Part shown: positions 1-61,974 of the stretch, piece by piece
How the letters are laid out: each line of letters begins with the position of its first letter
Position numbering within the stretch: position 1 is the first letter of the stretch
Origin: a bacterium
Lineage (GTDB): Bacteria > Patescibacteriota > Patescibacteriia > SG8-24
Assembly (NCBI GenBank): GCA_023246195.1
Contig: JAHFIW010000004.1
Location: forward strand, 1 to 61,974
Length of the DNA: 61,974 bases
Reading direction: 5' to 3'
Program-made: the position numbers and the translations under genes
The notes under the pieces: model-generated
Seen by the model: the letters and a program-made list of their open reading frames with translations, nothing else
Database searches by the model: none
What the model was told of the DNA's origin: nothing

Positions 1-359
1 ATGACGGTCATCACCACGTCGTCGCCATTACGGAGCTGCGCGGCCAGCGAATGCGCCACCATGTTGAGCGACTCGGTGGCGCCGCGGGTGAACACGATTT
101 CGTCTTCGCCTGCACGGATGAAATCGGCGACTTTGCGACGGACTTCCTCGAAGCGCTCAGTGGCCTTCTCGCTGATCTTATACATGCCGCGATGCACGTT
201 GGCACGGTACGTGCGATAGTAGGCGTCCTGCGCTTCCAGCACCTGCACCGGCGTCAGCGACGACGAGGCGCTGTCCAAATACGCAAAACGCCTGCCGTCG
301 GTTTGCGACAGCATCGGGAAATCCTGACGGATTTTTGCGACGTCGAGAGCGTCTTTCAT
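1..359 (-). CDS. sufS: cysteine desulfurase SufS (class V aminotransferase); N-terminal 119 codons only, the rest lies beyond the window edge
   Basis: Own minus-strand translation from ATG 359-357: MKDALDVAKIRQDFPMLSQTDGRRFAYLDSASSSLTPVQVLEAQDAYYRTYRANVHRGMYKISEKATERFEEVRRKVADFIRAGEDEIVFTRGATESLN..., a typical SufS N-terminus. The start lies 1 nt after the sufD stop (361-363). Absent from the ORF track because it is truncated. Confidence 0.85.
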   Translation of the reverse strand, partial: MKDALDVAKIRQDFPMLSQTDGRRFAYLDSASSSLTPVQVLEAQDAYYRTYRANVHRGMYKISEKATERFEEVRRKVADFIRAGEDEIVFTRGATESLNMVAHSLAAQLRNGDDVVMTV

Positions 360-360
360 A

Positions 361-1551
361 TCAGAGCGGGGCAATTCGTTCATCGATGATGCACTGCACG
401 CGATCTTCCAGCCCGCCGGCACGCATCTCGGCCACGATGGGCGCAAAGAAACCTTCCACCAGGAATTTGCGGCTGGCGGCCTCGTCAAGTCCGCGCGACA
501 TCAGGTAGAAAAGCTTTTCCTTGTCGAGACGGCCGACCGATGCGCCGTGTCCGCAACGAACGTCGGCCGCTTCGATTTCAAGATTCGGCACCGCGTCGAT
601 CTCGGCCTTCTCTCCAAGAAGAAGCGTATCTTCCTTTTGATGGCCGACGCAACCCCTGGTCCCTTTTTCCACGCGCACGAGACCGCGATAAACGGTCTTG
701 GCCGTATCCATCAAGGCACCGCGAGTGCGAAGCTCCGAATGCGTATTCGAGGCGATATGACGGACGTTTTGAGACAAGTCGAATTTTTGCGTACCACGCC
801 CGAAGAACTGCGTCTTTGCGCGTACCGAAGCGCCCTCTTCAACGAGTTCGGTAATGGCCGACGACTGGCTGAACCCGCCGCCGAAAACGCACTCGATCCA
901 CGACATCGACGCGTCGCGCTTCACCGTGGCCCGCTTGAGAGAGAGATCAGTGACGTTTTCGGCGAAGTCCTGGAGCGAAATATGCGTGGCCTTTGCGTTG
1001 GGGTGGACGATGACGTCGGTGACGGAGCTGCGGAGTTTGAAGTCGGGAGCGCTGAACTGGGAGCCGTCGGCCGAACGAAGATGTTCGACGACGGTGACGC
1101 GGCTCCCCTCGCCCACGATTACGATCACGTTCTCGACACGGCGCGCATCGCTGAAAACTAAGTCGATGCGGACAGGTTCTTCGGAGGAAAAGTTCGGCGG
1201 CACGATGATGAGCGAGCCAAGACCGGCCTGGCTGCCGTGCCAAGCGGAGATTTTCTCCGCACGCGCGTCAGGCGCCGACAAGCATTCCAAAATGCGCTTT
1301 GCCAGCTCCGGCTTCAGCAGGGCCTCGGCAAAAGAGTACGTCGTCACGCCGTCCGGCACGCGAATCTCGGAACGCGCGACTTCGGCTGCTTCGCCGAACG
1401 GCAAGGGTACGTCCGCTGGCGCAAAAAACACGTTCAATCCGTACTTGAGCGAAACCTCCGGAGCCAAAGCAAAGCCAGCCGCAGTTGCCTTGCGGAGCTC
1501 GTCCAGGGTCGCGTATTTTGCCGTCTGCACGTTGTTCATACTGATGATCAT
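361..1551 (-). CDS. sufD: Fe-S cluster assembly protein SufD
   Basis: 396 aa. C-terminal SufB/SufD beta-helix signature (GHQKEDTLLLGEKAEIDAVPNLEIEAADVRCGHGASVGRLDKEKLFYLMSRGL). Sits between sufB and sufS. Confidence 0.85.
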   Translation of the reverse strand: MIISMNNVQTAKYATLDELRKATAAGFALAPEVSLKYGLNVFFAPADVPLPFGEAAEVARSEIRVPDGVTTYSFAEALLKPELAKRILECLSAPDARAEKISAWHGSQAGLGSLIIVPPNFSSEEPVRIDLVFSDARRVENVIVIVGEGSRVTVVEHLRSADGSQFSAPDFKLRSSVTDVIVHPNAKATHISLQDFAENVTDLSLKRATVKRDASMSWIECVFGGGFSQSSAITELVEEGASVRAKTQFFGRGTQKFDLSQNVRHIASNTHSELRTRGALMDTAKTVYRGLVRVEKGTRGCVGHQKEDTLLLGEKAEIDAVPNLEIEAADVRCGHGASVGRLDKEKLFYLMSRGLDEAASRKFLVEGFFAPIVAEMRAGGLEDRVQCIIDERIAPL

Positions 1552-1587
1552 TTTCTACGGAAGGACGCGTCGTCAGAGAAGCGCGCC

Positions 1588-2991
1588 TCAGCCCACAGAC
1601 CCCGTCAATTCCAGCTCAATCAGCTTGTTCAGCTCAACTGCGTATTCCAGGGGCAATCGCTTGGTGACAGGCTCGATGAACCCGCTGACTATCATTCTCG
1701 TCGCCCTTTCTTCCGAAAGTCCGCGCGACATCAGGTAGAAGATTTCTTCCTCTCCGATGCGCCCGACCGTCGCCTCATGCGCCACGTCCACCGCGCCGTT
1801 GTCGACGCGCATGAACGGATAAGTGTTGGAAACCGACGAGTCACCGATGAGCAGCGCGTCGCAGTTTACCGAGCTGACGACTTCACGCGCGGCTGCCGTC
1901 ACTCGCACCAACCCGCGGTACGTGGAGACGCCGCCGTCCTTGCTGATGGACTTTGCCCTGATCACGGATGCGGTGTGCGGCGCCGCATGAATCACCTTTG
2001 AGCCGGTATCCTGATTCTGTCCGGGACCGGCAAAGGCCACGCCGAGCGATTCCGACCGCGCGTACTCGCCGCGGAGCACGCTGCAGGGATACAGCATCGT
2101 CGTACCGGAGCCCATGTTGCCGTTCAGCCATTCCACCGTGCCGTGCGCGTCAACGACGGCGCGTTTGGTGTTCAGGTTAAACGTATTCTTGCTCCAGTTC
2201 TCGATTGAGGCATATTTGATGCGGGCGTTCTTCTTCACGTGAACCTCAACGCAACCCGCATGCAAGGCGCTGGCAGCGAATCGAGGCGCGCTGCAACCCT
2301 CGATGTAATCGACGGACGCGCCTTCGTCCACGATGATAAGGGTGTGCTCAAACTGGCCGCCGCGTTCCTGGTTCATGCGGAAGTAGGCCTGCAGAGGCAC
2401 GTTGACCTTCACGCCTGGCGGCACATAAATGAAAGTGCCGCCGCTCCAAACTGCGGCGTGGAGCATGATGAACTTGTGGTCGGAGACGGGAATGCAGTCG
2501 GTCATGAAGTACTTCTTCACGAGGTCCGGATACTTGCGTACGGCGACGTCCATGTTCTCAAAAACGACTCCTTTGTCTTCCCACTCCTTTTTGAGGTTGT
2601 GGTAGATCACGTCGGAATCGAATTGCGCGCCGACGCCGGAGAGCGAACTGCGCTCGGCTTCAGGTATGCCCAATTTCTCAAATGTGGCGCGAATGTCGGC
2701 CGGAACCTCCTCCCAGGTCTTCGACTCGCCGGTGTCGGGGCGAACGTAATAGATGATCTTGTCGAGATCGAGATTGGTGAGCGGCGGACCCCACGACGGC
2801 ATTTCGGTCAGCAAAAAAAGCTCGAGACCCCTGAGACGCTTCTCCAGCATCCATTCAGGTTCGTTTTTTTGACGCGAAATCTCGCGCACCACCTCTTCGG
2901 AGAGTCCTTCGGGTGCGGCGTACTTCACCTTCGCGTCGGAGTGGTCATCGTAGACCGCGCGGATGGGATCGATCGTTTCCTCCATACTCAT
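1588..2991 (-). CDS. sufB: Fe-S cluster assembly scaffold SufB
   Basis: Strong SufB pattern (FENMDVAVRKYPDLVKKYF, GGTFIYVPPGVKV, DALLIGDSSVSNTYPFMRV, HEATVGRIGEEEIFYLMSRGL). Start chosen at ATG 2991 (MSMEETIDP), which overlaps the Rrf2 stop as ATGA. The 36 extra codons in the track are R/C/H-rich and overlap the Rrf2 gene. Confidence 0.9.
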   Translation of the reverse strand: MSMEETIDPIRAVYDDHSDAKVKYAAPEGLSEEVVREISRQKNEPEWMLEKRLRGLELFLLTEMPSWGPPLTNLDLDKIIYYVRPDTGESKTWEEVPADIRATFEKLGIPEAERSSLSGVGAQFDSDVIYHNLKKEWEDKGVVFENMDVAVRKYPDLVKKYFMTDCIPVSDHKFIMLHAAVWSGGTFIYVPPGVKVNVPLQAYFRMNQERGGQFEHTLIIVDEGASVDYIEGCSAPRFAASALHAGCVEVHVKKNARIKYASIENWSKNTFNLNTKRAVVDAHGTVEWLNGNMGSGTTMLYPCSVLRGEYARSESLGVAFAGPGQNQDTGSKVIHAAPHTASVIRAKSISKDGGVSTYRGLVRVTAAAREVVSSVNCDALLIGDSSVSNTYPFMRVDNGAVDVAHEATVGRIGEEEIFYLMSRGLSEERATRMIVSGFIEPVTKRLPLEYAVELNKLIELELTGSVG

Positions 2992-3425
2992 TCGGTGAGA
3001 TCGGAAAGAGCCTTGGCATGTGCCACGGCAACTTCGGCAACGTTGGCAATGGTCATGCCGCGAAGCGTGGTCATCACCTGCCCTTGGACTTTGCGCCAAA
3101 CCATGTCATGCGCGGCGACGCGGGTGCGTTTGGCATCGCCCAAGCACTCGGCCGTCCACTTGTGCCCCTCGATGGCCGTGACCACGTCTGCCACGGTGAT
3201 ATCCTGAGGTTCCCGCGAGAGCACGTAACCTCCGTGCGCGCCGCGGCGTCCCTCCACGAGCTTGGCGGTTCGCAAAAGCCGGGCCACCTCCTCGAGATAT
3301 CCCTGAGAAATGCCTTCGGCTTTGGCGACATCTTCCAAAGAAAGCGGCAACCCATGCGCATGTCGCAATGCCAGGTGGCGCATCAAAACCAGGGCGTGGT
3401 CGGCTTTTTGCGGTACGTTAAGCAC
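2988..3425 (-). CDS. Rrf2-family (IscR/SufR-like) winged-helix transcriptional regulator
   Basis: 145 aa. N-terminal Rrf2 wHTH pattern (ADHALVLMRHLA...LSLEDVAKAEGISQGYLEEVARLLRTAKLVEGRRGAHGGYVLSR). First gene of the suf operon. Contains only one Cys. Confidence 0.8.
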   Translation of the reverse strand: MLNVPQKADHALVLMRHLALRHAHGLPLSLEDVAKAEGISQGYLEEVARLLRTAKLVEGRRGAHGGYVLSREPQDITVADVVTAIEGHKWTAECLGDAKRTRVAAHDMVWRKVQGQVMTTLRGMTIANVAEVAVAHAKALSDLTE

Positions 3426-3432
3426 AAAATCA

Positions 3433-3457
3433 AAATCCTAGTTTAATGCTAGGATTT
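3433..3457. promoter_or_regulatory. perfect 9-bp inverted repeat AAATCCTAG-N7-CTAGGATTT; candidate Rrf2 operator in the suf promoter region
   Basis: Read directly at 3433-3441 and 3449-3457, 8-32 nt upstream of the Rrf2 start codon (3425) in an AT-rich stretch. Confidence 0.5.
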
Positions 3458-3495
3458 AATCATCTTTTAAGTTTGCCGTCAATACTTGAAATGAG

Positions 3496-3524
3496 GAAAA
3501 GAAAAACCGGCTTATGGCCGGTGC
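3496..3524 (-). terminator. intrinsic terminator after the 3559..3741 gene
   Basis: Stem ACCGGC (3506-3511) / GCCGGT (3517-3522), followed on the minus strand by a T-run (complement of the A-run at 3496-3506). Confidence 0.6.
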
Positions 3525-3558
3525 AAGATGCGGTTCTGATTGCCGCAGTTCGTGTAGG

Positions 3559-3741
3559 TTACGGCTTTTCCTTTTTGGAGCCTTCGCCATCGGGCTTTTG
3601 TGGCAGTACGGCGGTTCTCCCGAGCGCGGCGCAGGTCAACAGGAACGCCAGCAGGAAGAGACCGTACATGACGTACTCGACGTAGTGGGAAATCTGATTC
3701 CAAAACGTCGACAGTGCCTGAAAATCAAATGTCTGGTCCAT
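3559..3741 (-). CDS. small membrane protein (60 aa), function unknown
   Basis: One clear TM helix (YVMYGLFLLAFLLTCAALG) and a charged tail. GGAG Shine-Dalgarno upstream, extended -10 at 3781-3789, terminator downstream. Confidence 0.55.
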   Translation of the reverse strand: MDQTFDFQALSTFWNQISHYVEYVMYGLFLLAFLLTCAALGRTAVLPQKPDGEGSKKEKP

Positions 3742-3780
3742 GTAACTCCGTCGTTGGTGCGGGCGATCTGACTGCTTAAC

Positions 3781-3789
3781 TTGATAGCA
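3781..3789 (-). promoter_or_regulatory. extended -10 element TGCTATCAA
   Basis: Reverse complement of ttgatagca, about 40 nt upstream of ATG 3741. Confidence 0.45.
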
Positions 3790-3823
3790 CCTCTCAACGA
3801 AATGTTCAAGGGGGGCCGTCGAG

Positions 3824-3856
3824 AAAATAAAAAACGCCGGAATAATTCGCGGCGTC
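3824..3856 (-). terminator. intrinsic terminator after the 3858..4079 gene
   Basis: Stem ACGCCG (3834-3839) / CGGCGT (3850-3855), then a minus-strand T-run (complement of aaaataaaaaa). The hairpin starts 2 nt after the stop codon at 3858-3860. Confidence 0.6.
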
Positions 3857-3857
3857 G

Positions 3858-4079
3858 TCAGCGAGGGGCCGGCGGCAATATCTGGCCGCCCCGCGTCTTG
3901 GCGGGATGCAGTATCGTCTTAAGCGGCTCCTGTGATTCCACGTCCGACTCGGAGAAACCGAGCTCTCCCAAATCTGGCTGGATGGGGAAAGATGGCAGCA
4001 GCGGATTCTTCGGCATGCTTGGCAGAATCAGGTCGCCGTCTGGCATCGGCCTTTTGGCGTCTCGCCTTTTTCTCGCCAT
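3858..4079 (-). CDS. hypothetical small protein (73 aa)
   Basis: MARKRRDAKRPMPDGDLILPSMPKNPLLPSFPIQPDLGELGFSESDVESQEPLK... The ATG at 4079-4077 overlaps the TAA stop of the upstream gene (TAATG). Followed by its own terminator. The remaining N-terminal part of the 190-aa track ORF looks non-coding. Confidence 0.35.
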   Translation of the reverse strand: MARKRRDAKRPMPDGDLILPSMPKNPLLPSFPIQPDLGELGFSESDVESQEPLKTILHPAKTRGGQILPPAPR

Positions 4080-4462
4080 TATTTTTTGTACCCTCTCCTC
4101 GGCTGCGGCTTGCCGTCGGTGCGCACCAACTTGAGACCGGAACGTTCTGACGTCTGATTTTTTGGAGGCAAAATGGTGTATCTGCGCTCCGGTCGGACGG
4201 ACTGCGGGTTTTTCGGCGTTTCGGAAGAGGCGCTGACGGGCTTCTGTTTTTTCTGCGGACGCACCAGTTCGCCGATGCCGCCGACGATCACGATGCCCGC
4301 GTACACCAGGTCGATGACCGCAGAAGAAAGTCTTCTCAGGCGATACCTTTTCTTTGAGAGACCGGAAAGAAGCGTATTGAGCGTTTTCCGAAAAATGCGC
4401 ATTGGATCCTCCTTTGCGGACCGCTGCCAATCAAAGCGGTTTTTTGTGCTTTTGTCAACCAT
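4079..4462 (-). CDS. hypothetical basic membrane-anchored protein (127 aa)
   Basis: One TM helix (AVIDLVYAGIVIVGGIG) flanked by K/R-rich segments. Start moved to ATG 4462 because the upstream terminator hairpin (4506-4531) lies inside the longer track ORF. Confidence 0.4.
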   Translation of the reverse strand: MVDKSTKNRFDWQRSAKEDPMRIFRKTLNTLLSGLSKKRYRLRRLSSAVIDLVYAGIVIVGGIGELVRPQKKQKPVSASSETPKNPQSVRPERRYTILPPKNQTSERSGLKLVRTDGKPQPRRGYKK

Positions 4463-4505
4463 ATCGTCTTTTGCCGCATTCGAAAGGGTAAAGAAAGAAC
4501 GCGAA

Positions 4506-4531
4506 TGAAAAAGCGCCTCACGCGAGGCGCT
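4506..4531 (-). terminator. intrinsic terminator after the 4531..4887 gene
   Basis: Stem AGCGCCTC (4512-4519) / GAGGCGCT (4524-4531) with a 4-nt loop, then TTTTT on the minus strand. Confidence 0.65.
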
Positions 4532-4887
4532 CAATGAAGGGTCCTTCCAGCCTCACGCGGTTCGACCGTATCGAAGGCGAACTGCAATTTGAAGCTGCAG
4601 TCGTGGCACGCCTCCAGGCCGTAACGGTGCGCCCAGATCATGTGGTCAGTCTGCGCCCCCATTTTCCTGTTGCAGAGCTCGCAGCGTGAGACCGCACGAC
4701 GTCTGTCACTCTGCCGAAAGAACAGAAAGACGAGGATCACCCAGCAGACAAACTCGACGGCGAGGGCCGTGGCGTCATGTGCCAGCGTTCCGTCGGCGAA
4801 GAATATCATCCAAGCCAGGCAGCAAACCGCGATCACGGCGGTCGCCATGCCGACAAACTTCACGTTCCAGGCGCTTTTTTTTCGCAT
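4531..4887 (-). CDS. membrane protein with C-terminal CxxC...CxxC zinc-ribbon-like motif (118 aa)
   Basis: Two TM helices (FVGMATAVIAVCCLAWMIFF, LAVEFVCWVILVFLFF), then CELCNRK...ACHDC. GGAGGT Shine-Dalgarno and an extended -10 upstream. Confidence 0.6.
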   Translation of the reverse strand: MRKKSAWNVKFVGMATAVIAVCCLAWMIFFADGTLAHDATALAVEFVCWVILVFLFFRQSDRRRAVSRCELCNRKMGAQTDHMIWAHRYGLEACHDCSFKLQFAFDTVEPREAGRTLH

Positions 4888-4909
4888 GACGAATCACCTC
4901 CTCAAGGAA

Positions 4910-4918
4910 GTCATAGCA
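4910..4918 (-). promoter_or_regulatory. extended -10 element TGCTATGAC
   Basis: Reverse complement of gtcatagca, 23 nt upstream of ATG 4887, followed by GGAGGT. Confidence 0.5.
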
Positions 4919-4956
4919 CCGTTGCGGGCAAAGTCAACTTAGCCGATACATGGCAG

Positions 4957-4983
4957 CAAAAACCCCCGCCGAGTGGCGGGGGA
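4957..4983 (-). terminator. intrinsic terminator after the 4988..5170 gene
   Basis: Stem CCCCCGCC (4963-4970) / GGCGGGGG (4975-4982) with loop GAGT, then TTTTT on the minus strand. Confidence 0.7.
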
Positions 4984-4987
4984 GGTC

Positions 4988-5170
4988 TTACTTGCCGTCC
5001 GTTTTTTTGTCGAGGCCGTCGTTCAGACGGAGCGTGCCAAGAAAGAGCGAAATCGTCATCCCGAGGATGCAGAGCTGCGGCAGCATCAACGGCGCGACGC
5101 GTTCGCTTCTGAAGAAGATCGAAACGCCGCTGCCAACGAGAAGGGCCGAGGCCGCGTAAAAGTGACGCAT
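4988..5170 (-). CDS. small two-TM membrane protein (60 aa)
   Basis: MRHFYAASALLVGSGVSIFFRSERVAPLMLPQLCILGMTISLFLGTL... AAGGAG lies 10 nt upstream of ATG 5170. Terminator downstream. Confidence 0.55.
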   Translation of the reverse strand: MRHFYAASALLVGSGVSIFFRSERVAPLMLPQLCILGMTISLFLGTLRLNDGLDKKTDGK

Positions 5171-5231
5171 GTGGAGTGAGCTCCTTGAGTTCGTGATATC
5201 AGAAGACGCGGAGAATGGCAATTCCTTACAA

Positions 5232-5263
5232 ACAAAAACCGCCCCGCAGTGAGGCGGGGCGGC
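5232..5263 (-). terminator. intrinsic terminator after the DUF378/Cys-rich gene
   Basis: Stem CCGCCCCGC (5239-5247) / GCGGGGCGG (5254-5262), then TTTTTG on the minus strand. Confidence 0.7.
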
Positions 5264-5271
5264 GAGGCATG

Positions 5272-5697
5272 TTACTGCTGCGTTTCAGAGCCCTTCATGC
5301 AGCAGTCCTCGACCTTCTTGCCGGAGCCGCACAGGCAATCGCAGCCTTTCATTTTTTCGGCATCGCCCTTCATGCAGCACTGCCAGCCCGGCTTGCCGGA
5401 GCCGCAAGCGCACGGTTTCTTCATGCCTATGGCCTTTTCCTTGTCCATTGCGCAGCATTCGCCGCAACCCTTGGAGCCGCAGGCGCAACCGCCCTTCATG
5501 CAGCACTTCTTAACGGCGAACATGCTGAGGGCGGAAAGACCGATCAGCACATAGGCGGCGCGGGCGATGTAGCCTCCTGCCAAACCCATCATGGAGAAAA
5601 GGTCCTGTTGGAAGATGCCGACGAGAAGCCAATTGAGTCCGCCGATCATCAGGAGTATCTTCGCGACTTTATGGACGCCGCACATTTTCTTCATCAT
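5272..5697 (-). CDS. DUF378-type two-TM membrane protein fused to a metallothionein-like Cys-rich C-terminal tail
   Basis: N-terminal part (VAKILLMIGGLNWLLVGIFQQDLFSMMGLAGGYIARAAYVLIGLSAL) matches the DUF378 pattern. The tail has 16 Cys in about 80 aa, with three CCMKG motifs and CxCGSGK repeats. The start (ATG 5697, MMKKM) is uncertain by a few codons. Confidence 0.7.
   Translation of the reverse strand: MMKKMCGVHKVAKILLMIGGLNWLLVGIFQQDLFSMMGLAGGYIARAAYVLIGLSALSMFAVKKCCMKGGCACGSKGCGECCAMDKEKAIGMKKPCACGSGKPGWQCCMKGDAEKMKGCDCLCGSGKKVEDCCMKGSETQQ
5291..5505 (-). repeat. three copies of the 14-nt unit CCCTTCATGCAGCA (minus-strand TGCTGCATGAAGGG, encoding CCMKG) inside the Cys-rich tail
   Basis: Copies read at 5291-5304, 5366-5379 and 5492-5505. 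Confidence 0.8.
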
Positions 5698-5750
5698 ACC
5701 GATGACACATTCATAAGTAAGCAGACGGCGTAAGGACCGTCGACACAAGT

Positions 5751-5759
5751 ATCATAGCA
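5751..5759 (-). promoter_or_regulatory. extended -10 element TGCTATGAT
   Basis: Reverse complement of atcatagca, between the copA stop (5788) and the DUF378 gene start. Confidence 0.5.
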
Positions 5760-5787
5760 CATGTTAAGCCGTTTGTCGGTTCGCTGC

Positions 5788-8007
5788 CTACTTTTTAGGC
5801 TTGGCTTGGGCATTTTCGACCAACGTCTTGAAGCGCATGTTGCGGATGCGAAGCGAGTTGGCCACGACCGAAACGGACGAAAAGGCCATGGCAGCCGAGG
5901 CGATCATGGGTGTCAAAAAGCCGAGTGCGGCAACAGGCACGGCCATGATGTTATAGAAAAAAGCCCAAAAGAGATTCTGCTGGATGACCGAGAATGTCTG
6001 ACGTGACAGGCGCAACGCATCGACGACCTTCGACGGATTACCCTTGACCAGCACGATGCTGCCGGCCTCGATGGCAATATCGGTGCCAGTGCCCACCGCG
6101 ACGCCTAAGTCGGCCTGGACCAGCGCTGGCGCGTCGTTGATGCCATCGCCGACGAAGCCCACAATGCGCCCTTCTTCCTGCAACCGCTTGATTTCAACGG
6201 ACTTCTGTTGCGGCAAGACTTCGGGGATGACGTGATTTGGAGGAATGCCCAGCAGCAAGGCGATGGCCATGGCCGTGCCGCGATTATCACCGGTGAGCAT
6301 GAAAACCTCGATACCGTCGGCACGAAGATCCTCGACGGCGCGGCGCGCATCGGTCTTGGCGATATCGGCAATTGCCACCAGGCCACTCGGTACGTCGTCG
6401 ATGAAGATGCGCACTGCCGTTTTTCCCTGCTCTTCGAGCTTGGAAAGCAGGAACAGCCCTTCGGCTGAAAGCGCCTCGCCGCCATCCGCGATCTTGCCGC
6501 TGCCAATGCGCACCTTATGCCCCTCAATGACGCCTTCAATGCCCTTGCCGGGCAAGACCGTAAACTCATAGGTCCTGGCAAGGGCGAGATTGCGCTTTTT
6601 GGCTTCGGCCACGATGGCGCGAGCTAACGGGTGCTCGGAATACGTTTCAAGCGAGGCGGCGATGCGCAACGCTTCATCCGCTGGCATGGCGGCCAACGCG
6701 ACGACGTCGGTGACGGTCGGCCTGCCTTCGGTCAACGTACCCGTCTTGTCGAACACGATGGTATCCACGGCATGCGCCTTCTCCAGGGCCTGACCATTCT
6801 TTATGATGATGCCGTGCTGTGCGCCGGTGCCCGTACCCACCATGATGGCCGTCGGCGTCGCCAAGCCCAGCGCGCATGGACAGGCGATGACCAGTACCGC
6901 GACCGCCGGAATCAGCGCGCTGCTCACGTCGCCCGTACTGGCATACCAGGCGATGGCCGTCAGCGCCGCAATCATCAGCACCACCGGCACGAAGACGGAT
7001 GAAACGCGATCGACGAGTTTTTGAATCGGGGTCTTCTTGCCTTGCGCTTCGGCCACCATGCGCACGATCTGCGCCAGCGCCGTGTCCCCCGCCAACTTCT
7101 TCACCTCCACGATGAGCATGCCGTTCTGGTTCATCGTGGAACCGAAGACGTCGTCGGCAGGATGCTTGCCGACCGGAAGGCTTTCGCCGGTGAGCATCGA
7201 CTCGTCAACGGACGAGTCGCCCTGCAGCACCACGCCGTCCAGCGGGATTTTTTCTCCGGGCTTTACCAGCAGCATGTCGCCGATTTTCACCGCGTCAATC
7301 GGCACTTCGCGGTCAGACCCGTCAAAAAGGAACAGGCGCGCGTCTTTGGCGCCTAATTCCATCAGCTTGCGAATGGCATCCGAGGCGCTGCCTCGGCTTT
7401 TTTCCTCAAAGTACTGCCCTATCAGGATGAGCATCGCGACCATGGTCGCCGTCACGAAATAGACATGGCCGTAGCCGGAAAGTGCGGACCAGAAGCTGTA
7501 AAAAAAGGTCGAAGCAGTACCGATGGACACGAGAGTGTCCATGTTGGCGGCACCGATGCGAAGTTGAGAGGCCATGCCCACATGAAATGACCATCCCAGC
7601 ACGAAGACGACGATTCCCGTCAAGATCATCTGCATCCAATGCACCGAACTGATGTGCAACGAGACTCCCGGAAGGGTGAAATTGAGCAACGACGTGATGA
7701 TGGTGGGCGCGGAAAAGATGATCGCCAACTGCATTCGCAACTTTGCCGTAGCCACGACCTTGCGTTCCTCGGCGCCCTGCTCATCCTTGTGGCCGGAGGC
7801 CATGACCTTGTAACCCGTGCCGATGACCGCATCGTAAAGCGCGGTCTCATCGGTGGCAGAGGTGTCGAAAGTGACCGTGGCCGTGTGCGTGCCAAAATTT
7901 ACCGCGGCCTCAATCACGCCAGGCAGCCGAACGAGCGCGCGCTCGTTGCGCACCGAACAGGAAGCGCAATGCATCCCGACAATCATGAATTGAATCGTTT
8001 TCTTCAT
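5788..8007 (-). CDS. copA: copper-translocating P1B-type ATPase (CopA-like)
   Basis: HMA domain [13 protein letters not shown] motif ([11 protein letters not shown]), DKTGTLT phosphorylation site and GDGINDAP hinge. Start taken at ATG 8007 ([17 protein letters not shown]); the track ORF extends to 8085. Confidence 0.92.
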
Positions 8008-8067
8008 AGGCAAGGCGTACTGCGCTGATGTCATCATGACGAATGCGCGTGCTGAAAGAGTATCATG

Positions 8068-8098
8068 CGCCGTCATCCGCGTCATCTGACGGCGTTTT
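8068..8098 (+). other. plus-strand hairpin plus T4 (CGCCGTCA-N11-TGACGGCG-TTTT) just upstream of the 8127 gene promoter
   Basis: Read directly. There is no co-oriented upstream gene for it to terminate. An analogous element lies at 53047-53071 upstream of the paralog. Confidence 0.4.
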
Positions 8099-8109
8099 CA
8101 TCCCACCTC

Positions 8110-8118
8110 TGCTATACT
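8110..8118 (+). promoter_or_regulatory. extended -10 element TGCTATACT, 8 nt from ATG 8127 (implies a leaderless mRNA)
   Basis: tgctatact tccgccgt ATG read directly. No Shine-Dalgarno is possible in that space. Confidence 0.55.
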
Positions 8119-8126
8119 TCCGCCGT

Positions 8127-9557
8127 ATGCGCATTATCAGGATCGTCGTCATTGCCGCTGCTGCCACGTCGTTGCTGGCAGCGTCATTGACGTCCGTGGC
8201 ATTGGCCGCCACCTTCAACCCCGAACACATTCTCGACGACGTCACCCTGCGCCGCTACGACGCAATGTCCTACGCCGAGATTCGTGATTTTCTTGATAAA
8301 AAGGGCGGCCTTGCCAATGTGCGAGACATCGATCCGGTCGACGGCAAGCGCAAGAACGGCGCGCAGATAGTGGCCGATGCCGCCGTGCGGTATCATGTAA
8401 ATCCGCAATACATCCTGGCGCTGATCCAAAAGGAGTCCAGCGCGGTCGAGACGAACGTGCCGGCCAAGAAGCAGCTGGAGTGGGCTACCGGCTATGCCCT
8501 TTGCGACGGGTGCGCGCGCGCTTCCGCCTTGGCGCAGAAGTATCGCGGTTTCGCGCGACAAGTAGACGCCGGGGCAGGCTGGATCGATTGGTTTTTTCAG
8601 CACTCCGCGATTGACGCGTCACTGCGCCGACCGGGCATCACTTACTCGGTCAACGACACCTTCGTCACGCCCGACAATCTGGCCACTGCCGCGCTCTACA
8701 GCTACACGCCGCACATGCATGGCAATCTGTTACTTTGGACCATCTGGAACCGCTGGTTCGGCGACGGAAACTCTGAGATGCAGTTTCCCGACGGGACGCT
8801 GGCGCGCGATGCCAAGACGGGCGCGATTGCCCTGGTGCAGGCCGGAAAATTCCGCCAGGTTGCCAATCCCGCAGTCCTTGCCTCCCGCTTCAGCGGCATC
8901 GTTCCCGTGGACATCGACCATGACGTCTTCACGGGTTTCGTGCAGCAGTCGCCCGGCCGCCCCGTGCGCTTCGCGGATTTTTCGCTTGTCCGCACGGAAG
9001 ACGGCGCAATCTATCTTCTGGCAGGTAACGCCAAGCGTCACATCGTTTCGATGGAAGTATTCGCCAAAATCGGTTTCAATCCCGAGGAGGTCCGCCCTGC
9101 CACCGTCGCGGACCTTGCGGACTATGCCGACGGTGACCCCATTACGGCCGCCACCGAATCCGCAACGGGTGAGCTGCTGCAGGATGAGGAAACCGGGGGC
9201 ATCTACTACGTCGCCGACGGCACCAAGCATCCGCTCTACGACAAGGCGCTGCTGGCAGTTAATTTTTACAACGAGCCGATAGGTCGCGCGTCCACCGCCA
9301 CGCTGTCAGCCATGGCAGATGGCGATCCGATACGTTTCGACGACGGCGTGCTGGTGAAAGCGCCGTCTGATCCTGCGGTGTATGTCATTTCTGGCGGCAA
9401 GAAGCGTCCGATTCCCAGCGAGGACGTTTTCCTGTCATTTGGGTACCGTTGGTCCAACGTCATCGTCACCTCGCAAAAGATGCTCGATCTGCATCCTATC
9501 GGCGATCCGTTGTCCGTCGTAACCGTCCCGCAACGCTTGCAGGCGCTCGCAAAGTGA
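8127..9557 (+). CDS. secreted cell-wall-associated protein: signal peptide, N-terminal peptidoglycan-hydrolase-like domain, C-terminal repeat modules
   Basis: Signal peptide MRIIRIVVIAAAATSLLAASLTSVALA. NPQYILALIQKESS motif. Repeated modules (DGAIYLLAGNAKRHI, GGIYYVADGTKHPL, PAVYVISGGKKRPI). Paralog of 53103..55274. Confidence 0.7.
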   Translation: MRIIRIVVIAAAATSLLAASLTSVALAATFNPEHILDDVTLRRYDAMSYAEIRDFLDKKGGLANVRDIDPVDGKRKNGAQIVADAAVRYHVNPQYILALIQKESSAVETNVPAKKQLEWATGYALCDGCARASALAQKYRGFARQVDAGAGWIDWFFQHSAIDASLRRPGITYSVNDTFVTPDNLATAALYSYTPHMHGNLLLWTIWNRWFGDGNSEMQFPDGTLARDAKTGAIALVQAGKFRQVANPAVLASRFSGIVPVDIDHDVFTGFVQQSPGRPVRFADFSLVRTEDGAIYLLAGNAKRHIVSMEVFAKIGFNPEEVRPATVADLADYADGDPITAATESATGELLQDEETGGIYYVADGTKHPLYDKALLAVNFYNEPIGRASTATLSAMADGDPIRFDDGVLVKAPSDPAVYVISGGKKRPIPSEDVFLSFGYRWSNVIVTSQKMLDLHPIGDPLSVVTVPQRLQALAK

Positions 9558-9577
9558 ACTACCATCTGTAGTGTATT

Positions 9578-10342
9578 ATGCACATACCTGCCGTCCCCAT
9601 TGCCTACCTCGCGGGCCTGCTATCGTTTTTTGCCCCCTGCGGCGCAGTGCTTCTGCCCAGTTTTTTTGCCTACACCTTCAAGAAGCGCTCTGAGCTGATC
9701 GTAGCCACTTTCTGGTTCCTCGCGGGATTTTTGACGCTGTTCATTCCTCTTGGCTTAGGCATCCGCCTCATCTCGACGCCGCTGCTGTTGCATCGCCGCG
9801 AGCTCACCTGGCTCGGCGGCATCCTGTTTTTCGGACTCGCCGCTTACGCCCTTGCCGGACGAAGCCTGCACGTTCCAGTGCCGCAGTTTCTCAGCAAGCG
9901 CGGTTTTCATCACGACTCGCTTTCGTCGTACCTGATCGGCATAGTCTTCGGCTTCACCGTAGCCGGATGTACCGCTCCACTGCTGGGCATGGTTTTTGCG
10001 CTTTCGGCGATGGAACGCAATCGCCTCTTTTCACTGGTGATCCTCACCTCCTACGGCATCGGCTTGGCAACGCCCCTGCTCGCGCTGGCCTTCGTCGCCG
10101 ACAGGGTAAAGTTGCTAAAGCATCCCGCGCTCAAGGGAAAATTGTTGAAGTTCAAAATGGCCGACAAGGAGCATACGGTGCACTCCACGAACGCCATCGC
10201 CGCGGCATTCATGGTGTTGCTGGGAGTCGTCTTTATCGCATCTCAAGGCACGTTCTTCATGAGCAGTCTCGGCGCGGATTCGAAGCTGGCGGACTTCAAC
10301 ATGAACGCCGCCGACTATCTGGCCATGCTGCACTATCGATAA
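9578..10342 (+). CDS. ccdA: CcdA/DsbD-family thiol-disulfide transmembrane electron transfer protein
   Basis: Multi-pass membrane protein with conserved Cys in TM1 (SFFAPCGAVLLP) and a later TM (VAGCTAPLLG). Confidence 0.65.
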   Translation: MHIPAVPIAYLAGLLSFFAPCGAVLLPSFFAYTFKKRSELIVATFWFLAGFLTLFIPLGLGIRLISTPLLLHRRELTWLGGILFFGLAAYALAGRSLHVPVPQFLSKRGFHHDSLSSYLIGIVFGFTVAGCTAPLLGMVFALSAMERNRLFSLVILTSYGIGLATPLLALAFVADRVKLLKHPALKGKLLKFKMADKEHTVHSTNAIAAAFMVLLGVVFIASQGTFFMSSLGADSKLADFNMNAADYLAMLHYR

Positions 10343-10343
10343 T

Positions 10344-10367
10344 CGAAAAGCCCCGTGATTAACGGGT
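10344..10367 (-). terminator. weak intrinsic terminator overlapping the methyltransferase stop codon
   Basis: Stem CCCGT (10352-10356) / ACGGG (10362-10366), then a minus-strand CTTTTC. Confidence 0.35.
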
Positions 10368-11159
10368 GCGACGAGCCTCAAGGTAGAGGAACATCGGAAT
10401 CTCATTACGGGCACGGTTTTCCTCGGCCGCGCGCGGGCCGGAGTCGCTGGTCTTGTGAGAGGTCCACTCTTCCAGGTTCGTGATGACGAAGCCGCTGTTA
10501 ACCAGAGTCTTCACGTAAAATTGCAGCGGCCGATGAAACGATACGGTCGTCAGTCCGGGGTCATCGCCCGGCTTCATTTGGATCTTCACCCTTGTTTCCA
10601 AGAGATACTTGTCGACGCGGCGGTACTGCATGCCGTTCTTATCCCATTCCCAACTGCTGCCTTTGGGAACGCGAAATGCCGGATGGTTCAGTACCACGTG
10701 CAGCGTACCGTCGGGCTTGAGCGCGCGATGCACTTCCCAGAACGTGCCCTTGACGTCCTCGATGTTCTGAATGGCAAGGACGATGAGCGCGCGATCCATC
10801 GAAGCGGTCGCAACCGGCGTTTGCTGATTGGCGGAAGCGACGGCAAATTGCACCGACATCTTTTTCGGCGCCTCGCCCTGCTTTCTGCCGACGGTCGGCG
10901 TATGCTGCTTTGCCAGCGCGATCAGTTCCGGCGAGATGTCCGTACCCGTCACGTGCGCCCCGCACGAAGCCAACGCGTACGAAAAAAATCCCTGACCGCA
11001 GGCAAGGTCGAGGATACGTTCGCCACGCCTCACTTCAAGCAGACGCATCAGGTTGGGCAGGATGACGTTGGCTTGAAAAGTGTCATCTTTGCCGAGCAGT
11101 TGGTCGTACCACTGGGCGACGGCACCCCAAGAAGTAGAGGGAGTATTTTCGTCAGACAT
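10359..11159 (-). CDS. class I SAM-dependent methyltransferase
   Basis: Motif I ILDLACGQGFF, post-I acidic residue (GTDISPE) and motif II/III pattern. Confidence 0.8.
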   Translation of the reverse strand: MSDENTPSTSWGAVAQWYDQLLGKDDTFQANVILPNLMRLLEVRRGERILDLACGQGFFSYALASCGAHVTGTDISPELIALAKQHTPTVGRKQGEAPKKMSVQFAVASANQQTPVATASMDRALIVLAIQNIEDVKGTFWEVHRALKPDGTLHVVLNHPAFRVPKGSSWEWDKNGMQYRRVDKYLLETRVKIQMKPGDDPGLTTVSFHRPLQFYVKTLVNSGFVITNLEEWTSHKTSDSGPRAAEENRARNEIPMFLYLEARRTR

Positions 11160-11225
11160 AGCTTCGGATAAGTATCTTTTACATCAGCCTACACGAAATC
11201 GGCCGTTTTGCCAGAGTGAGACGCG

Positions 11226-12404
11226 TTACGGCGCGGGCGCTTCCGGCAGTACCAGCTGATAACCGTCCCCCACTTTCTGCACAGGTACGCCCAACCGCGC
11301 CAGTGTCTCGTCAGCCGCGGCATCGCTGGAAAAATTCGGCTGACTGCCGTGCAGAATTTGCACGGGAAACGCCTCCAGACCGACCACCTTGGTTCCCGCA
11401 AAAGTGACCTTAATCACCAATCCCTCCCGCGTCGGCACCGACCAGTCTTGGTCAAAGATGAAATTGCCAAGTCCGTAAAAAATGGCCTTGCCCTTGTAGT
11501 ACTCAACGGACTGAACCACATGCGCGTGATGGCCGATGACCGCGTCTGCACCGGCGTCGATGGCGGCGTGCGCGAAATCGATTTGCGACTTGTCCGGCAC
11601 GAAGGCGTACTCATGGCCGGAGTGCATCGAAACGATGACCACGTCGGCATTCGCGCGCGCGGCTTTGACCGCGACGGTCATTGCATCCGCGTCCATGAAT
11701 GCCGTACCGGCATGTTTGTCCGCGGCCGCGTAAGACGCAGGCACGACATCGTGATCATTGTACGCAAGAAAAGCGAATCGCAAGCCGTTGCGCTCAATAA
11801 TGGCAGGCGCATGCGCGACCGCGGCGTCTTCTCCTGCGCCCGCATAGGCTATGCCCGCGTCGTGCAGATGCTTGAAGGTGTCGGTCAGTCCCTTCTGTCC
11901 GAAGTTGGGAACGTGATTGTTGGCCAGCGACACTACGTCGAAACCCGCGTCGGCCAGACCCTTCACGGTGTCCGGGTCGGCGCGGAAAGTCATCTCTCCT
12001 GGTGCGATGGCCCTCCCCGGAGTGACAGCCGTTTCAAGGTTGGCAAACGCGATATCGACCCCGCGAGTGAAGTCGGCGGTGGCGGCGTAAGGATATTTGA
12101 CGTCATTCTTTTGACGGATGACCGCTCCCACTGAGCGCGAAAGCATGATGTCGCCCACCGCCACGAACGTGGTGCGCGGAACGGCGGCTCCGCTTGATCC
12201 TTTGGCATCGGGTACTACGGGGACGAAAGCCGACGCAGGCGACTGGCTCGCAATTTCGAAGGCAGTAGGTACCAGCGTAGACAGCGGAGTCGGTTTTGGC
12301 GGTGTGACATGTTGCGGCAAGGCCCTTACCGTTGCGGTCGCCAAGACAGCCAAAAAAAGGATGGTCGGCGCTGTCATGATGAGCATCGCGTGTCGGCTTT
12401 TCAT
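11226..12404 (-). CDS. CapA-family (PGA_cap metallophosphatase-like) protein, secreted or membrane-anchored
   Basis: VGDIMLSRSV, FANLETAV, SLANNHVPNFG, VSMHSGHEY, IGHHAHVVQ motifs. N-terminal signal or anchor. Confidence 0.8.
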   Translation of the reverse strand: MKSRHAMLIMTAPTILFLAVLATATVRALPQHVTPPKPTPLSTLVPTAFEIASQSPASAFVPVVPDAKGSSGAAVPRTTFVAVGDIMLSRSVGAVIRQKNDVKYPYAATADFTRGVDIAFANLETAVTPGRAIAPGEMTFRADPDTVKGLADAGFDVVSLANNHVPNFGQKGLTDTFKHLHDAGIAYAGAGEDAAVAHAPAIIERNGLRFAFLAYNDHDVVPASYAAADKHAGTAFMDADAMTVAVKAARANADVVIVSMHSGHEYAFVPDKSQIDFAHAAIDAGADAVIGHHAHVVQSVEYYKGKAIFYGLGNFIFDQDWSVPTREGLVIKVTFAGTKVVGLEAFPVQILHGSQPNFSSDAAADETLARLGVPVQKVGDGYQLVLPEAPAP

Positions 12405-12450
12405 TAGCGGATGTCGAAAATCATGAGATTATCCGAGAGAAATCATGGCT

Positions 12451-12459
12451 ATCATAGCA
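12451..12459 (-). promoter_or_regulatory. extended -10 element TGCTATGAT upstream of the CapA-family gene
   Basis: Reverse complement of atcatagca, 47 nt upstream of ATG 12404. Confidence 0.5.
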
Positions 12460-12491
12460 TACGAAAGATGCCGCGAGCGGTAACGAGCAGC

Positions 12492-12527
12492 AAAAAAGCC
12501 CCGTCCTGGAGAGAAAGGGGCTTTTTT
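12492..12527 (-). terminator. intrinsic terminator (symmetric, A-run and T-run on both sides) after the SLT gene
   Basis: Stem AAAAGCCCC (12494-12502) / GGGGCTTTT (12517-12525). Confidence 0.7.
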
Positions 12528-12531
12528 GTCA

Positions 12532-13116
12532 TTACTTGGCCATGGCGACCTCGACGGTCATCGGCGCGCTCCAGAGGCGTTCGCCGTTACGAAGCGCCGC
12601 TACCGCATAACCGTTATTGATGCCGCAGCCGTTATGACACTGAACCGCATATGCGACGTACTTCGGATAGCCGTTGCGTTCCATGTATTTGATGGTCCAC
12701 TCGGCGGAACAGGCGAGGTCCGTGGCGCATGCGCGGGAGACGTTGTGAAGGCGGTAGTGAATCTGGAAGTACCCAAGAGCCAAGCCATGATCGCCCACGG
12801 CATTGCTGATATTGCTGGATTCCTTCCACATCATGCCAAGCAGCGCTTTGGCGCAACCCTCCGAATAGCCGTGATTCTGACAAGCTTGCAGCAGAATCTT
12901 TTGGGCGGTGGGCGGAACCGGCAGCTGAGCCGGTGCATCGCCCTGGGTACTGAGAGGGTTTTCGTCAACAGAAGTAAGTTCTTGGCCCACATTAAGGCCA
13001 GAAACCGTTTCAGCCGACACCGATACTGGCTGAATCACCAAGATCAAGGTGAGAAGGGCCGTTGCGATCCTGCCGTAATTGTTGGCGGCCAGGGAGCGAT
13101 AGTTGGTCATCCTCAT
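12532..13116 (-). CDS. secreted lytic transglycosylase (SLT-domain) protein
   Basis: Signal peptide, then MMWKESSNISNAVGDHGLALGYFQI (catalytic E-S plus GxxQ pattern of SLT/GEWL domains). Confidence 0.7.
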   Translation of the reverse strand: MRMTNYRSLAANNYGRIATALLTLILVIQPVSVSAETVSGLNVGQELTSVDENPLSTQGDAPAQLPVPPTAQKILLQACQNHGYSEGCAKALLGMMWKESSNISNAVGDHGLALGYFQIHYRLHNVSRACATDLACSAEWTIKYMERNGYPKYVAYAVQCHNGCGINNGYAVAALRNGERLWSAPMTVEVAMAK

Positions 13117-13170
13117 ATCTTTGCTGTGTTAAGCCAAAACAAAATCGTCCGGTTTGGCGGGCGACGTTTG

Positions 13171-13199
13171 AGCCTACCAGAAATTGGTCATTTTGTCAA
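13171..13199 (-). promoter_or_regulatory. sigma-70 type promoter TTGACA-N17-TAGGCT
   Basis: Read on the minus strand (tgtcaa 13194-13199, agccta 13171-13176), about 55 nt upstream of ATG 13116. Confidence 0.5.
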
Positions 13200-13332
13200 C
13201 CCTAAGGTGGTCGTTTTGCCTTATCTTGAGGGAGAGTATCAGCAGTGGGGATATCCTACTGAAAAAAGGCGGAATGGCAAGGTTGGGACGGGTTTAGGCA
13301 GATTGACAAGCCGGCCGTACGCAAACGGCATA

Positions 13333-13358
13333 CAAAAAACCCCGATAAGCATCGGGGA
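13333..13358 (-). terminator. intrinsic terminator after the 13367..13624 gene
   Basis: Stem CCCCGAT (13340-13346) / ATCGGGG (13351-13357), then TTTTTTG on the minus strand. Confidence 0.7.
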
Positions 13359-13366
13359 ATGGCGCA

Positions 13367-13624
13367 TCACGCGCGAGCTTTGGCGATTTTTTCCAAGACA
13401 TCGAGCAGGTGCCGCTGCAAGTCGGCACGTCCAGCGGCGTCGAGCTGGCCAACGTTGGTCAAGCCTCGCGCCTTCAGAAATTCTCTTGTGGCAGGAAAAT
13501 CCGAGTTCAGGTCTTGCATGGCATTTTTCGACCTGATCAGCTGATCGCGGATCTTCTCGAGCTTCTCCAGAGGCATCTCCTGCAGCCTTTCGGCGAGATC
13601 CTCACGTTCTTTGTCGGTAAGCAT
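13367..13624 (-). CDS. hypothetical small helical protein (85 aa)
   Basis: MLTDKEREDLAERLQEMPLEKLEKIRDQLIRSKNAMQDL... AAGGA lies 6 nt upstream of ATG 13624. Terminator downstream. Confidence 0.55.
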   Translation of the reverse strand: MLTDKEREDLAERLQEMPLEKLEKIRDQLIRSKNAMQDLNSDFPATREFLKARGLTNVGQLDAAGRADLQRHLLDVLEKIAKARA

Positions 13625-13753
13625 CGTCAATCCTTTCTGTTGCGAGTGGATGCTAACGCAAAGACAGTCGAATGACAAGGCTTCCGCCCGCGCAAGTCCC
13701 GTCCCGTTCCTCATGTCCCCAAAGAAAAACCGGCCATGAAGGCCGGTGAATAT

Positions 13754-14716
13754 TCACTCCACGAATGGCTGCAATTGCCGCCGAAGGTTCGCCTTCAGCC
13801 GGTCTTCCAGTTGCTGGGCTCGCACCCGCGAAACGCCCATCTCGAGACCGACTTGTTTCGACGTCTTTTGGTCCTCTTTCTCGCACATCAGCCGTTCATC
13901 GAAGAGCTTCCGATCCCGCGATCCGAGGCCGCTTACGATCCGCTCCACTGCGCGGCGCAGCTGCGCACCGTCAGACTTCGCGGCCAGCACGTCGTCGGCT
14001 GCAGGCTGCTCAGACGCAATGAGCGCATAGAGCGTGGACTGCTCGCTTTCGTCATCGGTGCTGCCTGCCGGCTTATCCAGGGAACGGAAGTTGATCGCCT
14101 CGGCTTCACGGAGCCTTTCGACTTCCGCCGACTCCACGCCCAGCACGCTCGCGACTTCTTCGTCATGTGCCCGCCTGCCGGAACGGACTTCGGCGCGAGC
14201 GTTCAGCGTACGCATCCGCGCGACTTGCGACCGGATATTCCGGCCAAGCTTGATCGGCTTGCCGTACTCCCCGATGGAGGCAAGCATCATCGCCTTCACC
14301 CAGTACTTGGCATATGAGATGAACTTGACCGTCCCCTCGGACTCGGTCTTTTCCCTGTCGGCATCGTACTTGACGATAGCCCTCACCAAACCGAGGTTCC
14401 CTTCCTGAATCAAGTCCTCGAGAGGTACGCCCCTCCCGCAAAATCGCCTGGCTTCCGCGACGACGAAGCGCAGATGCGCCCGCACGATGCGATCGCCTGC
14501 CGCCTTGTCGCCGGCAACGTATGCGCGCGCCAGACGCCGCTCTTCTTCGAGCTCCAACGGCACGAACCGGCGGATGTCTTCCAAGTAGCTGGCAATAGCC
14601 GTTTTCCCGTCGTTGAGTGCGCTCATCGTTGGCCTCTTTTTTGCGGCCTTTTGGACCGCCGAAGAAATGAATGCGGCATGTTGCCGCGTAAAAAGGACGT
14701 GCTTCGACCGTGACAT
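13754..14716 (-). CDS. RNA polymerase sigma factor, sigma-70 family (regions 2, 3 and 4)
   Basis: Region 2 (AHLRFVVAEARRFCGRGVPLEDLIQEGNLGLVRAIVKYD, FISYAKYWVK) and a region 4 HTH (SKQVGLEMGVSRVRAQQLEDRL). An alternative start at ATG 14626 has GAGG 6 nt upstream. Confidence 0.85.
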   Translation of the reverse strand: MSRSKHVLFTRQHAAFISSAVQKAAKKRPTMSALNDGKTAIASYLEDIRRFVPLELEEERRLARAYVAGDKAAGDRIVRAHLRFVVAEARRFCGRGVPLEDLIQEGNLGLVRAIVKYDADREKTESEGTVKFISYAKYWVKAMMLASIGEYGKPIKLGRNIRSQVARMRTLNARAEVRSGRRAHDEEVASVLGVESAEVERLREAEAINFRSLDKPAGSTDDESEQSTLYALIASEQPAADDVLAAKSDGAQLRRAVERIVSGLGSRDRKLFDERLMCEKEDQKTSKQVGLEMGVSRVRAQQLEDRLKANLRRQLQPFVE

Positions 14717-14758
14717 GAAGATGACCTTTTGGCAAGGCTGCGAGCGCGGACGAGACGC

Positions 14759-14787
14759 TTGCACGTTACTGCCGCGAAAGGTAGCGT
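14759..14787 (+). promoter_or_regulatory. promoter-like TTGCAC-N17-TAGCGT upstream of the 14820 gene
   Basis: Read directly. AAGGAG Shine-Dalgarno at 14808-14813. Confidence 0.4.
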
Positions 14788-14819
14788 AGAGACGGTTCTT
14801 TTACGACAAGGAGTGACAC

Positions 14820-15776
14820 ATGCCCATTGATTTCAGGCTCGATGACGAAGCGGGGCGTTCGCACAGGATCATCCGGCACTGGGAGATTGACGGTCACGAG
14901 GTGGCCCTCATTCTCCGCGGCCTTCTGGATGATCCTGGCAAAAAGACGGTCCAAGAGCTGGTATGCGAGTGCGACTACGACGTCGTGCCCGAGAAAGAAG
15001 ACGGCAACCCTACCGGCGTAGTCGTGGGTCGGCGCGATCCCGAAGACTGCAAGGCAAAAAAGGGCGTGAGAGCGGACTATCTCGCATCGTGCGGGAAGGT
15101 TCTGCGCAAGAACCTCGACGCCATCGGACTGGCGGAAACCATCCTGCTCATCCACCGCACCGTCGAAGCGGGACGGTACTACGGCCAGGCCGCGTCGGGA
15201 ATGATCTACATGCAGGAAGTCGCAGCGCTGCTCGGAAAGCAGGCGAACGAAGTCTACGAGGCCGTCAAGCAGCTTTTCGCCGAAGGAAAGCTGGACTTGA
15301 ACGGCATGATCCTGATCGATTTCGTGCCGCGCTTCCGCTTTCCGGAAGAAATCCGGCACATGATCCGCATGTTGGTCGAGTCGCCCCTCGGCTGGCCGAA
15401 CGGAGATGCCGGCAGCGGTGTCATCGATACGTTCGAACGCGCCATCAACGACTCGACGGACTACAAGCACGGCAAGGACGCATTTTGGGAGCACAACTAC
15501 CCCAACATAGCGCCAAACCACCTGCTGGAGTTCGGCATCTCTTTTATCGGCGCCGCCATCGATCGAGGCGAACGCGGAGCGCACGCGCGCGACAACCTGC
15601 GGTTCACCAACTGCGAAAACGTGGCCAAGTGGCTCGAAGTCACCGCTGAGCGATTCCGCGCGTTCGGCGCCGCCAACGGCTTTCCTCGAGCCCTTACGGA
15701 GGAACTCAAGGAAGAAGAAAAGCCGGCGATCCCGAAGCGTCGAAAGAAGAAGTCTCGAGCAAAGAAAAAGCCCTGA
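14820..15776 (+). CDS. hypothetical protein (318 aa) with a lysine-rich C-terminal tail
   Basis: Balanced composition, AAGGAG Shine-Dalgarno, tail KRRKKKSRAKKKP, strong terminator directly downstream. The fully overlapping antisense ORF (14766..15782) is R/A/V-rich and lacks these signals. Confidence 0.65.
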   Translation: MPIDFRLDDEAGRSHRIIRHWEIDGHEVALILRGLLDDPGKKTVQELVCECDYDVVPEKEDGNPTGVVVGRRDPEDCKAKKGVRADYLASCGKVLRKNLDAIGLAETILLIHRTVEAGRYYGQAASGMIYMQEVAALLGKQANEVYEAVKQLFAEGKLDLNGMILIDFVPRFRFPEEIRHMIRMLVESPLGWPNGDAGSGVIDTFERAINDSTDYKHGKDAFWEHNYPNIAPNHLLEFGISFIGAAIDRGERGAHARDNLRFTNCENVAKWLEVTAERFRAFGAANGFPRALTEELKEEEKPAIPKRRKKKSRAKKKP

Positions 15777-15784
15777 TGACAAAA

Positions 15785-15817
15785 ACCGCCGCGCTCTCGC
15801 GTGGCGGTCTTTTTTTG
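15785..15817. terminator. bidirectional intrinsic terminator between the 14820 gene (+) and acnA (-)
   Basis: 10-bp stem 15785-15794 / 15799-15808, with TTTTTTT downstream and AAAAA upstream. Confidence 0.75.
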
Positions 15818-15842
15818 CGGAAGATTGCGCGTCAGGTACTCG

Positions 15843-18539
15843 CTAAGCCTGCGTCGAGGCCATCTCATGCAAAACGTAGGCCATGATGCCGCCCGCGCGG
15901 AAATACTCGACCTCCACCGGCGAATCGAGACGGCAGCGCATGGCAAAGGTCTTGGTTCGGCCATCGGCGTCCGTCGCCGTGACGGAAACAGCGGCGTTCG
16001 GCGCAAGCGTTGCGATGCCGATAATGTCGTAGGTTTCCCTGCCGGTAAGCCCCAGTATCGCGGGCGTCTCGCCTTTCATGAACTCCAGCGGCAATACGCC
16101 CATGCCCACCAGGTTGCTGCGATGGATGCGCTCGACGCTTTCGAACAGCACTGCGCGCACGCCCAACAGTCGCACGCCCTTGGCCGCCCAGTCGCGCGAG
16201 GAACCCATGCCGTAGTCCTTGCCGGCGATGATCACCAACGGCGTCCCCTCCTCGGCGTAGCGCTCGGAGGCATCATACACGCTGGAGATCTCGTTGCTCG
16301 GAACGTACAGCGTGGCATTGCCCTCGGTCCCGCTCACCAGCAGGTTCTTGAGCCGCGAGTTTGCGAAGGTCCCGCGCATCATCACCTCATGATTGCCGCG
16401 GCGTGCGCCATAAGAGTTGAAGTCGGCCGAAGCCACGCCATGCGCGATGAGGTAACGCGCTGCCGGACTCTTCGAGGCGATGGTGCCGGCAGGAGAGATG
16501 TGATCAGTAGTCACGGAATCGCCAAACATCGCCAAGGCTCGTGCGCCATGGATGTCGGTCGGAACCACGGCTTCGTCGAAGAACGGCGGGCGGCGAATGT
16601 ACGTAGACGCCGGTTCCCAGGCGTACAGGTTTCCGGTCGGTGCGGCAACGGCGTTCCACTCGGCGCCGCCTCGAAAGATATTCGCATATTGGCTGCGAAA
16701 CAATTCCGGAGTAAGTGCCGAACTGACCGCGGCAGAGATGTCGTGCGACGACGGCCAGATGTCCTTGAGATACGTCGACGTACCGTCCGCGGCGACCCCG
16801 AGCGGCTCGGTCGCAAAATCGATGTCCATCCGTCCGGCCAGCGCGTACGCGACGACCAGGGGCGGAGATGCCAAATAATTCGCCCGAGTAGAAGGGTGCA
16901 CTCGGCCTTCGAAGTTGCGATTACCCGAAAGCACCGCGGCACCGACCAAGTCGGACGACTCCACTGCCGCCGCGACATGCTCGTCGATCGGTCCGCTGTT
17001 GCCGATGCAGGTAGTGCAGCCGTACCCTACCAAGTTGAAGCCAAGGGCGTTCAGGCCGTCCATGAGGCCGGCAGCCTGCAGATACGAAGTGACGGCGCGC
17101 GAACCGGGCGCAAGGCTGGTCTTCACGTAAGCCGGCACGGTCAGCCCGCGCTCAGCCGCGCGCTTGGCGAGCAGGCCGGCAGCGAGCATCACCGACGGGT
17201 TGGAGGTGTTCGTACAGCTGGTGATTGCCGCAATCAGCACGGAGCCGTGCCGCAACGTCACGTCCTTGCCGTGCACGTTGACGACCGCCGAGGCGCCGAC
17301 GGCCTCCGGCGCGATGCCGTAACCGTTTGCTGACACCGGCGCGACCAATGTCTCCCTGAACGAGCGTCGCATGTCCGCGAGAAGCACGCGATCCTGCGGA
17401 CGCTTCGGTCCGGCAAGCGACGGTTGCACGGCTGAAAGATCGAACGAAAGCGTTTCCGTGTATGACGGCACTGCGGAATCGGCAGCACGAAACATTCCCT
17501 GCGCCTTCATGTAGCGCCCCACGAATTCCACATATGCCTCGTCGCGGCCCGTCTGCCGGAGATACCGCAGCGTTTCGTCATCAACGGGAAAGTATCCGAC
17601 CGTGGCGCCGTACTCCGGCGCCATGTTGGCAATCGTGGCGCGATCCGCCAACGACAGGGCGTCGATGCCCGCGCCGTAAAATTCCACGAACTTCTCGACG
17701 ACACCGTGCTTGCGAAGCGTCTGCGTCAGGGTCAGTACCGCGTCGGTTGCGGTCACGCCTTCGCGCAACGCGCCTAACAATTCCACGCCGACCACTTTCG
17801 GCGCAGTCATGGCGATCGGTTGTCCGAGCATGGCCGCCTCGGCCTCGATGCCGCCGACGCCCCACCCCAGCACGCCCAACCCGTTGATCATGGTGGTATG
17901 CGAATCCGTGCCCACCAGAGAGTCCGGTGCGGCCACCAGCTCGCCGTCGACCGAGCGGACCTGCACCACCGTGGCAAGGTTCTCAAGATTCACCTGATGC
18001 ACGATACCCATGCCCGGCGGCACGACCCGGAAATCCTTGAAGGCCCCCTGACCCCATTTGAGAAAAGAGTAGCGCTCGCCGTTGCGTAAAAATTCCTTGC
18101 GGCTGTTTTCTGCCGACGCTTCCGGCGTACCCGAGTAATCCACCTGCACCGAATGATCGATCACCAAGTCCACGGGAATGCGCGGATTGATGCGCGCAGG
18201 GTCACCGCCGCCCTTGGCCACCGCATCGCGCATGGCAGCCAGATCGGCGACCGCCGGAACGCCGGTGAAATCCTGCAGCAACACGCGACTGGGCATGAAA
18301 CCGAACTCCGACCCCTCTTCGCCGATGCCGTCCGACTTCCATGCCGCCAGGCGCTCGACGTCTTGTCTCGTCACCAGCTTGTCATCGCAGTTGCGCACTG
18401 TCGCCTCCAAGAGCACGCGCACCGAATACGGCAACCTCGTCACGTTCGGATAACGGGATTCGAGCGCGCGCAGGTCCGCATAGGACGCCTCGCCTGCTGG
18501 AGACTTGATTTTTCGCATCACTCCAAAAAGGTCATTCAT
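15843..18539 (-). CDS. acnA: aconitate hydratase (AcnA/IRP type)
   Basis: About 900 aa, colinear with AcnA (RLPYSVRVLLE, DSHTTMINGLGVLGWGVGGIEAEA, TSCTNTSNP, GCTTCIGNSGP, SGNRNFEGR). Start taken at ATG 18539 (MNDLFGVMRK). Confidence 0.92.
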   Translation of the reverse strand: MNDLFGVMRKIKSPAGEASYADLRALESRYPNVTRLPYSVRVLLEATVRNCDDKLVTRQDVERLAAWKSDGIGEEGSEFGFMPSRVLLQDFTGVPAVADLAAMRDAVAKGGGDPARINPRIPVDLVIDHSVQVDYSGTPEASAENSRKEFLRNGERYSFLKWGQGAFKDFRVVPPGMGIVHQVNLENLATVVQVRSVDGELVAAPDSLVGTDSHTTMINGLGVLGWGVGGIEAEAAMLGQPIAMTAPKVVGVELLGALREGVTATDAVLTLTQTLRKHGVVEKFVEFYGAGIDALSLADRATIANMAPEYGATVGYFPVDDETLRYLRQTGRDEAYVEFVGRYMKAQGMFRAADSAVPSYTETLSFDLSAVQPSLAGPKRPQDRVLLADMRRSFRETLVAPVSANGYGIAPEAVGASAVVNVHGKDVTLRHGSVLIAAITSCTNTSNPSVMLAAGLLAKRAAERGLTVPAYVKTSLAPGSRAVTSYLQAAGLMDGLNALGFNLVGYGCTTCIGNSGPIDEHVAAAVESSDLVGAAVLSGNRNFEGRVHPSTRANYLASPPLVVAYALAGRMDIDFATEPLGVAADGTSTYLKDIWPSSHDISAAVSSALTPELFRSQYANIFRGGAEWNAVAAPTGNLYAWEPASTYIRRPPFFDEAVVPTDIHGARALAMFGDSVTTDHISPAGTIASKSPAARYLIAHGVASADFNSYGARRGNHEVMMRGTFANSRLKNLLVSGTEGNATLYVPSNEISSVYDASERYAEEGTPLVIIAGKDYGMGSSRDWAAKGVRLLGVRAVLFESVERIHRSNLVGMGVLPLEFMKGETPAILGLTGRETYDIIGIATLAPNAAVSVTATDADGRTKTFAMRCRLDSPVEVEYFRAGGIMAYVLHEMASTQA

Positions 18540-18588
18540 GGTATGCTTATTCAACTCGCATGCAAAGCGTGCGGCCCCCTCCTTCATC

Positions 18589-18596
18589 AGTATAGA
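18589..18596. promoter_or_regulatory. overlapping back-to-back -10 boxes: TATAGA (+, icd) and TATACT (-, acnA)
   Basis: agtataga read at 18589-18596 in the 71-bp acnA-icd spacer. The icd ATG lies 14 nt downstream. Confidence 0.4.
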
Positions 18597-18610
18597 AATC
18601 TTCAACGAAT

Positions 18611-19825
18611 ATGTCACGACAGAAGATCGCGGTGAAATCCCCCCTGGTAGAGCTGGACGGCGACGAGATGACTCGTGTCATTTGGGCACTTATAAAGGAA
18701 AAGCTGATTTTGCCGTATCTCGACGTCACGCTTGAATATTACGATCTGGGTATCCGCAACCGCGACGCCACCGGCGACAGGGTCACGTCAGACTCCGCCG
18801 CGGCCATCCTCAAGCATGGCGTGGGCGTCAAATGCGCCACGATCACCCCTAACGCCGACCGCGTGAAGGAATACGACCTCGCCAAGGAGTGGCCCAGCCC
18901 CAACGCCACCATCCGCGGCATTCTCGACGGCACGGTTTTCCGCAAACCCATCCTGGTGAAGAGCATCCCGCCGATGGTTCACGGTTGGAAAAAGCCCATC
19001 GTCATCGCCCGCCATGCCTATGGCGACATTTACAAGAACGCCGAGTTCGCCCCCTGGGGCGCCGGCGATGCCGAATTGGTATTCAAGGGCGCAAACGGAC
19101 TGGAGGAACGCATCCCCGTGGCCAAGCTCAAAGGTCCCGGCGTACTGCAGGCCATCCATAATACCGACGCTTCCATTCGTTCGTTCGCACAAGCGTGCAT
19201 TGCGTACGCGCTTTCGGAAAAGATCGACATCTGGTTCGGCGCCAAGGACACGATTTCCAAAATCTACCACGCCCGCTTCCGCGCCATCTTCGCAGAAGAG
19301 GTCGATGCCAAAAAGAAAGACCTCGAAGCGGCGGGCGTGACTTATTCCTACGGCCTGATCGACGACATCGTCGCTCGCGTCATGCGCAGCGAAGGCGGAA
19401 TGCTTTGGGCCTGCATGAACTATGACGGTGACGTCATGTCCGACATGCTTGCTGCCGGCTTCGGCAGCCTTGGCCTGATGACCTCGGTACTGGTCAGCCC
19501 CAGCGGCGCCTTCGAATTCGAGGCTGCCCACGGTACCGTGCAGCGCCACTACTACAGGCACCTCAAAGGCGAACCCACTTCGACTAATTCCGTTGCCAGC
19601 ATCTTTGCCTGGGCAGGTGCCCTCTCCAAGCGCGGCGAGCTGGACGGCACCCCGGAAGTGATTGAGTTCAGCCGCAATCTCGAGGAAGCCACCGTGGACT
19701 GCATCGACCGCGGCATCATGACCAAGGACCTCGTCTCTCTCTCCGATCTCGGCGTCTCCGAGCCCGCCACGACCCAAAGCTTCATTGACGCCGTGGCGGC
19801 CCGACTTTCCGAGATTCGCGGCTAA
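18611..19825 (+). CDS. icd: NADP-dependent isocitrate dehydrogenase, subfamily II (eukaryote-like homodimeric type)
   Basis: 404 aa. N-terminus [21 protein letters not shown], plus [28 protein letters not shown] motifs characteristic of type II IDH. Confidence 0.92.
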
Positions 19826-19843
19826 TGGACATCTCGACAATCA

Positions 19844-19880
19844 GAAAACCGCCTTGCATGAAGCGAGGCGGTTTACGTTT
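19844..19880. terminator. intrinsic terminator between icd (+) and the small lipoprotein gene (-)
   Basis: Stem AAACCGCCT (19845-19853) / AGGCGGTTT (19865-19873), with T-rich flanks on both strands. Confidence 0.6.
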
Positions 19881-19895
19881 GAAGAAGAAGGAAGG

Positions 19896-20072
19896 TCATT
19901 TGACGGTAGAAGTCAGCGTGCTGCAGTTGTTGCTGGAAACGCAGTGCGTCGCCAGATATTCCTGTGTCGGCGCTGAAGTCACCGTGTAGGTGAAGGAAAC
20001 GAGACCGCAGCCGGTAGTGAGGCTTGTCGAGAGGAAGATGGCGAGGCAAAGAGCAAACGTCGTCTTGATCAT
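19896..20072 (-). CDS. mini-lipoprotein (58 aa precursor, about 37 aa mature) rich in Ser, Thr and Cys
   Basis: MIKTTFALCLAIFLSTSLTTGC lipobox, then GLVSFTYTVTSAPTQEYLATHCVSSNNCSTLTSTVK. Lower GC than the surroundings. Extended -10 upstream. Confidence 0.5.
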   Translation of the reverse strand: MIKTTFALCLAIFLSTSLTTGCGLVSFTYTVTSAPTQEYLATHCVSSNNCSTLTSTVK

Positions 20073-20099
20073 GATGATTCTCCTGTTGAACTTGAGAAA

Positions 20100-20108
20100 A
20101 CTATAGCA
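20100..20108 (-). promoter_or_regulatory. extended -10 element TGCTATAGT for the mini-lipoprotein gene
   Basis: Reverse complement of actatagca, 28 nt upstream of ATG 20072. Confidence 0.5.
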
Positions 20109-20114
20109 TATTTT

Positions 20115-20140
20115 TGTTAAAATGTCAAGACTTTTTGACA
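20115..20140 (+). promoter_or_regulatory. extended -10 TGTTAAAAT (20115-20123) overlapped by the palindrome TGTCAA-N6-TTGACA (20123-20140)
   Basis: Read directly in the AT-rich 240-bp spacer upstream of the first lipoprotein gene (ATG 20313). Confidence 0.4.
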
Positions 20141-20312
20141 AGGAAAATCTCTTAAAAATCGCTTATTTTAGCCAATTGTTTAGTAACAGCCACCACGTAC
20201 CGCTACGGCAGAACCTACGCCAATTGACAACAGCCGAAATACAGGTAAACATGCGTAAATCGCCGTTCTTTCATCGCAAGTCGGACTTCAAAAGTCCAAA
20301 GGAAAAGTTCCG

Positions 20313-20879
20313 ATGATAAAGCACCTCGCGTTCCTCATGGCTACCGTTGCGTTTCTGGGAGCCTGCGGCGCATCTGCTCCGCCCCGCGTCGCCGTTACCC
20401 CCGAAATCGCACAGCCCGCACATCAGGCTCAGGAGAATCCGAAGCCTCCGATGGAGCGGCCCGCTCCCGGGAAGAAGTCCACGCTGAGCTTCGACGTCCC
20501 TCCCGCATGGACGCAGGTACCCGACGCAAACGTCCGCACGCCATGGAAGATGGAGTTCATCAACGCCGAAGCGCGCGGAACCGTGCTGATGGACTTTGAC
20601 GTCGTCGCCGAAGGTCCGGCAGCGCAAGTCGCCGACAAGATCGTGGAGGCCGTCTGCAAGACGAATGGCTGGACCTGCAGCAAGCCCAAACCGCTTGCAA
20701 GCGGCGACGGTGCCGCCTTCACCTTCACTTCCGCCTCGACCAAAGGCAAAATCGCCGTCCGCGACCTCAACGGCGAAGGCGCTGGGCAGATCCAACTGTT
20801 CGGCGAATGGGCCAAGGCCAAGGATGCCCAGGCCGTCAAGGACTTCGACACGATGATCTCGACGGCCAAAATCGACTGA
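20313..20879 (+). CDS. lipoprotein, paralog family member 1 (188 aa)
   Basis: Lipobox VAFLGAC. Shared family motifs: P-x-x-W (DVPPAWTQV), NGWTC, AAFTFTSASTKGKIAVRD, FGEW. Confidence 0.75.
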   Translation: MIKHLAFLMATVAFLGACGASAPPRVAVTPEIAQPAHQAQENPKPPMERPAPGKKSTLSFDVPPAWTQVPDANVRTPWKMEFINAEARGTVLMDFDVVAEGPAAQVADKIVEAVCKTNGWTCSKPKPLASGDGAAFTFTSASTKGKIAVRDLNGEGAGQIQLFGEWAKAKDAQAVKDFDTMISTAKID

Positions 20880-20885
20880 TGCGTA

Positions 20886-20911
20886 ACCCGACCGGCCGGT
20901 CGGGTTTTTTC
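20886..20911 (+). terminator. intrinsic terminator after lipoprotein 1
   Basis: ACCCGACCGG/CCGGTCGGGT palindromic stem followed by TTTTTT. Confidence 0.7.
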
Positions 20912-20937
20912 TTTCCCTGGCAGGCCGCCCATGACCG

Positions 20938-20946
20938 TGGTATCGT
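20938..20946 (+). promoter_or_regulatory. extended -10 element TGGTATCGT for lipoproteins 2-3
   Basis: Read directly. AGGGAG Shine-Dalgarno 6 nt before ATG 20983. Confidence 0.4.
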
Positions 20947-20982
20947 GCCGACATCGTTCTTTTCGAACAGAGGGAGAATGCG

Positions 20983-21510
20983 ATGCTACGAAAGTCGTTC
21001 ATGTTCCTTGCCGCTCTCACGCTGGCAGGCTGTGCTGCCCATGCACCGGCCGCCACGAAGGCTTCGGGGGCGGAACCCGCCGCCACGCCGCAACAAAGGC
21101 TGACGAACCCGCATGTCATCGTCAACATGCCTCTGGAATGGACGCCCGTCGACCTGACACGCGTGCCTCGCGGCGCGTTTGCCATCAGCACCAACGATGC
21201 CTTGGGCGCCACCATTCTCGTCATGGAAGGCAGGGTTGCCGGATCGCCGCGCAAAGAGGCGGAGTACCTCGCTGCCGATCTCAGCCGCGACGGCTTCACC
21301 TGCTCCCCGCCGATCGAATCCGCCGACCGTTCAGTTGCCGCGTTTACGGTCACCAAGACCGGCATGCGCGGAAAGATCGCCATCAGGAGCTTTGGAGCCG
21401 CTTCGGCAACGCGCATTCTGGTGATGGGCCAATGGCCCGAAGACGCCGAAGCAAACGAAGGCGGATGCATGGCCGTCGATGCCGTCGCGGCCGATGCGGA
21501 ATACCGCTGA
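20983..21510 (+). CDS. lipoprotein, paralog family member 2 (175 aa)
   Basis: Lipobox LTLAGC. Motifs NMPLEWTPV, DGFTC, AAFTVTKTGMRGKIAIRS, MGQW. Confidence 0.75.
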   Translation: MLRKSFMFLAALTLAGCAAHAPAATKASGAEPAATPQQRLTNPHVIVNMPLEWTPVDLTRVPRGAFAISTNDALGATILVMEGRVAGSPRKEAEYLAADLSRDGFTCSPPIESADRSVAAFTVTKTGMRGKIAIRSFGAASATRILVMGQWPEDAEANEGGCMAVDAVAADAEYR

Positions 21511-21518
21511 AAAACGCC

Positions 21519-22034
21519 ATGAAGACAACCCCGTTTCGCCTCCCCGCCGTCGCCATCATCGTGATCGTCACCGCCGCCGGCTGCGCCGCGTCCCCCACAC
21601 CGAAAAACGAGTCACCGGCAATCGTCGCCCAACGCGCCACCGAGGCTCTCCGCGACCAACCGCTCGCGCGTGACATCACGATGACGTTACCGCCCGACTG
21701 GAAGCGTCCTTCCCCCGCCGTGGCCGTCAGCGGCAAGCTGGAAGCGCGCATCGACTTCATGGTCGGAATATCGCCAAAAACGATCACCCTCGAAATCCGG
21801 CAGTTCTGCCGGATCCTGTCCGTGCAGGACTGGCACTGCGAGGACGGCCTCATCGCCAGCGACGGAACGGAGGGCATGTTCACCTACGCGCGACCGCGCC
21901 GACGCGGCATGATCGCCATACGGCACTATGCCGACGGTACCGCGGTCATTCTCAGGGGCGAATGGCCGACCGCGTCTGACAAGCGGGCCACGAGGGATTT
22001 TACCGCCATCTTCCGTTCCACCTCTCCAAAGTGA
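21519..22034 (+). CDS. lipoprotein, paralog family member 3 (171 aa)
   Basis: Internal ATG of the 20931..22034 track ORF: MKTTPFRLPAVAIIVIVTAAGC. Motifs TLPPDWKRP, QDWHC, GMFTYARPRRRGMIAIRH, RGEW. Starts 8 nt after the member 2 stop. Confidence 0.7.
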   Translation: MKTTPFRLPAVAIIVIVTAAGCAASPTPKNESPAIVAQRATEALRDQPLARDITMTLPPDWKRPSPAVAVSGKLEARIDFMVGISPKTITLEIRQFCRILSVQDWHCEDGLIASDGTEGMFTYARPRRRGMIAIRHYADGTAVILRGEWPTASDKRATRDFTAIFRSTSPK

Positions 22035-22037
22035 GTT

Positions 22038-22066
22038 ATTCCCGACCCTGCGTCGGGAATTTTTTA
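22038..22066 (+). terminator. intrinsic terminator after lipoprotein 3
   Basis: Stem ATTCCCGAC (22038-22046) / GTCGGGAAT (22052-22060), then TTTTT. Confidence 0.75.
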
Positions 22067-22067
22067 T

Positions 22068-22096
22068 GAAAAAAAGCCTCGCGCAAGCGCGAGGCC
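22068..22096 (-). terminator. intrinsic terminator after lipoprotein 4 (convergent)
   Basis: Stem GCCTCGC (22076-22082) / GCGAGGC (22089-22095), then TTTTTTT on the minus strand. Confidence 0.7.
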
Positions 22097-22106
22097 GGAT
22101 GCCGCA

Positions 22107-22691
22107 TTACTGCAGCGTAGAACTCTTCACGATCGCATCGACGTCCGGCGCGACCGACTTCTCGTTCTTGGATTCCCACCGCCCCATGAACGTAAGGGAG
22201 TCGGTGTCGTTCATCTGCTTGACGGTGATCTTGCCGTGCACGTCGCCGACCTTGACCGTGAACGATGCCGACTTGTGATCGGCCGAAACCGCGATCTTCG
22301 TGAGCGTGAACTTGCCATCGCTCTCGAGCGCCGCGTGAATGACGCCGGCCTGCTCCGCCGGCGTAAGGGCGGAAGCGGGCATCCTCCTGACGATGACCTG
22401 CCCGCGCTTTTCCGGGTTGATGTACACCGCGGCGATATCTTCGGGAAGTCTCGAAGACGGGATGGCCACCCAACCGCCGGGCAGCGTGCAGACGACCTGC
22501 TTTGCCTCTTCGGCGGGAGGATCTTCTTCCTTGGGCGCCGGCGCGGGCGGAGGCGGGGGCGCCGGAGTCGGGGTCGGCGCGGAGGCAACGGCAGTCGTCG
22601 TCGGCGCGAGAGCCTTGGCTGCGGGTTGCCGAGCGCCGCATCCTGCCGCGGCGAACGCGACGCAAACGAGCAGCAGAGTCATCTTGTTCAT
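22107..22691 (-). CDS. lipoprotein, paralog family member 4 (194 aa, inverted orientation, Pro/Ala/Thr-rich linker)
   Basis: MNKMTLLLVCVAFAAAGC lipobox. Linker APTPTPAPPPPPAPAPKEE. Motifs TLPGGWVAI, ASFTVKVGDVHGKITVKQ, MGRW. AAGGAG lies 7 nt upstream of ATG 22691. Confidence 0.75.
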   Translation of the reverse strand: MNKMTLLLVCVAFAAAGCGARQPAAKALAPTTTAVASAPTPTPAPPPPPAPAPKEEDPPAEEAKQVVCTLPGGWVAIPSSRLPEDIAAVYINPEKRGQVIVRRMPASALTPAEQAGVIHAALESDGKFTLTKIAVSADHKSASFTVKVGDVHGKITVKQMNDTDSLTFMGRWESKNEKSVAPDVDAIVKSSTLQ

Positions 22692-22753
22692 CGAACGAGC
22701 TCCTTGTTCCCCGAGGGAACGTCTTCGGCGATCACTTTGATCGCGTCCGAAAC

Positions 22754-22762
22754 AGTAAAGCA
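22754..22762 (-). promoter_or_regulatory. extended -10 element TGCTTTACT for lipoprotein 4
   Basis: Reverse complement of agtaaagca. Confidence 0.4.
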
Positions 22763-22811
22763 CGAGTATCGAAAACCGTAAATACCCCATCCCCGTCCCC
22801 CGTCGTCAATC

Positions 22812-22840
22812 TTGCCAAAATACGTGTTTTCCTGTACGTA
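22812..22840 (+). promoter_or_regulatory. promoter-like TTGCCA-N17-TACGTA for lipoprotein 5
   Basis: Read directly, about 50 nt upstream of ATG 22889. Confidence 0.3.
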
Positions 22841-22888
22841 TTGTTGTGCACGCTTCCAACCAGGCGTTCGAAGGCAGAAGGTAAACAC

Positions 22889-23416
22889 ATGCGCAAAACG
22901 TCGTTCATTTCAGTCATTTTCATGGCCATGCTGGCCTCAGCCTGCGTCATGTATGGCGGTCCCACCGACTCCGCGCCATCGCAGCAGGAAATCAGCAACA
23001 TGACGATCGCGGGCATCGGCACGCTTTCGGTGATTCTTCCGAACGGCTGGAAGTATCACGAAACCAAAGTGGAAGGAGCTTCGTATCACGAACTGCGCAG
23101 CGTGGCACTTTCCGCCAGCGTCTTCGTGGAGGCCAAGGCTTCCACGGAAACTGCCCACAAGGAATCCGAACACGTCCGCGAAAGCTTCATGAACGAGGGC
23201 TACCGCTGCACCGGCGTACAGACCGAAGTGCACTCGCAAGGCATCTGCTCAAGCTTCGACGTCGAAAACGGCCCCCTTCGGGGGCGCGTCACCGTCATCC
23301 GCCCGGAGCCAAACCGTCCGCTGTCGATCCGATTGACCGGCATTTGGCCGGCACGCGCGGACGCCGAAGCCTCCGACGACTACGAAGACATCGTCCGGCA
23401 ACTGCAATGCGACTGA
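22889..23416 (+). CDS. lipoprotein, paralog family member 5 (175 aa)
   Basis: Internal ATG of the 22502..23416 track ORF: MRKTSFISVIFMAMLASAC. Motifs ILPNGWKYH, EGYRC, SSFDVENGPLRGRVTVIR, TGIW. Confidence 0.7.
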   Translation: MRKTSFISVIFMAMLASACVMYGGPTDSAPSQQEISNMTIAGIGTLSVILPNGWKYHETKVEGASYHELRSVALSASVFVEAKASTETAHKESEHVRESFMNEGYRCTGVQTEVHSQGICSSFDVENGPLRGRVTVIRPEPNRPLSIRLTGIWPARADAEASDDYEDIVRQLQCD

Positions 23417-23420
23417 ACTC

Positions 23421-23450
23421 AAAAGCCGACTCAAGGGTCGGCTTTTCCTT
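23421..23450. terminator. bidirectional intrinsic terminator between lipoprotein 5 (+) and the DUF45 gene (-)
   Basis: Stem AAAAGCCGAC (23421-23430) / GTCGGCTTTT (23437-23446). Confidence 0.75.
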
Positions 23451-23999
23451 TTACGCATGATACTTGCGCATCTCCTGTCGGATTTTTTTATACTCCGGCA
23501 TTTCGCGAGAAACCAGTTCCCAAAATGTACTTGAGTGGTCGAAGACGGCAAGGTGGCACAATTCGTGCACTACCACGTACGCGGCCAAACGCTCCGGCAA
23601 AAAAAGCAGCTTGTAATTGAAATTGAGATTGCGCAATTCGGAACAGCTGCCCCAATTGCGCCGTAAATTCTTAATGAACACTTTCTTGTAGGCAAAACCG
23701 TAACGCGGCGCATACCGTTGAAGCAGTACGTGTACCAACGCGCGTGCCCGTTCCTTGTGCGCCAAATAACTGCGCCGGTCGCGCGGCAGGAAAGCGTCGT
23801 CTTTGCAGTGCCCCATCTTGGCAACCGCACGGGCGATCCACTCCGCCTTATCACGCACGAAGCGCTCAATGACCGCAAACGGCGCAAAAACAGGTGCCGT
23901 CACCGTCACCGATCCGTCGCGCTGCACCCTCACCCACAAGCGACGGCTGCGCGCGTTACGCTTGAGAGTCCATTTGACCCCGTTCTCCATAGTCACCAC
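23451..23999 (-). CDS. YgjP/DUF45-family zinc metallopeptidase-like protein (M48/SprT-like HExxH)
   Basis: HELCHLAVFDHS zincin motif and a family-typical N-terminus (RSRRLWVRVQRDGSVTVTAP). GTG start at 23999; alternative ATG at 23990. Confidence 0.8.
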   Translation of the reverse strand: MVTMENGVKWTLKRNARSRRLWVRVQRDGSVTVTAPVFAPFAVIERFVRDKAEWIARAVAKMGHCKDDAFLPRDRRSYLAHKERARALVHVLLQRYAPRYGFAYKKVFIKNLRRNWGSCSELRNLNFNYKLLFLPERLAAYVVVHELCHLAVFDHSSTFWELVSREMPEYKKIRQEMRKYHA

Positions 24000-24004
24000 G
24001 GCCG

Positions 24005-24340
24005 TTATGCAGCCACGTCACTGAGAAACGAGACGACGATTGAAACGATAAGGCTGAACAGCAGGGCCCACCAGAAGCCACGAACGCCAAAGCCCGGAAC
24101 GAGCTTGGCCACGAGCAAAACCATCAACGCGTTGATGACGAACAAAAACAAACCGAACGTCAACGCGGTGACGGGAAAGGTCAGCACTATCAATACGGGC
24201 TTGATGAACGCGTTCACCAAACCGAGGACGATGGCAACGACAACGGCCGTACCGTAGCTGTCGACGACGATGCCCGGCAGCAGGTAGGCGGCAACGATGA
24301 CGGCAAGCGTGTTGATGAGGATATTGAGAAGAAGGCGCAT
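24005..24340 (-). CDS. phage-holin-family-4 / DUF360-like four-TM membrane protein
   Basis: 111 aa, MRLLLNILINTLAVIVAAYLLPGIVVDSYGTAVVVAIVLGLVNAFIKPVL..., typical of the YvlD/DUF360 family. Confidence 0.7.
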   Translation of the reverse strand: MRLLLNILINTLAVIVAAYLLPGIVVDSYGTAVVVAIVLGLVNAFIKPVLIVLTFPVTALTFGLFLFVINALMVLLVAKLVPGFGVRGFWWALLFSLIVSIVVSFLSDVAA

Positions 24341-24443
24341 GGGAGGGACGAGAGCTATCCGTGAATCAGGACGTGTTCGGATCGCGAATCATGAAGCTCA
24401 GCAACCCTTAAACCGTGCCTGCAGTATACCGCCTTCGCCACGA

Positions 24444-24472
24444 TAAAAAAACGCCCCGTACATACGGGGCGC
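24444..24472 (-). terminator. intrinsic terminator after the Fic-like gene
   Basis: Stem CGCCCCGT (24452-24459) / ACGGGGCG (24464-24471), then TTTTTTT on the minus strand. Confidence 0.75.
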
Positions 24473-24485
24473 AACGCGTGCGTTT

Positions 24486-25115
24486 TTACAGCTTTTGCGG
24501 CAACGATTCGATCCAACCGTTGGTGCTGCTGAGCGTCAACGGGCATTTGGGATGGGCAATCTTGGCACGCAGATACGCGCGCATGAGGTGGCCGTCCTTC
24601 CACCTGCAGGCCGGATAATACGAACCGTGACAGTCACCGGCGGTGAAGACTGCCGGCGGCAAATCGAAGTACAGCAGCAAGGCGTTGGCATAAAGTCGCG
24701 AAATGCGACCGTCGCCGTCCGTGAACGGACGTGCCTTGAGAAACGCGTGATGCGCGTCGGCGACCAGATCAACGGCAGCTTCCCTGTCGCTCGCGCCGAA
24801 CCGAACAGCAGACACCTTTTGCCGGATGTCGGCCATCGGCAAGGATTCCCGTCCGGATGACGGTGACGTGCCGTCGTCGCGGACGACGCCGTCGAGAAAC
24901 TTGCGTATCAGCAGCTCGTGGGCATAGAGAAGGTCGCTCCAATACGGCAAGTCCCCTTCCTGCACCACGCTTCTCAGATGAAGAAAGGCACCGACATGAC
25001 CTACGCTGGAACGTTCGCACAATAGCTTGCGCGTCTTCCACAACGACCGGCTCCGTTCTCCTTCGATGGCGTCGGATTCCTGAATGAACCACGCGATGCG
25101 ACTCAGGTCGTACAT
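24486..25115 (-). CDS. Fic/DOC-fold protein with a degenerate active-site motif
   Basis: AHHAFLKARPFTDGDGRISRLYANALLL aligns with the Fic core HxFxxxHPFxDGNGRxxR, but reads RPFTDGDGR (His to Arg, Asn to Asp). Start at ATG 25115 with AGGAG 7 nt upstream. Confidence 0.6.
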   Translation of the reverse strand: MYDLSRIAWFIQESDAIEGERSRSLWKTRKLLCERSSVGHVGAFLHLRSVVQEGDLPYWSDLLYAHELLIRKFLDGVVRDDGTSPSSGRESLPMADIRQKVSAVRFGASDREAAVDLVADAHHAFLKARPFTDGDGRISRLYANALLLYFDLPPAVFTAGDCHGSYYPACRWKDGHLMRAYLRAKIAHPKCPLTLSSTNGWIESLPQKL

Positions 25116-25390
25116 GGATGGCTCCTTGGCGCATCGGCCGTTTCGACGGCTTCCGTGCCAGCAAACATCTTGGCGGCAAAGCGTCCGCACGTCAAGAATC
25201 CACGCGGTCCGATAAGGAAACGCCGCCTGCCCGTCAGTCCGCGCGCCCACCCAGGCAAAATGACATTCACTCCACACTTGCCGCCTCAACGGGTATAGTG
25301 AGCGTTGACATTATCTTTGAAACGCGCATGAAAAACCCTTACATTGCAGCCACTCGTTCTTTGCAATCACCGCAGGAAGAAGGAACCGAC

Positions 25391-27241
25391 ATGTCAAAAG
25401 CACCCGCAACAGGCGCCGAAAGCGTCCGCTGGAATTTGTCAGCGCTCTACAAAGGCGTTGGCGACCCGACCATCGATGCCGACGTGACCGAGTGGATCGA
25501 CCGTGCCAAAGCCTTCCACGCCGCCCACAAGGGCAAGCTGGCAGAAACGCTCGGGCAGGCCATTCGCGACTACTCCGAGCTGTCCATGCTGAGCGGAAAA
25601 ACCGGTGCCTATCTGTTCCTGCTCACGAGCGTGAACACCGGTGACGCCGCCGCCAAGGCAAAAATGGCAGAGCTCGACAAGGCCACCAGCCAGGCCAGCG
25701 CCGAGTACCTCGAGTTTTTCACGTTGGAACTCGTGGACTTGGACGACGCCGTCATCGCCGCACAAGCGGCCAAGGATGAGACGGTCAAGAAGCATCTCCC
25801 TTGGCTCAAGCAGGTTCGGCTGTTCAAGCCGCACGTGCTGACCGAGGTCGTCGAGTCGGCGCTCACCAAGCGCTCGCCGTTCGGCGCGGGATCATGGTCC
25901 GAATTCTTCGACGAAGTCGAGGCCGACCTCCGCTTCGCATGGAAAGGCGAAGAGCTGTCCCTGACCGAAATTCTGCACCTGATGACCGAAGACCCTGACA
26001 CGACCGTCCGTGCGGCCATGCTGAAGGCGCTCAACGACGGGCTCGGCGGCATGTTCGCCAAGTACTCGGCGCAGACTCTGTACATGGTGGCCGGTTCCGG
26101 CGAAGTCGAGGACAAGGACCGTAAGTACGCGCATCCGATGGACTCGCGCAACAAGAGCAGCCAGCTGCCCGACGCCGTGGTCGACGCGCTCCACAAGGCC
26201 GTCACCGAGAAGGCCGGGCCGCTTGCCCAGCGCTTCTACCGCCTCAAGGCCGGCATCCTCGGCAAAAAAGTGCTGGCGTGGAGCGATCGCAACGCACCGA
26301 TGCCCTTTGCCGACACCACGGTCATGCCGTGGACCAAGGCCATGGACATCGTGCTTTCCGCCTACCGCAGCTTCAGCCCGACGCTGGCCGCGCTGGTGGA
26401 ACAGAGCGCGGCAAACGGCTGGATCGACGCGCCGGCCATGAAGGGTCGCCGCGGGGGAGCATACAACTATTCGATCTCGCTTCCCGGCAATCTGCCCATC
26501 TCGTTCACCTTCCTCAACTACCTGGGTTCCGGACGCGACATCATGACCGTGGCACACGAACTCGGGCACGGCGTCCACGGGTTGCTGGCGGGCGAAGCAC
26601 AAGGCACGCTGATGGCCCATGCGCCCATCGCGCTCTGCGAGACGGCTTCCGTCTTCGGAGAAATGACCACCTTCAACTACCTGATGTCGGAGCTCGACAA
26701 GAGCGGCGACAAGACGGCCAAGTTGGCGCTGCTCATGGACAAGCTGAACGACATCACCAACACGGTGGTGCGTCAGATCGGCTTCTCCAACTTCGAACGC
26801 CGCCTGCATGGCTGGAACCCCGAGACCGAATCCTGGGGACCCGTCGCCAAGCGTTCAGCCGACGAGATCGACACGCTCTGGCAGGAATCGCTGTATCCGC
26901 TCTACGGCCAGCCCGACGAGGTGTTCAGCTACGAACACACCTCGCACCTGTGGGCCTACATCTCGCACTTCCATCGCCCGTTCTACGTCTACGGCTATGC
27001 CTTCGGCGAGCTGCTGACGCAATCGCTCTATGCGGCCCGTCCTCGCCTGGGCGAAAAGTTCGAGCCGCTGTATCTCGAGATGCTCCGTGCCGGCGGTACC
27101 AAGGACGCAAAGGAACTCCTGGCACCGTTCGGCCTCGATCCCACATCGGCGACCTTCTGGGAGGAAGGCATCAAGGTCAGCATGGAGCGCCTCATTACCG
27201 AGGCCGAAACGCTGACCGAGGAACTGGGACTGACCACGTAA
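25391..27241 (+). CDS. pepF: M3B-family oligoendopeptidase F
   Basis: HELGHGVH zinc motif with a downstream E, and colinear PepF architecture. Start at ATG 25391 after GGAAGAAGGA. Confidence 0.85.
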   Translation: MSKAPATGAESVRWNLSALYKGVGDPTIDADVTEWIDRAKAFHAAHKGKLAETLGQAIRDYSELSMLSGKTGAYLFLLTSVNTGDAAAKAKMAELDKATSQASAEYLEFFTLELVDLDDAVIAAQAAKDETVKKHLPWLKQVRLFKPHVLTEVVESALTKRSPFGAGSWSEFFDEVEADLRFAWKGEELSLTEILHLMTEDPDTTVRAAMLKALNDGLGGMFAKYSAQTLYMVAGSGEVEDKDRKYAHPMDSRNKSSQLPDAVVDALHKAVTEKAGPLAQRFYRLKAGILGKKVLAWSDRNAPMPFADTTVMPWTKAMDIVLSAYRSFSPTLAALVEQSAANGWIDAPAMKGRRGGAYNYSISLPGNLPISFTFLNYLGSGRDIMTVAHELGHGVHGLLAGEAQGTLMAHAPIALCETASVFGEMTTFNYLMSELDKSGDKTAKLALLMDKLNDITNTVVRQIGFSNFERRLHGWNPETESWGPVAKRSADEIDTLWQESLYPLYGQPDEVFSYEHTSHLWAYISHFHRPFYVYGYAFGELLTQSLYAARPRLGEKFEPLYLEMLRAGGTKDAKELLAPFGLDPTSATFWEEGIKVSMERLITEAETLTEELGLTT

Positions 27242-27247
27242 CGAAAA

Positions 27248-27285
27248 ACCGGCTCCGTCGCAATGACGGTGCCGGTCTTTTTTAT
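27248..27285. terminator. bidirectional intrinsic terminator between pepF (+) and the 27294 gene (-)
   Basis: Long stem ACCGGCtCCGTC...GACGGtGCCGGT (27248-27276) with T-runs on both strands. Confidence 0.75.
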
Positions 27286-27293
27286 TCGTTTGA

Positions 27294-28766
27294 TTATTGC
27301 GGCACGACACACGTGCCGTCGCCAAAACAGATTTGCGAACTGCTGCTTGCCAAGGCGACCGCAACGGTCGTCGGACTCATGGCTGAAGACCGGGCAACGA
27401 CCGGCAGCGCTCCCGACGGCGCGTTCGGAGTCGCGAAGTAACCGGCGGCGAACATCGCATACGCATGTTTGAGCTTGGAGACATAGCCGACGGTCTCTTC
27501 GCGCAACGATGCCCGATTCAGCGTGGCGACCGTCGACACGGCCGTCGCCCTCTCACTGCGAAGCTTGGCAATGGTCAACGTGGCGGTCTTCACGTTCTTT
27601 CCCTTACTGACCTGCTTTTGCAGCGCGATTATCCGAGACTTCAATGTCGCCTGCGCAGAATTCGCGGCGGCCAATTGTGCCTTATACGACTTCTGCCAGT
27701 CATCCCCAAAGGTCGTATAGGCCCGTATGACGCGCGTAGAGCCGCCATTATAGGACGCGGCGAGGTATTCAGCGGCCTTAGCCCTGTCCGTGTCGTAGAG
27801 GGCCCTGACGACGGACATGTCCGCCAAGTCACTGTCGATATAGGCAATTTGGGCCTTCACTGCATTCTTGTGGTCGGCCATCCCGGCGCGGAAGTCCTTG
27901 ATCAAGCCAAGGTCGGGACGCGAACGAACCATCATCGCGTACGTGGACGGAATGAACTGCACCAGTCCGGCCGCACCGGCGGAAGAAACGGAGGTGTGAA
28001 ACGCTTCTTCCTGATTTGCCGCAAGATTGACCAAGAAGCGGCCGATCGCGCGATCCTGATCGTCCTGTTTGGTGAGCGAATACGTATCACTGTGTTCGAT
28101 GACCGCGATGGACTTCACCAGATACGGATCGACCACGTCGGCCACCAGTTTATCCGGAAACGCCCGCGACTTGATGCCCTTGGCGCGCAGCTCGTCGTAC
28201 GCGCCCTGAATCATGAAAGAGAGGTAGTCAGAACCTGCCGCCAACATTTGCGGCGTGTAAAAATCAGAAGAGTATGGCACATAGACCAGATCCGTTGCGC
28301 TGTAACTGCTCTTCTTCCTGGAGATGACCTTTTTCGTGACGACCGGATAGATGATGCCGACCACTTCGCTGTTGAGCTCTGACGGCAGCGAGTACTGCGA
28401 CTCGAGCTGACTGCTGTAATCGACCTTAATAGGCAACTTTGGCTCGGTGGTAATCGCCAAACGGGTGCCGGTCTTATCGCCCTCGACAACGGCAATGGCG
28501 TCGGAGTCACGATTCCAAACGGCAAAAGTCACATGAAGAGTGGTGTTGCCGCTGACCTTGTAGGGCTCCGGTCTGGTCTTCAGTCGCTCAACCAAGACGG
28601 AACCCAATATCGCCTTCCCCGCCTTGACCGCATCAAGAGTGGTCATTTTTTTTTGCACGGGAGGAGCATCAACCCCCTGCACTGGCACCGTTTGGGCTGC
28701 CGCTGGCAAAACCAGCGCGAACCAGGCAAATATGGCGGCAATAATGGCAAGGCGCTTGGCAAACAT
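27294..28766 (-). CDS. secreted lytic transglycosylase-domain protein (490 aa)
   Basis: Signal or anchor MFAKRLAIIAAIFAWFALVLPAAA. SLT core SSAGAAGLVQFIPSTY and ASYNGG. Confidence 0.7.
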   Translation of the reverse strand: MFAKRLAIIAAIFAWFALVLPAAAQTVPVQGVDAPPVQKKMTTLDAVKAGKAILGSVLVERLKTRPEPYKVSGNTTLHVTFAVWNRDSDAIAVVEGDKTGTRLAITTEPKLPIKVDYSSQLESQYSLPSELNSEVVGIIYPVVTKKVISRKKSSYSATDLVYVPYSSDFYTPQMLAAGSDYLSFMIQGAYDELRAKGIKSRAFPDKLVADVVDPYLVKSIAVIEHSDTYSLTKQDDQDRAIGRFLVNLAANQEEAFHTSVSSAGAAGLVQFIPSTYAMMVRSRPDLGLIKDFRAGMADHKNAVKAQIAYIDSDLADMSVVRALYDTDRAKAAEYLAASYNGGSTRVIRAYTTFGDDWQKSYKAQLAAANSAQATLKSRIIALQKQVSKGKNVKTATLTIAKLRSERATAVSTVATLNRASLREETVGYVSKLKHAYAMFAAGYFATPNAPSGALPVVARSSAMSPTTVAVALASSSSQICFGDGTCVVPQ

Positions 28767-28952
28767 ATGGTTCGGTATATCGAAAAAACCGCATTCGAGC
28801 AACGGTACCAATCCACAGAGAAGCGTTTCAGTGCTAATCTTGGCTTTTTTGCGTCTCTCACCAGATCCTCCGTAATCAAAAACTCTCCCAACGGGAACCT
28901 CGACGCCCTCGTCCGCCTTGCACCTGTCGCCCCTGCATGCCAAGATTTTTAC

Positions 28953-29765
28953 ATGGCTACCACGCACGAAAAATTCCGATCGTTCATCTCCGTACTCCCT
29001 GCGATCCTCCTCATCGCCGGTTTCGGCTGCACCGTGACGCCAATACCCGCAGCTCCCTCACCGATGCATTCCGCCCGACAGGAACCGCCGGGAACCGACG
29101 CGTCACCGGACATCCGACCTGAAGCGCGCCAGCGCAAAACCATCCGAACCGTGTACCTCACCTTTGACGCCGACATGACCCCGGCCATGAAGAGGCGCCT
29201 CGAGGAAAAGAAGGTTTCCTTCTGGTATGACCAAGGTCTCGTAGACTACCTGCGCAAGGAAAACGTACCGGCCACCATCTTCACCACCGGCATGTTCGCA
29301 GAACTCTACCCCGTGCTGGTGAAGGATCTCGCCGAGGATGGCCGATTCTCCATCCAAAACCACAGCTACGACCACGCCGGTTTCGAAAGCCCCTGCTATG
29401 GCCTGAATGAACTCAGCACCGACGACCAGCGCCGCACCGAAATCACCAAGACGCAAGCCATACTCAAGGCGCTCACCGGTTACGCGCCCACGCTGTTCCG
29501 CTTCCCCGGTCTCTGCAAGAATGCTCACGACGACGCCATCGTCACGTCACTCGGCCTGCAAGTAAACGATGGCAACCTCGTCTCGGGCGATGCCTTTAGC
29601 CACGACGCCGCACGGATTGCCATGCACGTCATCGACACGGCGGTCGACGGCAGCGTGGTAGTGATGCATCTTGGCGGACCAAACGCGACTGCCACGCCAA
29701 GGGCCGTGATGCTGATCGTGCCCGCGCTGCGAGCCAAAGGATTTGTTTTCGAAAAGCTGCCGTAA
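28953..29765 (+). CDS. polysaccharide deacetylase (NodB homology domain) lipoprotein
   Basis: Lipobox LLIAGFGC, TFDAD motif, HSYDH motif, RFPG. Start at ATG 28953; the track ORF extends upstream as antisense to the neighbouring gene. Confidence 0.8.
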   Translation: MATTHEKFRSFISVLPAILLIAGFGCTVTPIPAAPSPMHSARQEPPGTDASPDIRPEARQRKTIRTVYLTFDADMTPAMKRRLEEKKVSFWYDQGLVDYLRKENVPATIFTTGMFAELYPVLVKDLAEDGRFSIQNHSYDHAGFESPCYGLNELSTDDQRRTEITKTQAILKALTGYAPTLFRFPGLCKNAHDDAIVTSLGLQVNDGNLVSGDAFSHDAARIAMHVIDTAVDGSVVVMHLGGPNATATPRAVMLIVPALRAKGFVFEKLP

Positions 29766-29778
29766 AAAACGGCAAACG

Positions 29779-29812
29779 AAAAACGCGGCTCCGCAAGGGG
29801 GCCGCGTTTTTG
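29779..29812. terminator. bidirectional intrinsic terminator between the deacetylase (+) and HU (-) genes
   Basis: Stem AAACGCGGC (29781-29789) / GCCGCGTTT (29801-29809). Confidence 0.75.
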
Positions 29813-29826
29813 TCGACGATTGCGGA

Positions 29827-30108
29827 CTAGAGCACTGCGTCCTTGGCAGCCTTGGCCACGCGGAACTTCACGACCGTCTTGGCCGGAATTTGGATGGTGG
29901 CGCCGGTGGCCGGGTTGCGACCCTGGCGAGCCTTGCGGTGCATCTTCACGAGCTTGCCGAGATCACCGACGGTGAACATGCCGTTCTTCTTCACTTCGGT
30001 AAGGGCGAGTTCGTTGAGCGCCGTGATGAAAGCGGCGGCGTCCTTCTTCTGCATTCCCGTCTTTTCAGCGAGCGCCGAAAGAATCTGTGCCTTGGTCATT
30101 TTGGCCAT
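29827..30108 (-). CDS. hup: HU-family DNA-binding protein
   Basis: MAKMTKAQILSALAEKTGMQKKDAAAFITALNELALTEVKKNGMFTVGDLGKLVKMHRKARQGRNPATGATIQIPAKTVVKFRVAKAAKD, the canonical HU/IHF fold pattern (93 aa). Confidence 0.9.
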   Translation of the reverse strand: MAKMTKAQILSALAEKTGMQKKDAAAFITALNELALTEVKKNGMFTVGDLGKLVKMHRKARQGRNPATGATIQIPAKTVVKFRVAKAAKDAVL

Positions 30109-30206
30109 ATTGGGATGATCCACAATGGAGTTATGCACACAGTATAATTTCTCGACCCCGCACCCGTCAATTTTAGTCAATGGATACGGGGGTCGAAGCA
30201 GCCCGA

Positions 30207-30464
30207 TTACTTTCCTTCCGCCCAAGCCTTCAGCGTCTCGTAATCAGTACCGCCGCAAATGTGCTTGCCGCTTTCGGTGTTGATGAAAAACGGCACGCCG
30301 CCGCACAGTCCGCGATCATATTCTGCCAGTTTTGCCGCGTGAGACGCGTCATGCCAGGTTTCGAACTGTTCGACCGTAAAACCGGCAGCGCGAAGCTGAT
30401 CGACGAGCGGCGCCATGCGAATGCAATGCGGACATTCGGTACCGTAGAATTCCAGAAGGGCCAT
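30207..30464 (-). CDS. small thioredoxin-fold protein (glutaredoxin/Trx-like, CPHC active site)
   Basis: 85 aa. EFYGTECPHCIRMAP and a GGVPFF cis-Pro region. Confidence 0.75.
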   Translation of the reverse strand: MALLEFYGTECPHCIRMAPLVDQLRAAGFTVEQFETWHDASHAAKLAEYDRGLCGGVPFFINTESGKHICGGTDYETLKAWAEGK

Positions 30465-30512
30465 ACGAAAAAATCATTGAATGAAGGCATGGAAATTATA
30501 ATCGCGTGCGCC

Positions 30513-31850
30513 CTACTTGGGAATAGCGTTTCCTGCAGCTTCGGCTCCGAACGGCAGCTTGTCGCTAAACCATGCCTTATCTAGCGGTCGAAAAGCGTAC
30601 AGGGCGCCATTCACGCTTGCGTACACCAGTCCCGGCGCGGGCGTCAGCCAAATATCAGTGCGGGCATGATGGCCCAACGGTCCCCATTCCATAAAGCGAT
30701 ACCAGTTGATGCCGTCCGGCGAAACGATGACGCCGAATGTCGGTACCACCGAATCGACCTCGTTGGCTTCCGTGTGAAAGGCGGCGTAATACACGCCGTC
30801 GACGTTGACGATGCTATAGCAGTAGCCGGCAAAATTGTACGGAGTCGGATTCCAAACCTCCGTGACCGTCCCCTTCCGCACGTCGTACAGGCCGATGCCG
30901 TGCGAATGCAGCTGATCCGGACCAAGCAGGTAGCGATCGCCTCCGGACATCGCCACGTGCGAGGTAAACCCCTCGTCCCAAATCTGCTTCCAAGTATTGC
31001 CGTCATCGGCAGATTCGAAGGCAAACCGCGCCACGTCACCGGTACCCACGACAAGACGGTCGCTCTGCGGATCGTAAATCACGTCGTGAAGGTGACGCAG
31101 CTTGAAACGGTTATCTCCGTCCGCGTAGGGCGCGGCGTACGCGGGAAACAACTTTTGAAAATCCTTCCAAGCCTCCCATGTGAAGCCGTCATCCTGACTG
31201 CGATACAGCACTGCCGTGTTCCAGTCGTGCAACGCGGCATAGACGTTACCCTTGCCGTCATCGGCCATGTTCCAGAACATGCAGGGTGACTCATGCACCA
31301 AGCGCCACGTCTTCAGGCCGTCGCCGGAACGAAACAGCTGACAAGGGTTATCGTACTGCACGTAAATCTCGCCGCGAGAGCCTCCAAAGACGGCAATGTC
31401 ACCTTTGGCAGTCCCGGCAGCCATGACTCGCTCCGGCTTGGCATGCTCCTTGAGCTGCCAGATGGCGCGCATGCCATTCGGTTCCGTCACCGCCATGAAC
31501 AGCGTATACGTGGGCAGGTAAAAGAGCGTCTGATGGATGTCTCCTATGGTATCGGTATACGGCACCTGCTGATTGCCGATTTTCCCGCCACTTAAATTAA
31601 CCGAAGGCGGAGGAAAATACTGATCGGGAATGGGCGCCGCAACTCGGATTTCCGTCGACCTGCCCTCATCTGCCGATTGCGTAGCTGCCTTTTTTATGGC
31701 CTCAGCCTCGGCATCCGTCGTAGCCTGATCGATGTTCGTCACGGGCGGAATAACCTGTTTTTTTGCCTGATGAAGCGTAAAAAAAACACATGCTCCGATG
31801 ACCAAAAAAATCGCTATCGCCAGAAGGGCAGCTCTGAGAGATTTTTTCAT
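30513..31850 (-). CDS. membrane-anchored BNR/Asp-box beta-propeller protein (sialidase/glycosidase-like fold)
   Basis: N-terminal TM anchor. Four Asp-boxes: SGDGLKTW, SQDDGFTW, SADDGNTW, SPDGINW. Confidence 0.7.
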   Translation of the reverse strand: MKKSLRAALLAIAIFLVIGACVFFTLHQAKKQVIPPVTNIDQATTDAEAEAIKKAATQSADEGRSTEIRVAAPIPDQYFPPPSVNLSGGKIGNQQVPYTDTIGDIHQTLFYLPTYTLFMAVTEPNGMRAIWQLKEHAKPERVMAAGTAKGDIAVFGGSRGEIYVQYDNPCQLFRSGDGLKTWRLVHESPCMFWNMADDGKGNVYAALHDWNTAVLYRSQDDGFTWEAWKDFQKLFPAYAAPYADGDNRFKLRHLHDVIYDPQSDRLVVGTGDVARFAFESADDGNTWKQIWDEGFTSHVAMSGGDRYLLGPDQLHSHGIGLYDVRKGTVTEVWNPTPYNFAGYCYSIVNVDGVYYAAFHTEANEVDSVVPTFGVIVSPDGINWYRFMEWGPLGHHARTDIWLTPAPGLVYASVNGALYAFRPLDKAWFSDKLPFGAEAAGNAIPK

Positions 31851-31934
31851 ATGCCCACAGCGTACCACGGCGCCGCATCATCAAGCCAAATAAAAGGGCC
31901 GTCGCAATGGACGGCCCTTTTTACGTTAATCCGG

Positions 31935-32435
31935 TTACTTGGCCGGTTGAGTCGTCGCGTTGACATTGGTCGCGGCACCCTGACCTGGCGCCGGCGGCTG
32001 TCCGGGCGTCCCCGTCCGGACCTGAATCGAATCTGCCGTGTAGCTGCCATCGGTATTGGCCTTGCCCATGACCATGACGGAATCGCCCACGTTGAGCGCA
32101 TCAAGCTGAATCGGTTCCGGCTTGAAGGTCGAAGTGGCCGATGAGATGATGATGATCCTTGATCCGCCATCGCGCGTCTTGACCGTGATGCCGTTGGCAT
32201 CCTTGCTCAGGATGTCACCGCTCACGAAGCCCGCGCCGCCAGCTCCTCCGCCCGCGCGAGTTCCGCCGCGCGCGCCGCCCGCGCCAAACTGTCCAGCACC
32301 TCGTGCCAAGTTAGTACCGACGGCGGCAGACGTTCCTTTTTCGTAGGTCATGCCCCCGTAAAAACCGAGACCGGCCGCGATAACCGCGATGACGACCAGC
32401 TTCGTAATGCTCTTCGTGTCGATTTTTTTCTCCAT
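31935..32435 (-). CDS. membrane-anchored Gly-rich protein with a C-terminal small beta domain (paralog of 36256..36726)
   Basis: TM anchor, Gly-rich stretch (GAGGARGGTRAGGGAGGAG), then GDILSKDANGITVKTRDGGSRIIIIS...LNVGDSVMVMGKANTDGSYTADSIQV. Confidence 0.6.
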   Translation of the reverse strand: MEKKIDTKSITKLVVIAVIAAGLGFYGGMTYEKGTSAAVGTNLARGAGQFGAGGARGGTRAGGGAGGAGFVSGDILSKDANGITVKTRDGGSRIIIISSATSTFKPEPIQLDALNVGDSVMVMGKANTDGSYTADSIQVRTGTPGQPPAPGQGAATNVNATTQPAK

Positions 32436-32463
32436 AGGATGTGACCAGGATAAGGGTTAGTCG

Positions 32464-33687
32464 TTATTCGTACCGCAGCGCCTCGATCGGATTCAGCGAG
32501 GAAGCCTGGCGTGCAGGATACCAGCCGAACAATATTCCTATTCCCGCAGACACGCCGAATGCAAGGGCGACCGACGGCAACGTGACCTGGGCGGCGATCG
32601 AAGCGAACTTCGTCGTCGCCCATGCTATCAGCCATCCGAGCGCCACGCCGATACCTCCTCCCAAGAAGGTGAGCATGACGGCCTCGGCAAGGAACTGGCG
32701 ACTGATGTCCTTACGCTCCGCACCGATGGCCTTGCGCAAACCGATCTCACGGGTGCGTTCGGTGACGTTCGTAAGCATCATGTTCATGATGCCGATGCCT
32801 CCCACCAGCAGGGAAATGCCGGCGATCGAGGCAAGCAAGATGGTGAAGGTGCTGGTGACTGACGTTGCCGCAGCCACGATGTCGGACTGGTTCATCACGC
32901 TAAAGTCCGCCAGCAGCGGGTCGCCGATATGATGCCGGTCGAGAAGCAGTTGCGTGACAGCCTGCTGCGCTGCCGTCATCCCCGAGGCATCGGCTACCGA
33001 GACGCTGACAGTATTGACGTAGACGTTACCCGAAAGGAACCGTTGCGCCGTGGTGATAGGTATGAACACGACGTCGTCCTGATTGCTGAATCCCGACCCG
33101 CCCTTCGCCTTGGTGACGCCGATAATCTTAAACTCTATCTTGTTGATGCGCAGGACTGAGCCGATGGCATCGGTTGAACCCACGCCGAACAGGTCGTCGC
33201 GAGTGGTGGGTCCGATGACCGCGACCTTCGCCAAACTGGTTACCTGTCCCTCGTCTATGAACGAACCCTCGGCAACCTCGACGTTCCGAACGGTAAGGTA
33301 CTCAGGGACGGTCCCGTCTACGCGCGTATTGGTGTTGGTCCCCTTGGCGGTAATCTGGTAACTGCGGGTAACTTCTGACGCAACTGCCTTGATGCCGTCA
33401 AGCTGCCCGATAGCGGCCGCGTCATCGAGCTTGAGCGTCTGGGCATTGCCGCGACCCGCACTCACCTCCTGACCGACGCCCCTGGGAGCGCCCGGCGTGA
33501 CGATAAGGAGGTTGGAACCGATGCCCTGAATGCTTGACTGAATGGTCGCCTGCACCCCCTGACCGATAGCGGTCAGCGCCACCACCGAAGCGATGCCGAT
33601 GACGATACCCAGAATGGTAAGTCCGGAACGAGCCTTGTTCACGGCGACCGCCGAGTACGTCTCATGAAGAAGGTCAGATAGCAGCAT
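32464..33687 (-). CDS. ABC transporter permease, MacB/FtsX type
   Basis: N-terminal TM, MacB periplasmic core, and a C-terminal FtsX four-helix region (GISLLVGGIGIMNMMLTNVTERTREIGLRKAIGA). ATG at 33687; the track TTG lies at 33705. Confidence 0.85.
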   Translation of the reverse strand: MLLSDLLHETYSAVAVNKARSGLTILGIVIGIASVVALTAIGQGVQATIQSSIQGIGSNLLIVTPGAPRGVGQEVSAGRGNAQTLKLDDAAAIGQLDGIKAVASEVTRSYQITAKGTNTNTRVDGTVPEYLTVRNVEVAEGSFIDEGQVTSLAKVAVIGPTTRDDLFGVGSTDAIGSVLRINKIEFKIIGVTKAKGGSGFSNQDDVVFIPITTAQRFLSGNVYVNTVSVSVADASGMTAAQQAVTQLLLDRHHIGDPLLADFSVMNQSDIVAAATSVTSTFTILLASIAGISLLVGGIGIMNMMLTNVTERTREIGLRKAIGAERKDISRQFLAEAVMLTFLGGGIGVALGWLIAWATTKFASIAAQVTLPSVALAFGVSAGIGILFGWYPARQASSLNPIEALRYE

Positions 33688-34396
33688 GGGAGTGATCGTT
33701 AACAACGCGCTTATTGCCGTTATGTTTGTCCTCCACTATTTCGCCGTCACGGACGCTGATGATGCGGTCGGCATGCTCCGCAACGTACGGTTCATGCGTA
33801 ATCAGGATGATGGTGCGCTTCTGTTCCTGATTGAGCCGTTGAAAAGTATGCAACACCAGTTCGCCGGTCTTGGTGTCGAGATTGCCGGTGGGCTCATCCG
33901 CCAAGATGATGGCCGGATTGTTGACCAGCGCACGGGCGATGGCCACGCGCTGCATCTGCCCGCCAGACAATTGGTTTGAAAGATGATTCCAGCGGTCTTC
34001 CGGCAAACCGGCGGCACGGAGCGCATCGCCGGCGCGACGGTCGCGCTCCTCGGCGGGAACTTCGGCGTAGACTAAAGGCAACGAGACGTTGCGCAGCACC
34101 GTCGCGCGCGGCAGCAGGTTGAATGCCTGAAAGATGAATCCCAAGCGGTCGCGGCGAACGAGTGCCAGTTCGTCATCGGATAACTTCGAAACGTCACGCC
34201 CGTCGAGAACGTACGAACCCGAAGTCGGCCTGTCGAGCGCGCCGATGATGTGCATCAGCGTGGACTTGCCGGATCCCGACGGTCCCATGATGGCCACGAA
34301 ATCGCCATCGTTCACCTTGAACGATATGTTTTTGAGCACGCGAGTCTCGGCATCGCCGTTCTTGTAAATTTTTTCGACATTTGCAAGTTCGATCAT
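33674..34396 (-). CDS. ABC transporter ATP-binding protein (MacB/LolD-type)
   Basis: Walker [10 protein letters not shown], signature [15 protein letters not shown], Walker [13 protein letters not shown]. Confidence 0.92.
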
Positions 34397-34400
34397 AGCG

Positions 34401-36251
34401 CTAGTTGCCGCGAGAACCTCCGCCGCCGCTCACGCCCGGAATCCTGACGCTGCTGCTGCCGCCGAGACCGGGAATTCCGGTACTCGTGGCGGCCTTCGCC
34501 GCAGTAGCGGAGGGAGTCGCGGTCTTGATCACGATAATGTCACCCTCCTTGAGGCCGCTGACGATTTCCGTCTGACTGTCGTTGCTCAAGCCGACCTCGA
34601 CCGTTTGGCGACGCGGTGGCGTGGCGCTCATGACCGAGGTTTCGCCGGCCGACTGGTGGCCATCGAACATTTCCACGTAGCTGGCACCGTTCTGGGACTT
34701 CACGGCCGAACCTGGCACGGTCAGCACGTCCGTCTTCACCTGAGTCATGATGTTGGCAGTCACGCTCATGCTGGGACGGACGCGATCATCTTGCGTGTCG
34801 AACACGATGCGCACGCCGTAATTGACCACGCCCTGCGAAACCGTGCCGAGCAAGTCCACGTCGGCAACCTCGCCGGTAATGCTCAGCCCGCTCACCGCAT
34901 CAAAGGTAAGCGTGGCCTTCTGGCCAGCCTTGGTTTTGACCACGTCCAGTTCGTTCAGGGTAATGTCGGCGTAACGGTTGGGAGTCACCAGCGTGGCAAC
35001 GACGCCTCCGCTAGACATCTCATCGCCCCGCTTCAGGGTAAGGACCGCGACGGTACCGTCGAAGGGTGCGGTTACGACGTAATTTGACAGCGTCGAATAG
35101 GCGTCGTTGAGCGCATTCTGACGCTGCTGAATCGAAATCTGCTGCGCCTTCACGTCGAGCGGGTCGGCACCGGCCTTCAGTTTCGCGAGCGAGTCAGTGC
35201 TTACGGCAAGTGATTCCTGAGCGGCAGTGATGGCATCCTGATCCTTCTTGAGATTGATGGGATAGTCGCGATTGTTGCTGTCGATGGTGTCTATGGACTG
35301 CTGCGCGCCGCTCAAGTCAGAGTTGATCTGCGAGATGTCGGCGAGGATCTTCGGCCGATACGTATCGACCGTCGTGGCAATGCTGTACTGCTTATACGCC
35401 GTATTGACGGCGGCATCGAGCAAGGCATGCGCGCTTTGCAGCGCCTGCGAAACGAGATTCTCCGTAACGAGCGTACGGGTAATCAAGTCATAGCGCGTGG
35501 CATTGTCGGCGGAACGCGGAATGGTCTTGAAGTAGGTAAAGCTGTCGTTATAGGCGGCAAGCGCGGCATCATGATCATGCAGCCAATTGACGATCAGCGG
35601 GGAATTGTCGCCGAGAATGATCTTGAACGATCCGACATTGGCATCGGCGGACGCATCGGTGCCGCGAAGGTCCTTGAGGTCCTTCATGTGGTTCGGCATG
35701 TCCAGATACGCGTTGGAAACGTCAGTGTAGCCGTTCTCATATGCCGTAGCCACCGTCTGTGCCGACGATAACTTGTATTGATCGAGCGTGATCTCAGCCT
35801 GCTGCTCGTTGCGTGCCGCCTGGCTCACGGCATTCTCGGCCTGCACGAGGCTCAACGAGTCGGCTGATTGCTGCAACTTTTCCAAAGAAAGCTTGGCGCT
35901 GTCCAAGGCGGTTTGCGCGTCACGCACGGCTTTTCGAGCATCAGTGTCATCAAGACGAATGAGCACGTCGCCTTTCTTCACGGCCTTCCCCTCGGCAGTG
36001 CCGACGAACATGACCTGACCGGAGGCCTTTGCCTTGACGTCGAGCTGATCAGAAGCGGACACCTGTCCGCTGCCGCTCACCGTCGTGATCAGCGTGCCCT
36101 TCTCGACCGGTGCCAACGTGTACGTCGGCGGCGCCACGACGGCACTCTTGGTCTTGTAATACCAATAGCCGCCGCCGACCAAGGCGATTACGACGACGGA
36201 GACGAGAACCTTATGTGCCGCCGCGAAAACGCGAATGCTTTTCATTGTCAT
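34401..36251 (-). CDS. HlyD/MacA-type periplasmic adaptor (membrane fusion protein), unusually long (about 615 aa)
   Basis: N-terminal TM, lipoyl-like motif (GKAVKKGDVLIRLDD), a very long coiled-coil segment, and C-terminal beta-barrel motifs (APFDGTVAVLTLKRGD). Confidence 0.8.
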   Translation of the reverse strand: MTMKSIRVFAAAHKVLVSVVVIALVGGGYWYYKTKSAVVAPPTYTLAPVEKGTLITTVSGSGQVSASDQLDVKAKASGQVMFVGTAEGKAVKKGDVLIRLDDTDARKAVRDAQTALDSAKLSLEKLQQSADSLSLVQAENAVSQAARNEQQAEITLDQYKLSSAQTVATAYENGYTDVSNAYLDMPNHMKDLKDLRGTDASADANVGSFKIILGDNSPLIVNWLHDHDAALAAYNDSFTYFKTIPRSADNATRYDLITRTLVTENLVSQALQSAHALLDAAVNTAYKQYSIATTVDTYRPKILADISQINSDLSGAQQSIDTIDSNNRDYPINLKKDQDAITAAQESLAVSTDSLAKLKAGADPLDVKAQQISIQQRQNALNDAYSTLSNYVVTAPFDGTVAVLTLKRGDEMSSGGVVATLVTPNRYADITLNELDVVKTKAGQKATLTFDAVSGLSITGEVADVDLLGTVSQGVVNYGVRIVFDTQDDRVRPSMSVTANIMTQVKTDVLTVPGSAVKSQNGASYVEMFDGHQSAGETSVMSATPPRRQTVEVGLSNDSQTEIVSGLKEGDIIVIKTATPSATAAKAATSTGIPGLGGSSSVRIPGVSGGGGSRGN

Positions 36252-36255
36252 AAGT

Positions 36256-36726
36256 TTAGGGTTGCTGCTGTTCGGAGAGCATGCGGATAAGCCTGGCGGT
36301 GATTCGTCCGTCGTTATCGGGTTCACCGAAGGTCATGACGTAATCGCCGACTTTCAGGTCGCCTTTGGCGATGGAGTCCAATCCGCGCCTGATGTCGGTT
36401 TGCGCGTCGATGACGACGCTGCGCTCCACGTTATCCGCGCCCTTCACCACGATACCGTCGTCACTGGCACTGATGATGCTGCCGAGCACGCCGTGGAATC
36501 CTCCCATGCGCCCGCCAGGCACTCCGAGCATCATGCCTCCGCGAAGCGGGCCGGCGTATTCGCCGAATGCGCGTCCGTAGTTCTCGCCCCACTTGCAGGC
36601 GAAGAACGCGCGACGCGTGCCTACGGCCATGCCGCCGAGAAAAATGACCAGTGCCATGGCAGCAATGCCGATACCGCACATAAGGCCGCGAAATGCCCTC
36701 GATTGAAGAAAATGTTCCTTGTCCAT
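36256..36726 (-). CDS. membrane-anchored Gly-rich protein, paralog of 31935..32435
   Basis: TM anchor, Gly/Met-rich stretch, then GSIISASDDGIVVKGADNVERSVVIDAQT...LKVGDYVMTFGEPDNDGRITARLIR. Confidence 0.6.
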   Translation of the reverse strand: MDKEHFLQSRAFRGLMCGIGIAAMALVIFLGGMAVGTRRAFFACKWGENYGRAFGEYAGPLRGGMMLGVPGGRMGGFHGVLGSIISASDDGIVVKGADNVERSVVIDAQTDIRRGLDSIAKGDLKVGDYVMTFGEPDNDGRITARLIRMLSEQQQP

Positions 36727-36729
36727 ACG

Positions 36730-37140
36730 TTAGGCGTGGGTGAGAGAATGCGGAGGAGTAATCAGTCGGTCAACGCTTCGCAAAAGCGCAAAGAAAACGA
36801 ACAGTGCGGCGCAAACCGCGGCAAGCTGAATGACAGGCAACGCGTCAACGACCGCAAGCAGATAGGACTGCCATGCGGACAGCACGGCACCGGTATCGGT
36901 GGCGGCAGCGGACAAAAACTCCAATAACCCGGATTCGGACGCCTGCCGGAGCGCCGCATACGCTCCATAGACGACGCCGACGGCAGAAGCTGCCAAGCCG
37001 ACAACCATGAACGGCAGGCGCCGCGCCAGCACCTGTCGACGACGATAGGCAAAAACGGCCTCCATGGCGTCATCAAAAAGACGCGGTGAAGGGCCGTGAA
37101 CGTCGAGGCTGCGAATCGCTTTTTTGAGATTCTCCTGCAT
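36730..37140 (-). CDS. putative anti-sigma factor (membrane protein immediately downstream of the ECF sigma gene)
   Basis: 136 aa with TM helices. The call rests on position and topology only. Confidence 0.45.
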   Translation of the reverse strand: MQENLKKAIRSLDVHGPSPRLFDDAMEAVFAYRRRQVLARRLPFMVVGLAASAVGVVYGAYAALRQASESGLLEFLSAAATDTGAVLSAWQSYLLAVVDALPVIQLAAVCAALFVFFALLRSVDRLITPPHSLTHA

Positions 37141-37181
37141 AGGTCATCAGGTACTACGGATAAGGCGCGAGGAAAGGTGCA

Positions 37182-37748
37182 TCATGGTTTCTCGAGCATG
37201 TTCTTGAGCATCGCCAAGGCTCGCCGATAGCGACTTTTGACCGTATCCATCGGCTGACCCAATGTTTCGCCGATTTCATCGAACTGCAGGTCGCCATCGA
37301 GCCGAAGCAGCACCACTTCACGATAGGCCGGAGGAAGCTCGTCCAGCGCGTTACGGAGTTCTTCCGCGTCCTGCTTCCGCGCGACGAACGCGTCAGGGAG
37401 ATCTGCCTTGTCCGCAATGCTGTCGGTCAGGACGTTGCCGCCTTCCTCGCCGTCAAATGACGAGAAGGGCACGTTCTTTCGCTTGCGCAGGTGATCGATG
37501 GCCGCGTTGCGCGCGATGCCGAATGCCCAAGTGCGGAACGACTTCGCCGTGTCGAACTTCTTCAAATTTTTCCAGAGACGGATGAACGTTTCCTGCGTCA
37601 CGTCATCGGCATCGGACGACGAACCGAGGAAGCGGACCAGAAAGCCGTACACCGCGTCCATGTGACGACCAAAAAGCATCCGTAGCGAGTCATCGTCGCC
37701 GCGGATCGCCTTCTTGAGCAGCGCGTTATCGATTGCTCGTTCGTCCAT
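37182..37748 (-). CDS. ECF-type RNA polymerase sigma factor
   Basis: Region 2 (DADDVTQETFIRLWKNLKKFD, FRTWAFGIARNAAIDHLRK) and region 4 (LPPAYREVVLLRLDGDLQFDEIGETLGQPMDTVKSRYRRAL). Confidence 0.88.
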   Translation of the reverse strand: MDERAIDNALLKKAIRGDDDSLRMLFGRHMDAVYGFLVRFLGSSSDADDVTQETFIRLWKNLKKFDTAKSFRTWAFGIARNAAIDHLRKRKNVPFSSFDGEEGGNVLTDSIADKADLPDAFVARKQDAEELRNALDELPPAYREVVLLRLDGDLQFDEIGETLGQPMDTVKSRYRRALAMLKNMLEKP

Positions 37749-37755
37749 ATCACGC

Positions 37756-39396
37756 TTACGCTTTTTTTGTTCGGCCCTTGAGGTGCGCCATCGCGTATGA
37801 AAACGACGCGTCTACTTTCTTGCCGGGATTGAAGATGTCATCGGGATCAAAGATGCGTTTTACCTCTTTCAGCAACGAAAAGACCTCCTTGCCGAACATC
37901 TGCTCAAGATACGGTCCGCGCACCATGCCGTCATTGTGCTCACCGGTCATGGAACCGCCGTAGCTGAACACCAGGTCGTACACTTCCTTGGAAAGTTTCC
38001 CGATGGTCACCTGCGTCTGAGGGTCACTCAAGTCCATGATCGGAATGATGTGAAAATTGGCGTCGCCGACATGCCCGACGACAGTCAACAGCAGCTTATA
38101 CTTGTCGAGAACCGAATAGAGCCTCGGGAGAAACTCGGGCAACTGCTCGGGACGTACGCAAAAGTCGTCGATGAACGGCGCAGTCTGCTTCTTCTTAAAA
38201 TGGCGACGGAGGAGATTGAAGCTCTCGCGACGCATGATCCAATACTTGGCGGCCTCTGCCTCGGTCTTGGTAATGCGCATCGGCAACTTGAACGGCGCGA
38301 TCTCGGCAGCAGCTGCCGCAATCACCCGATCGACTTCTTCTTCCGTATCGCCAGTGAATTCCGCCAGCATCACCATCTTGGGAAAGCCGTGCATGGCAAC
38401 CATCCCGGCTTCGGGAAGAAAACGCAACGCCAACGAAAACGCATTCGTGCCCATTGAGCGCACGATGTCCCCGAAGTAGCGAAAGGCGAACTTCATGGTG
38501 TGGTCATCGTAAGACTCGAACGACTCCGGCTCATGCTTGAGTACGGCGTTGACGATGCCCGGCAACGGGGCCAGATCCTTGAGAAAAATGACCAGCAGCT
38601 TCGCGCGCGGCTTCTTGCGCACCAGACGATACGTGATTTCGGTGATGATGCCGAGCGTCCCCTGCGAGCCGACGAGAGCCTTCGTGAGGTCGAAGGAGGT
38701 TCCGTTCCAGACGTCCCACAGCGCGTACCCTGCGGAATTCTTTGAAACGTTCGGTTTGGCCTTGCGAATGACCTCGGCATTGTCCACGACAAGCGAGTAC
38801 ATCTGCCGATACGTCTCGCCCTCAAGGTCATGCTGCGCCATCTTGGCATCCAATTGCGGCTTGCTGAGCGGACCGAACCCGTATTCCTTGCCGTCACGCA
38901 ACACCACCTTGAGATGCTTCACGTAGCGCGCGGTCTTGCCAAAGCGCAGGGATTTTTCACCGCCGGAATTATTTGCGGCCATGCCGCCGACGGTGCATAT
39001 CTCCCTGGAAGCGGGATAAGAAGGCAAGAGCAGTCCCTGTGTCAAAGTAGCCTTCTCAAAATCGCGATAAAATACGCCGGGCTGTACCACGGCCTCGCCG
39101 TCACCGATGCGGACGATGCGATCAAAATGCCTGGTCATGTCCATGATGACCGATTCGGAGATTGCGGCGCCGCTCATGTCGGTGCCGGCGGATCGCGCGG
39201 TAATCGATAGTCCTTCCCCACGCCGCTCCGCCGCATAGTTCACCAACGCGCCGATATCCGCCGCGTCGACCGGATAGGCCACCGCCTTCGGGCGAACTTC
39301 AAATAAACTGGCGTCATGCGAATACGTCGTCAGCGTGGCGTCATCCGCAAGTACCTCTCCTCGCAGAATTTTCCCCAGGTCATCGATTGTGCTCAT
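37756..39396 (-). CDS. FAD-binding oxidoreductase (GlcD / D-lactate dehydrogenase-like, PCMH-type FAD domain)
   Basis: FAD_binding_4 pattern (AVAYPVDAADIGALVNYA...ITARSAGTDMSGAAI) and a C-terminal FAD-oxidase domain. ATG 39396 lies 6 nt after a TATACT box; the track GTG is at 39411. Confidence 0.8.
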   Translation of the reverse strand: MSTIDDLGKILRGEVLADDATLTTYSHDASLFEVRPKAVAYPVDAADIGALVNYAAERRGEGLSITARSAGTDMSGAAISESVIMDMTRHFDRIVRIGDGEAVVQPGVFYRDFEKATLTQGLLLPSYPASREICTVGGMAANNSGGEKSLRFGKTARYVKHLKVVLRDGKEYGFGPLSKPQLDAKMAQHDLEGETYRQMYSLVVDNAEVIRKAKPNVSKNSAGYALWDVWNGTSFDLTKALVGSQGTLGIITEITYRLVRKKPRAKLLVIFLKDLAPLPGIVNAVLKHEPESFESYDDHTMKFAFRYFGDIVRSMGTNAFSLALRFLPEAGMVAMHGFPKMVMLAEFTGDTEEEVDRVIAAAAAEIAPFKLPMRITKTEAEAAKYWIMRRESFNLLRRHFKKKQTAPFIDDFCVRPEQLPEFLPRLYSVLDKYKLLLTVVGHVGDANFHIIPIMDLSDPQTQVTIGKLSKEVYDLVFSYGGSMTGEHNDGMVRGPYLEQMFGKEVFSLLKEVKRIFDPDDIFNPGKKVDASFSYAMAHLKGRTKKA

Positions 39397-39402
39397 GGCT
39401 TC

Positions 39403-39408
39403 AGTATA
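39403..39408 (-). promoter_or_regulatory. -10 box TATACT, 6 nt upstream of ATG 39396 (implies a leaderless mRNA)
   Basis: The minus strand reads gTGTATACTgaagccATG. Confidence 0.45.
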
Positions 39409-39424
39409 CACGAAACCGCGCGAC

Positions 39425-39447
39425 TAAAAAACGGCCATTCGGCCGTC
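39425..39447 (-). terminator. intrinsic terminator after the YibE/F gene
   Basis: Stem ACGGCC (39431-39436) / GGCCGT (39441-39446), then TTTTTT on the minus strand. Confidence 0.65.
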
Positions 39448-39456
39448 CTTTTTCCG

Positions 39457-40836
39457 CTAATGATGATGCACGTGGCTGCCGGCGTCGGCGTCCGCTTCCG
39501 GTTTTGGCGGACGTTCACTGTACAGCGACGCGGCCAGCGCGGTCGTGACCGGCACGGCCAAAATCAGGCAGATGCTGCCTACCAGCGTTCGCACGATTTC
39601 TTCGGCGATAGTCCCGCTATTGACGATGAACCAGAGCGGTTGCCCCTTGTTTGCGCTGAACAGCAGGAACAACGGCAACGATGCGCCGGCGTAAGCAAGA
39701 AAGAGCGTGTTGATGAGCGAGGCGATATGCTCCTTGCCGACAGACAATCCGCGCTTATACAAGTCAGCAAAACCGTATCGCGGATTGGCACGCTTGAGCT
39801 CTTCCACGATTGCCGCCTGTGCCGTGGTGATGTCGTCGAGGATGCCGAGCACGCCGAGGATGATGCCGCCCAACAGCAGCCCGCGCAGGTCCAAATGGTC
39901 GAAGCCGCTGCCCTGAAGGAACAGCGCGTCTTCGCTGCCGGTACCGAACAGGTGCGCCCAAGAGACGAATTGCACCGCCATCCAGGACGAAAAACCGAGG
40001 GTAAGGCAGGTGCCGACGAAGGCGACGGTCGTGCGCGAATTGAAACCGTGCGCGAGATACAGCGAGGTCGCGGCGATGAGAAATGCCCCGATGACGCAGA
40101 CGGTCAGCGGGTTGCCACCGGCGCTGATCTTCGGCACGACGTACCAGACGATGACTCCCACGGTCACGGCCAACCCGAAGATCGACGTGAGTCCGCGCAA
40201 TCGTCCGAACAGCACGGCAAGGCCGAAAAAGAGCAGCGTCATCAAGATGAGCGACGGAATGCGATAATTGTCGGCAATGTAATATGTCGCGTTATTGGCA
40301 TCCTGAAAGCTCTTGACCACGACGACGACGTCGCCGACATGCAACGGACGGTTCTGGCTGGCGACGTCCAAATCGCTCTCGTTCACGGTGACGAGCGTCC
40401 CCTTTTCGTTGCCGCCGGTGATGCGCACGGAAAACGTCTTTTGACTGTCGGAGATGCCGCCGACGTCCTCGCCGGCCCCCTGCTGCACGCGTTCGATCTT
40501 TCCGAGCATGAACACGTCGGCGGGAGCGATTTCTGCCGCAGCGACAGTCGCGGCCTTGCCGTATTGGCCGTTTTTGTCAGGCAGCATGCCGGCGTCTCCC
40601 GCAGAAGCGTTCGCATTAAGTGCGGCCTTCTGCGCATTGAGATTCTCCAGATCCTGGGTCACCGCCTGCAGCCGCAGCTGCTTTTGGGCCGTACTGAGAT
40701 TTGAAAGGGAAACGTTCGCCGCCGCCACGCTCGGCCGGACCAGTGCGGCGATCGACAGGAATGCGAAAACCAAAACTGCCGCCATCACGGCGGCCTTTTT
40801 CACTTTGCGCGAAAGGTTTGCGTAAGGGAACGTCAT
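39457..40836 (-). CDS. YibE/F-family multi-pass membrane protein with an N-terminal extracytoplasmic domain and a His-rich C-terminus
   Basis: The pattern NYRIPSLILMTLLFFGLAVLFGRLRGLTSI...GILDDITTAQAAIVEEL is typical of YibE/F. Ends in GSHVHHH. ATG at 40836 (track TTG at 40845). Confidence 0.6.
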   Translation of the reverse strand: MTFPYANLSRKVKKAAVMAAVLVFAFLSIAALVRPSVAAANVSLSNLSTAQKQLRLQAVTQDLENLNAQKAALNANASAGDAGMLPDKNGQYGKAATVAAAEIAPADVFMLGKIERVQQGAGEDVGGISDSQKTFSVRITGGNEKGTLVTVNESDLDVASQNRPLHVGDVVVVVKSFQDANNATYYIADNYRIPSLILMTLLFFGLAVLFGRLRGLTSIFGLAVTVGVIVWYVVPKISAGGNPLTVCVIGAFLIAATSLYLAHGFNSRTTVAFVGTCLTLGFSSWMAVQFVSWAHLFGTGSEDALFLQGSGFDHLDLRGLLLGGIILGVLGILDDITTAQAAIVEELKRANPRYGFADLYKRGLSVGKEHIASLINTLFLAYAGASLPLFLLFSANKGQPLWFIVNSGTIAEEIVRTLVGSICLILAVPVTTALAASLYSERPPKPEADADAGSHVHHH

Positions 40837-40912
40837 TGACTTCAAGACTATCCAATTGACGCATGGCGGTCAATCAATCGCCGCCGCTCCTCTATCCAAA
40901 ACGGTCTTTTTG

Positions 40913-40921
40913 TGCTATGCC
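40913..40921 (+). promoter_or_regulatory. extended -10 element TGCTATGCC, 8 nt from ATG 40930 (implies a leaderless mRNA)
   Basis: tgctatgcc atatgcgt ATGaaa read directly. Confidence 0.45.
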
Positions 40922-40929
40922 ATATGCGT

Positions 40930-42180
40930 ATGAAAATCGCCGTCATCGGCGGAGGAGCCGCCGGACTCATGGCCGCAGCAGCCGCGCGGGAGACCGACCC
41001 GTCTCTCGACGTGTTTGTGATCGAGCGCAACGACGGACTCGGCAAAAAGGTCATCATCTCGGGCGGCGGACGATGCAACGTCACCACCGGAATCCACGAC
41101 GTCAAGACGGTGCTCACCAAATATCCCCGCGGCGGAAAGTTCCTGGCCAAGGCAATGCATCAGTTTCCGCCGCAATCGGTCTACGACTGGTTTGAATCGA
41201 ACGGCGTCCCGCTCAAGACGCAGGATGACGACCGCGTCTTCCCGCAGTCCGACGACGGACATGACGTCGTCGGCGCCTTCGAACGGCTGTTCGAGGAGAA
41301 CGGCATCAGGGTACTGCTCAACGCGCACGTCACGCGCATCGAGAAGCATGCTGGCGCATTTTCGATCTTCTTCCGCGATACCGAGAAGCCGCTGGTCGTC
41401 GACAAGGTCGTGCTGACCACCGGCGGCCAAGCCTACCGTGCCACCGGCTCCACCGGTGACGGCTATGCCTTCGCGATTTCGCTCGGACATGCTATCACCG
41501 CGCTCGCGCCCAGCCTGAACTCTTTTGGCACCAGGGAAAAATGGGTGGCTGACATTTCCGGCCTGTCGTTCCCGGCCGCCACGATCACCGCGAAGCGCGA
41601 AGGCAATCCGTCATTCACGGGACCGTTCCTGTTTACGCATCGCGGCATCAGCGGCCCGGCGGTCTTCGCGTTGTCGTCCATCGTGGCTTTCGAACGCTAC
41701 GACGCCGTGCACCCGCTCGACATCACCATCGACCTTTTTCCCGACGCTTCTGCCGACGAGCTTGCCTCGCGCATGAAGGCGCTCATCGCCGAACATCCCA
41801 AAAAAGGAATCATCAACGTCCTTGCCATGCTCATTCCGAAGTCACTGGCGGAAATCCTCGGCCACGAGACGCGTCTTTCCGGCCTGCTGCATTCCGCCGA
41901 AATCGCGCACAAGGACCTTCTGCGCTGCATCGCCTGGCTCAAGGGCATTCCGCTGCACGTGATCGCACGAGGTTCGGGCGACGAGTTCGTCACTGCGGGC
42001 GGCATTGATCTCAAGGAGGTAAACCCGAGCACGATGGAATCGCGCATCTGCAAAGGACTGTTCTTTGCGGGAGAAATTCTGGACGTCGACGGCTTCACCG
42101 GCGGATTCAACCTGCAAGCCTCGTGGACAACCGGACGGCTGGCGGGCGAAAGCGCGGCATCTGCTATACTGACCGAATGA
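40930..42180 (+). CDS. BaiN/RdsA (HI0933-like) NAD(P)/FAD-dependent flavoprotein
   Basis: MKIAVIGGGAAGLMAA dinucleotide fold, GKKVIISGGGRCNVTT, and C-terminal FFAGEILDVDGFTGGFNLQ. Confidence 0.85.
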   Translation: MKIAVIGGGAAGLMAAAAARETDPSLDVFVIERNDGLGKKVIISGGGRCNVTTGIHDVKTVLTKYPRGGKFLAKAMHQFPPQSVYDWFESNGVPLKTQDDDRVFPQSDDGHDVVGAFERLFEENGIRVLLNAHVTRIEKHAGAFSIFFRDTEKPLVVDKVVLTTGGQAYRATGSTGDGYAFAISLGHAITALAPSLNSFGTREKWVADISGLSFPAATITAKREGNPSFTGPFLFTHRGISGPAVFALSSIVAFERYDAVHPLDITIDLFPDASADELASRMKALIAEHPKKGIINVLAMLIPKSLAEILGHETRLSGLLHSAEIAHKDLLRCIAWLKGIPLHVIARGSGDEFVTAGGIDLKEVNPSTMESRICKGLFFAGEILDVDGFTGGFNLQASWTTGRLAGESAASAILTE

Positions 42181-42881
42181 GACATCTTCATCACAGGTTA
42201 TTGACTGCGGCCGCAGTCATTGTCGCGACGGCGTTCGTGTTTGCGTATACCCTGCGCGTCAATGCGCCGACGACGACCGAACCCGCCCCGCAATCCCCGT
42301 CGCCGCAGCATTCTGCGCAACCCGTATCCTCCAAGGAGCAGCCTGCGCCGAACACCGGCACCGGCACGCCCGCCGCAACGCCGGCATTCAGCCTGCCGCT
42401 CACCGATGCCCTCTCCAGAATCACGAAAAAGGCTTTCGGCCTCTACGTCACGCCGAAGAACTCGCCGGTGCAGCCCGAACGATTTTCCGGCTATCATTGC
42501 GGCACGGACTTCGAGACGACTCCCGAGGAAAAGGACGCCGACGTGCCGGTCCGCGCGGCGTGCGACGGCACGCTGGCGCGCAAAAAGACGGCAAGCGGTT
42601 ACGGCGGCGTCGCGGTACAGCGATGCAAGCTCGGCACGCAGGACATCACCGTCATCTACGGACACCTGCGCTTGGCAAGCATCACGGCGAACGTCGGCGA
42701 CATGCTGACGCACGGACAGCGAATCGGCCTTCTGGGTACCGGCTACTCCGAGGAAACCGACGGTGAGCGCAAGCATCTGCACCTCGGCGTCCATAAGGGC
42801 AGGGATATCTCCATCAAGGGCTACGTGCAGACGAAGTCGGAACTCGACGGCTGGATAGACGCGCTGACGCTGCTTCGCTGA
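42177..42881 (+). CDS. M23-family (LytM-type) peptidoglycan metalloendopeptidase
   Basis: HxxxD (YHCGTDF) and HxH (KHLHLGVH) zinc motifs, N-terminal TM. Its ATG overlaps the upstream stop as ATGA. Confidence 0.8.
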   Translation: MRHLHHRLLTAAAVIVATAFVFAYTLRVNAPTTTEPAPQSPSPQHSAQPVSSKEQPAPNTGTGTPAATPAFSLPLTDALSRITKKAFGLYVTPKNSPVQPERFSGYHCGTDFETTPEEKDADVPVRAACDGTLARKKTASGYGGVAVQRCKLGTQDITVIYGHLRLASITANVGDMLTHGQRIGLLGTGYSEETDGERKHLHLGVHKGRDISIKGYVQTKSELDGWIDALTLLR

Positions 42882-42896
42882 TCGCCAACGACAAAA

Positions 42897-42928
42897 TACC
42901 CCGCTGCAAGCGGGGCATTTTTCGTTTT
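42897..42928 (+). terminator. intrinsic terminator after the M23 peptidase gene
   Basis: Stem CCCCGCT (42899-42905) / AGCGGGG (42909-42915), then TTTTTCGTTTT. Confidence 0.75.
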
Positions 42929-42937
42929 AATTTTGTC

Positions 42938-43432
42938 CTATCGTTTGATCATCCTCGCCGGCAGATGTTTTGGAAGCACGAGCCAGAGATAATAGACGAT
43001 GAACCCGTCCGCAAAGATGCCGCCCAGCAAAAGCAACGACGGACGCACGACGAGATGCTCGATGCCGAAGACCTCCACGACCGAAAAAAAGGCCAACATC
43101 GCGTTCCGGAGCTTCCATGAACGGTACCAGGTGCCGGTAGCGATAAGCAGATTGACGACGCCCAGCGCCACAAAGACGATACCGGTCCGAATAATGCGAC
43201 TGTCGCTTACGTATACCCGCGAAAGCAAGAACCGAAAAAGCGCGTTGGTTGGATCTTCCAACAACTCCCTGGCGACGAGGTGACGAGTGCCTATGAGCAG
43301 TATTCCCGTGACGAGTTCCAGACTGCCCCACACCGCCTTGTACAGCACGATGGCCACCAACCCGAGCGGATGGCCATAATACAGCTCGCCCGTATATTGC
43401 ACCGGTTCTTCTGACGTATGCGAATACTCCAT
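42938..43432 (-). CDS. DUF2127-family membrane protein
   Basis: GLVAIVLYKAVWGSLELVTGILLI...ELLEDP...FIVYYLWLVLPKH. Paralog of 58684..59184. Confidence 0.7.
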   Translation of the reverse strand: MEYSHTSEEPVQYTGELYYGHPLGLVAIVLYKAVWGSLELVTGILLIGTRHLVARELLEDPTNALFRFLLSRVYVSDSRIIRTGIVFVALGVVNLLIATGTWYRSWKLRNAMLAFFSVVEVFGIEHLVVRPSLLLLGGIFADGFIVYYLWLVLPKHLPARMIKR

Positions 43433-43534
43433 AGTTGACTCACTTCGACCGCATGGTAGCACGATGCCACCTTATCGTAAATGACGCGTCCTCACAGGAC
43501 GCGTCATTATCCGACGTGCACGCGCTTTCATTCA

Positions 43535-45358
43535 TCACCGTACCGCCTCCAGCGCGGCAATGGCCTTCTTGAGGCTTTTTTTGGTATCACAGGTGATGCC
43601 AAGGGACATGCTCCATTCGGTGCGGCGGTTACGGATGACATACTGCGCCGCGTCCCGACCGAAAAGCTCGCCCATGACGCGCGACGAATCCTCCAACGAC
43701 CTGAATTGCAGCGGGAGAAACAGGCCTCGTTTGTACCACGTCAAGCCGCACGACGTCCTCGTCGCCGACGCAGTCATTCGTCGCTCCTGCCACTCTTCAA
43801 AGTCGCTCGCGGGAATGCCGTCAGGCACGTACTTGAACCACAACGCGTTCAATGCGTCATTGTACATCTCATCCCATCCTATCGTGTAAAATCTTCCGCC
43901 CTCGGAAAGCATGTCGTATGCGGCCTTGAGATTCCGCAGCGTATGACGCTTGTCAGCTCCCACGAATCCGAAAGCGTCGATGACCAGGTCCGATTCTCCC
44001 TTTCGCGTTTTGGCGAAGATGGCCGGGGTCGCACACGCGATCTTGACGGCGCGACCGGAGGTCAGGTCACGCCGGAGACTTTTTGAGGCAAAATCGCACA
44101 TGACGGCATCCGGTTCGATGCCGACAAGATTTCCCTTATATGCCAACCGATCAAGCATGAGACGAACCATCCGACCCGTACGGGCATTGATGTCGACGGG
44201 GTTCGCGACGACTTTTTTCCCGATATGACGCGCGATCAAGTCGAAACAAATTGCCTGAGGATCCTGCGCCTCGGCGTACGCGTCATACGTCTGCGGATCC
44301 GTCTTACCCGCGGAGATCGTGCCGTTTTCGATCCGATAGGAATTTCGCTTCAGCAGCAGGCGCTCAAACTGTTCGGGGTTCTTGAGCCTCGATACGGAAG
44401 ATGACATCTCGTACACGACGGACGGGTCCTCCTCCGCGATAAGCGCCGTCTCCAGCACGCCAACCGACGCGCGATTGGCCATGGCTCGCAACCCACGCGC
44501 CGCAAGGCGCCTTTGACGGGAAACGGGGCTCTTCAGGCACGTTTCAAGAAAAAGTCGCGCTTCATGAGAAGGGCTGCATTGAATCGCATAAAACGCGTTG
44601 TGTCCGACATTATAGTCATCCGAATCCGTCAGCCGAACGAGCGCGCGAAAAATGGCGGCATCCATTATGCGAAGCCTACCTGCCAACCAGCATGCGTTTC
44701 CGATTTCTTCGATCGTAGATCCCTTGAGGATCGCGGACTTGACCACCGGATAAATCCGCGACAACGACGAATCGTCGCACAGGCAGAGAATCGATATGAC
44801 AGACCTCTTGTCATGCAAGTTGCGCAGATAATGTCCGATGTCCGCGAATGTTCCGCGCACGAGAGAACGCTTCAGCAAATGCACGGCGCTTTCCACGCCG
44901 AGATTTTCAAGTGAAAAGGCCGCTTGCCACCAGGCATCCGGATTTCTGGCCTCGCGCACGACGGAATTGAGATACTCGACGATAAAATGATGGCGATTCC
45001 GGTATTGGCCGAACGCCCAAGCCAAGCCGGCCGATTCGTACAAGGTCACGGCGTTACCGGCATGCTGCGCGGAACTCACGACAAAATCGACGTCAAAATG
45101 CTGCAGCAACCCGCCGATGTTCCAGTCATACGATTTCCCGTGCGACGGCAACGCGTCAATGAGGTGGAAGACGTCGCCAAAAGAGGCGGTCTTCTTGATT
45201 TTCTCGGCCAGTTCCTGCTGCTCGTCTTCGGTCAACACGCGCTCGTCAAGTGCGGCAAAGTCCCCTTCGCTCAATCGCGACCAGAGGGCGGCAACGTTCT
45301 TCACACCGTTTTTCTTCGCTTTCGGCATAGCTGATGAAGTAAGGGCGGTTATCGCCAC
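43535..45358 (-). CDS. fusion protein: N-terminal HEAT/ARM-like repeat region plus C-terminal class-I methyltransferase-like fold with a degenerate SAM motif
   Basis: HEAT-like segment RRLAARGLRAMANRASVGVLETALIAEEDPSVVYEM. C-terminal MTase-like strands (VDINARTGRMV ... LVGIEPD ... DLVIDAFGF ... LSEGGRFYTIGW). GTG start at 45358, alternative ATG at 45328. Confidence 0.5.
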   Translation of the reverse strand: MAITALTSSAMPKAKKNGVKNVAALWSRLSEGDFAALDERVLTEDEQQELAEKIKKTASFGDVFHLIDALPSHGKSYDWNIGGLLQHFDVDFVVSSAQHAGNAVTLYESAGLAWAFGQYRNRHHFIVEYLNSVVREARNPDAWWQAAFSLENLGVESAVHLLKRSLVRGTFADIGHYLRNLHDKRSVISILCLCDDSSLSRIYPVVKSAILKGSTIEEIGNACWLAGRLRIMDAAIFRALVRLTDSDDYNVGHNAFYAIQCSPSHEARLFLETCLKSPVSRQRRLAARGLRAMANRASVGVLETALIAEEDPSVVYEMSSSVSRLKNPEQFERLLLKRNSYRIENGTISAGKTDPQTYDAYAEAQDPQAICFDLIARHIGKKVVANPVDINARTGRMVRLMLDRLAYKGNLVGIEPDAVMCDFASKSLRRDLTSGRAVKIACATPAIFAKTRKGESDLVIDAFGFVGADKRHTLRNLKAAYDMLSEGGRFYTIGWDEMYNDALNALWFKYVPDGIPASDFEEWQERRMTASATRTSCGLTWYKRGLFLPLQFRSLEDSSRVMGELFGRDAAQYVIRNRRTEWSMSLGITCDTKKSLKKAIAALEAVR

Positions 45359-45402
45359 TTACCCTATGCCTTTTTCCATTCTTTTGTCAACAGCCTGACA
45401 CT

Positions 45403-46344
45403 TTAACTCAGGAACTGCGCATAATAGCCGATGAACGCGACGTAAAAGGCAATCAAGAACCAACCCTCGACGCGATCGAGCGAGCGCCTGGTCCACATGA
45501 ACATGCCGAACAGCGCCACCAGCGCGGTCAGGAAGGCGCAAGAAGCCATCACTGCGGCATACTGCGGAACGGTGAACGGGCTGATAAGGGCGAGCAATCC
45601 GAGCGTCGGCGTATTCATGAGCGTACTGCCAAAAAGGTCGCCGAGAACGACATCGTTATGCCTGCGCGATTCAGTCAGCACGAAGGTCGTCTCCGGGACA
45701 TTGGTGCCGACCGAAAACAGCATCAAGCCGATGATGAGCGCGGAAATGCCGAGCTCTTTGGCGACGAGCACGGCCGACGATACCAGGAAATACGAAGCCA
45801 CCAGCAACACCGACATGGCAACGATTCCGATGATGGCGTTCCTCCGCAAAGACTTGCCTGAATTCGCGTGCGTCGCAAAGGCCCGGCCGTCCTTCTTCTG
45901 CACGCGGTACATGTGCGCCATAAAGCCGACATGCGCCGCAATGAGCACCATCCCGTCCGCGCGTGTCAGCCTCCCGTCAACGAGCACCGCCGCAGGCAAA
46001 AGCACGTCGAGCAAAAAAAGCACCAGGGTGCCGTTTCGGTAAAGCGAATTGTGCCTCACCTTCCCCGAGATGACCGCGGAAAGGCCGACCAACAGCGACA
46101 GGATGACGATATTGGCACCGATCAAGTCGCCCAGAGAGAGTTCCGGCATGCCGCGAGCCGCGGAAAAGACGGCCACTGAAATTTCCGGCATCGAAGTGGC
46201 GAAACCGAGCACTCCGAAAGAAACGAGGAAGCCGCTGAGGCTCACGCCGCGGGCGATGCCGCTGACCGAGCGGGCGATGTAGCTCGCGGCACGGCTCACC
46301 ACTAACGAAAGGGCGGCTATCAGGAGGAGATGGAAAATGATCAT
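45403..46344 (-). CDS. CaCA-family sodium/calcium exchanger membrane protein (YrbG-like)
   Basis: Two alpha-repeat motifs (GFATSMPEISVAVFSA...LGDLIGANIVILSL and SVGTNVPETTFVLTES...VLGDLFGSTLMN). Its ATG 46344 overlaps the helicase stop as ATGA. Confidence 0.8.
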   Translation of the reverse strand: MIIFHLLLIAALSLVVSRAASYIARSVSGIARGVSLSGFLVSFGVLGFATSMPEISVAVFSAARGMPELSLGDLIGANIVILSLLVGLSAVISGKVRHNSLYRNGTLVLFLLDVLLPAAVLVDGRLTRADGMVLIAAHVGFMAHMYRVQKKDGRAFATHANSGKSLRRNAIIGIVAMSVLLVASYFLVSSAVLVAKELGISALIIGLMLFSVGTNVPETTFVLTESRRHNDVVLGDLFGSTLMNTPTLGLLALISPFTVPQYAAVMASCAFLTALVALFGMFMWTRRSLDRVEGWFLIAFYVAFIGYYAQFLS

Positions 46345-47972
46345 TGCCGTACCAATCCAAGCTTCTTGAGCCGAGAGCGAATGCCTCCCGTTTTGCGACC
46401 GAGCGCCGCCGCCATGTCGCGGACTTTTGCGCCGCCGCCATGCAGGACGATGAGCCTGTCCTGTTCCTCGTCCGTCCATTTTTCGTAGGCGTTGACGTGT
46501 TTCTGGTTGACGTCTTCCGAAGAGAATGACCGTAACGGCGCTTCTTCGGGGCAGACGTTCTCTGCAGGGCCCGCCGCGGATTTCCTGTCGGATTTTCTTA
46601 TCTTGGTCCCTGCGGTCTTCCCTGCCTTCGGCTCCTTCTTCATCTTGCCGCCGCAGCGCGTGACGAAGGCCGCCTCCAACGCGAATTTTTCTTCTCCGTC
46701 CATGCCCTCTATCCAGACGGAAGCCTGATTCGACTCTTCCTTGAAATCCTGATCCTTAAGCAGGATGTCGGGATGCACGGAGAGCGCCTTCTTTCCGAAG
46801 TCGATCAAGTACAAACCGGACAATCGCCGCACGCGCGACAAGGCCACATAGCCCTGCCCGTATTCAAAGGCGTTCGACAGATCCATGATTGCGGCGTCTA
46901 AGCTCATGCCCTGACTCTTGTGCACCGTCATGGCCCAGGCGAGCCGAAGCGGCACCTGCTCCACCGAGCCGCGTTTCTTCCCGTTCTCTTCTACCGACCA
47001 TTCCTTCGGCTCGGCAACCACGCGTTCGCCGCCGCGAGTGCGCACGATCGGATTGCCGCTGCCGATCTCGAACCCCTCAACGACGCCAAGCGTGCCGTTG
47101 ACGTAGCCCATCTGCGGATTGTTACGAGTGAACATCACGGCCGCGCCCAACTTCAGATGCAAAACTTCAGGCGAGAGACAGCCTCGCTTCAGCGATGCCA
47201 CCACGCCGTCCTTGCCGCTCGATCGCATCAAATACGTTTTCGGGCTGCCGGGAAGTCGGGTCAACGCATCGGCATTCAGCCGGTCGACGTCGGCATTGTG
47301 CGGAAACAGCTTGACCACGTCGTCGACGTCCTCGCCCTCGGCTGCCATGCGCGAGCGCAACAGGTCCAAATGCTCGGTCGTCACCTGGTTCTCGCGAATG
47401 GCCGTGAGCACCGACAAGAACTCGCCGTCGTCTTGGCGATATTGCCCTTCCAAGTAGCAGACCAGCGGTCGATACGCCGCCCATGCGGGAGAGGCGAAAG
47501 CGAAGGTTGCGCGAGGTTCACCGCGATCGACGCGCGACACCGGCGGCAGCTGAAAGAAGTCACCGACGCAAATGAGCTGGATGTCCCCGAAAGCCGCAGG
47601 ATTCTGCCGGATAGCGCGACAGACCGTGTCGACCATGGAAAAAGTGCGGGCATCAAGCATCGAAATCTCATCGATGATCAGCACCTGCGTCTTGAGAATG
47701 CGCCGCACCAGCGGCTCGTTGCTCGTAATCTGATCGATGTCCCAAGCCGAAAGCGACGAACGGATGCCGATGCCGCTCCAGGAATGAATCGTCATGCCGC
47801 CGATGTGCGTGGCCGCGATGCCGGTAGACGCCGTCACCGCCGGCTCAATCCCCCGCTCCCGAAGCCATGCAACGTAGGCGTTAACGGTGTGCGTCTTACC
47901 CGAACCGGGCCCACCCGTGAGGAAGGCGTTCGCGCCGGTCTTGAGCAGTGAGAGCGCCTGTTCTTGAGTCAT
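46341..47972 (-). CDS. PIF1/RecD-like SF1B DNA helicase with a C-terminal HTH extension
   Basis: Walker A TGGPGSGKTHTV, Walker B LIIDEISMLD, motif V/VI TVHKSQGMSLD...YVALSRV. C-terminal WTDEEQDRLIVLHGGGAKVRDMAAALGRKTGGIRSRLKKLGL. Confidence 0.85.
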   Translation of the reverse strand: MTQEQALSLLKTGANAFLTGGPGSGKTHTVNAYVAWLRERGIEPAVTASTGIAATHIGGMTIHSWSGIGIRSSLSAWDIDQITSNEPLVRRILKTQVLIIDEISMLDARTFSMVDTVCRAIRQNPAAFGDIQLICVGDFFQLPPVSRVDRGEPRATFAFASPAWAAYRPLVCYLEGQYRQDDGEFLSVLTAIRENQVTTEHLDLLRSRMAAEGEDVDDVVKLFPHNADVDRLNADALTRLPGSPKTYLMRSSGKDGVVASLKRGCLSPEVLHLKLGAAVMFTRNNPQMGYVNGTLGVVEGFEIGSGNPIVRTRGGERVVAEPKEWSVEENGKKRGSVEQVPLRLAWAMTVHKSQGMSLDAAIMDLSNAFEYGQGYVALSRVRRLSGLYLIDFGKKALSVHPDILLKDQDFKEESNQASVWIEGMDGEEKFALEAAFVTRCGGKMKKEPKAGKTAGTKIRKSDRKSAAGPAENVCPEEAPLRSFSSEDVNQKHVNAYEKWTDEEQDRLIVLHGGGAKVRDMAAALGRKTGGIRSRLKKLGLVRQ

Positions 47973-47982
47973 ACGTCAGGAA

Positions 47983-47991
47983 AGAATAGCA
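47983..47991 (-). promoter_or_regulatory. extended -10 element TGCTATTCT, 10 nt from the helicase ATG (near-leaderless)
   Basis: The minus strand reads gTGCTATTCTttcctgacgtATG. Confidence 0.45.
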
Positions 47992-48144
47992 CGAGGGAGC
48001 CGTGACTTACCATGTGGCCGAAAAGCGGGCAAATCGGAGCTTACATGACAAAAATGCGGGCTGTGGATGGTTCAACGATTGTCAGCCTTGCAATTACGCG
48101 CTCAATTGCCTATGCTGCCTCCTCTATTCATCATATCCATGCAT

Positions 48145-48738
48145 ATGCAGATTGCATTTCCGCGTCTCCGCGTGGCTGTTGCAGCGGTCGGCATCGCCAT
48201 CGCCGCCTTCGCAACATCCGTCGTCCCCACGGCCACTTCCACCACGGTCGCTTCGGCCGCCTCGTCCGACTACTTCCTTAAGATCGACGGCATCGACGGC
48301 GAATCCACCTCCGTCACGCACCCTGGCACCATCGACGTCGAATCATGGTCATGGGGCGCTTCCAACCCGATCACTGTCGGGGCAGGCGGCATGGGCGTCG
48401 GCAAGGTCTCGGTCAGCGACCTGAGCTTCACCCATCGCATCGACAAGGCATCTCCCAAGCTGTTCGAGGCCTGCGCAACCGGCAAGCATCTCTCCAAGGT
48501 TACGCTTTACGCGCAAACCCGCAGCCACTTCAACGGCAATACGCCCAAGGACAACTATGTCCTGACCCTCGAGGACGTCCTCTGCACTTCGATCCAGCAC
48601 TCCGGAACGCAGAATGACTACCCGCAGGACGCCGTCACTTTAAACTTCGCCAAACTCAAGATCGACTACGCCCCGCCGGGACCGGACGCCGCCCTCATCA
48701 GCGTCGGCTGGGACCGCACCAAGAGCTCCAGCCTGTAG
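48145..48738 (+). CDS. Hcp-fold protein (T6SS tube protein family) preceded by a Sec-type signal peptide
   Basis: Residues from about 41 onward align motif by motif with Hcp1: DYFLKIDGIDGES, IDVESWSWG, GKVSVSDLSFTHRIDKASPKLFEACATGKH, LTLEDVLCTS, VTLNFAKLKIDY. N-terminus MQIAFPRLRVAVAAVGIAIAAFATSVVPTATSTTVASA. An alternative upstream ATG at 48067 only lengthens the hydrophobic N-terminus. Confidence 0.8.
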   Translation: MQIAFPRLRVAVAAVGIAIAAFATSVVPTATSTTVASAASSDYFLKIDGIDGESTSVTHPGTIDVESWSWGASNPITVGAGGMGVGKVSVSDLSFTHRIDKASPKLFEACATGKHLSKVTLYAQTRSHFNGNTPKDNYVLTLEDVLCTSIQHSGTQNDYPQDAVTLNFAKLKIDYAPPGPDAALISVGWDRTKSSSL

Positions 48739-48753
48739 CCGCTCCGTCAGATC

Positions 48754-48791
48754 AACGAAAAACGCGGGGACTTTCCCTGCGTTTTTCGTTG
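48754..48791 (+). terminator. intrinsic terminator after the Hcp-like gene
   Basis: Long stem AACGAAAAACGCGGGG / CCCTGCGTTTTTCGTT (one mismatch). Confidence 0.65.
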
Positions 48792-48867
48792 AAAATCCGC
48801 GTTTCCGATACGCATCTGCGCCGAACCTGTCAGAACCCCACACCCCAAGACCTGATCACATTTTGCA

Positions 48868-48903
48868 CAAAAAAATCCCTCCTACGTGACGTCGAAGGGA
48901 TTG
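48868..48903 (-). terminator. intrinsic terminator after the 48914..49156 gene
   Basis: Stem AATCCCT (48874-48880) / AGGGATT (48896-48902), then TTTTTTTG on the minus strand. Confidence 0.6.
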
Positions 48904-48913
48904 CCGTTTTTGC

Positions 48914-49156
48914 CTAGAGTCCGTGAACGATGATTTGCTCCCGATGTTCGCCGTTCCGACTGACGATCACGACCGTTTTTCCGGACCTGATCGCCTTCAC
49001 GACAATCAGGGCGATGTCAACCGCCTGCACGATGGCATTTGTCCTGTTTCTGGCCCCGAGCATGTTCGTGAGCCTCTCCACTTTCCTGAACGTGGCGTTC
49101 AATATCCCGAGATGCACCGTCTTGTGCTTGGTTTTCGTATCGGCCTGTTCGCTCAT
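48914..49156 (-). CDS. hypothetical small protein (80 aa)
   Basis: MSEQADTKTKHKTVHLGILNATFRKVERLTNMLGARNRTNAIVQAVDIALIVVKAIRSGKTVVIVSRNGEHREQIIVHGL. AAAGGAA lies 4 nt upstream of ATG 49156. Own terminator. Confidence 0.5.
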   Translation of the reverse strand: MSEQADTKTKHKTVHLGILNATFRKVERLTNMLGARNRTNAIVQAVDIALIVVKAIRSGKTVVIVSRNGEHREQIIVHGL

Positions 49157-49278
49157 GACTTTCCTTTCGTCTGTGCGTGCAGTTCTGCAAAAAACTCGTG
49201 CCAACAATGTAGCCGAAAACGCCTTCATTGTCAACGACAACAATGGCATTCAAACTTCCAAAACCGGCACCCGATGAG

Positions 49279-50781
49279 TCATTTCCCTGATCCTTCGCTC
49301 GCATGTTCCCGTATCGTGTTCAAGAAAATCTCACCGAAGGTTTCCAGCTTCTTGGCACCGACGCCGTAGAGCTTGGAAAACGCGACCAGCGTCGTCGGCC
49401 TGGTGTCGGCCATCTCCATAAGGCTCTTGTCGCCGAAGATGACGTAGGCCGGGACCTTGCGCTCATCGGCAAGCGTTTTGCGGAGTTTGCGCAGCTTCTC
49501 GAAAAGCACGATGTCTTTGACCGCGTCCTTGACGCCGTCCTTGCCACGGACTCGGGATGCGCCGCTCGGCGCAACGCATTCCATCTCGCGCGGCGGCAGA
49601 CAGGTGTCGCACGAGCCGCAATTTTCCGGCAGGTCGGTTTCGCCGAAGTATCGCAGCAAGTAGCGGCGGCGGCAGACGCCGTCATCGGCGTAGCGCACGA
49701 CCTCGTCGATCTTGCGCGTGGCCTTGATCTTCTCGGCGACGTTTTGGATCTGGTTCACGAAGAACATGTGCTTCCAGCGATCGCCCGCGGAAAAGAACAG
49801 CACGCACTCGCTCGGCAGGCCGTCGCGTCCGGCACGGCCGGTTTCCTGATAATAGCCCTCGACTGATTTGGGCATGTCGTAATGCACCACCAGACGCACG
49901 TTCGGCTTGTTGATGCCCATGCCAAACGCGATGGTCGCCACGACGATGCGGACGTCGTCGCGGATGAAGGCCTCCTGCACTTTGGCGCGCAAAGGGGCAT
50001 CCAGGCCGGCGTGATACGCCTCGGCAACGAAACCCTCGCGGCGCAACTGCTCGGCGAGTTCCTCGGTGGATTTTTTGGAGAAACGGTAAATGATGACGCT
50101 CTCTTCCTTGCGTTCCTTGAGCAAGCCGAGAAGCTGCGCGAAAGCCTTCTGTTTTTTGAGGACGCCGTAGGTGAGATTGGGACGATCAAAGCTCGAGGTG
50201 AAGACGCGGCCGCCGTACAGTCGGAGCTGCTTCATGATATCATCACGCACCTTGGGCGTGGCCGTCGCGGTGAGCGCGATCACCGGCACGGTCGGAAAGG
50301 CCGCACGGAGGTTGGCGAGATTACGATAGTCGGGACGGAAATCGTGTCCCCACTCGGAAATGCAGTGCGCCTCGTCCACGGCGATAAGCGACACTGGCAG
50401 CGAACGGATGAAGCCGGCGCCGCCTGAATATCCGAGCCGTTCTGGCGCGATATACAAAATCTTGATGCGTCCTCCCAGCACCTGACGATGAATGTGCGAA
50501 ATCTCCCCCGGCGGCAACGAGCTGTTCAGGCAGGCTGCGGCGATACCGGCGGCATTGAGGCTGTCCATCTGGTCCTTCATCAGCGAAATCAGGGGCGAGA
50601 TCACCAAGGTGAGGCCGTCGAGCATCACTGCCGGAAGCTGATAGCAAAGCGACTTTCCGCCGCCCGTGGGCATCAGCACCAGCGCGTCCTTGCCGGCCAT
50701 GACATGATTGACGATTTCATCCTGCGGCGGACGGAAGGCGTCGTAGCCGAAGTAGCGTTTGAGGTATTCGAGGGGAAGCAT
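49279..50781 (-). CDS. recQ: ATP-dependent DNA helicase RecQ (short form, 500 aa)
   Basis: FRPPQ, MPTGGGKSLCYQLPA, DEAHCISEWGHDFRPDY, and the RecQ-Ct zinc motif (CRRRYLLRYFGE...CGSCDTC). Confidence 0.92.
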   Translation of the reverse strand: MLPLEYLKRYFGYDAFRPPQDEIVNHVMAGKDALVLMPTGGGKSLCYQLPAVMLDGLTLVISPLISLMKDQMDSLNAAGIAAACLNSSLPPGEISHIHRQVLGGRIKILYIAPERLGYSGGAGFIRSLPVSLIAVDEAHCISEWGHDFRPDYRNLANLRAAFPTVPVIALTATATPKVRDDIMKQLRLYGGRVFTSSFDRPNLTYGVLKKQKAFAQLLGLLKERKEESVIIYRFSKKSTEELAEQLRREGFVAEAYHAGLDAPLRAKVQEAFIRDDVRIVVATIAFGMGINKPNVRLVVHYDMPKSVEGYYQETGRAGRDGLPSECVLFFSAGDRWKHMFFVNQIQNVAEKIKATRKIDEVVRYADDGVCRRRYLLRYFGETDLPENCGSCDTCLPPREMECVAPSGASRVRGKDGVKDAVKDIVLFEKLRKLRKTLADERKVPAYVIFGDKSLMEMADTRPTTLVAFSKLYGVGAKKLETFGEIFLNTIREHASEGSGK

Positions 50782-50895
50782 GAAAGACGCTGAACGCGTT
50801 AGGTCGCCACCAGTATCACACGGTGACGGGAATGCACAAGTGGATGGACGGCACTTCGGGTCAAACGTACGGAATTGCCACCCTCATTCGCGCAA

Positions 50896-50924
50896 CAAAA
50901 AGCGCCACCCGTGAGGATGGCGCC
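50896..50924 (-). terminator. intrinsic terminator after the CxxC-x17-CxxC gene
   Basis: Stem GCGCCA (50902-50907) / TGGCGC (50918-50923), then TTTTTG on the minus strand. Confidence 0.6.
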
Positions 50925-50931
50925 TTCGCTT

Positions 50932-51417
50932 TTACTCGAGTTCGACGTTGCCGGCAGCGAGCGTCTTGAGAAGGCGGTCGATCTTGCCTTCGATGGCCGC
51001 AAGACGGGCCTCGATCTTGCCGGTATCGGCAGACGGCGCGCGCATCGGCGAGCCGTAGCCTGCGGGCTTCCTGGCGCCGAATGCTCCCGGGACGCGCTCG
51101 TCGCGCCTCTCGAAATTGCGGTTACCGGAGTACGTGGACTCCGCTCCGCGATCCTTCTTGAAGCAGTTGGTGCAAAGTACCGGCTTGCTGCCGTTCGGCT
51201 TGAACGGCACGCGGCAAGGCTTGTGGCAGACGTCGCAGATGGCATCGTGAGCCATCGGCTTGTCGCCGAACGAGCTCTTGCGGGGCGCGTACGTGCCCTT
51301 CTTCTCGCCATATCCGCTCTTAAAGGAAGCAGAAGACGCACCAGAGCGGCTGACGTATTTCTTTGCGGGGCTTTTGCCGAATCCGCCGTCCGGTTTGCTG
51401 CGAGGATATGGAGACAT
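50932..51417 (-). CDS. CxxC-x17-CxxC zinc-ribbon protein with low-complexity flanks and a C-terminal amphipathic helix
   Basis: CDVC-HKPCRVPFKPNGSKPVL-CTNC has exactly 17 residues between the CxxC pairs. G/S/K/R-rich flanks. C-terminus IEARLAAIEGKIDRLLKTL. Confidence 0.7.
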   Translation of the reverse strand: MSPYPRSKPDGGFGKSPAKKYVSRSGASSASFKSGYGEKKGTYAPRKSSFGDKPMAHDAICDVCHKPCRVPFKPNGSKPVLCTNCFKKDRGAESTYSGNRNFERRDERVPGAFGARKPAGYGSPMRAPSADTGKIEARLAAIEGKIDRLLKTLAAGNVELE

Positions 51418-51427
51418 AGTGCTGCAT

Positions 51428-51436
51428 AGGCTAGCA
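51428..51436 (-). promoter_or_regulatory. extended -10 element TGCTAGCCT, 10 nt from ATG 51417 (near-leaderless)
   Basis: The minus strand reads aatcTGCTAGCCTatgcagcactATG. Confidence 0.45.
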
Positions 51437-51459
51437 GATTCCTGGGGTTTTGTCTAGGG

Positions 51460-51891
51460 CTAGACCTTCGCGGTCTCGGCGGCAGCTGCGGACCGTTTCA
51501 GCTTCTTCGATTTTATCTTCGCGTCAACGGTAAGCTCGTCTGCGGAATTCATGGCAATGGCCCAAGCGGCGGCGGCCAGGCCCGCATCGCGCACGCCGAG
51601 AGCGACATCAATGTCCTTGCCTACGCTGACGGCGATGATCATGAGATGCAGACCGAGCAGCAACGACACGAGGCGCGTAAAAAATCCGACGAACATGCAC
51701 ATGCCGAACACGATTTCCATCACGCCGTTCATCTGCACGAACAGCACCGCCGAAATCGGCAAGCTGGCGGTCCACGCCGGCAGGAAAAGCGTCCACGCGA
51801 CGGAATTCGCGAGCTGCGCATAGCCGAACCAGATGAACAGGAGCGCCATGGCGTAACGGAGAAAAACTAAGCCCTTATTTTGCATCTGCAT
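51460..51891 (-). CDS. DoxX-family membrane protein
   Basis: 143 aa, four TM helices, LRYAMALLFIWFGYAQL and GVMEIVFGMCMFVGFFTRLVSLLL patterns. Confidence 0.65.
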   Translation of the reverse strand: MQMQNKGLVFLRYAMALLFIWFGYAQLANSVAWTLFLPAWTASLPISAVLFVQMNGVMEIVFGMCMFVGFFTRLVSLLLGLHLMIIAVSVGKDIDVALGVRDAGLAAAAWAIAMNSADELTVDAKIKSKKLKRSAAAAETAKV

Positions 51892-51939
51892 ACGTAAGTA
51901 ATTATTCGACTGAGTCGATGACAGGCGATGTGTAGACGA

Positions 51940-52518
51940 TCATGTACGAATGGCCAAGGCAATGGCACGACGGATTTCGCCGCGACCCTTGCTTTCCTTG
52001 GTGCTGTGAAAAAAAATCTGCGTGTCGGGATAATCCTTCACCAAGATGCGCTTTATCGCGGCAGTCTCGCTGCTGGAGAGCTTGTCGATCTTGCTGGCAA
52101 TGATGGCGAACGGGATCTTTGCCGCAGTCAGGAAAGACAGCATGTTCTTGTCTAACGCGGTGGGACCGATACGGGAGTCGATCACCACGAACACCAGTTT
52201 CAGGAACTTGGTCTCCTGCAAATAGTCGGTAATCAGCTTGGTAAACAGCTCACGCTTGCCCTGACGTCCGCGGGCAAAGCCATACCCGGGCAAATCGACC
52301 AAAAAGTAGGTCCGGTCAAGTTCGTAGAAGTTGAGCGTCCTCGTGCGGCCAGGCTCCGAACTGACGCGTGCAAGGCCAGGCTGAGCCCCGAGAGCATTTA
52401 CTAACGACGACTTACCGACGTTGGAACGTCCAACAAGCGCCACATGTGGGCGTTCGCTGTCGGGCATGTCTGCCAGATTGAAGACGCTTTTGATGAACTC
52501 GGCCATACAGGGAAGCAT
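51940..52518 (-). CDS. engB: ribosome biogenesis GTPase EngB/YsxC
   Basis: G1 GRSNVGKSSLVNAL, G3 DLPGYGF, G4 SKIDK. Alternative ATG at 52506. Confidence 0.9.
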   Translation of the reverse strand: MLPCMAEFIKSVFNLADMPDSERPHVALVGRSNVGKSSLVNALGAQPGLARVSSEPGRTRTLNFYELDRTYFLVDLPGYGFARGRQGKRELFTKLITDYLQETKFLKLVFVVIDSRIGPTALDKNMLSFLTAAKIPFAIIASKIDKLSSSETAAIKRILVKDYPDTQIFFHSTKESKGRGEIRRAIALAIRT

Positions 52519-52573
52519 TTTTGCTGCTCACAGCATAGCTTTTTTTGCATGGTTTAGCAATACTTCGAGGTTT

Positions 52574-52954
52574 CTAGCGAAACCAGCCGAAACTGCGGAC
52601 CACTTGCAGATAACCGAGCGCCAAGACGAAGAACACCAGCATGCCTGCGGGAATCGCCTTGCCCGTACCGATACGAGGAGCAAGAACGGCCACGGTTATC
52701 ATATAAGGAATCCACGAAACGACGGTACCGAAAAGCACCAGCCAGGCATGTTGGGCCACGGCCGCGCCACCGCTCTCTTCCCCGATAAAAAGGTAAGCGA
52801 CCAGCGTGAACACGGGCATGAGCGTGGCAAAACCGGAAAGCAGCCGGTTATTGCTCTTCTCCAAGACGACGATCACCGTGGTGACCGCTCCGCCGACGAC
52901 AAAATACATGAGATACTCCTTGATATGCTGGCCCATAATGAAAATGTCATGCAT
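52574..52954 (-). CDS. small four-TM membrane protein (GlpM/DUF3147-like; family assignment tentative)
   Basis: 126 aa, hydrophobic throughout. Extended -10 upstream. Confidence 0.5.
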   Translation of the reverse strand: MHDIFIMGQHIKEYLMYFVVGGAVTTVIVVLEKSNNRLLSGFATLMPVFTLVAYLFIGEESGGAAVAQHAWLVLFGTVVSWIPYMITVAVLAPRIGTGKAIPAGMLVFFVLALGYLQVVRSFGWFR

Positions 52955-53004
52955 TACCCTGTTCTCATAAATTGATTTTTTTCTGCATCATTCCACGTGC
53001 TTAC

Positions 53005-53013
53005 AGTATAGCA
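53005..53013 (-). promoter_or_regulatory. extended -10 element TGCTATACT for the 52954 gene
   Basis: Reverse complement of agtatagca. Confidence 0.5.
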
Positions 53014-53046
53014 TCCGTAACCCGCACGGAAGAGCGGAGTCACGAT

Positions 53047-53071
53047 CCCCGGACCAGAAGTTCGGGGTTTT
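53047..53071 (+). other. plus-strand hairpin plus T4 (CCCCGGA-N7-TTCGGGG-TTTT) just upstream of the 53103 gene promoter
   Basis: Read directly. Same arrangement as 8068-8098 upstream of the paralogous gene. Confidence 0.4.
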
Positions 53072-53090
53072 GATGACAATTAAAATGCGC

Positions 53091-53096
53091 TATACT
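53091..53096 (+). promoter_or_regulatory. -10 box TATACT, 6 nt from ATG 53103 (implies a leaderless mRNA)
   Basis: tatact tatggt ATGaaaaaa read directly. Confidence 0.45.
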
Positions 53097-53102
53097 TATG
53101 GT

Positions 53103-55274
53103 ATGAAAAAATCGCTCTCACTGCTACTCCTTGCCAACGCCCTCTTACTGCCGCTTTCCGCGCACGCGCTCGAGGTGCTTCCAAACTTCAACCCTAACGT
53201 CATCGTGCTCGATGCCGCCTTTACGGATCTCAGGACTTTCACGGGACCCGAAGGCATCCAGCGCTTTCTCGAATCCAAGGGCAGCGTCCTTGCCAACACG
53301 TCGCCGGATTTCCTGGTAAAGCTCGGCGAACCCGACAGCGTCTCCCTCAAACAGACTCTCGACGACCCGGAACCGAACCTCGGCAGGCTGCGTACGGCTG
53401 CGGAAATCATATGGGATGCCGGGCAATCGAGCGGCATGAATCCCCAGGTGATCTTGGTCACGCTGCAAAAGGAACAGGGACTCATCGGTGACGTCGACCC
53501 CAGTCGCCTGCAACGAGCGCTTAATCACGCCATGGGTTTCGACTGTCCTGACTCCTCGGGCTGCGGCAACCTGTTTCCCGGTTTCTACTACCAGCTGTTC
53601 GGCAACGTCGACACGCAAGGCAACCGATACTTGGGGGCAACCAAGTCGCTCATGAAGTCCTTCGTCACGCCTGGCGGACGCGGACCGACCATCGCCGGCT
53701 TACCCGCGCACGTGGGGCAAAACATCACCGTCGCAAATACGCTTGGCGATTACTTCGGCATTCCCGCGCTCCAGACCGTCACCATCGGCAACGCGGCGAC
53801 GGCAGCGCTCTATCGCTATACCCCGCACGTATTCAACGGCAACTACAACTTTTGGAAATTTTTCACCTCGTGGTTCAAGTATCCCAACGGCACGCTCATC
53901 CGCTCTACGGCCGACGACACCGTCTACATCATCAGCGACGGGGCATTACGCCGCGTCCCCACGTTCGTCTCGGTCGCGCGCCAGCTCGGCCTCGGCACGG
54001 CCATCACCGCTTCTCCGACGGAAATAAGCGGCTATCCCATCGGCCCTACCTACGGCCCGGTAGACGACACGGTCATCTCGCTGAACGGCCAGTTCTACGT
54101 TTTCATAGACAGCGTCAAGCATCCGGCCAGCAGCTTCGTGCTCACCAAGCGCAAACTGGACCCGGCGATGATCCTGCCTATCTCCCCCGCCGACGCCGAC
54201 CTGTTTGAAACGGGTACGCAGCTCACCCCGCCGGACGGTACGGTCCTTAAGACGCCGAGCAGTGCCGACGTCTACCTGGTCGACGGCGGCATGCTCAAAA
54301 AGTACAGCGCATTCACCTTCAAGCAGTTCAAGGCAAGCAAGTTGCTCCAGATACTTCCCGCCGAAGAAGTAGCGCTGTATCCGAAGCAGGGCTACGTCGC
54401 TCCGATGAACGGCACGCTCATCAAGAGCCTCAACGGCGACGGCATCTACCTGATGAGCGACGAACGCCGACTGCCGCTCACGCCGGAGCTGTTCAAGAAT
54501 CGCGGCTACAGCAAAAAAAACGTAGTCGCGCTGACCACCGATGAAGAGATCGCCTCAATTCCCGTCGGGCCGCCGGCGACGCCTAAGGATGACACGTTCT
54601 TCTTGCTCGACACCGAACTTTTCATCTTCACGTCCGGTGCCAAACACCCCATCTTCCCGTTCGTCGCCAAACAGCGCGGCATCAAGGCTGACTACGCCTT
54701 CGAAGCCAGCATTGCCAGCACTTGGCCGGACGGCATCGCCATTTCTCCCAAGGACGGTACCGTATTGCGCGGAAAAACCGATTCAACCACGTACGTAGTC
54801 ATCAAGGGCCAACTCCGCGCACTCACCAGTCAGCTCTTCAAGCTGCTCGGCTTCAACCCAAAAAAGACACTGACCGTCGATGACGGGGAGATTGCGGCGC
54901 TGGCCAAGGGTCCCTACGCCGAACCGCCGGAGAACACCTATTTTCAGGCGCAGGGCGGCGAAGTCTACGTATTCATGCATGACACAAAGCGCCGCATCTA
55001 TCCGTTCGTCGCCAAACAGCGCGGCATGACGCCCGACTACGCGTTCACCGCCGATCAGGTCAATGACTGGACCCTCGGCGACCCCGTCGCCCCGCGAGAA
55101 GGGACGCTGCTTCGTGCCGACAATGCAAGCGCCATATATCTGGTATCGAACGGAAAGCTGAGACCCCTATCAACGCTCGCATTCGCAAAGCGCGGCTACA
55201 ACGTCAAGAAGGTTCTGACGGTTCCGGCCGCGGACATGAGCGCCTTCCCCAAAGGAGACGCGATTGCCAAGTAA
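53103..55274 (+). CDS. large secreted cell-wall-associated protein (723 aa), paralog of 8127..9557
   Basis: Signal peptide MKKSLSLLLLANALLLPLSAHA. NPQVILVTLQKEQGL motif. At least seven C-terminal repeat modules (DDTVYIISDGALRRV, SADVYLVDGGMLKKY, GDGIYLMSDERRLPL, DSTTYVVIKGQLRAL, GGEVYVFMHDTKRRI, ASAIYLVSNGKLRPL). Confidence 0.75.
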   Translation: MKKSLSLLLLANALLLPLSAHALEVLPNFNPNVIVLDAAFTDLRTFTGPEGIQRFLESKGSVLANTSPDFLVKLGEPDSVSLKQTLDDPEPNLGRLRTAAEIIWDAGQSSGMNPQVILVTLQKEQGLIGDVDPSRLQRALNHAMGFDCPDSSGCGNLFPGFYYQLFGNVDTQGNRYLGATKSLMKSFVTPGGRGPTIAGLPAHVGQNITVANTLGDYFGIPALQTVTIGNAATAALYRYTPHVFNGNYNFWKFFTSWFKYPNGTLIRSTADDTVYIISDGALRRVPTFVSVARQLGLGTAITASPTEISGYPIGPTYGPVDDTVISLNGQFYVFIDSVKHPASSFVLTKRKLDPAMILPISPADADLFETGTQLTPPDGTVLKTPSSADVYLVDGGMLKKYSAFTFKQFKASKLLQILPAEEVALYPKQGYVAPMNGTLIKSLNGDGIYLMSDERRLPLTPELFKNRGYSKKNVVALTTDEEIASIPVGPPATPKDDTFFLLDTELFIFTSGAKHPIFPFVAKQRGIKADYAFEASIASTWPDGIAISPKDGTVLRGKTDSTTYVVIKGQLRALTSQLFKLLGFNPKKTLTVDDGEIAALAKGPYAEPPENTYFQAQGGEVYVFMHDTKRRIYPFVAKQRGMTPDYAFTADQVNDWTLGDPVAPREGTLLRADNASAIYLVSNGKLRPLSTLAFAKRGYNVKKVLTVPAADMSAFPKGDAIAK

Positions 55275-55346
55275 CGAATTCTCCAAAATGACGACAAAGC
55301 CCGCACTCTCATGCGGGCTTTCGGAAATCTCCTTGTTCGCACCCGT

Positions 55347-55649
55347 TTACTTCATGGCCCTGATCAAATCGAGCATCTCATCGATCTTCGCTTCCATTGC
55401 GGCAAGCCTGTCGTTGGCGGTCGGACCGGAGGCGGCAGGCGCTCCGTAGCCCATGTCATAACCCATGCCGCCGCCCATCTGCGGCGCAGCACCGGCGGCC
55501 TCGCCCTCGGCGCGTGCGGTCGCCGCACAGCCCCCATTGCGCTGGTCGCAAGACCAGAATGCCGAATACGGCTTGCCCGTCTTCTTGCTCGTACCTGCCG
55601 GCACAAGCCGCATCTCATGATCGCACTTTTCGCAGACTTTGGTCATCAT
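55347..55649 (-). CDS. small topoisomerase-type zinc-ribbon protein with a Gly/Met-rich linker and a C-terminal amphipathic helix
   Basis: MMTKVCEKCDHEMRLVPAGTSKKTGKPYSAFWSCDQRNGGC, then low complexity, then NDRLAAMEAKIDEMLDLIRAMK. Starts 24 nt after the upstream stop. Confidence 0.55.
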   Translation of the reverse strand: MMTKVCEKCDHEMRLVPAGTSKKTGKPYSAFWSCDQRNGGCAATARAEGEAAGAAPQMGGGMGYDMGYGAPAASGPTANDRLAAMEAKIDEMLDLIRAMK

Positions 55650-55672
55650 AGGGGAAAATTGAAGAGTAGGTC

Positions 55673-56860
55673 TTATTGAAACTGGATGAACGACGGCTGC
55701 GGTGTCAATTCCAGCACTTCCTTTGGCGTCATCATCACCGTACCCGGCGTCTTGATGTCGTTCTTGTAGAACAGCTTGAAGCCCGTGAACTGCACCGGCT
55801 CGCTGTAGACGAACGACTTGTAGGTACTGATCTTCTTGGCCTTGAAACCCCAACCATCCATGTCCATCAGGATCTGCACGTCGGGCAGGGGCTTGATTGA
55901 CGTGGCATTCGTGACCATTCCTTGCGTATAGCGGTGGATGATCAGCACCTTTGGCGGCAGGCCGCGCTCCTTCACCAGCTTAGCCAGGTATTCCGCCACG
56001 ACGTTCATCTCTTTGGCATCGACAGTACCCACTTTGGTTCCCGGTTTGGCCCCCGTCTTCATGGAAAACTCCGGATCAATGGCCAAATGCACCTGCGGCT
56101 TGGAGAGAAACGGCTCGAGCAGGCGGACTTCGGTCATGATGTCGCCGAGCCCCACCTGCACTTCGAGGATGACGATGCCGTGCAGCTGATCTGCCAAAGC
56201 GACGGCCTTGTCGATTTCCGAACCAGGCATCCGTGCGCGATATTTTCCATCCGCACCCGGACTGCCTTGCGCAGACACCGCGATGTAGTCGATGGCCGGC
56301 AATACCGGCGTCGTCGGGTCGGCATCCGCCCAGCTCTTCATCTCGCCCTGGAGTTTCCGCAGCATCACGTCCGTAGGATACTCACCGAGCACGCCCATGC
56401 CCTTGGCAAAGAAATTCCCGTAATAAGCGATAATGCGCTTAAAGGGAAGAATCGCCCCGGGATTCGGGTACGGCGCATTCTTCACCGGCCAAAGGTCCTG
56501 AGGCTTCCGCTTCACCGGCGTTTTCTTCGTGACCGGTACCGGCAACAGGTCTGCTGGCGTTTTTGCAGGAGCCATCGGGGCGACAGCCGTAGCCCTTGGA
56601 GACTGCGATGAGTCGATATGCGCCAATAACAGCATCTTCCGGTCATAAGCGACCTTGTCGATGGCCGTATCCGGCTTTACTGGCTTCAATTTTCCCATCC
56701 AGTCGGAAAGAGCGGTCACGGCAGGCTTGGTGTCGCCTTTGACCGCCGCATGCTGCCGCGTTCCCCGAAATTGGACGAACATGAAAACGACGATGCCCAA
56801 AACCACCGCGACCAGAATCACGAAATCCTTTTTGTCGCCGGAAGCAGGACTCTCAGGCAT
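55673..56860 (-). CDS. membrane-anchored hypothetical protein (395 aa), possibly a TIM-barrel glycosidase-like fold
   Basis: N-terminal TM (FVILVAVVLGIVVFMFV), Pro/Lys-rich linker, about 270-aa globular domain (ILEVQVG...HLAIDPEF...MDMDGWGF). No motif recognised with certainty. Confidence 0.6.
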   Translation of the reverse strand: MPESPASGDKKDFVILVAVVLGIVVFMFVQFRGTRQHAAVKGDTKPAVTALSDWMGKLKPVKPDTAIDKVAYDRKMLLLAHIDSSQSPRATAVAPMAPAKTPADLLPVPVTKKTPVKRKPQDLWPVKNAPYPNPGAILPFKRIIAYYGNFFAKGMGVLGEYPTDVMLRKLQGEMKSWADADPTTPVLPAIDYIAVSAQGSPGADGKYRARMPGSEIDKAVALADQLHGIVILEVQVGLGDIMTEVRLLEPFLSKPQVHLAIDPEFSMKTGAKPGTKVGTVDAKEMNVVAEYLAKLVKERGLPPKVLIIHRYTQGMVTNATSIKPLPDVQILMDMDGWGFKAKKISTYKSFVYSEPVQFTGFKLFYKNDIKTPGTVMMTPKEVLELTPQPSFIQFQ

Positions 56861-56986
56861 GTGGTGACCTCGTTCACGGACCCCTTAACGCGATATAGGA
56901 TAGTATGCGCGACGGCGGATGTCTAATGCCGCATCGGCGCACGTTTCACGATTAAAGACGACCGGGAACGGACAGTCAGGTCCGAT

Positions 56987-57967
56987 TCACCGTACCGCCG
57001 CCGTATCCGGCAGCCGATAGGTCATCTCGCACGCCACGAACGGAGACTTGAGCCCGGGACATCGCGTCGTGTCAAAGCTCCTGACGAGACTTCCGATGTC
57101 GCCCGATGACAGCTCTCGCCGCTGCGACTTGTAATCGAGCACTGCGGCGACTTTCGCGTCCATCTGTTCTGCGGTGAGGGTCACGTACTCGGGCAGATAG
57201 TTCATGCCGTCCGCCTTTTCCAAAAATGACAGGAACGACTTGCGGAACGTCGCCGTCTCATGCGCCATGTACGGGAAATCCTCGTAAAGGTAAAAAGCGA
57301 CGGTCGCATTGCCCAAATGGGCAGCTGCGACTTTCACGAAGGCCTCGTGCAGAAGCTTGTGGTCCGGATGCTCGACGTTCGGTTCAAACAACGCGGGCGC
57401 GAATATGTTCACCGGCCTTCCTTTCTTGATAGCCGACGCCACGACCGCCTCAATGTCGGCCGCCAAGCGCTTCTCGATGTCATCAGTCGGCGCCTTCGGC
57501 CTGTACTGATAGTCGAGATAGCCAAGATTCTCGACGGCCGCATGAAGCGACGCCATTGCCACGGCATTTTCCCGCGCCCGCGCGACCATCGCCTCGTGAC
57601 TGTCCCCGAAGCCGCTCCGCGAGTCCCACGTGGTCCGCACCGGCGCAGTCGGCTCACCCGCAAAGAACGTGATCACCGTCGATCGCGTTCCGTCTCGCGC
57701 CAGCAGGCCGCCCAAGGAAAGAGCCCCGTCGTCGAAATGCGGCGCGAGGATGACGATCAGGGGATCCTTTTCCCCGCCGGCAGTCGGCTCATATGCAGTT
57801 GCCGTCGGCGCAGGCTGCTTCGGAGTCGCCGGCAATGACGCGACGGCGACCGCCGGTCCGCCCGTGCGAACCCCCGCATGTCTCCGATAATACGAAAATC
57901 CGCCGATCGCCAGCGCGCTGACGGCTGCAAGAAGAAAGATGAATGAAAAACGTCGCATGCGCGACAT
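56987..57967 (-). CDS. PIG-L/LmbE-family N-acetylglucosaminyl deacetylase, membrane-anchored
   Basis: LAPHFDDGALSLGG (AHPDD-type zinc motif) and HPDH. N-terminal TM. Confidence 0.75.
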   Translation of the reverse strand: MSRMRRFSFIFLLAAVSALAIGGFSYYRRHAGVRTGGPAVAVASLPATPKQPAPTATAYEPTAGGEKDPLIVILAPHFDDGALSLGGLLARDGTRSTVITFFAGEPTAPVRTTWDSRSGFGDSHEAMVARARENAVAMASLHAAVENLGYLDYQYRPKAPTDDIEKRLAADIEAVVASAIKKGRPVNIFAPALFEPNVEHPDHKLLHEAFVKVAAAHLGNATVAFYLYEDFPYMAHETATFRKSFLSFLEKADGMNYLPEYVTLTAEQMDAKVAAVLDYKSQRRELSSGDIGSLVRSFDTTRCPGLKSPFVACEMTYRLPDTAAVR

Positions 57968-58040
57968 GGGATATGCCGAATAAACGTCACTTCGCGCCGA
58001 GGTCTCAGACACGAACGCGAGCAACGACTCGCGGGAGGGG

Positions 58041-58616
58041 TCAGCCCTGGATCAAAATGCGCCCGCCTTCGTAAATGTGAAACGAATCGTCCTCTTCCGA
58101 TACGGTGAACACCGTCGTGCCCTTAAACACGTACGAGGCCGTAATGGCCGAGAGGTGCCGCGTGTGCACCTTAGTCGTAAAACCGAACTGTTCCGAAAGG
58201 TCCTTAAAACGTCCGGGATTGAGTTTCTTGGCGACAAGCCGCGGTCGCAAGCCCTCGATCATCGCTCCGGAATGGAGAATGACCCCCTTCTTGTCGATAA
58301 GAATCGCGCCGTCAAAATTTATGGTTTGCGCGACGTTTCGACTGCCATGCTCCCCCGGCTTGAGATGCATGATGTCAATGTGCCGCTTGTCAAAAATGTC
58401 CTGCTGACTGTCGGAAATATCGAGATATTCCTGCCATTTTTTCTGCCAACCCATAATGACAAACAAACCAAAATGCTTTTTGTGTTCCGTCAGGCGCAGG
58501 ATCAGTTGCGCGACGCGCATTTTCAGATCCAACGGCAAAACGACCTTTGACCCGTCAAAGCTCCTCATGACGCCGTCCAATCGTTTCTGTAGGGCTGGCA
58601 TAACCGAATAGTTCAA
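58041..58616 (-). CDS. DisA_N/DAC-domain (diadenylate cyclase-like) protein, soluble, variant RHR motif
   Basis: DGAILIDKKGVILHSGAMIE (DGA motif), HTRHLSAITAS (RHL in place of RHR), TVFTVSEEDDSFHIYEGG (VSEE motif). TTG start at 58616 with AGGAG 5 nt upstream. Confidence 0.6.
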   Translation of the reverse strand: MNYSVMPALQKRLDGVMRSFDGSKVVLPLDLKMRVAQLILRLTEHKKHFGLFVIMGWQKKWQEYLDISDSQQDIFDKRHIDIMHLKPGEHGSRNVAQTINFDGAILIDKKGVILHSGAMIEGLRPRLVAKKLNPGRFKDLSEQFGFTTKVHTRHLSAITASYVFKGTTVFTVSEEDDSFHIYEGGRILIQG

Positions 58617-58683
58617 TCCTTCTCCTTCTTATGAGGGGAGCATACCAAATAAACCGCGCAGCAGCACGTTCCGCGGCACGAAC

Positions 58684-59184
58684 TCAAGACTTGCGATGCC
58701 GCATTGACGGCGCGTGCTTCGGCATGATCATCCAGAGGTAATACACGACGCCGAAGTCAGCAAGGATGGAAACGAGCTTAAACGCGGAAAATCCGATTAC
58801 CAACTCGAAGCAGCCATAGACGGCGAGCGCGCCGAAAAACACCAGGGCCGCGCTCCGAAAGCGCGAGGAACGGTGCCAGATGCCGACAGCCAATAGGAGC
58901 TCGATGACTCCCAAGGCGATGGCGAGAAAACCAAGGTACCTTACCGACGCGTAACTGAAGCTTGCGTGAGAGAGCAGCCAGGAAACGAAACGGTCGGACG
59001 GGTCTTCGACAAGCTCGCTGGCGATAAGCCTGCGCGAGAACAAAAAAATGGTGCCTGTCATTATCTCGAAGACGCCCGCAAGCGCCTTATAGATGACGAC
59101 GGCAACGAGGCCCGCAGGGCGGCCAAACATGCCCGTTTCAGCATGCGTGGATGCCGGTTGCATTTTTGGATTCGTGATCAGCAT
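58684..59184 (-). CDS. DUF2127-family membrane protein (paralog of 42938..43432)
   Basis: GLVAVVIYKALAGVFEIMTGTIFL...ELVEDP...GVVYYLWMIMPKH. Overlaps the upstream stop by 7 nt. Confidence 0.7.
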   Translation of the reverse strand: MLITNPKMQPASTHAETGMFGRPAGLVAVVIYKALAGVFEIMTGTIFLFSRRLIASELVEDPSDRFVSWLLSHASFSYASVRYLGFLAIALGVIELLLAVGIWHRSSRFRSAALVFFGALAVYGCFELVIGFSAFKLVSILADFGVVYYLWMIMPKHAPSMRHRKS

Positions 59185-60260
59185 ACCGCCGCATGCTTCT
59201 TCTTCTCGAAGATCAAGGCCAAACGCTGCAAGGCCCAGCCCAATACGAGGAATATCCCAAGATACAGCGCGGTGGCCAAATACGGAGGCAGCTTCTTATA
59301 CGCAAAATCATAACGATACATCAGCGGCCAGTGCAGCAAGTATATCTCGTAGGAATACGCGCCGAACAAGCCGAGCAGGCCGAAACGGACGTTCAGGAGC
59401 GCAAGACCCTCGATGAGCGCGAGCATCGTCATGACGCTGACGAACTGCTCCTGCCAATGTCCCACGCCGGAATGCACCGCGCCGTACGCGAACGCCCCCA
59501 CGAGCAGCAGCGCCAACGGCAGGCGGATCGACGCCGGCAGCAACGCCGTTATGGGCTTTTTCGGAATGCGCTCAAGCACCATGGCCGCGGCCATTCCCAA
59601 CGGGAACGCCACGCAATGGAGGACATACAGCCAGACCGTCTCGACCGCGATAAGTTTCGCCGCGGCGGTGAACAGGATGCCGAAAAGCAGCATCGCGACG
59701 GCGGAAGCGAACGCGCGTCGCTTGCGATAGATGAACGGGAAAACGAGATAATAGGAAAAGAGGAACGTCAGGTACCACAAGGGCGAATTGGGATCGCGGT
59801 ACAGGTCGGCGCTCGTGTAGACGCCGAAGAAGCTCTTGACGACCGTCATCGCCGGATAGGACTTGTGCAGCAGGAAATAATCAGCCGCATACAAAACGGC
59901 CAGCATGATCCAGAGCGGCGCCAGCAGCGATCCGAAACGCCGCCGATAAAACTCGAGAGGCTTCAGGTTCAACCTGTCCTGCGAAATCACCAGGCCCAAT
60001 CCCGAAACGAAAAGAAACATGTTCACTCCGACGCCGGCGACGGTGGAAAACGGCCAAAGAAAAGCATTATTCGAGGAAAGCCCGTAGCCGATGTGGGCGA
60101 ACACGACGGTCAAAATCGCGAACCCCTTCAAGTCGCGCGTCAACGACGCGGGAAAAACCTCGCCGCGTTCCGCCTTTCGTATCGACAAAAGCAACGCAGC
60201 CAAAAAGATGACGGAGAACAACGCGGTCTGCAACTGCGGATTGGCGACAAGTACTTGCAT
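59178..60260 (-). CDS. acyltransferase family 3 (OafA/YrhL-type O-acyltransferase) membrane protein
   Basis: DLKGFAILTVVFAHIGY motif and about 10 TM helices. Start at ATG 60260, downstream of the Nramp stop (60290). Confidence 0.8.
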   Translation of the reverse strand: MQVLVANPQLQTALFSVIFLAALLLSIRKAERGEVFPASLTRDLKGFAILTVVFAHIGYGLSSNNAFLWPFSTVAGVGVNMFLFVSGLGLVISQDRLNLKPLEFYRRRFGSLLAPLWIMLAVLYAADYFLLHKSYPAMTVVKSFFGVYTSADLYRDPNSPLWYLTFLFSYYLVFPFIYRKRRAFASAVAMLLFGILFTAAAKLIAVETVWLYVLHCVAFPLGMAAAMVLERIPKKPITALLPASIRLPLALLLVGAFAYGAVHSGVGHWQEQFVSVMTMLALIEGLALLNVRFGLLGLFGAYSYEIYLLHWPLMYRYDFAYKKLPPYLATALYLGIFLVLGWALQRLALIFEKKKHAAVC

Positions 60261-60289
60261 GGATTTCAATGAGGCGCAGCGCCTCGGCA

Positions 60290-61540
60290 TTACGCCACGA
60301 ACATGGCAATACCCGCAACAGTCATGACCCCCACGATAACCCAACCGAAGAAGTTTGAGAACTTTCCGTTGGTATGCTCGCCCATGATCTTCTTGTTGTT
60401 GGCGATGCGCAGGATCAGAACGAGCAATGGCGGCGCGGCCAGGCCGTTGAAGACGGCCGTGTAGTAGAGCATCTTAAACGGAGGGATGTGCAGGAAATTT
60501 ACGAGCAGCCCCACGAAGGTGGCAACGGTGATGACGCCGTAAAATCCGCGAGCGTCCTTCAGCTTGCGATAGAGCCCGCCCTTCCATCCGGCGGCCTCTG
60601 CCACCGCATACGAGGCGGAACCTGCGAGTATGGGTACGGCCAGCATGCCCGTTCCAAGAATTCCCAAGGTAAAGATGACAAAGGTGAAGTCACCCGCGAA
60701 CGGCCGCAGCGCTTCAGCCGCCTGAGTGGCCGTCTCGATGTTGGCGATGCCGTGAGCGCCTAACGTGGAAGCGGCCGTGATGACGATGAAAAACATCATC
60801 AGGTTCGAAAAAAACATGCCCACGCCCGTATCCAGCCAGACAGCCTTAAGATCCTCCTTGGTCACCGCAGGTCTTCCCTCCCCGATGCCGGTAATCTTGC
60901 GCTTCTCGATTGCCTCCTCGACCTCCTCATCGGCCTGCCAAAAGAACAGGTACGGAGAAATGGTCGTGCCGAGCACCGCGACGATGTTCAATAGGTATTC
61001 CTTCTTGAGCGAAAACGACGGAATGAAAGTCGACACGGCGATAAGCTTCCAGTCCTGCTTGATCATGAGGGCCGTCACCATGTAGGCGAGGAGCGATAGC
61101 GTCAAGTATTTGAGAAAGCGCGCATAATTCGGATATGAGACGAAAATTTCCAGCAACAGGGTGACCACCGTTATGATGAGGAGCCAAAAGGCGAACGGAA
61201 GGCCGAGAATGAGCTGGGCCGCCGAGGCCATCGCCCCCAAGTCCGCTCCGATGTTGATGGTATTGGCGACCAGGAGCAAAAAGACCGCGACGAACAGCAA
61301 CTTGCGGGAATAATGCTTCCGGATGGAACCGGCCAAACCGTCGCCGGTGACGGTCCCGATACGTCCGCACATTTCCTGGACGACAATCATGAACGGCGTC
61401 GAGAAAAGCGCCAACCACAGCTGACCGAAACCGAATTGCGCGCCGGTCTGCGAATAGGTGGCGATGCCTGACGGATCGTCATCGGCAGCACCGGTGATGA
61501 AGCCGGGGCCGATGCGCTTGAGAATGTCTTTGAGTTTCAT
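60290..61540 (-). CDS. mntH: NRAMP-family divalent metal cation transporter
   Basis: GPGFITGAADDDPSGIATYSQTGAQFG (DPGN-region equivalent) and an 11-TM profile. Confidence 0.85.
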   Translation of the reverse strand: MKLKDILKRIGPGFITGAADDDPSGIATYSQTGAQFGFGQLWLALFSTPFMIVVQEMCGRIGTVTGDGLAGSIRKHYSRKLLFVAVFLLLVANTINIGADLGAMASAAQLILGLPFAFWLLIITVVTLLLEIFVSYPNYARFLKYLTLSLLAYMVTALMIKQDWKLIAVSTFIPSFSLKKEYLLNIVAVLGTTISPYLFFWQADEEVEEAIEKRKITGIGEGRPAVTKEDLKAVWLDTGVGMFFSNLMMFFIVITAASTLGAHGIANIETATQAAEALRPFAGDFTFVIFTLGILGTGMLAVPILAGSASYAVAEAAGWKGGLYRKLKDARGFYGVITVATFVGLLVNFLHIPPFKMLYYTAVFNGLAAPPLLVLILRIANNKKIMGEHTNGKFSNFFGWVIVGVMTVAGIAMFVA

Positions 61541-61601
61541 GCGCTTGCGAGTTCACCTGAACGGGATCCCAGAAGGCGTCAGGCAGTTAGAACTAAGATA
61601 A

Positions 61602-61632
61602 CAAAAATCCCCAGCTATTACTAGGGATTTTT
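61602..61632 (-). terminator. intrinsic terminator after the 61657..61971 gene
   Basis: Stem AAAATCCC (61604-61611) / GGGATTTT (61624-61631), then T-rich on the minus strand. Confidence 0.6.
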
Positions 61633-61656
61633 GAGAAGGCCTTTTGCCTGCGGTTA

Positions 61657-61971
61657 TTACTTTGTTGCTGCGGACGGTGCGAGTGCGGGCGTACTGGACG
61701 CATCGGGCGCAGTCGGTGCGACGGGGCTTCCGGTCTGCTGCTGCCAGGCGCCTCCCTGCGGCATCATTCGATATCCAAAGTTCACGCCGTTGCGCCGCAT
61801 CATCCTGCCACCGCCGAAACCGTCGCTAAACTCGCCACGCTGAAAGCCGCGACCGTATTGGACCTTGCCATAATGCGAAGCGCCAAAGCGCGCACCCAGA
61901 CAAAACACCGCCAGCAAAATGACGGCGCCTATCAGCACCTTGATCCAGCGATGGCCGCAAGCCGACCGCAT
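61657..61971 (-). CDS. membrane-anchored Gly-rich low-complexity protein (104 aa)
   Basis: TM (IKVLIGAVILLAVFCLGA), then GRGFQRGEFSDGFGGGRMMRRNG... The anchor and Gly-rich segment resemble the N-terminal parts of 31935..32435 and 36256..36726. ATG at 61971, next to the window edge. Confidence 0.5.
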   Translation of the reverse strand: MRSACGHRWIKVLIGAVILLAVFCLGARFGASHYGKVQYGRGFQRGEFSDGFGGGRMMRRNGVNFGYRMMPQGGAWQQQTGSPVAPTAPDASSTPALAPSAATK

Positions 61972-61974
61972 GTG

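What the first reader, a model, noticed from the sequence alone, without database searches (positions are those of the whole stretch)
48145..48738. Orphan Hcp-fold protein carrying a Sec-type signal peptide, with no T6SS genes anywhere in the window
What the sequence shows:
- From about residue 41 the protein matches the Hcp (T6SS tube, PF05638-type) pattern block by block: DYFLKIDGIDGES / THPGTIDVESWSWG / GKVSVSDLSFTHRIDKASPKLFEACATGKH / YVLTLEDVLCTS / DAVTLNFAKLKIDY / GW.
- The first 40 residues (MQIAFPRLRVAVAAVGIAIAAFATSVVPTATSTTVASA|ASS) form a classic n-h-c signal peptide with an AxA site.
- No in-frame ATG lies between the hydrophobic segment and the Hcp core, so the extension cannot be annotated away.
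- The gene is monocistronic with its own terminator (48754-48791).
- It is flanked by a PIF1-like helicase and RecQ.
- No TssB/C, VgrG, TssK/F/G, ClpV or PAAR-like gene is present in 62 kb.

Established knowledge: canonical Hcp has no signal peptide, because it is polymerised in the cytoplasm and expelled by the contractile sheath.

Inference: an Hcp ring fold has been recruited to the Sec pathway. It might act as an extracytoplasmic ring, chaperone or carrier, or as a cell-surface or toxin-delivery component. That would be a T6SS-independent use of the fold that I do not know to be described.
Basis: partly seen in the sequence, partly recalled or inferred. Interest (0 to 1): 0.75.

Follow-up and report, generated by a model that had tools for sequence, protein, structure and literature searches.

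The report
Exported Hcp protein without T6SS
A tiny-genome (Parcubacteria/CPR) bacterium encodes a copy of Hcp, the tube protein of the type VI secretion "nano-harpoon", that carries an export signal and has no harpoon genes nearby. It belongs to a large family of exported Hcp proteins, which I found no paper describing, also present in archaea and other microbes that have no such harpoon.

Summary
Window 48145-48738 (+) encodes a 197-aa protein. Residues 44-175 match Pfam T6SS_HCP end to end (E=2.7e-33). The AlphaFold model superposes on solved Hcp structures (target-normalised TM-score 0.86-0.92). Residues 1-38 look like a Sec signal peptide: two Arg, an 18-residue hydrophobic core, and ASA|ASS. 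No usable start codon lies downstream of the hydrophobic core.

None of the 50 window ORFs scanned is a T6SS, eCIS or phage-tail gene. The contig is from a Parcubacteria/Patescibacteria bacterium.

The gene is not a one-off. About 130-140 of the 266 closest homologues I retrieved carry a hydrophobic leader, with a conserved A-x-A|A-[AS]-[VS]-D-Y-F-L-K junction. Cleavage there would recreate the canonical Hcp N-terminus. These homologues occur in Nitrososphaeria archaea, Saccharibacteria/CPR, SAR202 and others.

T6SS neighbours were found at 0 of 21 leader-bearing loci, against 46 of 67 leaderless loci.

Best reading: a Sec-exported, T6SS-independent Hcp that probably forms rings outside the membrane. 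Ring formation and biological role are inferred, not shown. Nine literature searches found no description. I rate it a new variant of a known kind, interest about 0.7.

The parts
48145..48738 (+). Complete CDS of the leader-bearing Hcp homologue (197 aa plus stop). The start may instead be ATG 48139 (MHMQ...).
   Evidence: ORF listing and sequence. Start codons. The N-terminus aligns with homologues P0002, P0004 and P0006. GC3 is 0.77, like the rest of the contig.
48145..48258 (+). Predicted Sec/SPase I signal peptide, residues 1-38. It has n-region MQIAFPRLR, h-region VAVAAVGIAIAAFATSVV, c-region PTATSTTVASA, and a predicted cut ASA|ASS.
   Evidence: Inspection of the sequence. AF2 predicts a helix at residues 7-25 ahead of the beta domain. 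In 129 homologues, 125 have K/R before an uncharged run with a median length of 20 residues, and the A(-6)-x-A(-4)|A(-3) junction is conserved. No SignalP run was possible.
48259..48735 (+). Mature Hcp domain, residues 39-197. The Pfam match covers residues 44-175 (nt 48274-48669). It contains a Cys110/Cys147 pair.
   Evidence: PF05638 E=2.7e-33. PDB Hcp1 1y12 E=1e-28. Foldseek target-normalised TM-score 0.86-0.92 to Hcp structures. The Cys147 position is Cys in 21 sequences, none of them among the 54 leaderless forms, and all 21 also have Cys110.
48752..48792 (+). Strong hairpin 14 nt after the stop codon; a likely transcription stop, possibly bidirectional.
   Evidence: RNA fold: 19-bp stem, -32 kcal/mol, z=-5.24 against shuffles. 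The consensus terminator scan did not list it, and no U-tract follows it.

Best explanation
The gene encodes an Hcp-family protein that is exported rather than fired by a type VI secretion system (T6SS).

- **Shown:** it is an intact Hcp domain preceded by a leader with the anatomy of a signal peptide. It is a lone gene in a Parcubacteria (CPR) contig with no T6SS genes. It belongs to a large clade of leader-bearing Hcp proteins found in archaea, CPR and other lineages, none of which has T6SS genes nearby.
- **Inferred, step 1:** the pre-protein crosses the cytoplasmic membrane unfolded through Sec. Signal peptidase I then cuts at ASA|ASS and releases a 159-residue protein whose first residues (ASSDYFLK) match those of canonical Hcp after Met removal (AAVDYFLK).
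- **Inferred, step 2:** outside the membrane it folds into the Hcp beta-barrel. In this subclade the fold may be locked by a Cys110-Cys147 disulfide. It then assembles into the usual hexameric ring on the cell surface or in the medium.
- **Inferred, step 3 (weakest):** the ring acts as a free-standing extracellular scaffold or carrier that binds a partner in its lumen, or as a factor acting on neighbouring or host cells. It is not a tube driven by a sheath.
For: **Family and fold**
- Hcp family and fold are supported.
- No alternative start exists after the hydrophobic core.

**Leader conservation**
- 142 of 266 retrieved homologues have an N-terminal extension with a hydrophobic segment.
- In 129 of them analysed in detail, 125 have K/R before an uncharged run of median 20 residues.
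- At the junction, A is found at -6 in 74, at -4 in 83 and at -3 in 113 of the 129, followed by [AS][VS]-D-Y-F-L-K.
- Leaderless forms begin M-A-A-V-D-Y-F, which is what cleavage at the conserved site would leave.

**Leader state tracks sequence similarity**
- 153 of 180 nearest neighbours share the same leader state.

**Extra cysteine**
- A second Cys occurs in 21 sequences: 20 leader-bearing, one with an unclassified N-terminal extension, and none of the 54 leaderless forms.
- All 21 also have the first Cys, against 55 of 106 other leader-bearing forms.

**Taxonomy**
- SufB is 87% identical to a Candidatus Parcubacteria protein.
- Relatives of the PIF1 helicase are Patescibacteria.

**T6SS association**
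- 0 of 21 leader-bearing loci have TssF, TssG, TssK, TssA or ClpV nearby, against 46 of 67 leaderless loci.
- No T6SS gene is found among 50 window ORFs.

**Signs of an extracellular location in relatives**
- Archaeal leader-Hcp proteins are fused to C-terminal repeats that are shared with other leader-bearing proteins, including a zinc-protease-like one.
- One form has a Tat-type leader.
- Two leader-Hcp paralogues sit directly after a secretin/T2SS-like operon.

**Ring as the functional unit**
- 40 of 60 multi-domain relatives have exactly six Hcp domains.
- An AF2 model of one of them gives pTM 0.76.
Against: - No dedicated signal-peptide predictor could be run.
- The leader is long (38 residues) and has an 11-residue c-region, so it could be an uncleaved membrane anchor.
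- The protein scores below the NCBIfam TssD cut-off, so it is a divergent Hcp.
- Only 62 kb of the genome was seen, so a T6SS elsewhere is excluded only by taxonomy and by analogy with relatives.
- Ring formation, the disulfide and any partner are untested.
- No conserved neighbour gene points to a function.
- The closest related genome lacks the gene next to its PIF1 helicase. The gene is therefore accessory.
Confidence: 0.62

Rival explanations
1. Membrane-tethered Hcp. The N-terminal hydrophobic segment is not cleaved and acts as a signal anchor, holding the Hcp domain on the outer face of the cytoplasmic membrane.
For: - The h-region is 18 residues long and AF2 predicts a helix at residues 7-25.
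- Many archaeal relatives have a linker of about 20 residues between the hydrophobic segment and the domain, which is long for a c-region.
- Some archaeal paralogues appear built for retention at the cell surface, through C-terminal repeats.
Against: - The A-x-A|A motif is conserved exactly at the domain border, even in forms with long linkers.
- Many relatives have short, textbook cleavable leaders, for example MKTIILLVMATVFITGFSAQNAFA|AS.
- In the window protein a Pro ends the h-region, followed by a Ser/Thr-rich stretch and then ASA, which fits a c-region.
Confidence: 0.18
2. Part of an unrecognised extracytoplasmic apparatus. The exported Hcp would be a building block or substrate of another envelope machine, such as a pilus or T2SS-like system, or of a novel tube assembled outside the membrane.
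For: - In L161 and L162, two leader-Hcp paralogues directly follow a T2SSE/MshE ATPase, T2SSM and secretin operon.
- The CPR locus L160 has a pilin-like N_methyl gene within 7 kb.
Against: - No such genes lie near the window gene.
- No neighbour is conserved across 13 leader-bearing loci.
- The nearest relatives are lone genes between oppositely oriented small genes.
Confidence: 0.1
3. Ordinary cytoplasmic T6SS tube protein with a mis-called start, serving a T6SS encoded elsewhere in the genome.
For: - Public annotation names relatives 'type VI secretion system tube protein Hcp'.
- Only 62 kb of the genome was seen.
Against: - The only start codon after the hydrophobic core is codon 83, inside the domain.
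- The contig is Parcubacteria/CPR, a group in which I know of no T6SS report (my own knowledge).
- 0 of 21 leader-bearing loci have T6SS neighbours.
- The leader features are conserved.
Confidence: 0.02
4. Decaying relic of a horizontally acquired hcp gene with no current function.
For: - Distribution is patchy: the closest related genome (PIF1 helicase 77% identical) has no hcp at this position.
- No ortholog above 41% identity exists in GTDB representative genomes.
Against: - The ORF is intact.
- Its codon-position GC matches the contig (GC3 0.77).
- The match to the Pfam profile is full length and the predicted fold is confident.
- The signature residues of the family are kept.
- It has its own hairpin.
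Confidence: 0.05

Closest known systems
Canonical Hcp/TssD, e.g. Pseudomonas aeruginosa Hcp1 (PDB 1Y12)
   Same: Same Pfam family (PF05638) and the same predicted fold (about 36% identity over the aligned residues, target-normalised TM-score 0.86). Cleavage at the predicted site would give a matching N-terminus.
   Different: Canonical Hcp has no signal peptide, is polymerised in the cytoplasm inside the TssB/C sheath, and is usually encoded in or near T6SS clusters (46 of 67 control loci). The window protein has a leader and no T6SS context, sits in a CPR contig, and scores below the NCBIfam TssD cut-off.
Orphan hcp genes and hcp-vgrG islands in bacteria that have a T6SS
   Same: Both are hcp genes located away from the core T6SS cluster.
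   Different: Those orphans are leaderless and feed a T6SS encoded elsewhere in the same genome. Here the leader is conserved, and the host lineage is one in which I know of no T6SS report (my own knowledge).
Hcp proteins with C-terminal toxin extensions (Hcp-ET, 'evolved' Hcp)
   Same: The Hcp domain serves as the N-terminal module of a longer protein. Some archaeal and planctomycete relatives found here also carry C-terminal extensions.
   Different: Hcp-ET proteins are leaderless T6SS substrates. The window protein is a bare Hcp domain with an N-terminal leader.
Tube proteins of extracellular contractile injection systems and tailocins (Afp1/Pvc1, T4 gp19-like, PF06841)
   Same: They have a related tube fold and end up outside the cell, and they occur in monoderm bacteria and archaea.
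   Different: They belong to a different Pfam family. They are assembled in the cytoplasm with sheath and baseplate, released by lysis, and have no signal peptide. No sheath or baseplate gene is present in the window.

Membership tests
Hcp/TssD sequence family (Pfam PF05638) | Score above the Pfam gathering threshold over the whole domain | tested here: met
   115.4 bits against a cut-off of 23.5, residues 44-175 matching profile positions 1-129 of 129.
Hcp/TssD sequence family (Pfam PF05638) | Hcp beta-barrel fold | tested here: met
   AF2 model pLDDT 87.1. Foldseek top 50 hits are all Hcp structures, with target-normalised TM-score up to 0.92 and rmsd about 1.5 A.
NCBIfam TIGR03344 (T6SS tube protein TssD subfamily) | Score above the curated cut-off | tested here: not met
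   48.8 bits against a cut-off of 58.9.
Functional T6SS tube protein | No signal peptide; cytoplasmic assembly | tested here: not met
   A 38-residue leader with n-, h- and c-regions and ASA|A. No alternative start exists. The leader is conserved in homologues.
Functional T6SS tube protein | Encoded with, or in a genome that has, TssB/C, TssE/F/G/K, VgrG, TssJ/L/M and ClpV | tested here: not met
   None among 50 window ORFs. 0 of 21 leader-bearing loci against 46 of 67 leaderless loci. The rest of the genome was not available.
Functional T6SS tube protein | Forms hexameric rings that stack into a tube | not testable with these tools
   No multimer prediction or coordinates were available. Indirect evidence only: 40 of 60 multi-domain relatives have exactly six Hcp domains, and an AF2 model of one gives pTM 0.76.
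Sec/signal peptidase I substrates | Positively charged n-region, hydrophobic h-region, and c-region with small residues at -3 and -1 | tested here: met
   MQIAFPRLR / VAVAAVGIAIAAFATSVV / PTATSTTVASA, then A-S-A|A. This was judged by inspection and by family statistics, not with SignalP.
Sec/signal peptidase I substrates | Cleavage and export demonstrated | not testable with these tools
   This needs proteomics or N-terminal sequencing.
eCIS / phage tail tube (PF06841 and relatives) | Match to the tube-protein family, with adjacent sheath and baseplate genes | tested here: not met
   Only PF05638 matches. No sheath or baseplate genes are in the window. No relatives were found in IMG/VR contigs.

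The most novel reading that the evidence does not exclude
Exported Hcp rings could be a widespread extracellular module that works without a T6SS. It would be present in ammonia-oxidising archaea, CPR/Patescibacteria, SAR202 and some diderm bacteria. The protein would be delivered by Sec (sometimes Tat) and would self-assemble outside the cell into rings or short tubes. These would carry cargo, bind to or perforate neighbouring cells, or, in episymbiotic CPR, help bridge to the host. The single-chain proteins with six Hcp domains, several of which start with an N-terminal motif typical of planctomycete exported proteins, would be a covalently closed version of the same ring.
Probability: 0.35. 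Interest if true: 0.85.

Novelty: new variant of a known kind. Interest (0 to 1): 0.72.

Why it matters
Hcp is defined by leaderless export through a contractile sheath, and detecting it in culture supernatant is the standard test that a T6SS is active.

- **A second route for the fold.** A large clade of Hcp proteins with Sec or Tat leaders, in archaea and CPR bacteria, means the fold can reach the outside of the cell without a T6SS.
- **Annotation.** These genes are currently labelled 'T6SS tube protein', which can wrongly suggest that archaeal and CPR genomes have a T6SS.
- **Evolution.** It raises the question of how phage-tail-derived rings become re-used as ordinary secreted proteins.
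- **Experiments.** It offers a small, tractable candidate surface or secreted factor in ammonia-oxidising archaea, which can be cultivated, and in episymbiotic CPR, whose cell-cell contact machinery is largely unknown.

Tried and rejected
- **Exact look-up of the window protein** in the contig index found nothing.
- **Taxonomy from aconitase** was uninformative: 55-61% identity to many phyla. SufB and the PIF1 helicase gave the answer instead.
- **Rfam scan of the window:** no hits.
- **Search for a conserved neighbour gene** across 13 leader-bearing loci found none. The apparent shared clusters were antisense shadow ORFs inside hcp.
- **An apparent TssC-sized neighbour in L002** turned out to be a methyltransferase.
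- **Viral origin:** no relatives in IMG/VR. The only PHROG match has no known function.
- **Metagenome scan** returned mostly short contigs and leaderless MAAVD forms. Its long 'query residues 2-190' matches were spurious upstream read-through in GC-rich DNA.
- **The first tree script timed out**. I replaced it with distance clustering and nearest-neighbour counts, so no proper phylogeny was made.
- **The Cys110-Cys147 disulfide** could not be checked in 3D because model coordinates are not exposed.
- **Promoter scan** found no sigma-70-like site upstream of the gene on the + strand. By eye there is only a weak TTGCAA-17-TATGCT at 48088-48116.
- **Nine literature searches** found no paper on signal-peptide, archaeal or CPR Hcp, or on six-fold tandem Hcp. 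Subscription journals are not covered.

Full report
**1. The observation**

Window 48145..48738 (+) is an intact ORF of 197 codons plus TAG. Pfam T6SS_HCP (PF05638) matches residues 44-175 over the whole profile (positions 1-129 of 129, 115.4 bits, cut-off 23.5, E=2.7e-33). The best solved relative is P. aeruginosa Hcp1 (1y12, E=1e-28).

An AlphaFold2 model built on 60 homologues has mean pLDDT 87.1. It shows a helix at residues 7-25 followed by the beta-rich domain. Its 50 best Foldseek matches in the PDB are all Hcp structures. For the top ten, target-normalised TM-scores are 0.86-0.92 and rmsd is 1.4-3.3 A. The more specific NCBIfam TssD model is missed (48.8 bits against a cut-off of 58.9), so this is a genuine but divergent Hcp.

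**2. The leader**

Residues 1-38 read MQIAFPRLR / VAVAAVGIAIAAFATSVV / PTATSTTVASA, followed by A-S-S-D-Y-F-L-K. That is two Arg, an 18-residue uncharged core, a Pro/Ser/Thr-rich c-region, and A-S-A at positions -3 to -1.

In-frame start codons downstream of 48145 are only GTG at codon 10, before the hydrophobic core, and ATG at codon 83, inside the Hcp domain. Upstream in-frame ATGs (48139, 48112, 48067) would only lengthen the n-region. The closest homologues begin MQI.. or MHMQ.., which favours 48145 or 48139.

I could not run SignalP. The call rests on inspection and on the family statistics in section 5.

**3. Local context**

The gene is the only + strand gene between a PIF1-like helicase (46341-47972, -) and RecQ (49279-50781, -). 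A 19-bp hairpin lies 14 nt after the stop (48752-48792, -32 kcal/mol, z=-5.2). No U-tract follows it, and the consensus terminator scan did not list it. The promoter scan found nothing upstream on the + strand. By eye there is only a weak TTGCAA-17-TATGCT at 48088-48116.

Codon-position GC (0.55/0.48/0.77) matches the rest of the contig.

I scanned 50 ORFs against Pfam, including every ORF of 390 aa or more. They include:
- SufB and SufD, a P-type ATPase, PGA_cap, aconitase and isocitrate dehydrogenase
- an M3 peptidase, MacB/FtsX with an HlyD-like protein, and an ABC ATPase
- sigma factors, YibE/F, Nramp, an M23 peptidase, an SLT-like protein, and others

None is a T6SS, eCIS or phage-tail gene.

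**4. Which organism**

- The genome is not among the GTDB species representatives. The best Hcp match there is 41% identical.
- Aconitase was uninformative.
- SufB has named relatives at 87% and 81% identity (Candidatus Parcubacteria) and 77% (Patescibacteria group, Uhrbacteria).
- The relatives of the PIF1 helicase that align over most of its length are mainly Patescibacteria: Saccharibacteria, Taylorbacteria, Paceibacteria, Moraniibacteriota and Uhrbacteria. The best hit is 77% identical, on a 403-kb contig labelled 'Gammaproteobacteria'.

The window is therefore a Parcubacteria/CPR contig. I know of no report of a T6SS in CPR bacteria or in archaea; this rests on my own knowledge, not on a test here. 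The closest related contig (L167) has no hcp next to its PIF1 gene, so the gene is accessory and patchily distributed.

**5. It is one member of a large leader-bearing family**

- The word-indexed search gave 1,901 homologues. Most of the top 60 or so are 180-220 aa long with a hydrophobic N-terminal extension.
- The exhaustive search of 1.84 billion cluster representatives gave 9,577 hits.
- Of the 266 sequences retrieved, 142 have an extension with a hydrophobic segment, 63 start within six residues of the domain (the canonical form), and the rest are multi-domain or unclear.
- In 129 leader-bearing single-domain proteins, 125 have K/R before an uncharged run of median 20 residues.
- In the same set the junction is conserved: A at -6 (74 of 129), A at -4 (83), A at -3 (113), then [A/S/Q], [V/S], D-Y-F-L-K.
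- Leaderless relatives begin M-A-A-V-D-Y-F or M-A-V-D-Y-F. A cut after the A-x-A therefore yields the same N-terminus as canonical Hcp after Met removal. In the window protein this is A-S-A|A-S-S-D-Y-F.
- The leaders themselves are not alike in sequence. The conservation is of signal-peptide properties, which argues for selection on export rather than chance.
- Leader state follows domain similarity: 153 of 180 nearest neighbours share state. The window protein clusters with other leader-bearing proteins. This is distance clustering, not a proper phylogeny.

**6. Where the relatives live, and what surrounds them**

Leader-bearing relatives in species-representative genomes come from several groups:
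- Nitrososphaera, Nitrosopumilales and Nitrosarchaeum (nine loci)
- Candidatus Saccharibacteria (L058)
- SAR202 (L163)
- an 'Actinomycetes' MAG with a Tat-type leader, SRRDVLKTGAVGMGALLGAMG...AHA (L002)

One relative lies on a 1.0-Mb contig among CPR-type genes (L160). The nearest relatives of the window protein are lone genes among small CPR-like genes.

As a control, I clustered all neighbours of 67 leaderless loci and 21 leader-bearing loci, and named the clusters with Pfam.

| Neighbour cluster | Leaderless loci (of 67) | Leader-bearing loci (of 21) |
|---|---|---|
| TssF | 40 | 0 |
| TssA | 39 | 0 |
| TssG | 38 | 0 |
| ImpE | 37 | 0 |
| TssK | 27 | 0 |
| ClpV | 26 | 0 |
| Any of these | 46 | 0 |

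No other neighbour is conserved across leader-bearing loci.

**7. Signs of an extracellular location in relatives**

- In Nitrosopumilales loci, leader-Hcp domains are fused to C-terminal repeats (..P.WIKNNAKWWSEGQITD.DF..GIQYL..). Other leader-bearing proteins in the same loci carry the same repeats, among them one with a zinc-protease motif.
- Such loci often hold two leader-Hcp paralogues.
- In L161 and L162, two leader-Hcp paralogues (186 and 253 aa) directly follow a T2SSE/MshE ATPase, T2SSM and secretin operon.
- In the window's own subclade a second Cys appears (VLC147TS). It is Cys in 21 sequences: 20 leader-bearing, one with an unclassified extension, and none of the 54 leaderless forms.
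- All 21 also have Cys110, against 55 of 106 other leader-bearing forms. From the predicted strand pairing the two positions could be close. I could not measure the distance, so the disulfide is a hypothesis.
- A weak DsbD/CcdA-like membrane protein lies at 9578-10342 (25.4 bits, below the 27.1 cut-off).

**8. Is the ring kept?**

This could not be tested directly. Indirectly, the best-scoring hits in the exhaustive search are proteins of 800-2,100 aa with several Hcp domains. Forty of 60 such proteins have exactly six. Several start with the L-E-x-L-E-x-R-x-L-L-A motif typical of planctomycete exported proteins (the attribution of the motif is from my own knowledge). An AF2 model of one (P0123, 1,066 aa, 13-sequence alignment) gives pTM 0.76. 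That value would be unexpected for six independently tumbling domains, and it fits a fixed six-domain body. This suggests the hexamer remains the working unit in relatives of the window protein.

**9. Mechanism and rivals**

My best reading has four steps:
1. Export through Sec.
2. A cut at ASA|ASS.
3. Folding and hexamer formation outside the membrane.
4. A T6SS-independent role as a ring-shaped scaffold, carrier or cell-targeting factor.

My estimates: export and T6SS independence about 0.85, the ring about 0.6, and the specific role low. The rivals are:
- an uncleaved membrane anchor (about 0.18; the long c-region and the long archaeal linkers favour it, the conserved A-x-A|A argues against it)
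- a part or substrate of another envelope machine (about 0.1)
- a relic gene (about 0.05)
- a mis-annotated cytoplasmic T6SS Hcp (about 0.02)

**10. Novelty**

Nine full-text searches found nothing on Hcp with signal peptides, Hcp in archaea or CPR, or six-fold tandem Hcp. Two older comparative papers I checked do not mention it. Public records simply name these proteins 'type VI secretion system tube protein Hcp'. The library misses subscription journals, so prior description cannot be excluded.

I rate this a new variant of a known kind: a known fold and family, with a different export route and genomic setting.

Noticed in passing
P0121-P0139 and others; L059:93-3386 (Aureliella sp., 1097 aa): Single polypeptides with exactly six tandem Hcp domains (40 of 60 multi-domain relatives). 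Several start with a planctomycete-type N-terminal export motif, and some carry long C-terminal extensions. An AF2 model of P0123 gives pTM 0.76, which fits a covalently closed pseudo-hexameric ring. I found no description in the literature.
   Followed up: partly
L042:3826-5031, L023:9154-9900, L076:617-1846 and 6190-7272, L198:6604-7779: In Nitrosopumilales archaea, leader-bearing Hcp domains are fused to C-terminal tandem repeats (P.WIKNNAKWWSEGQITD.DF..GIQYL). Other leader-bearing proteins in the same loci carry the same repeats, among them one with a zinc-protease motif. The repeats have no Pfam match and may be a cell-surface anchoring module.
   Followed up: partly
L162:750-8352 (also L161): Two signal-peptide Hcp paralogues (186 and 253 aa) lie directly downstream of a T2SSE/MshE ATPase, T2SSM-like and secretin operon in an unidentified diderm bacterium. 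This may be an Hcp exported by Sec and then through a secretin.
   Followed up: partly
L002:5941-6732 and P0100: An Hcp homologue with a twin-arginine (Tat) type leader, SRRDVLKTGAVGMGALLGAMG..AHA|E. This implies export of an already folded Hcp.
   Followed up: no
L004-L006, L010-L012, L018, L019, L022, L027, L036, L046, L050, L055, L064, L066, L072, L074, L078: Nineteen leaderless Hcp loci labelled Actinomycetota (Thermoleophilia, Gaiellaceae and others) have no T6SS neighbours. Seven of them, plus the Tat-leader locus L002, have an adjacent methyltransferase of about 497 aa (MTS + DUF7059). Four others have a PKMT-like methyltransferase. This may be a third class of Hcp without a T6SS.
   Followed up: partly
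L001:10634-19882 (-) and L029:10640-20608 (-): A giant ORF (3,082 aa in L001) with no Pfam match lies convergent with, and immediately next to, the leader-bearing hcp in two Nitrososphaera genomes.
   Followed up: no
window 15843-19825: Aconitase (924 aa, - strand) and isocitrate dehydrogenase (404 aa, + strand) sit side by side in divergent orientation on a contig that otherwise looks like Parcubacteria/CPR. Such genomes usually lack TCA-cycle enzymes (my own knowledge). The aconitase is only 55-61% identical to any representative genome.
   Followed up: partly
window 53070-55274 (+): A 734-aa protein with a textbook signal peptide (MKKSLSLLLLANALLLPLSAHA) and no Pfam match. It is probably a large secreted or surface protein of unknown type.
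   Followed up: no
L167 (CAZBFO010000001.1, 403 kb): This contig is labelled 'uncultured Gammaproteobacteria bacterium', but it carries the closest relatives of the window's PIF1 helicase (77% identical) and SufB (91% identical). Its label is probably wrong and it is Patescibacteria.
   Followed up: partly
window 24005-24340 (-) and 9578-10342 (+): A PF04020 holin-family membrane protein (E=4.6e-34), and a weak DsbD/CcdA-like membrane protein (25.4 bits, below the cut-off). The second could bear on extracytoplasmic disulfide chemistry.
   Followed up: no
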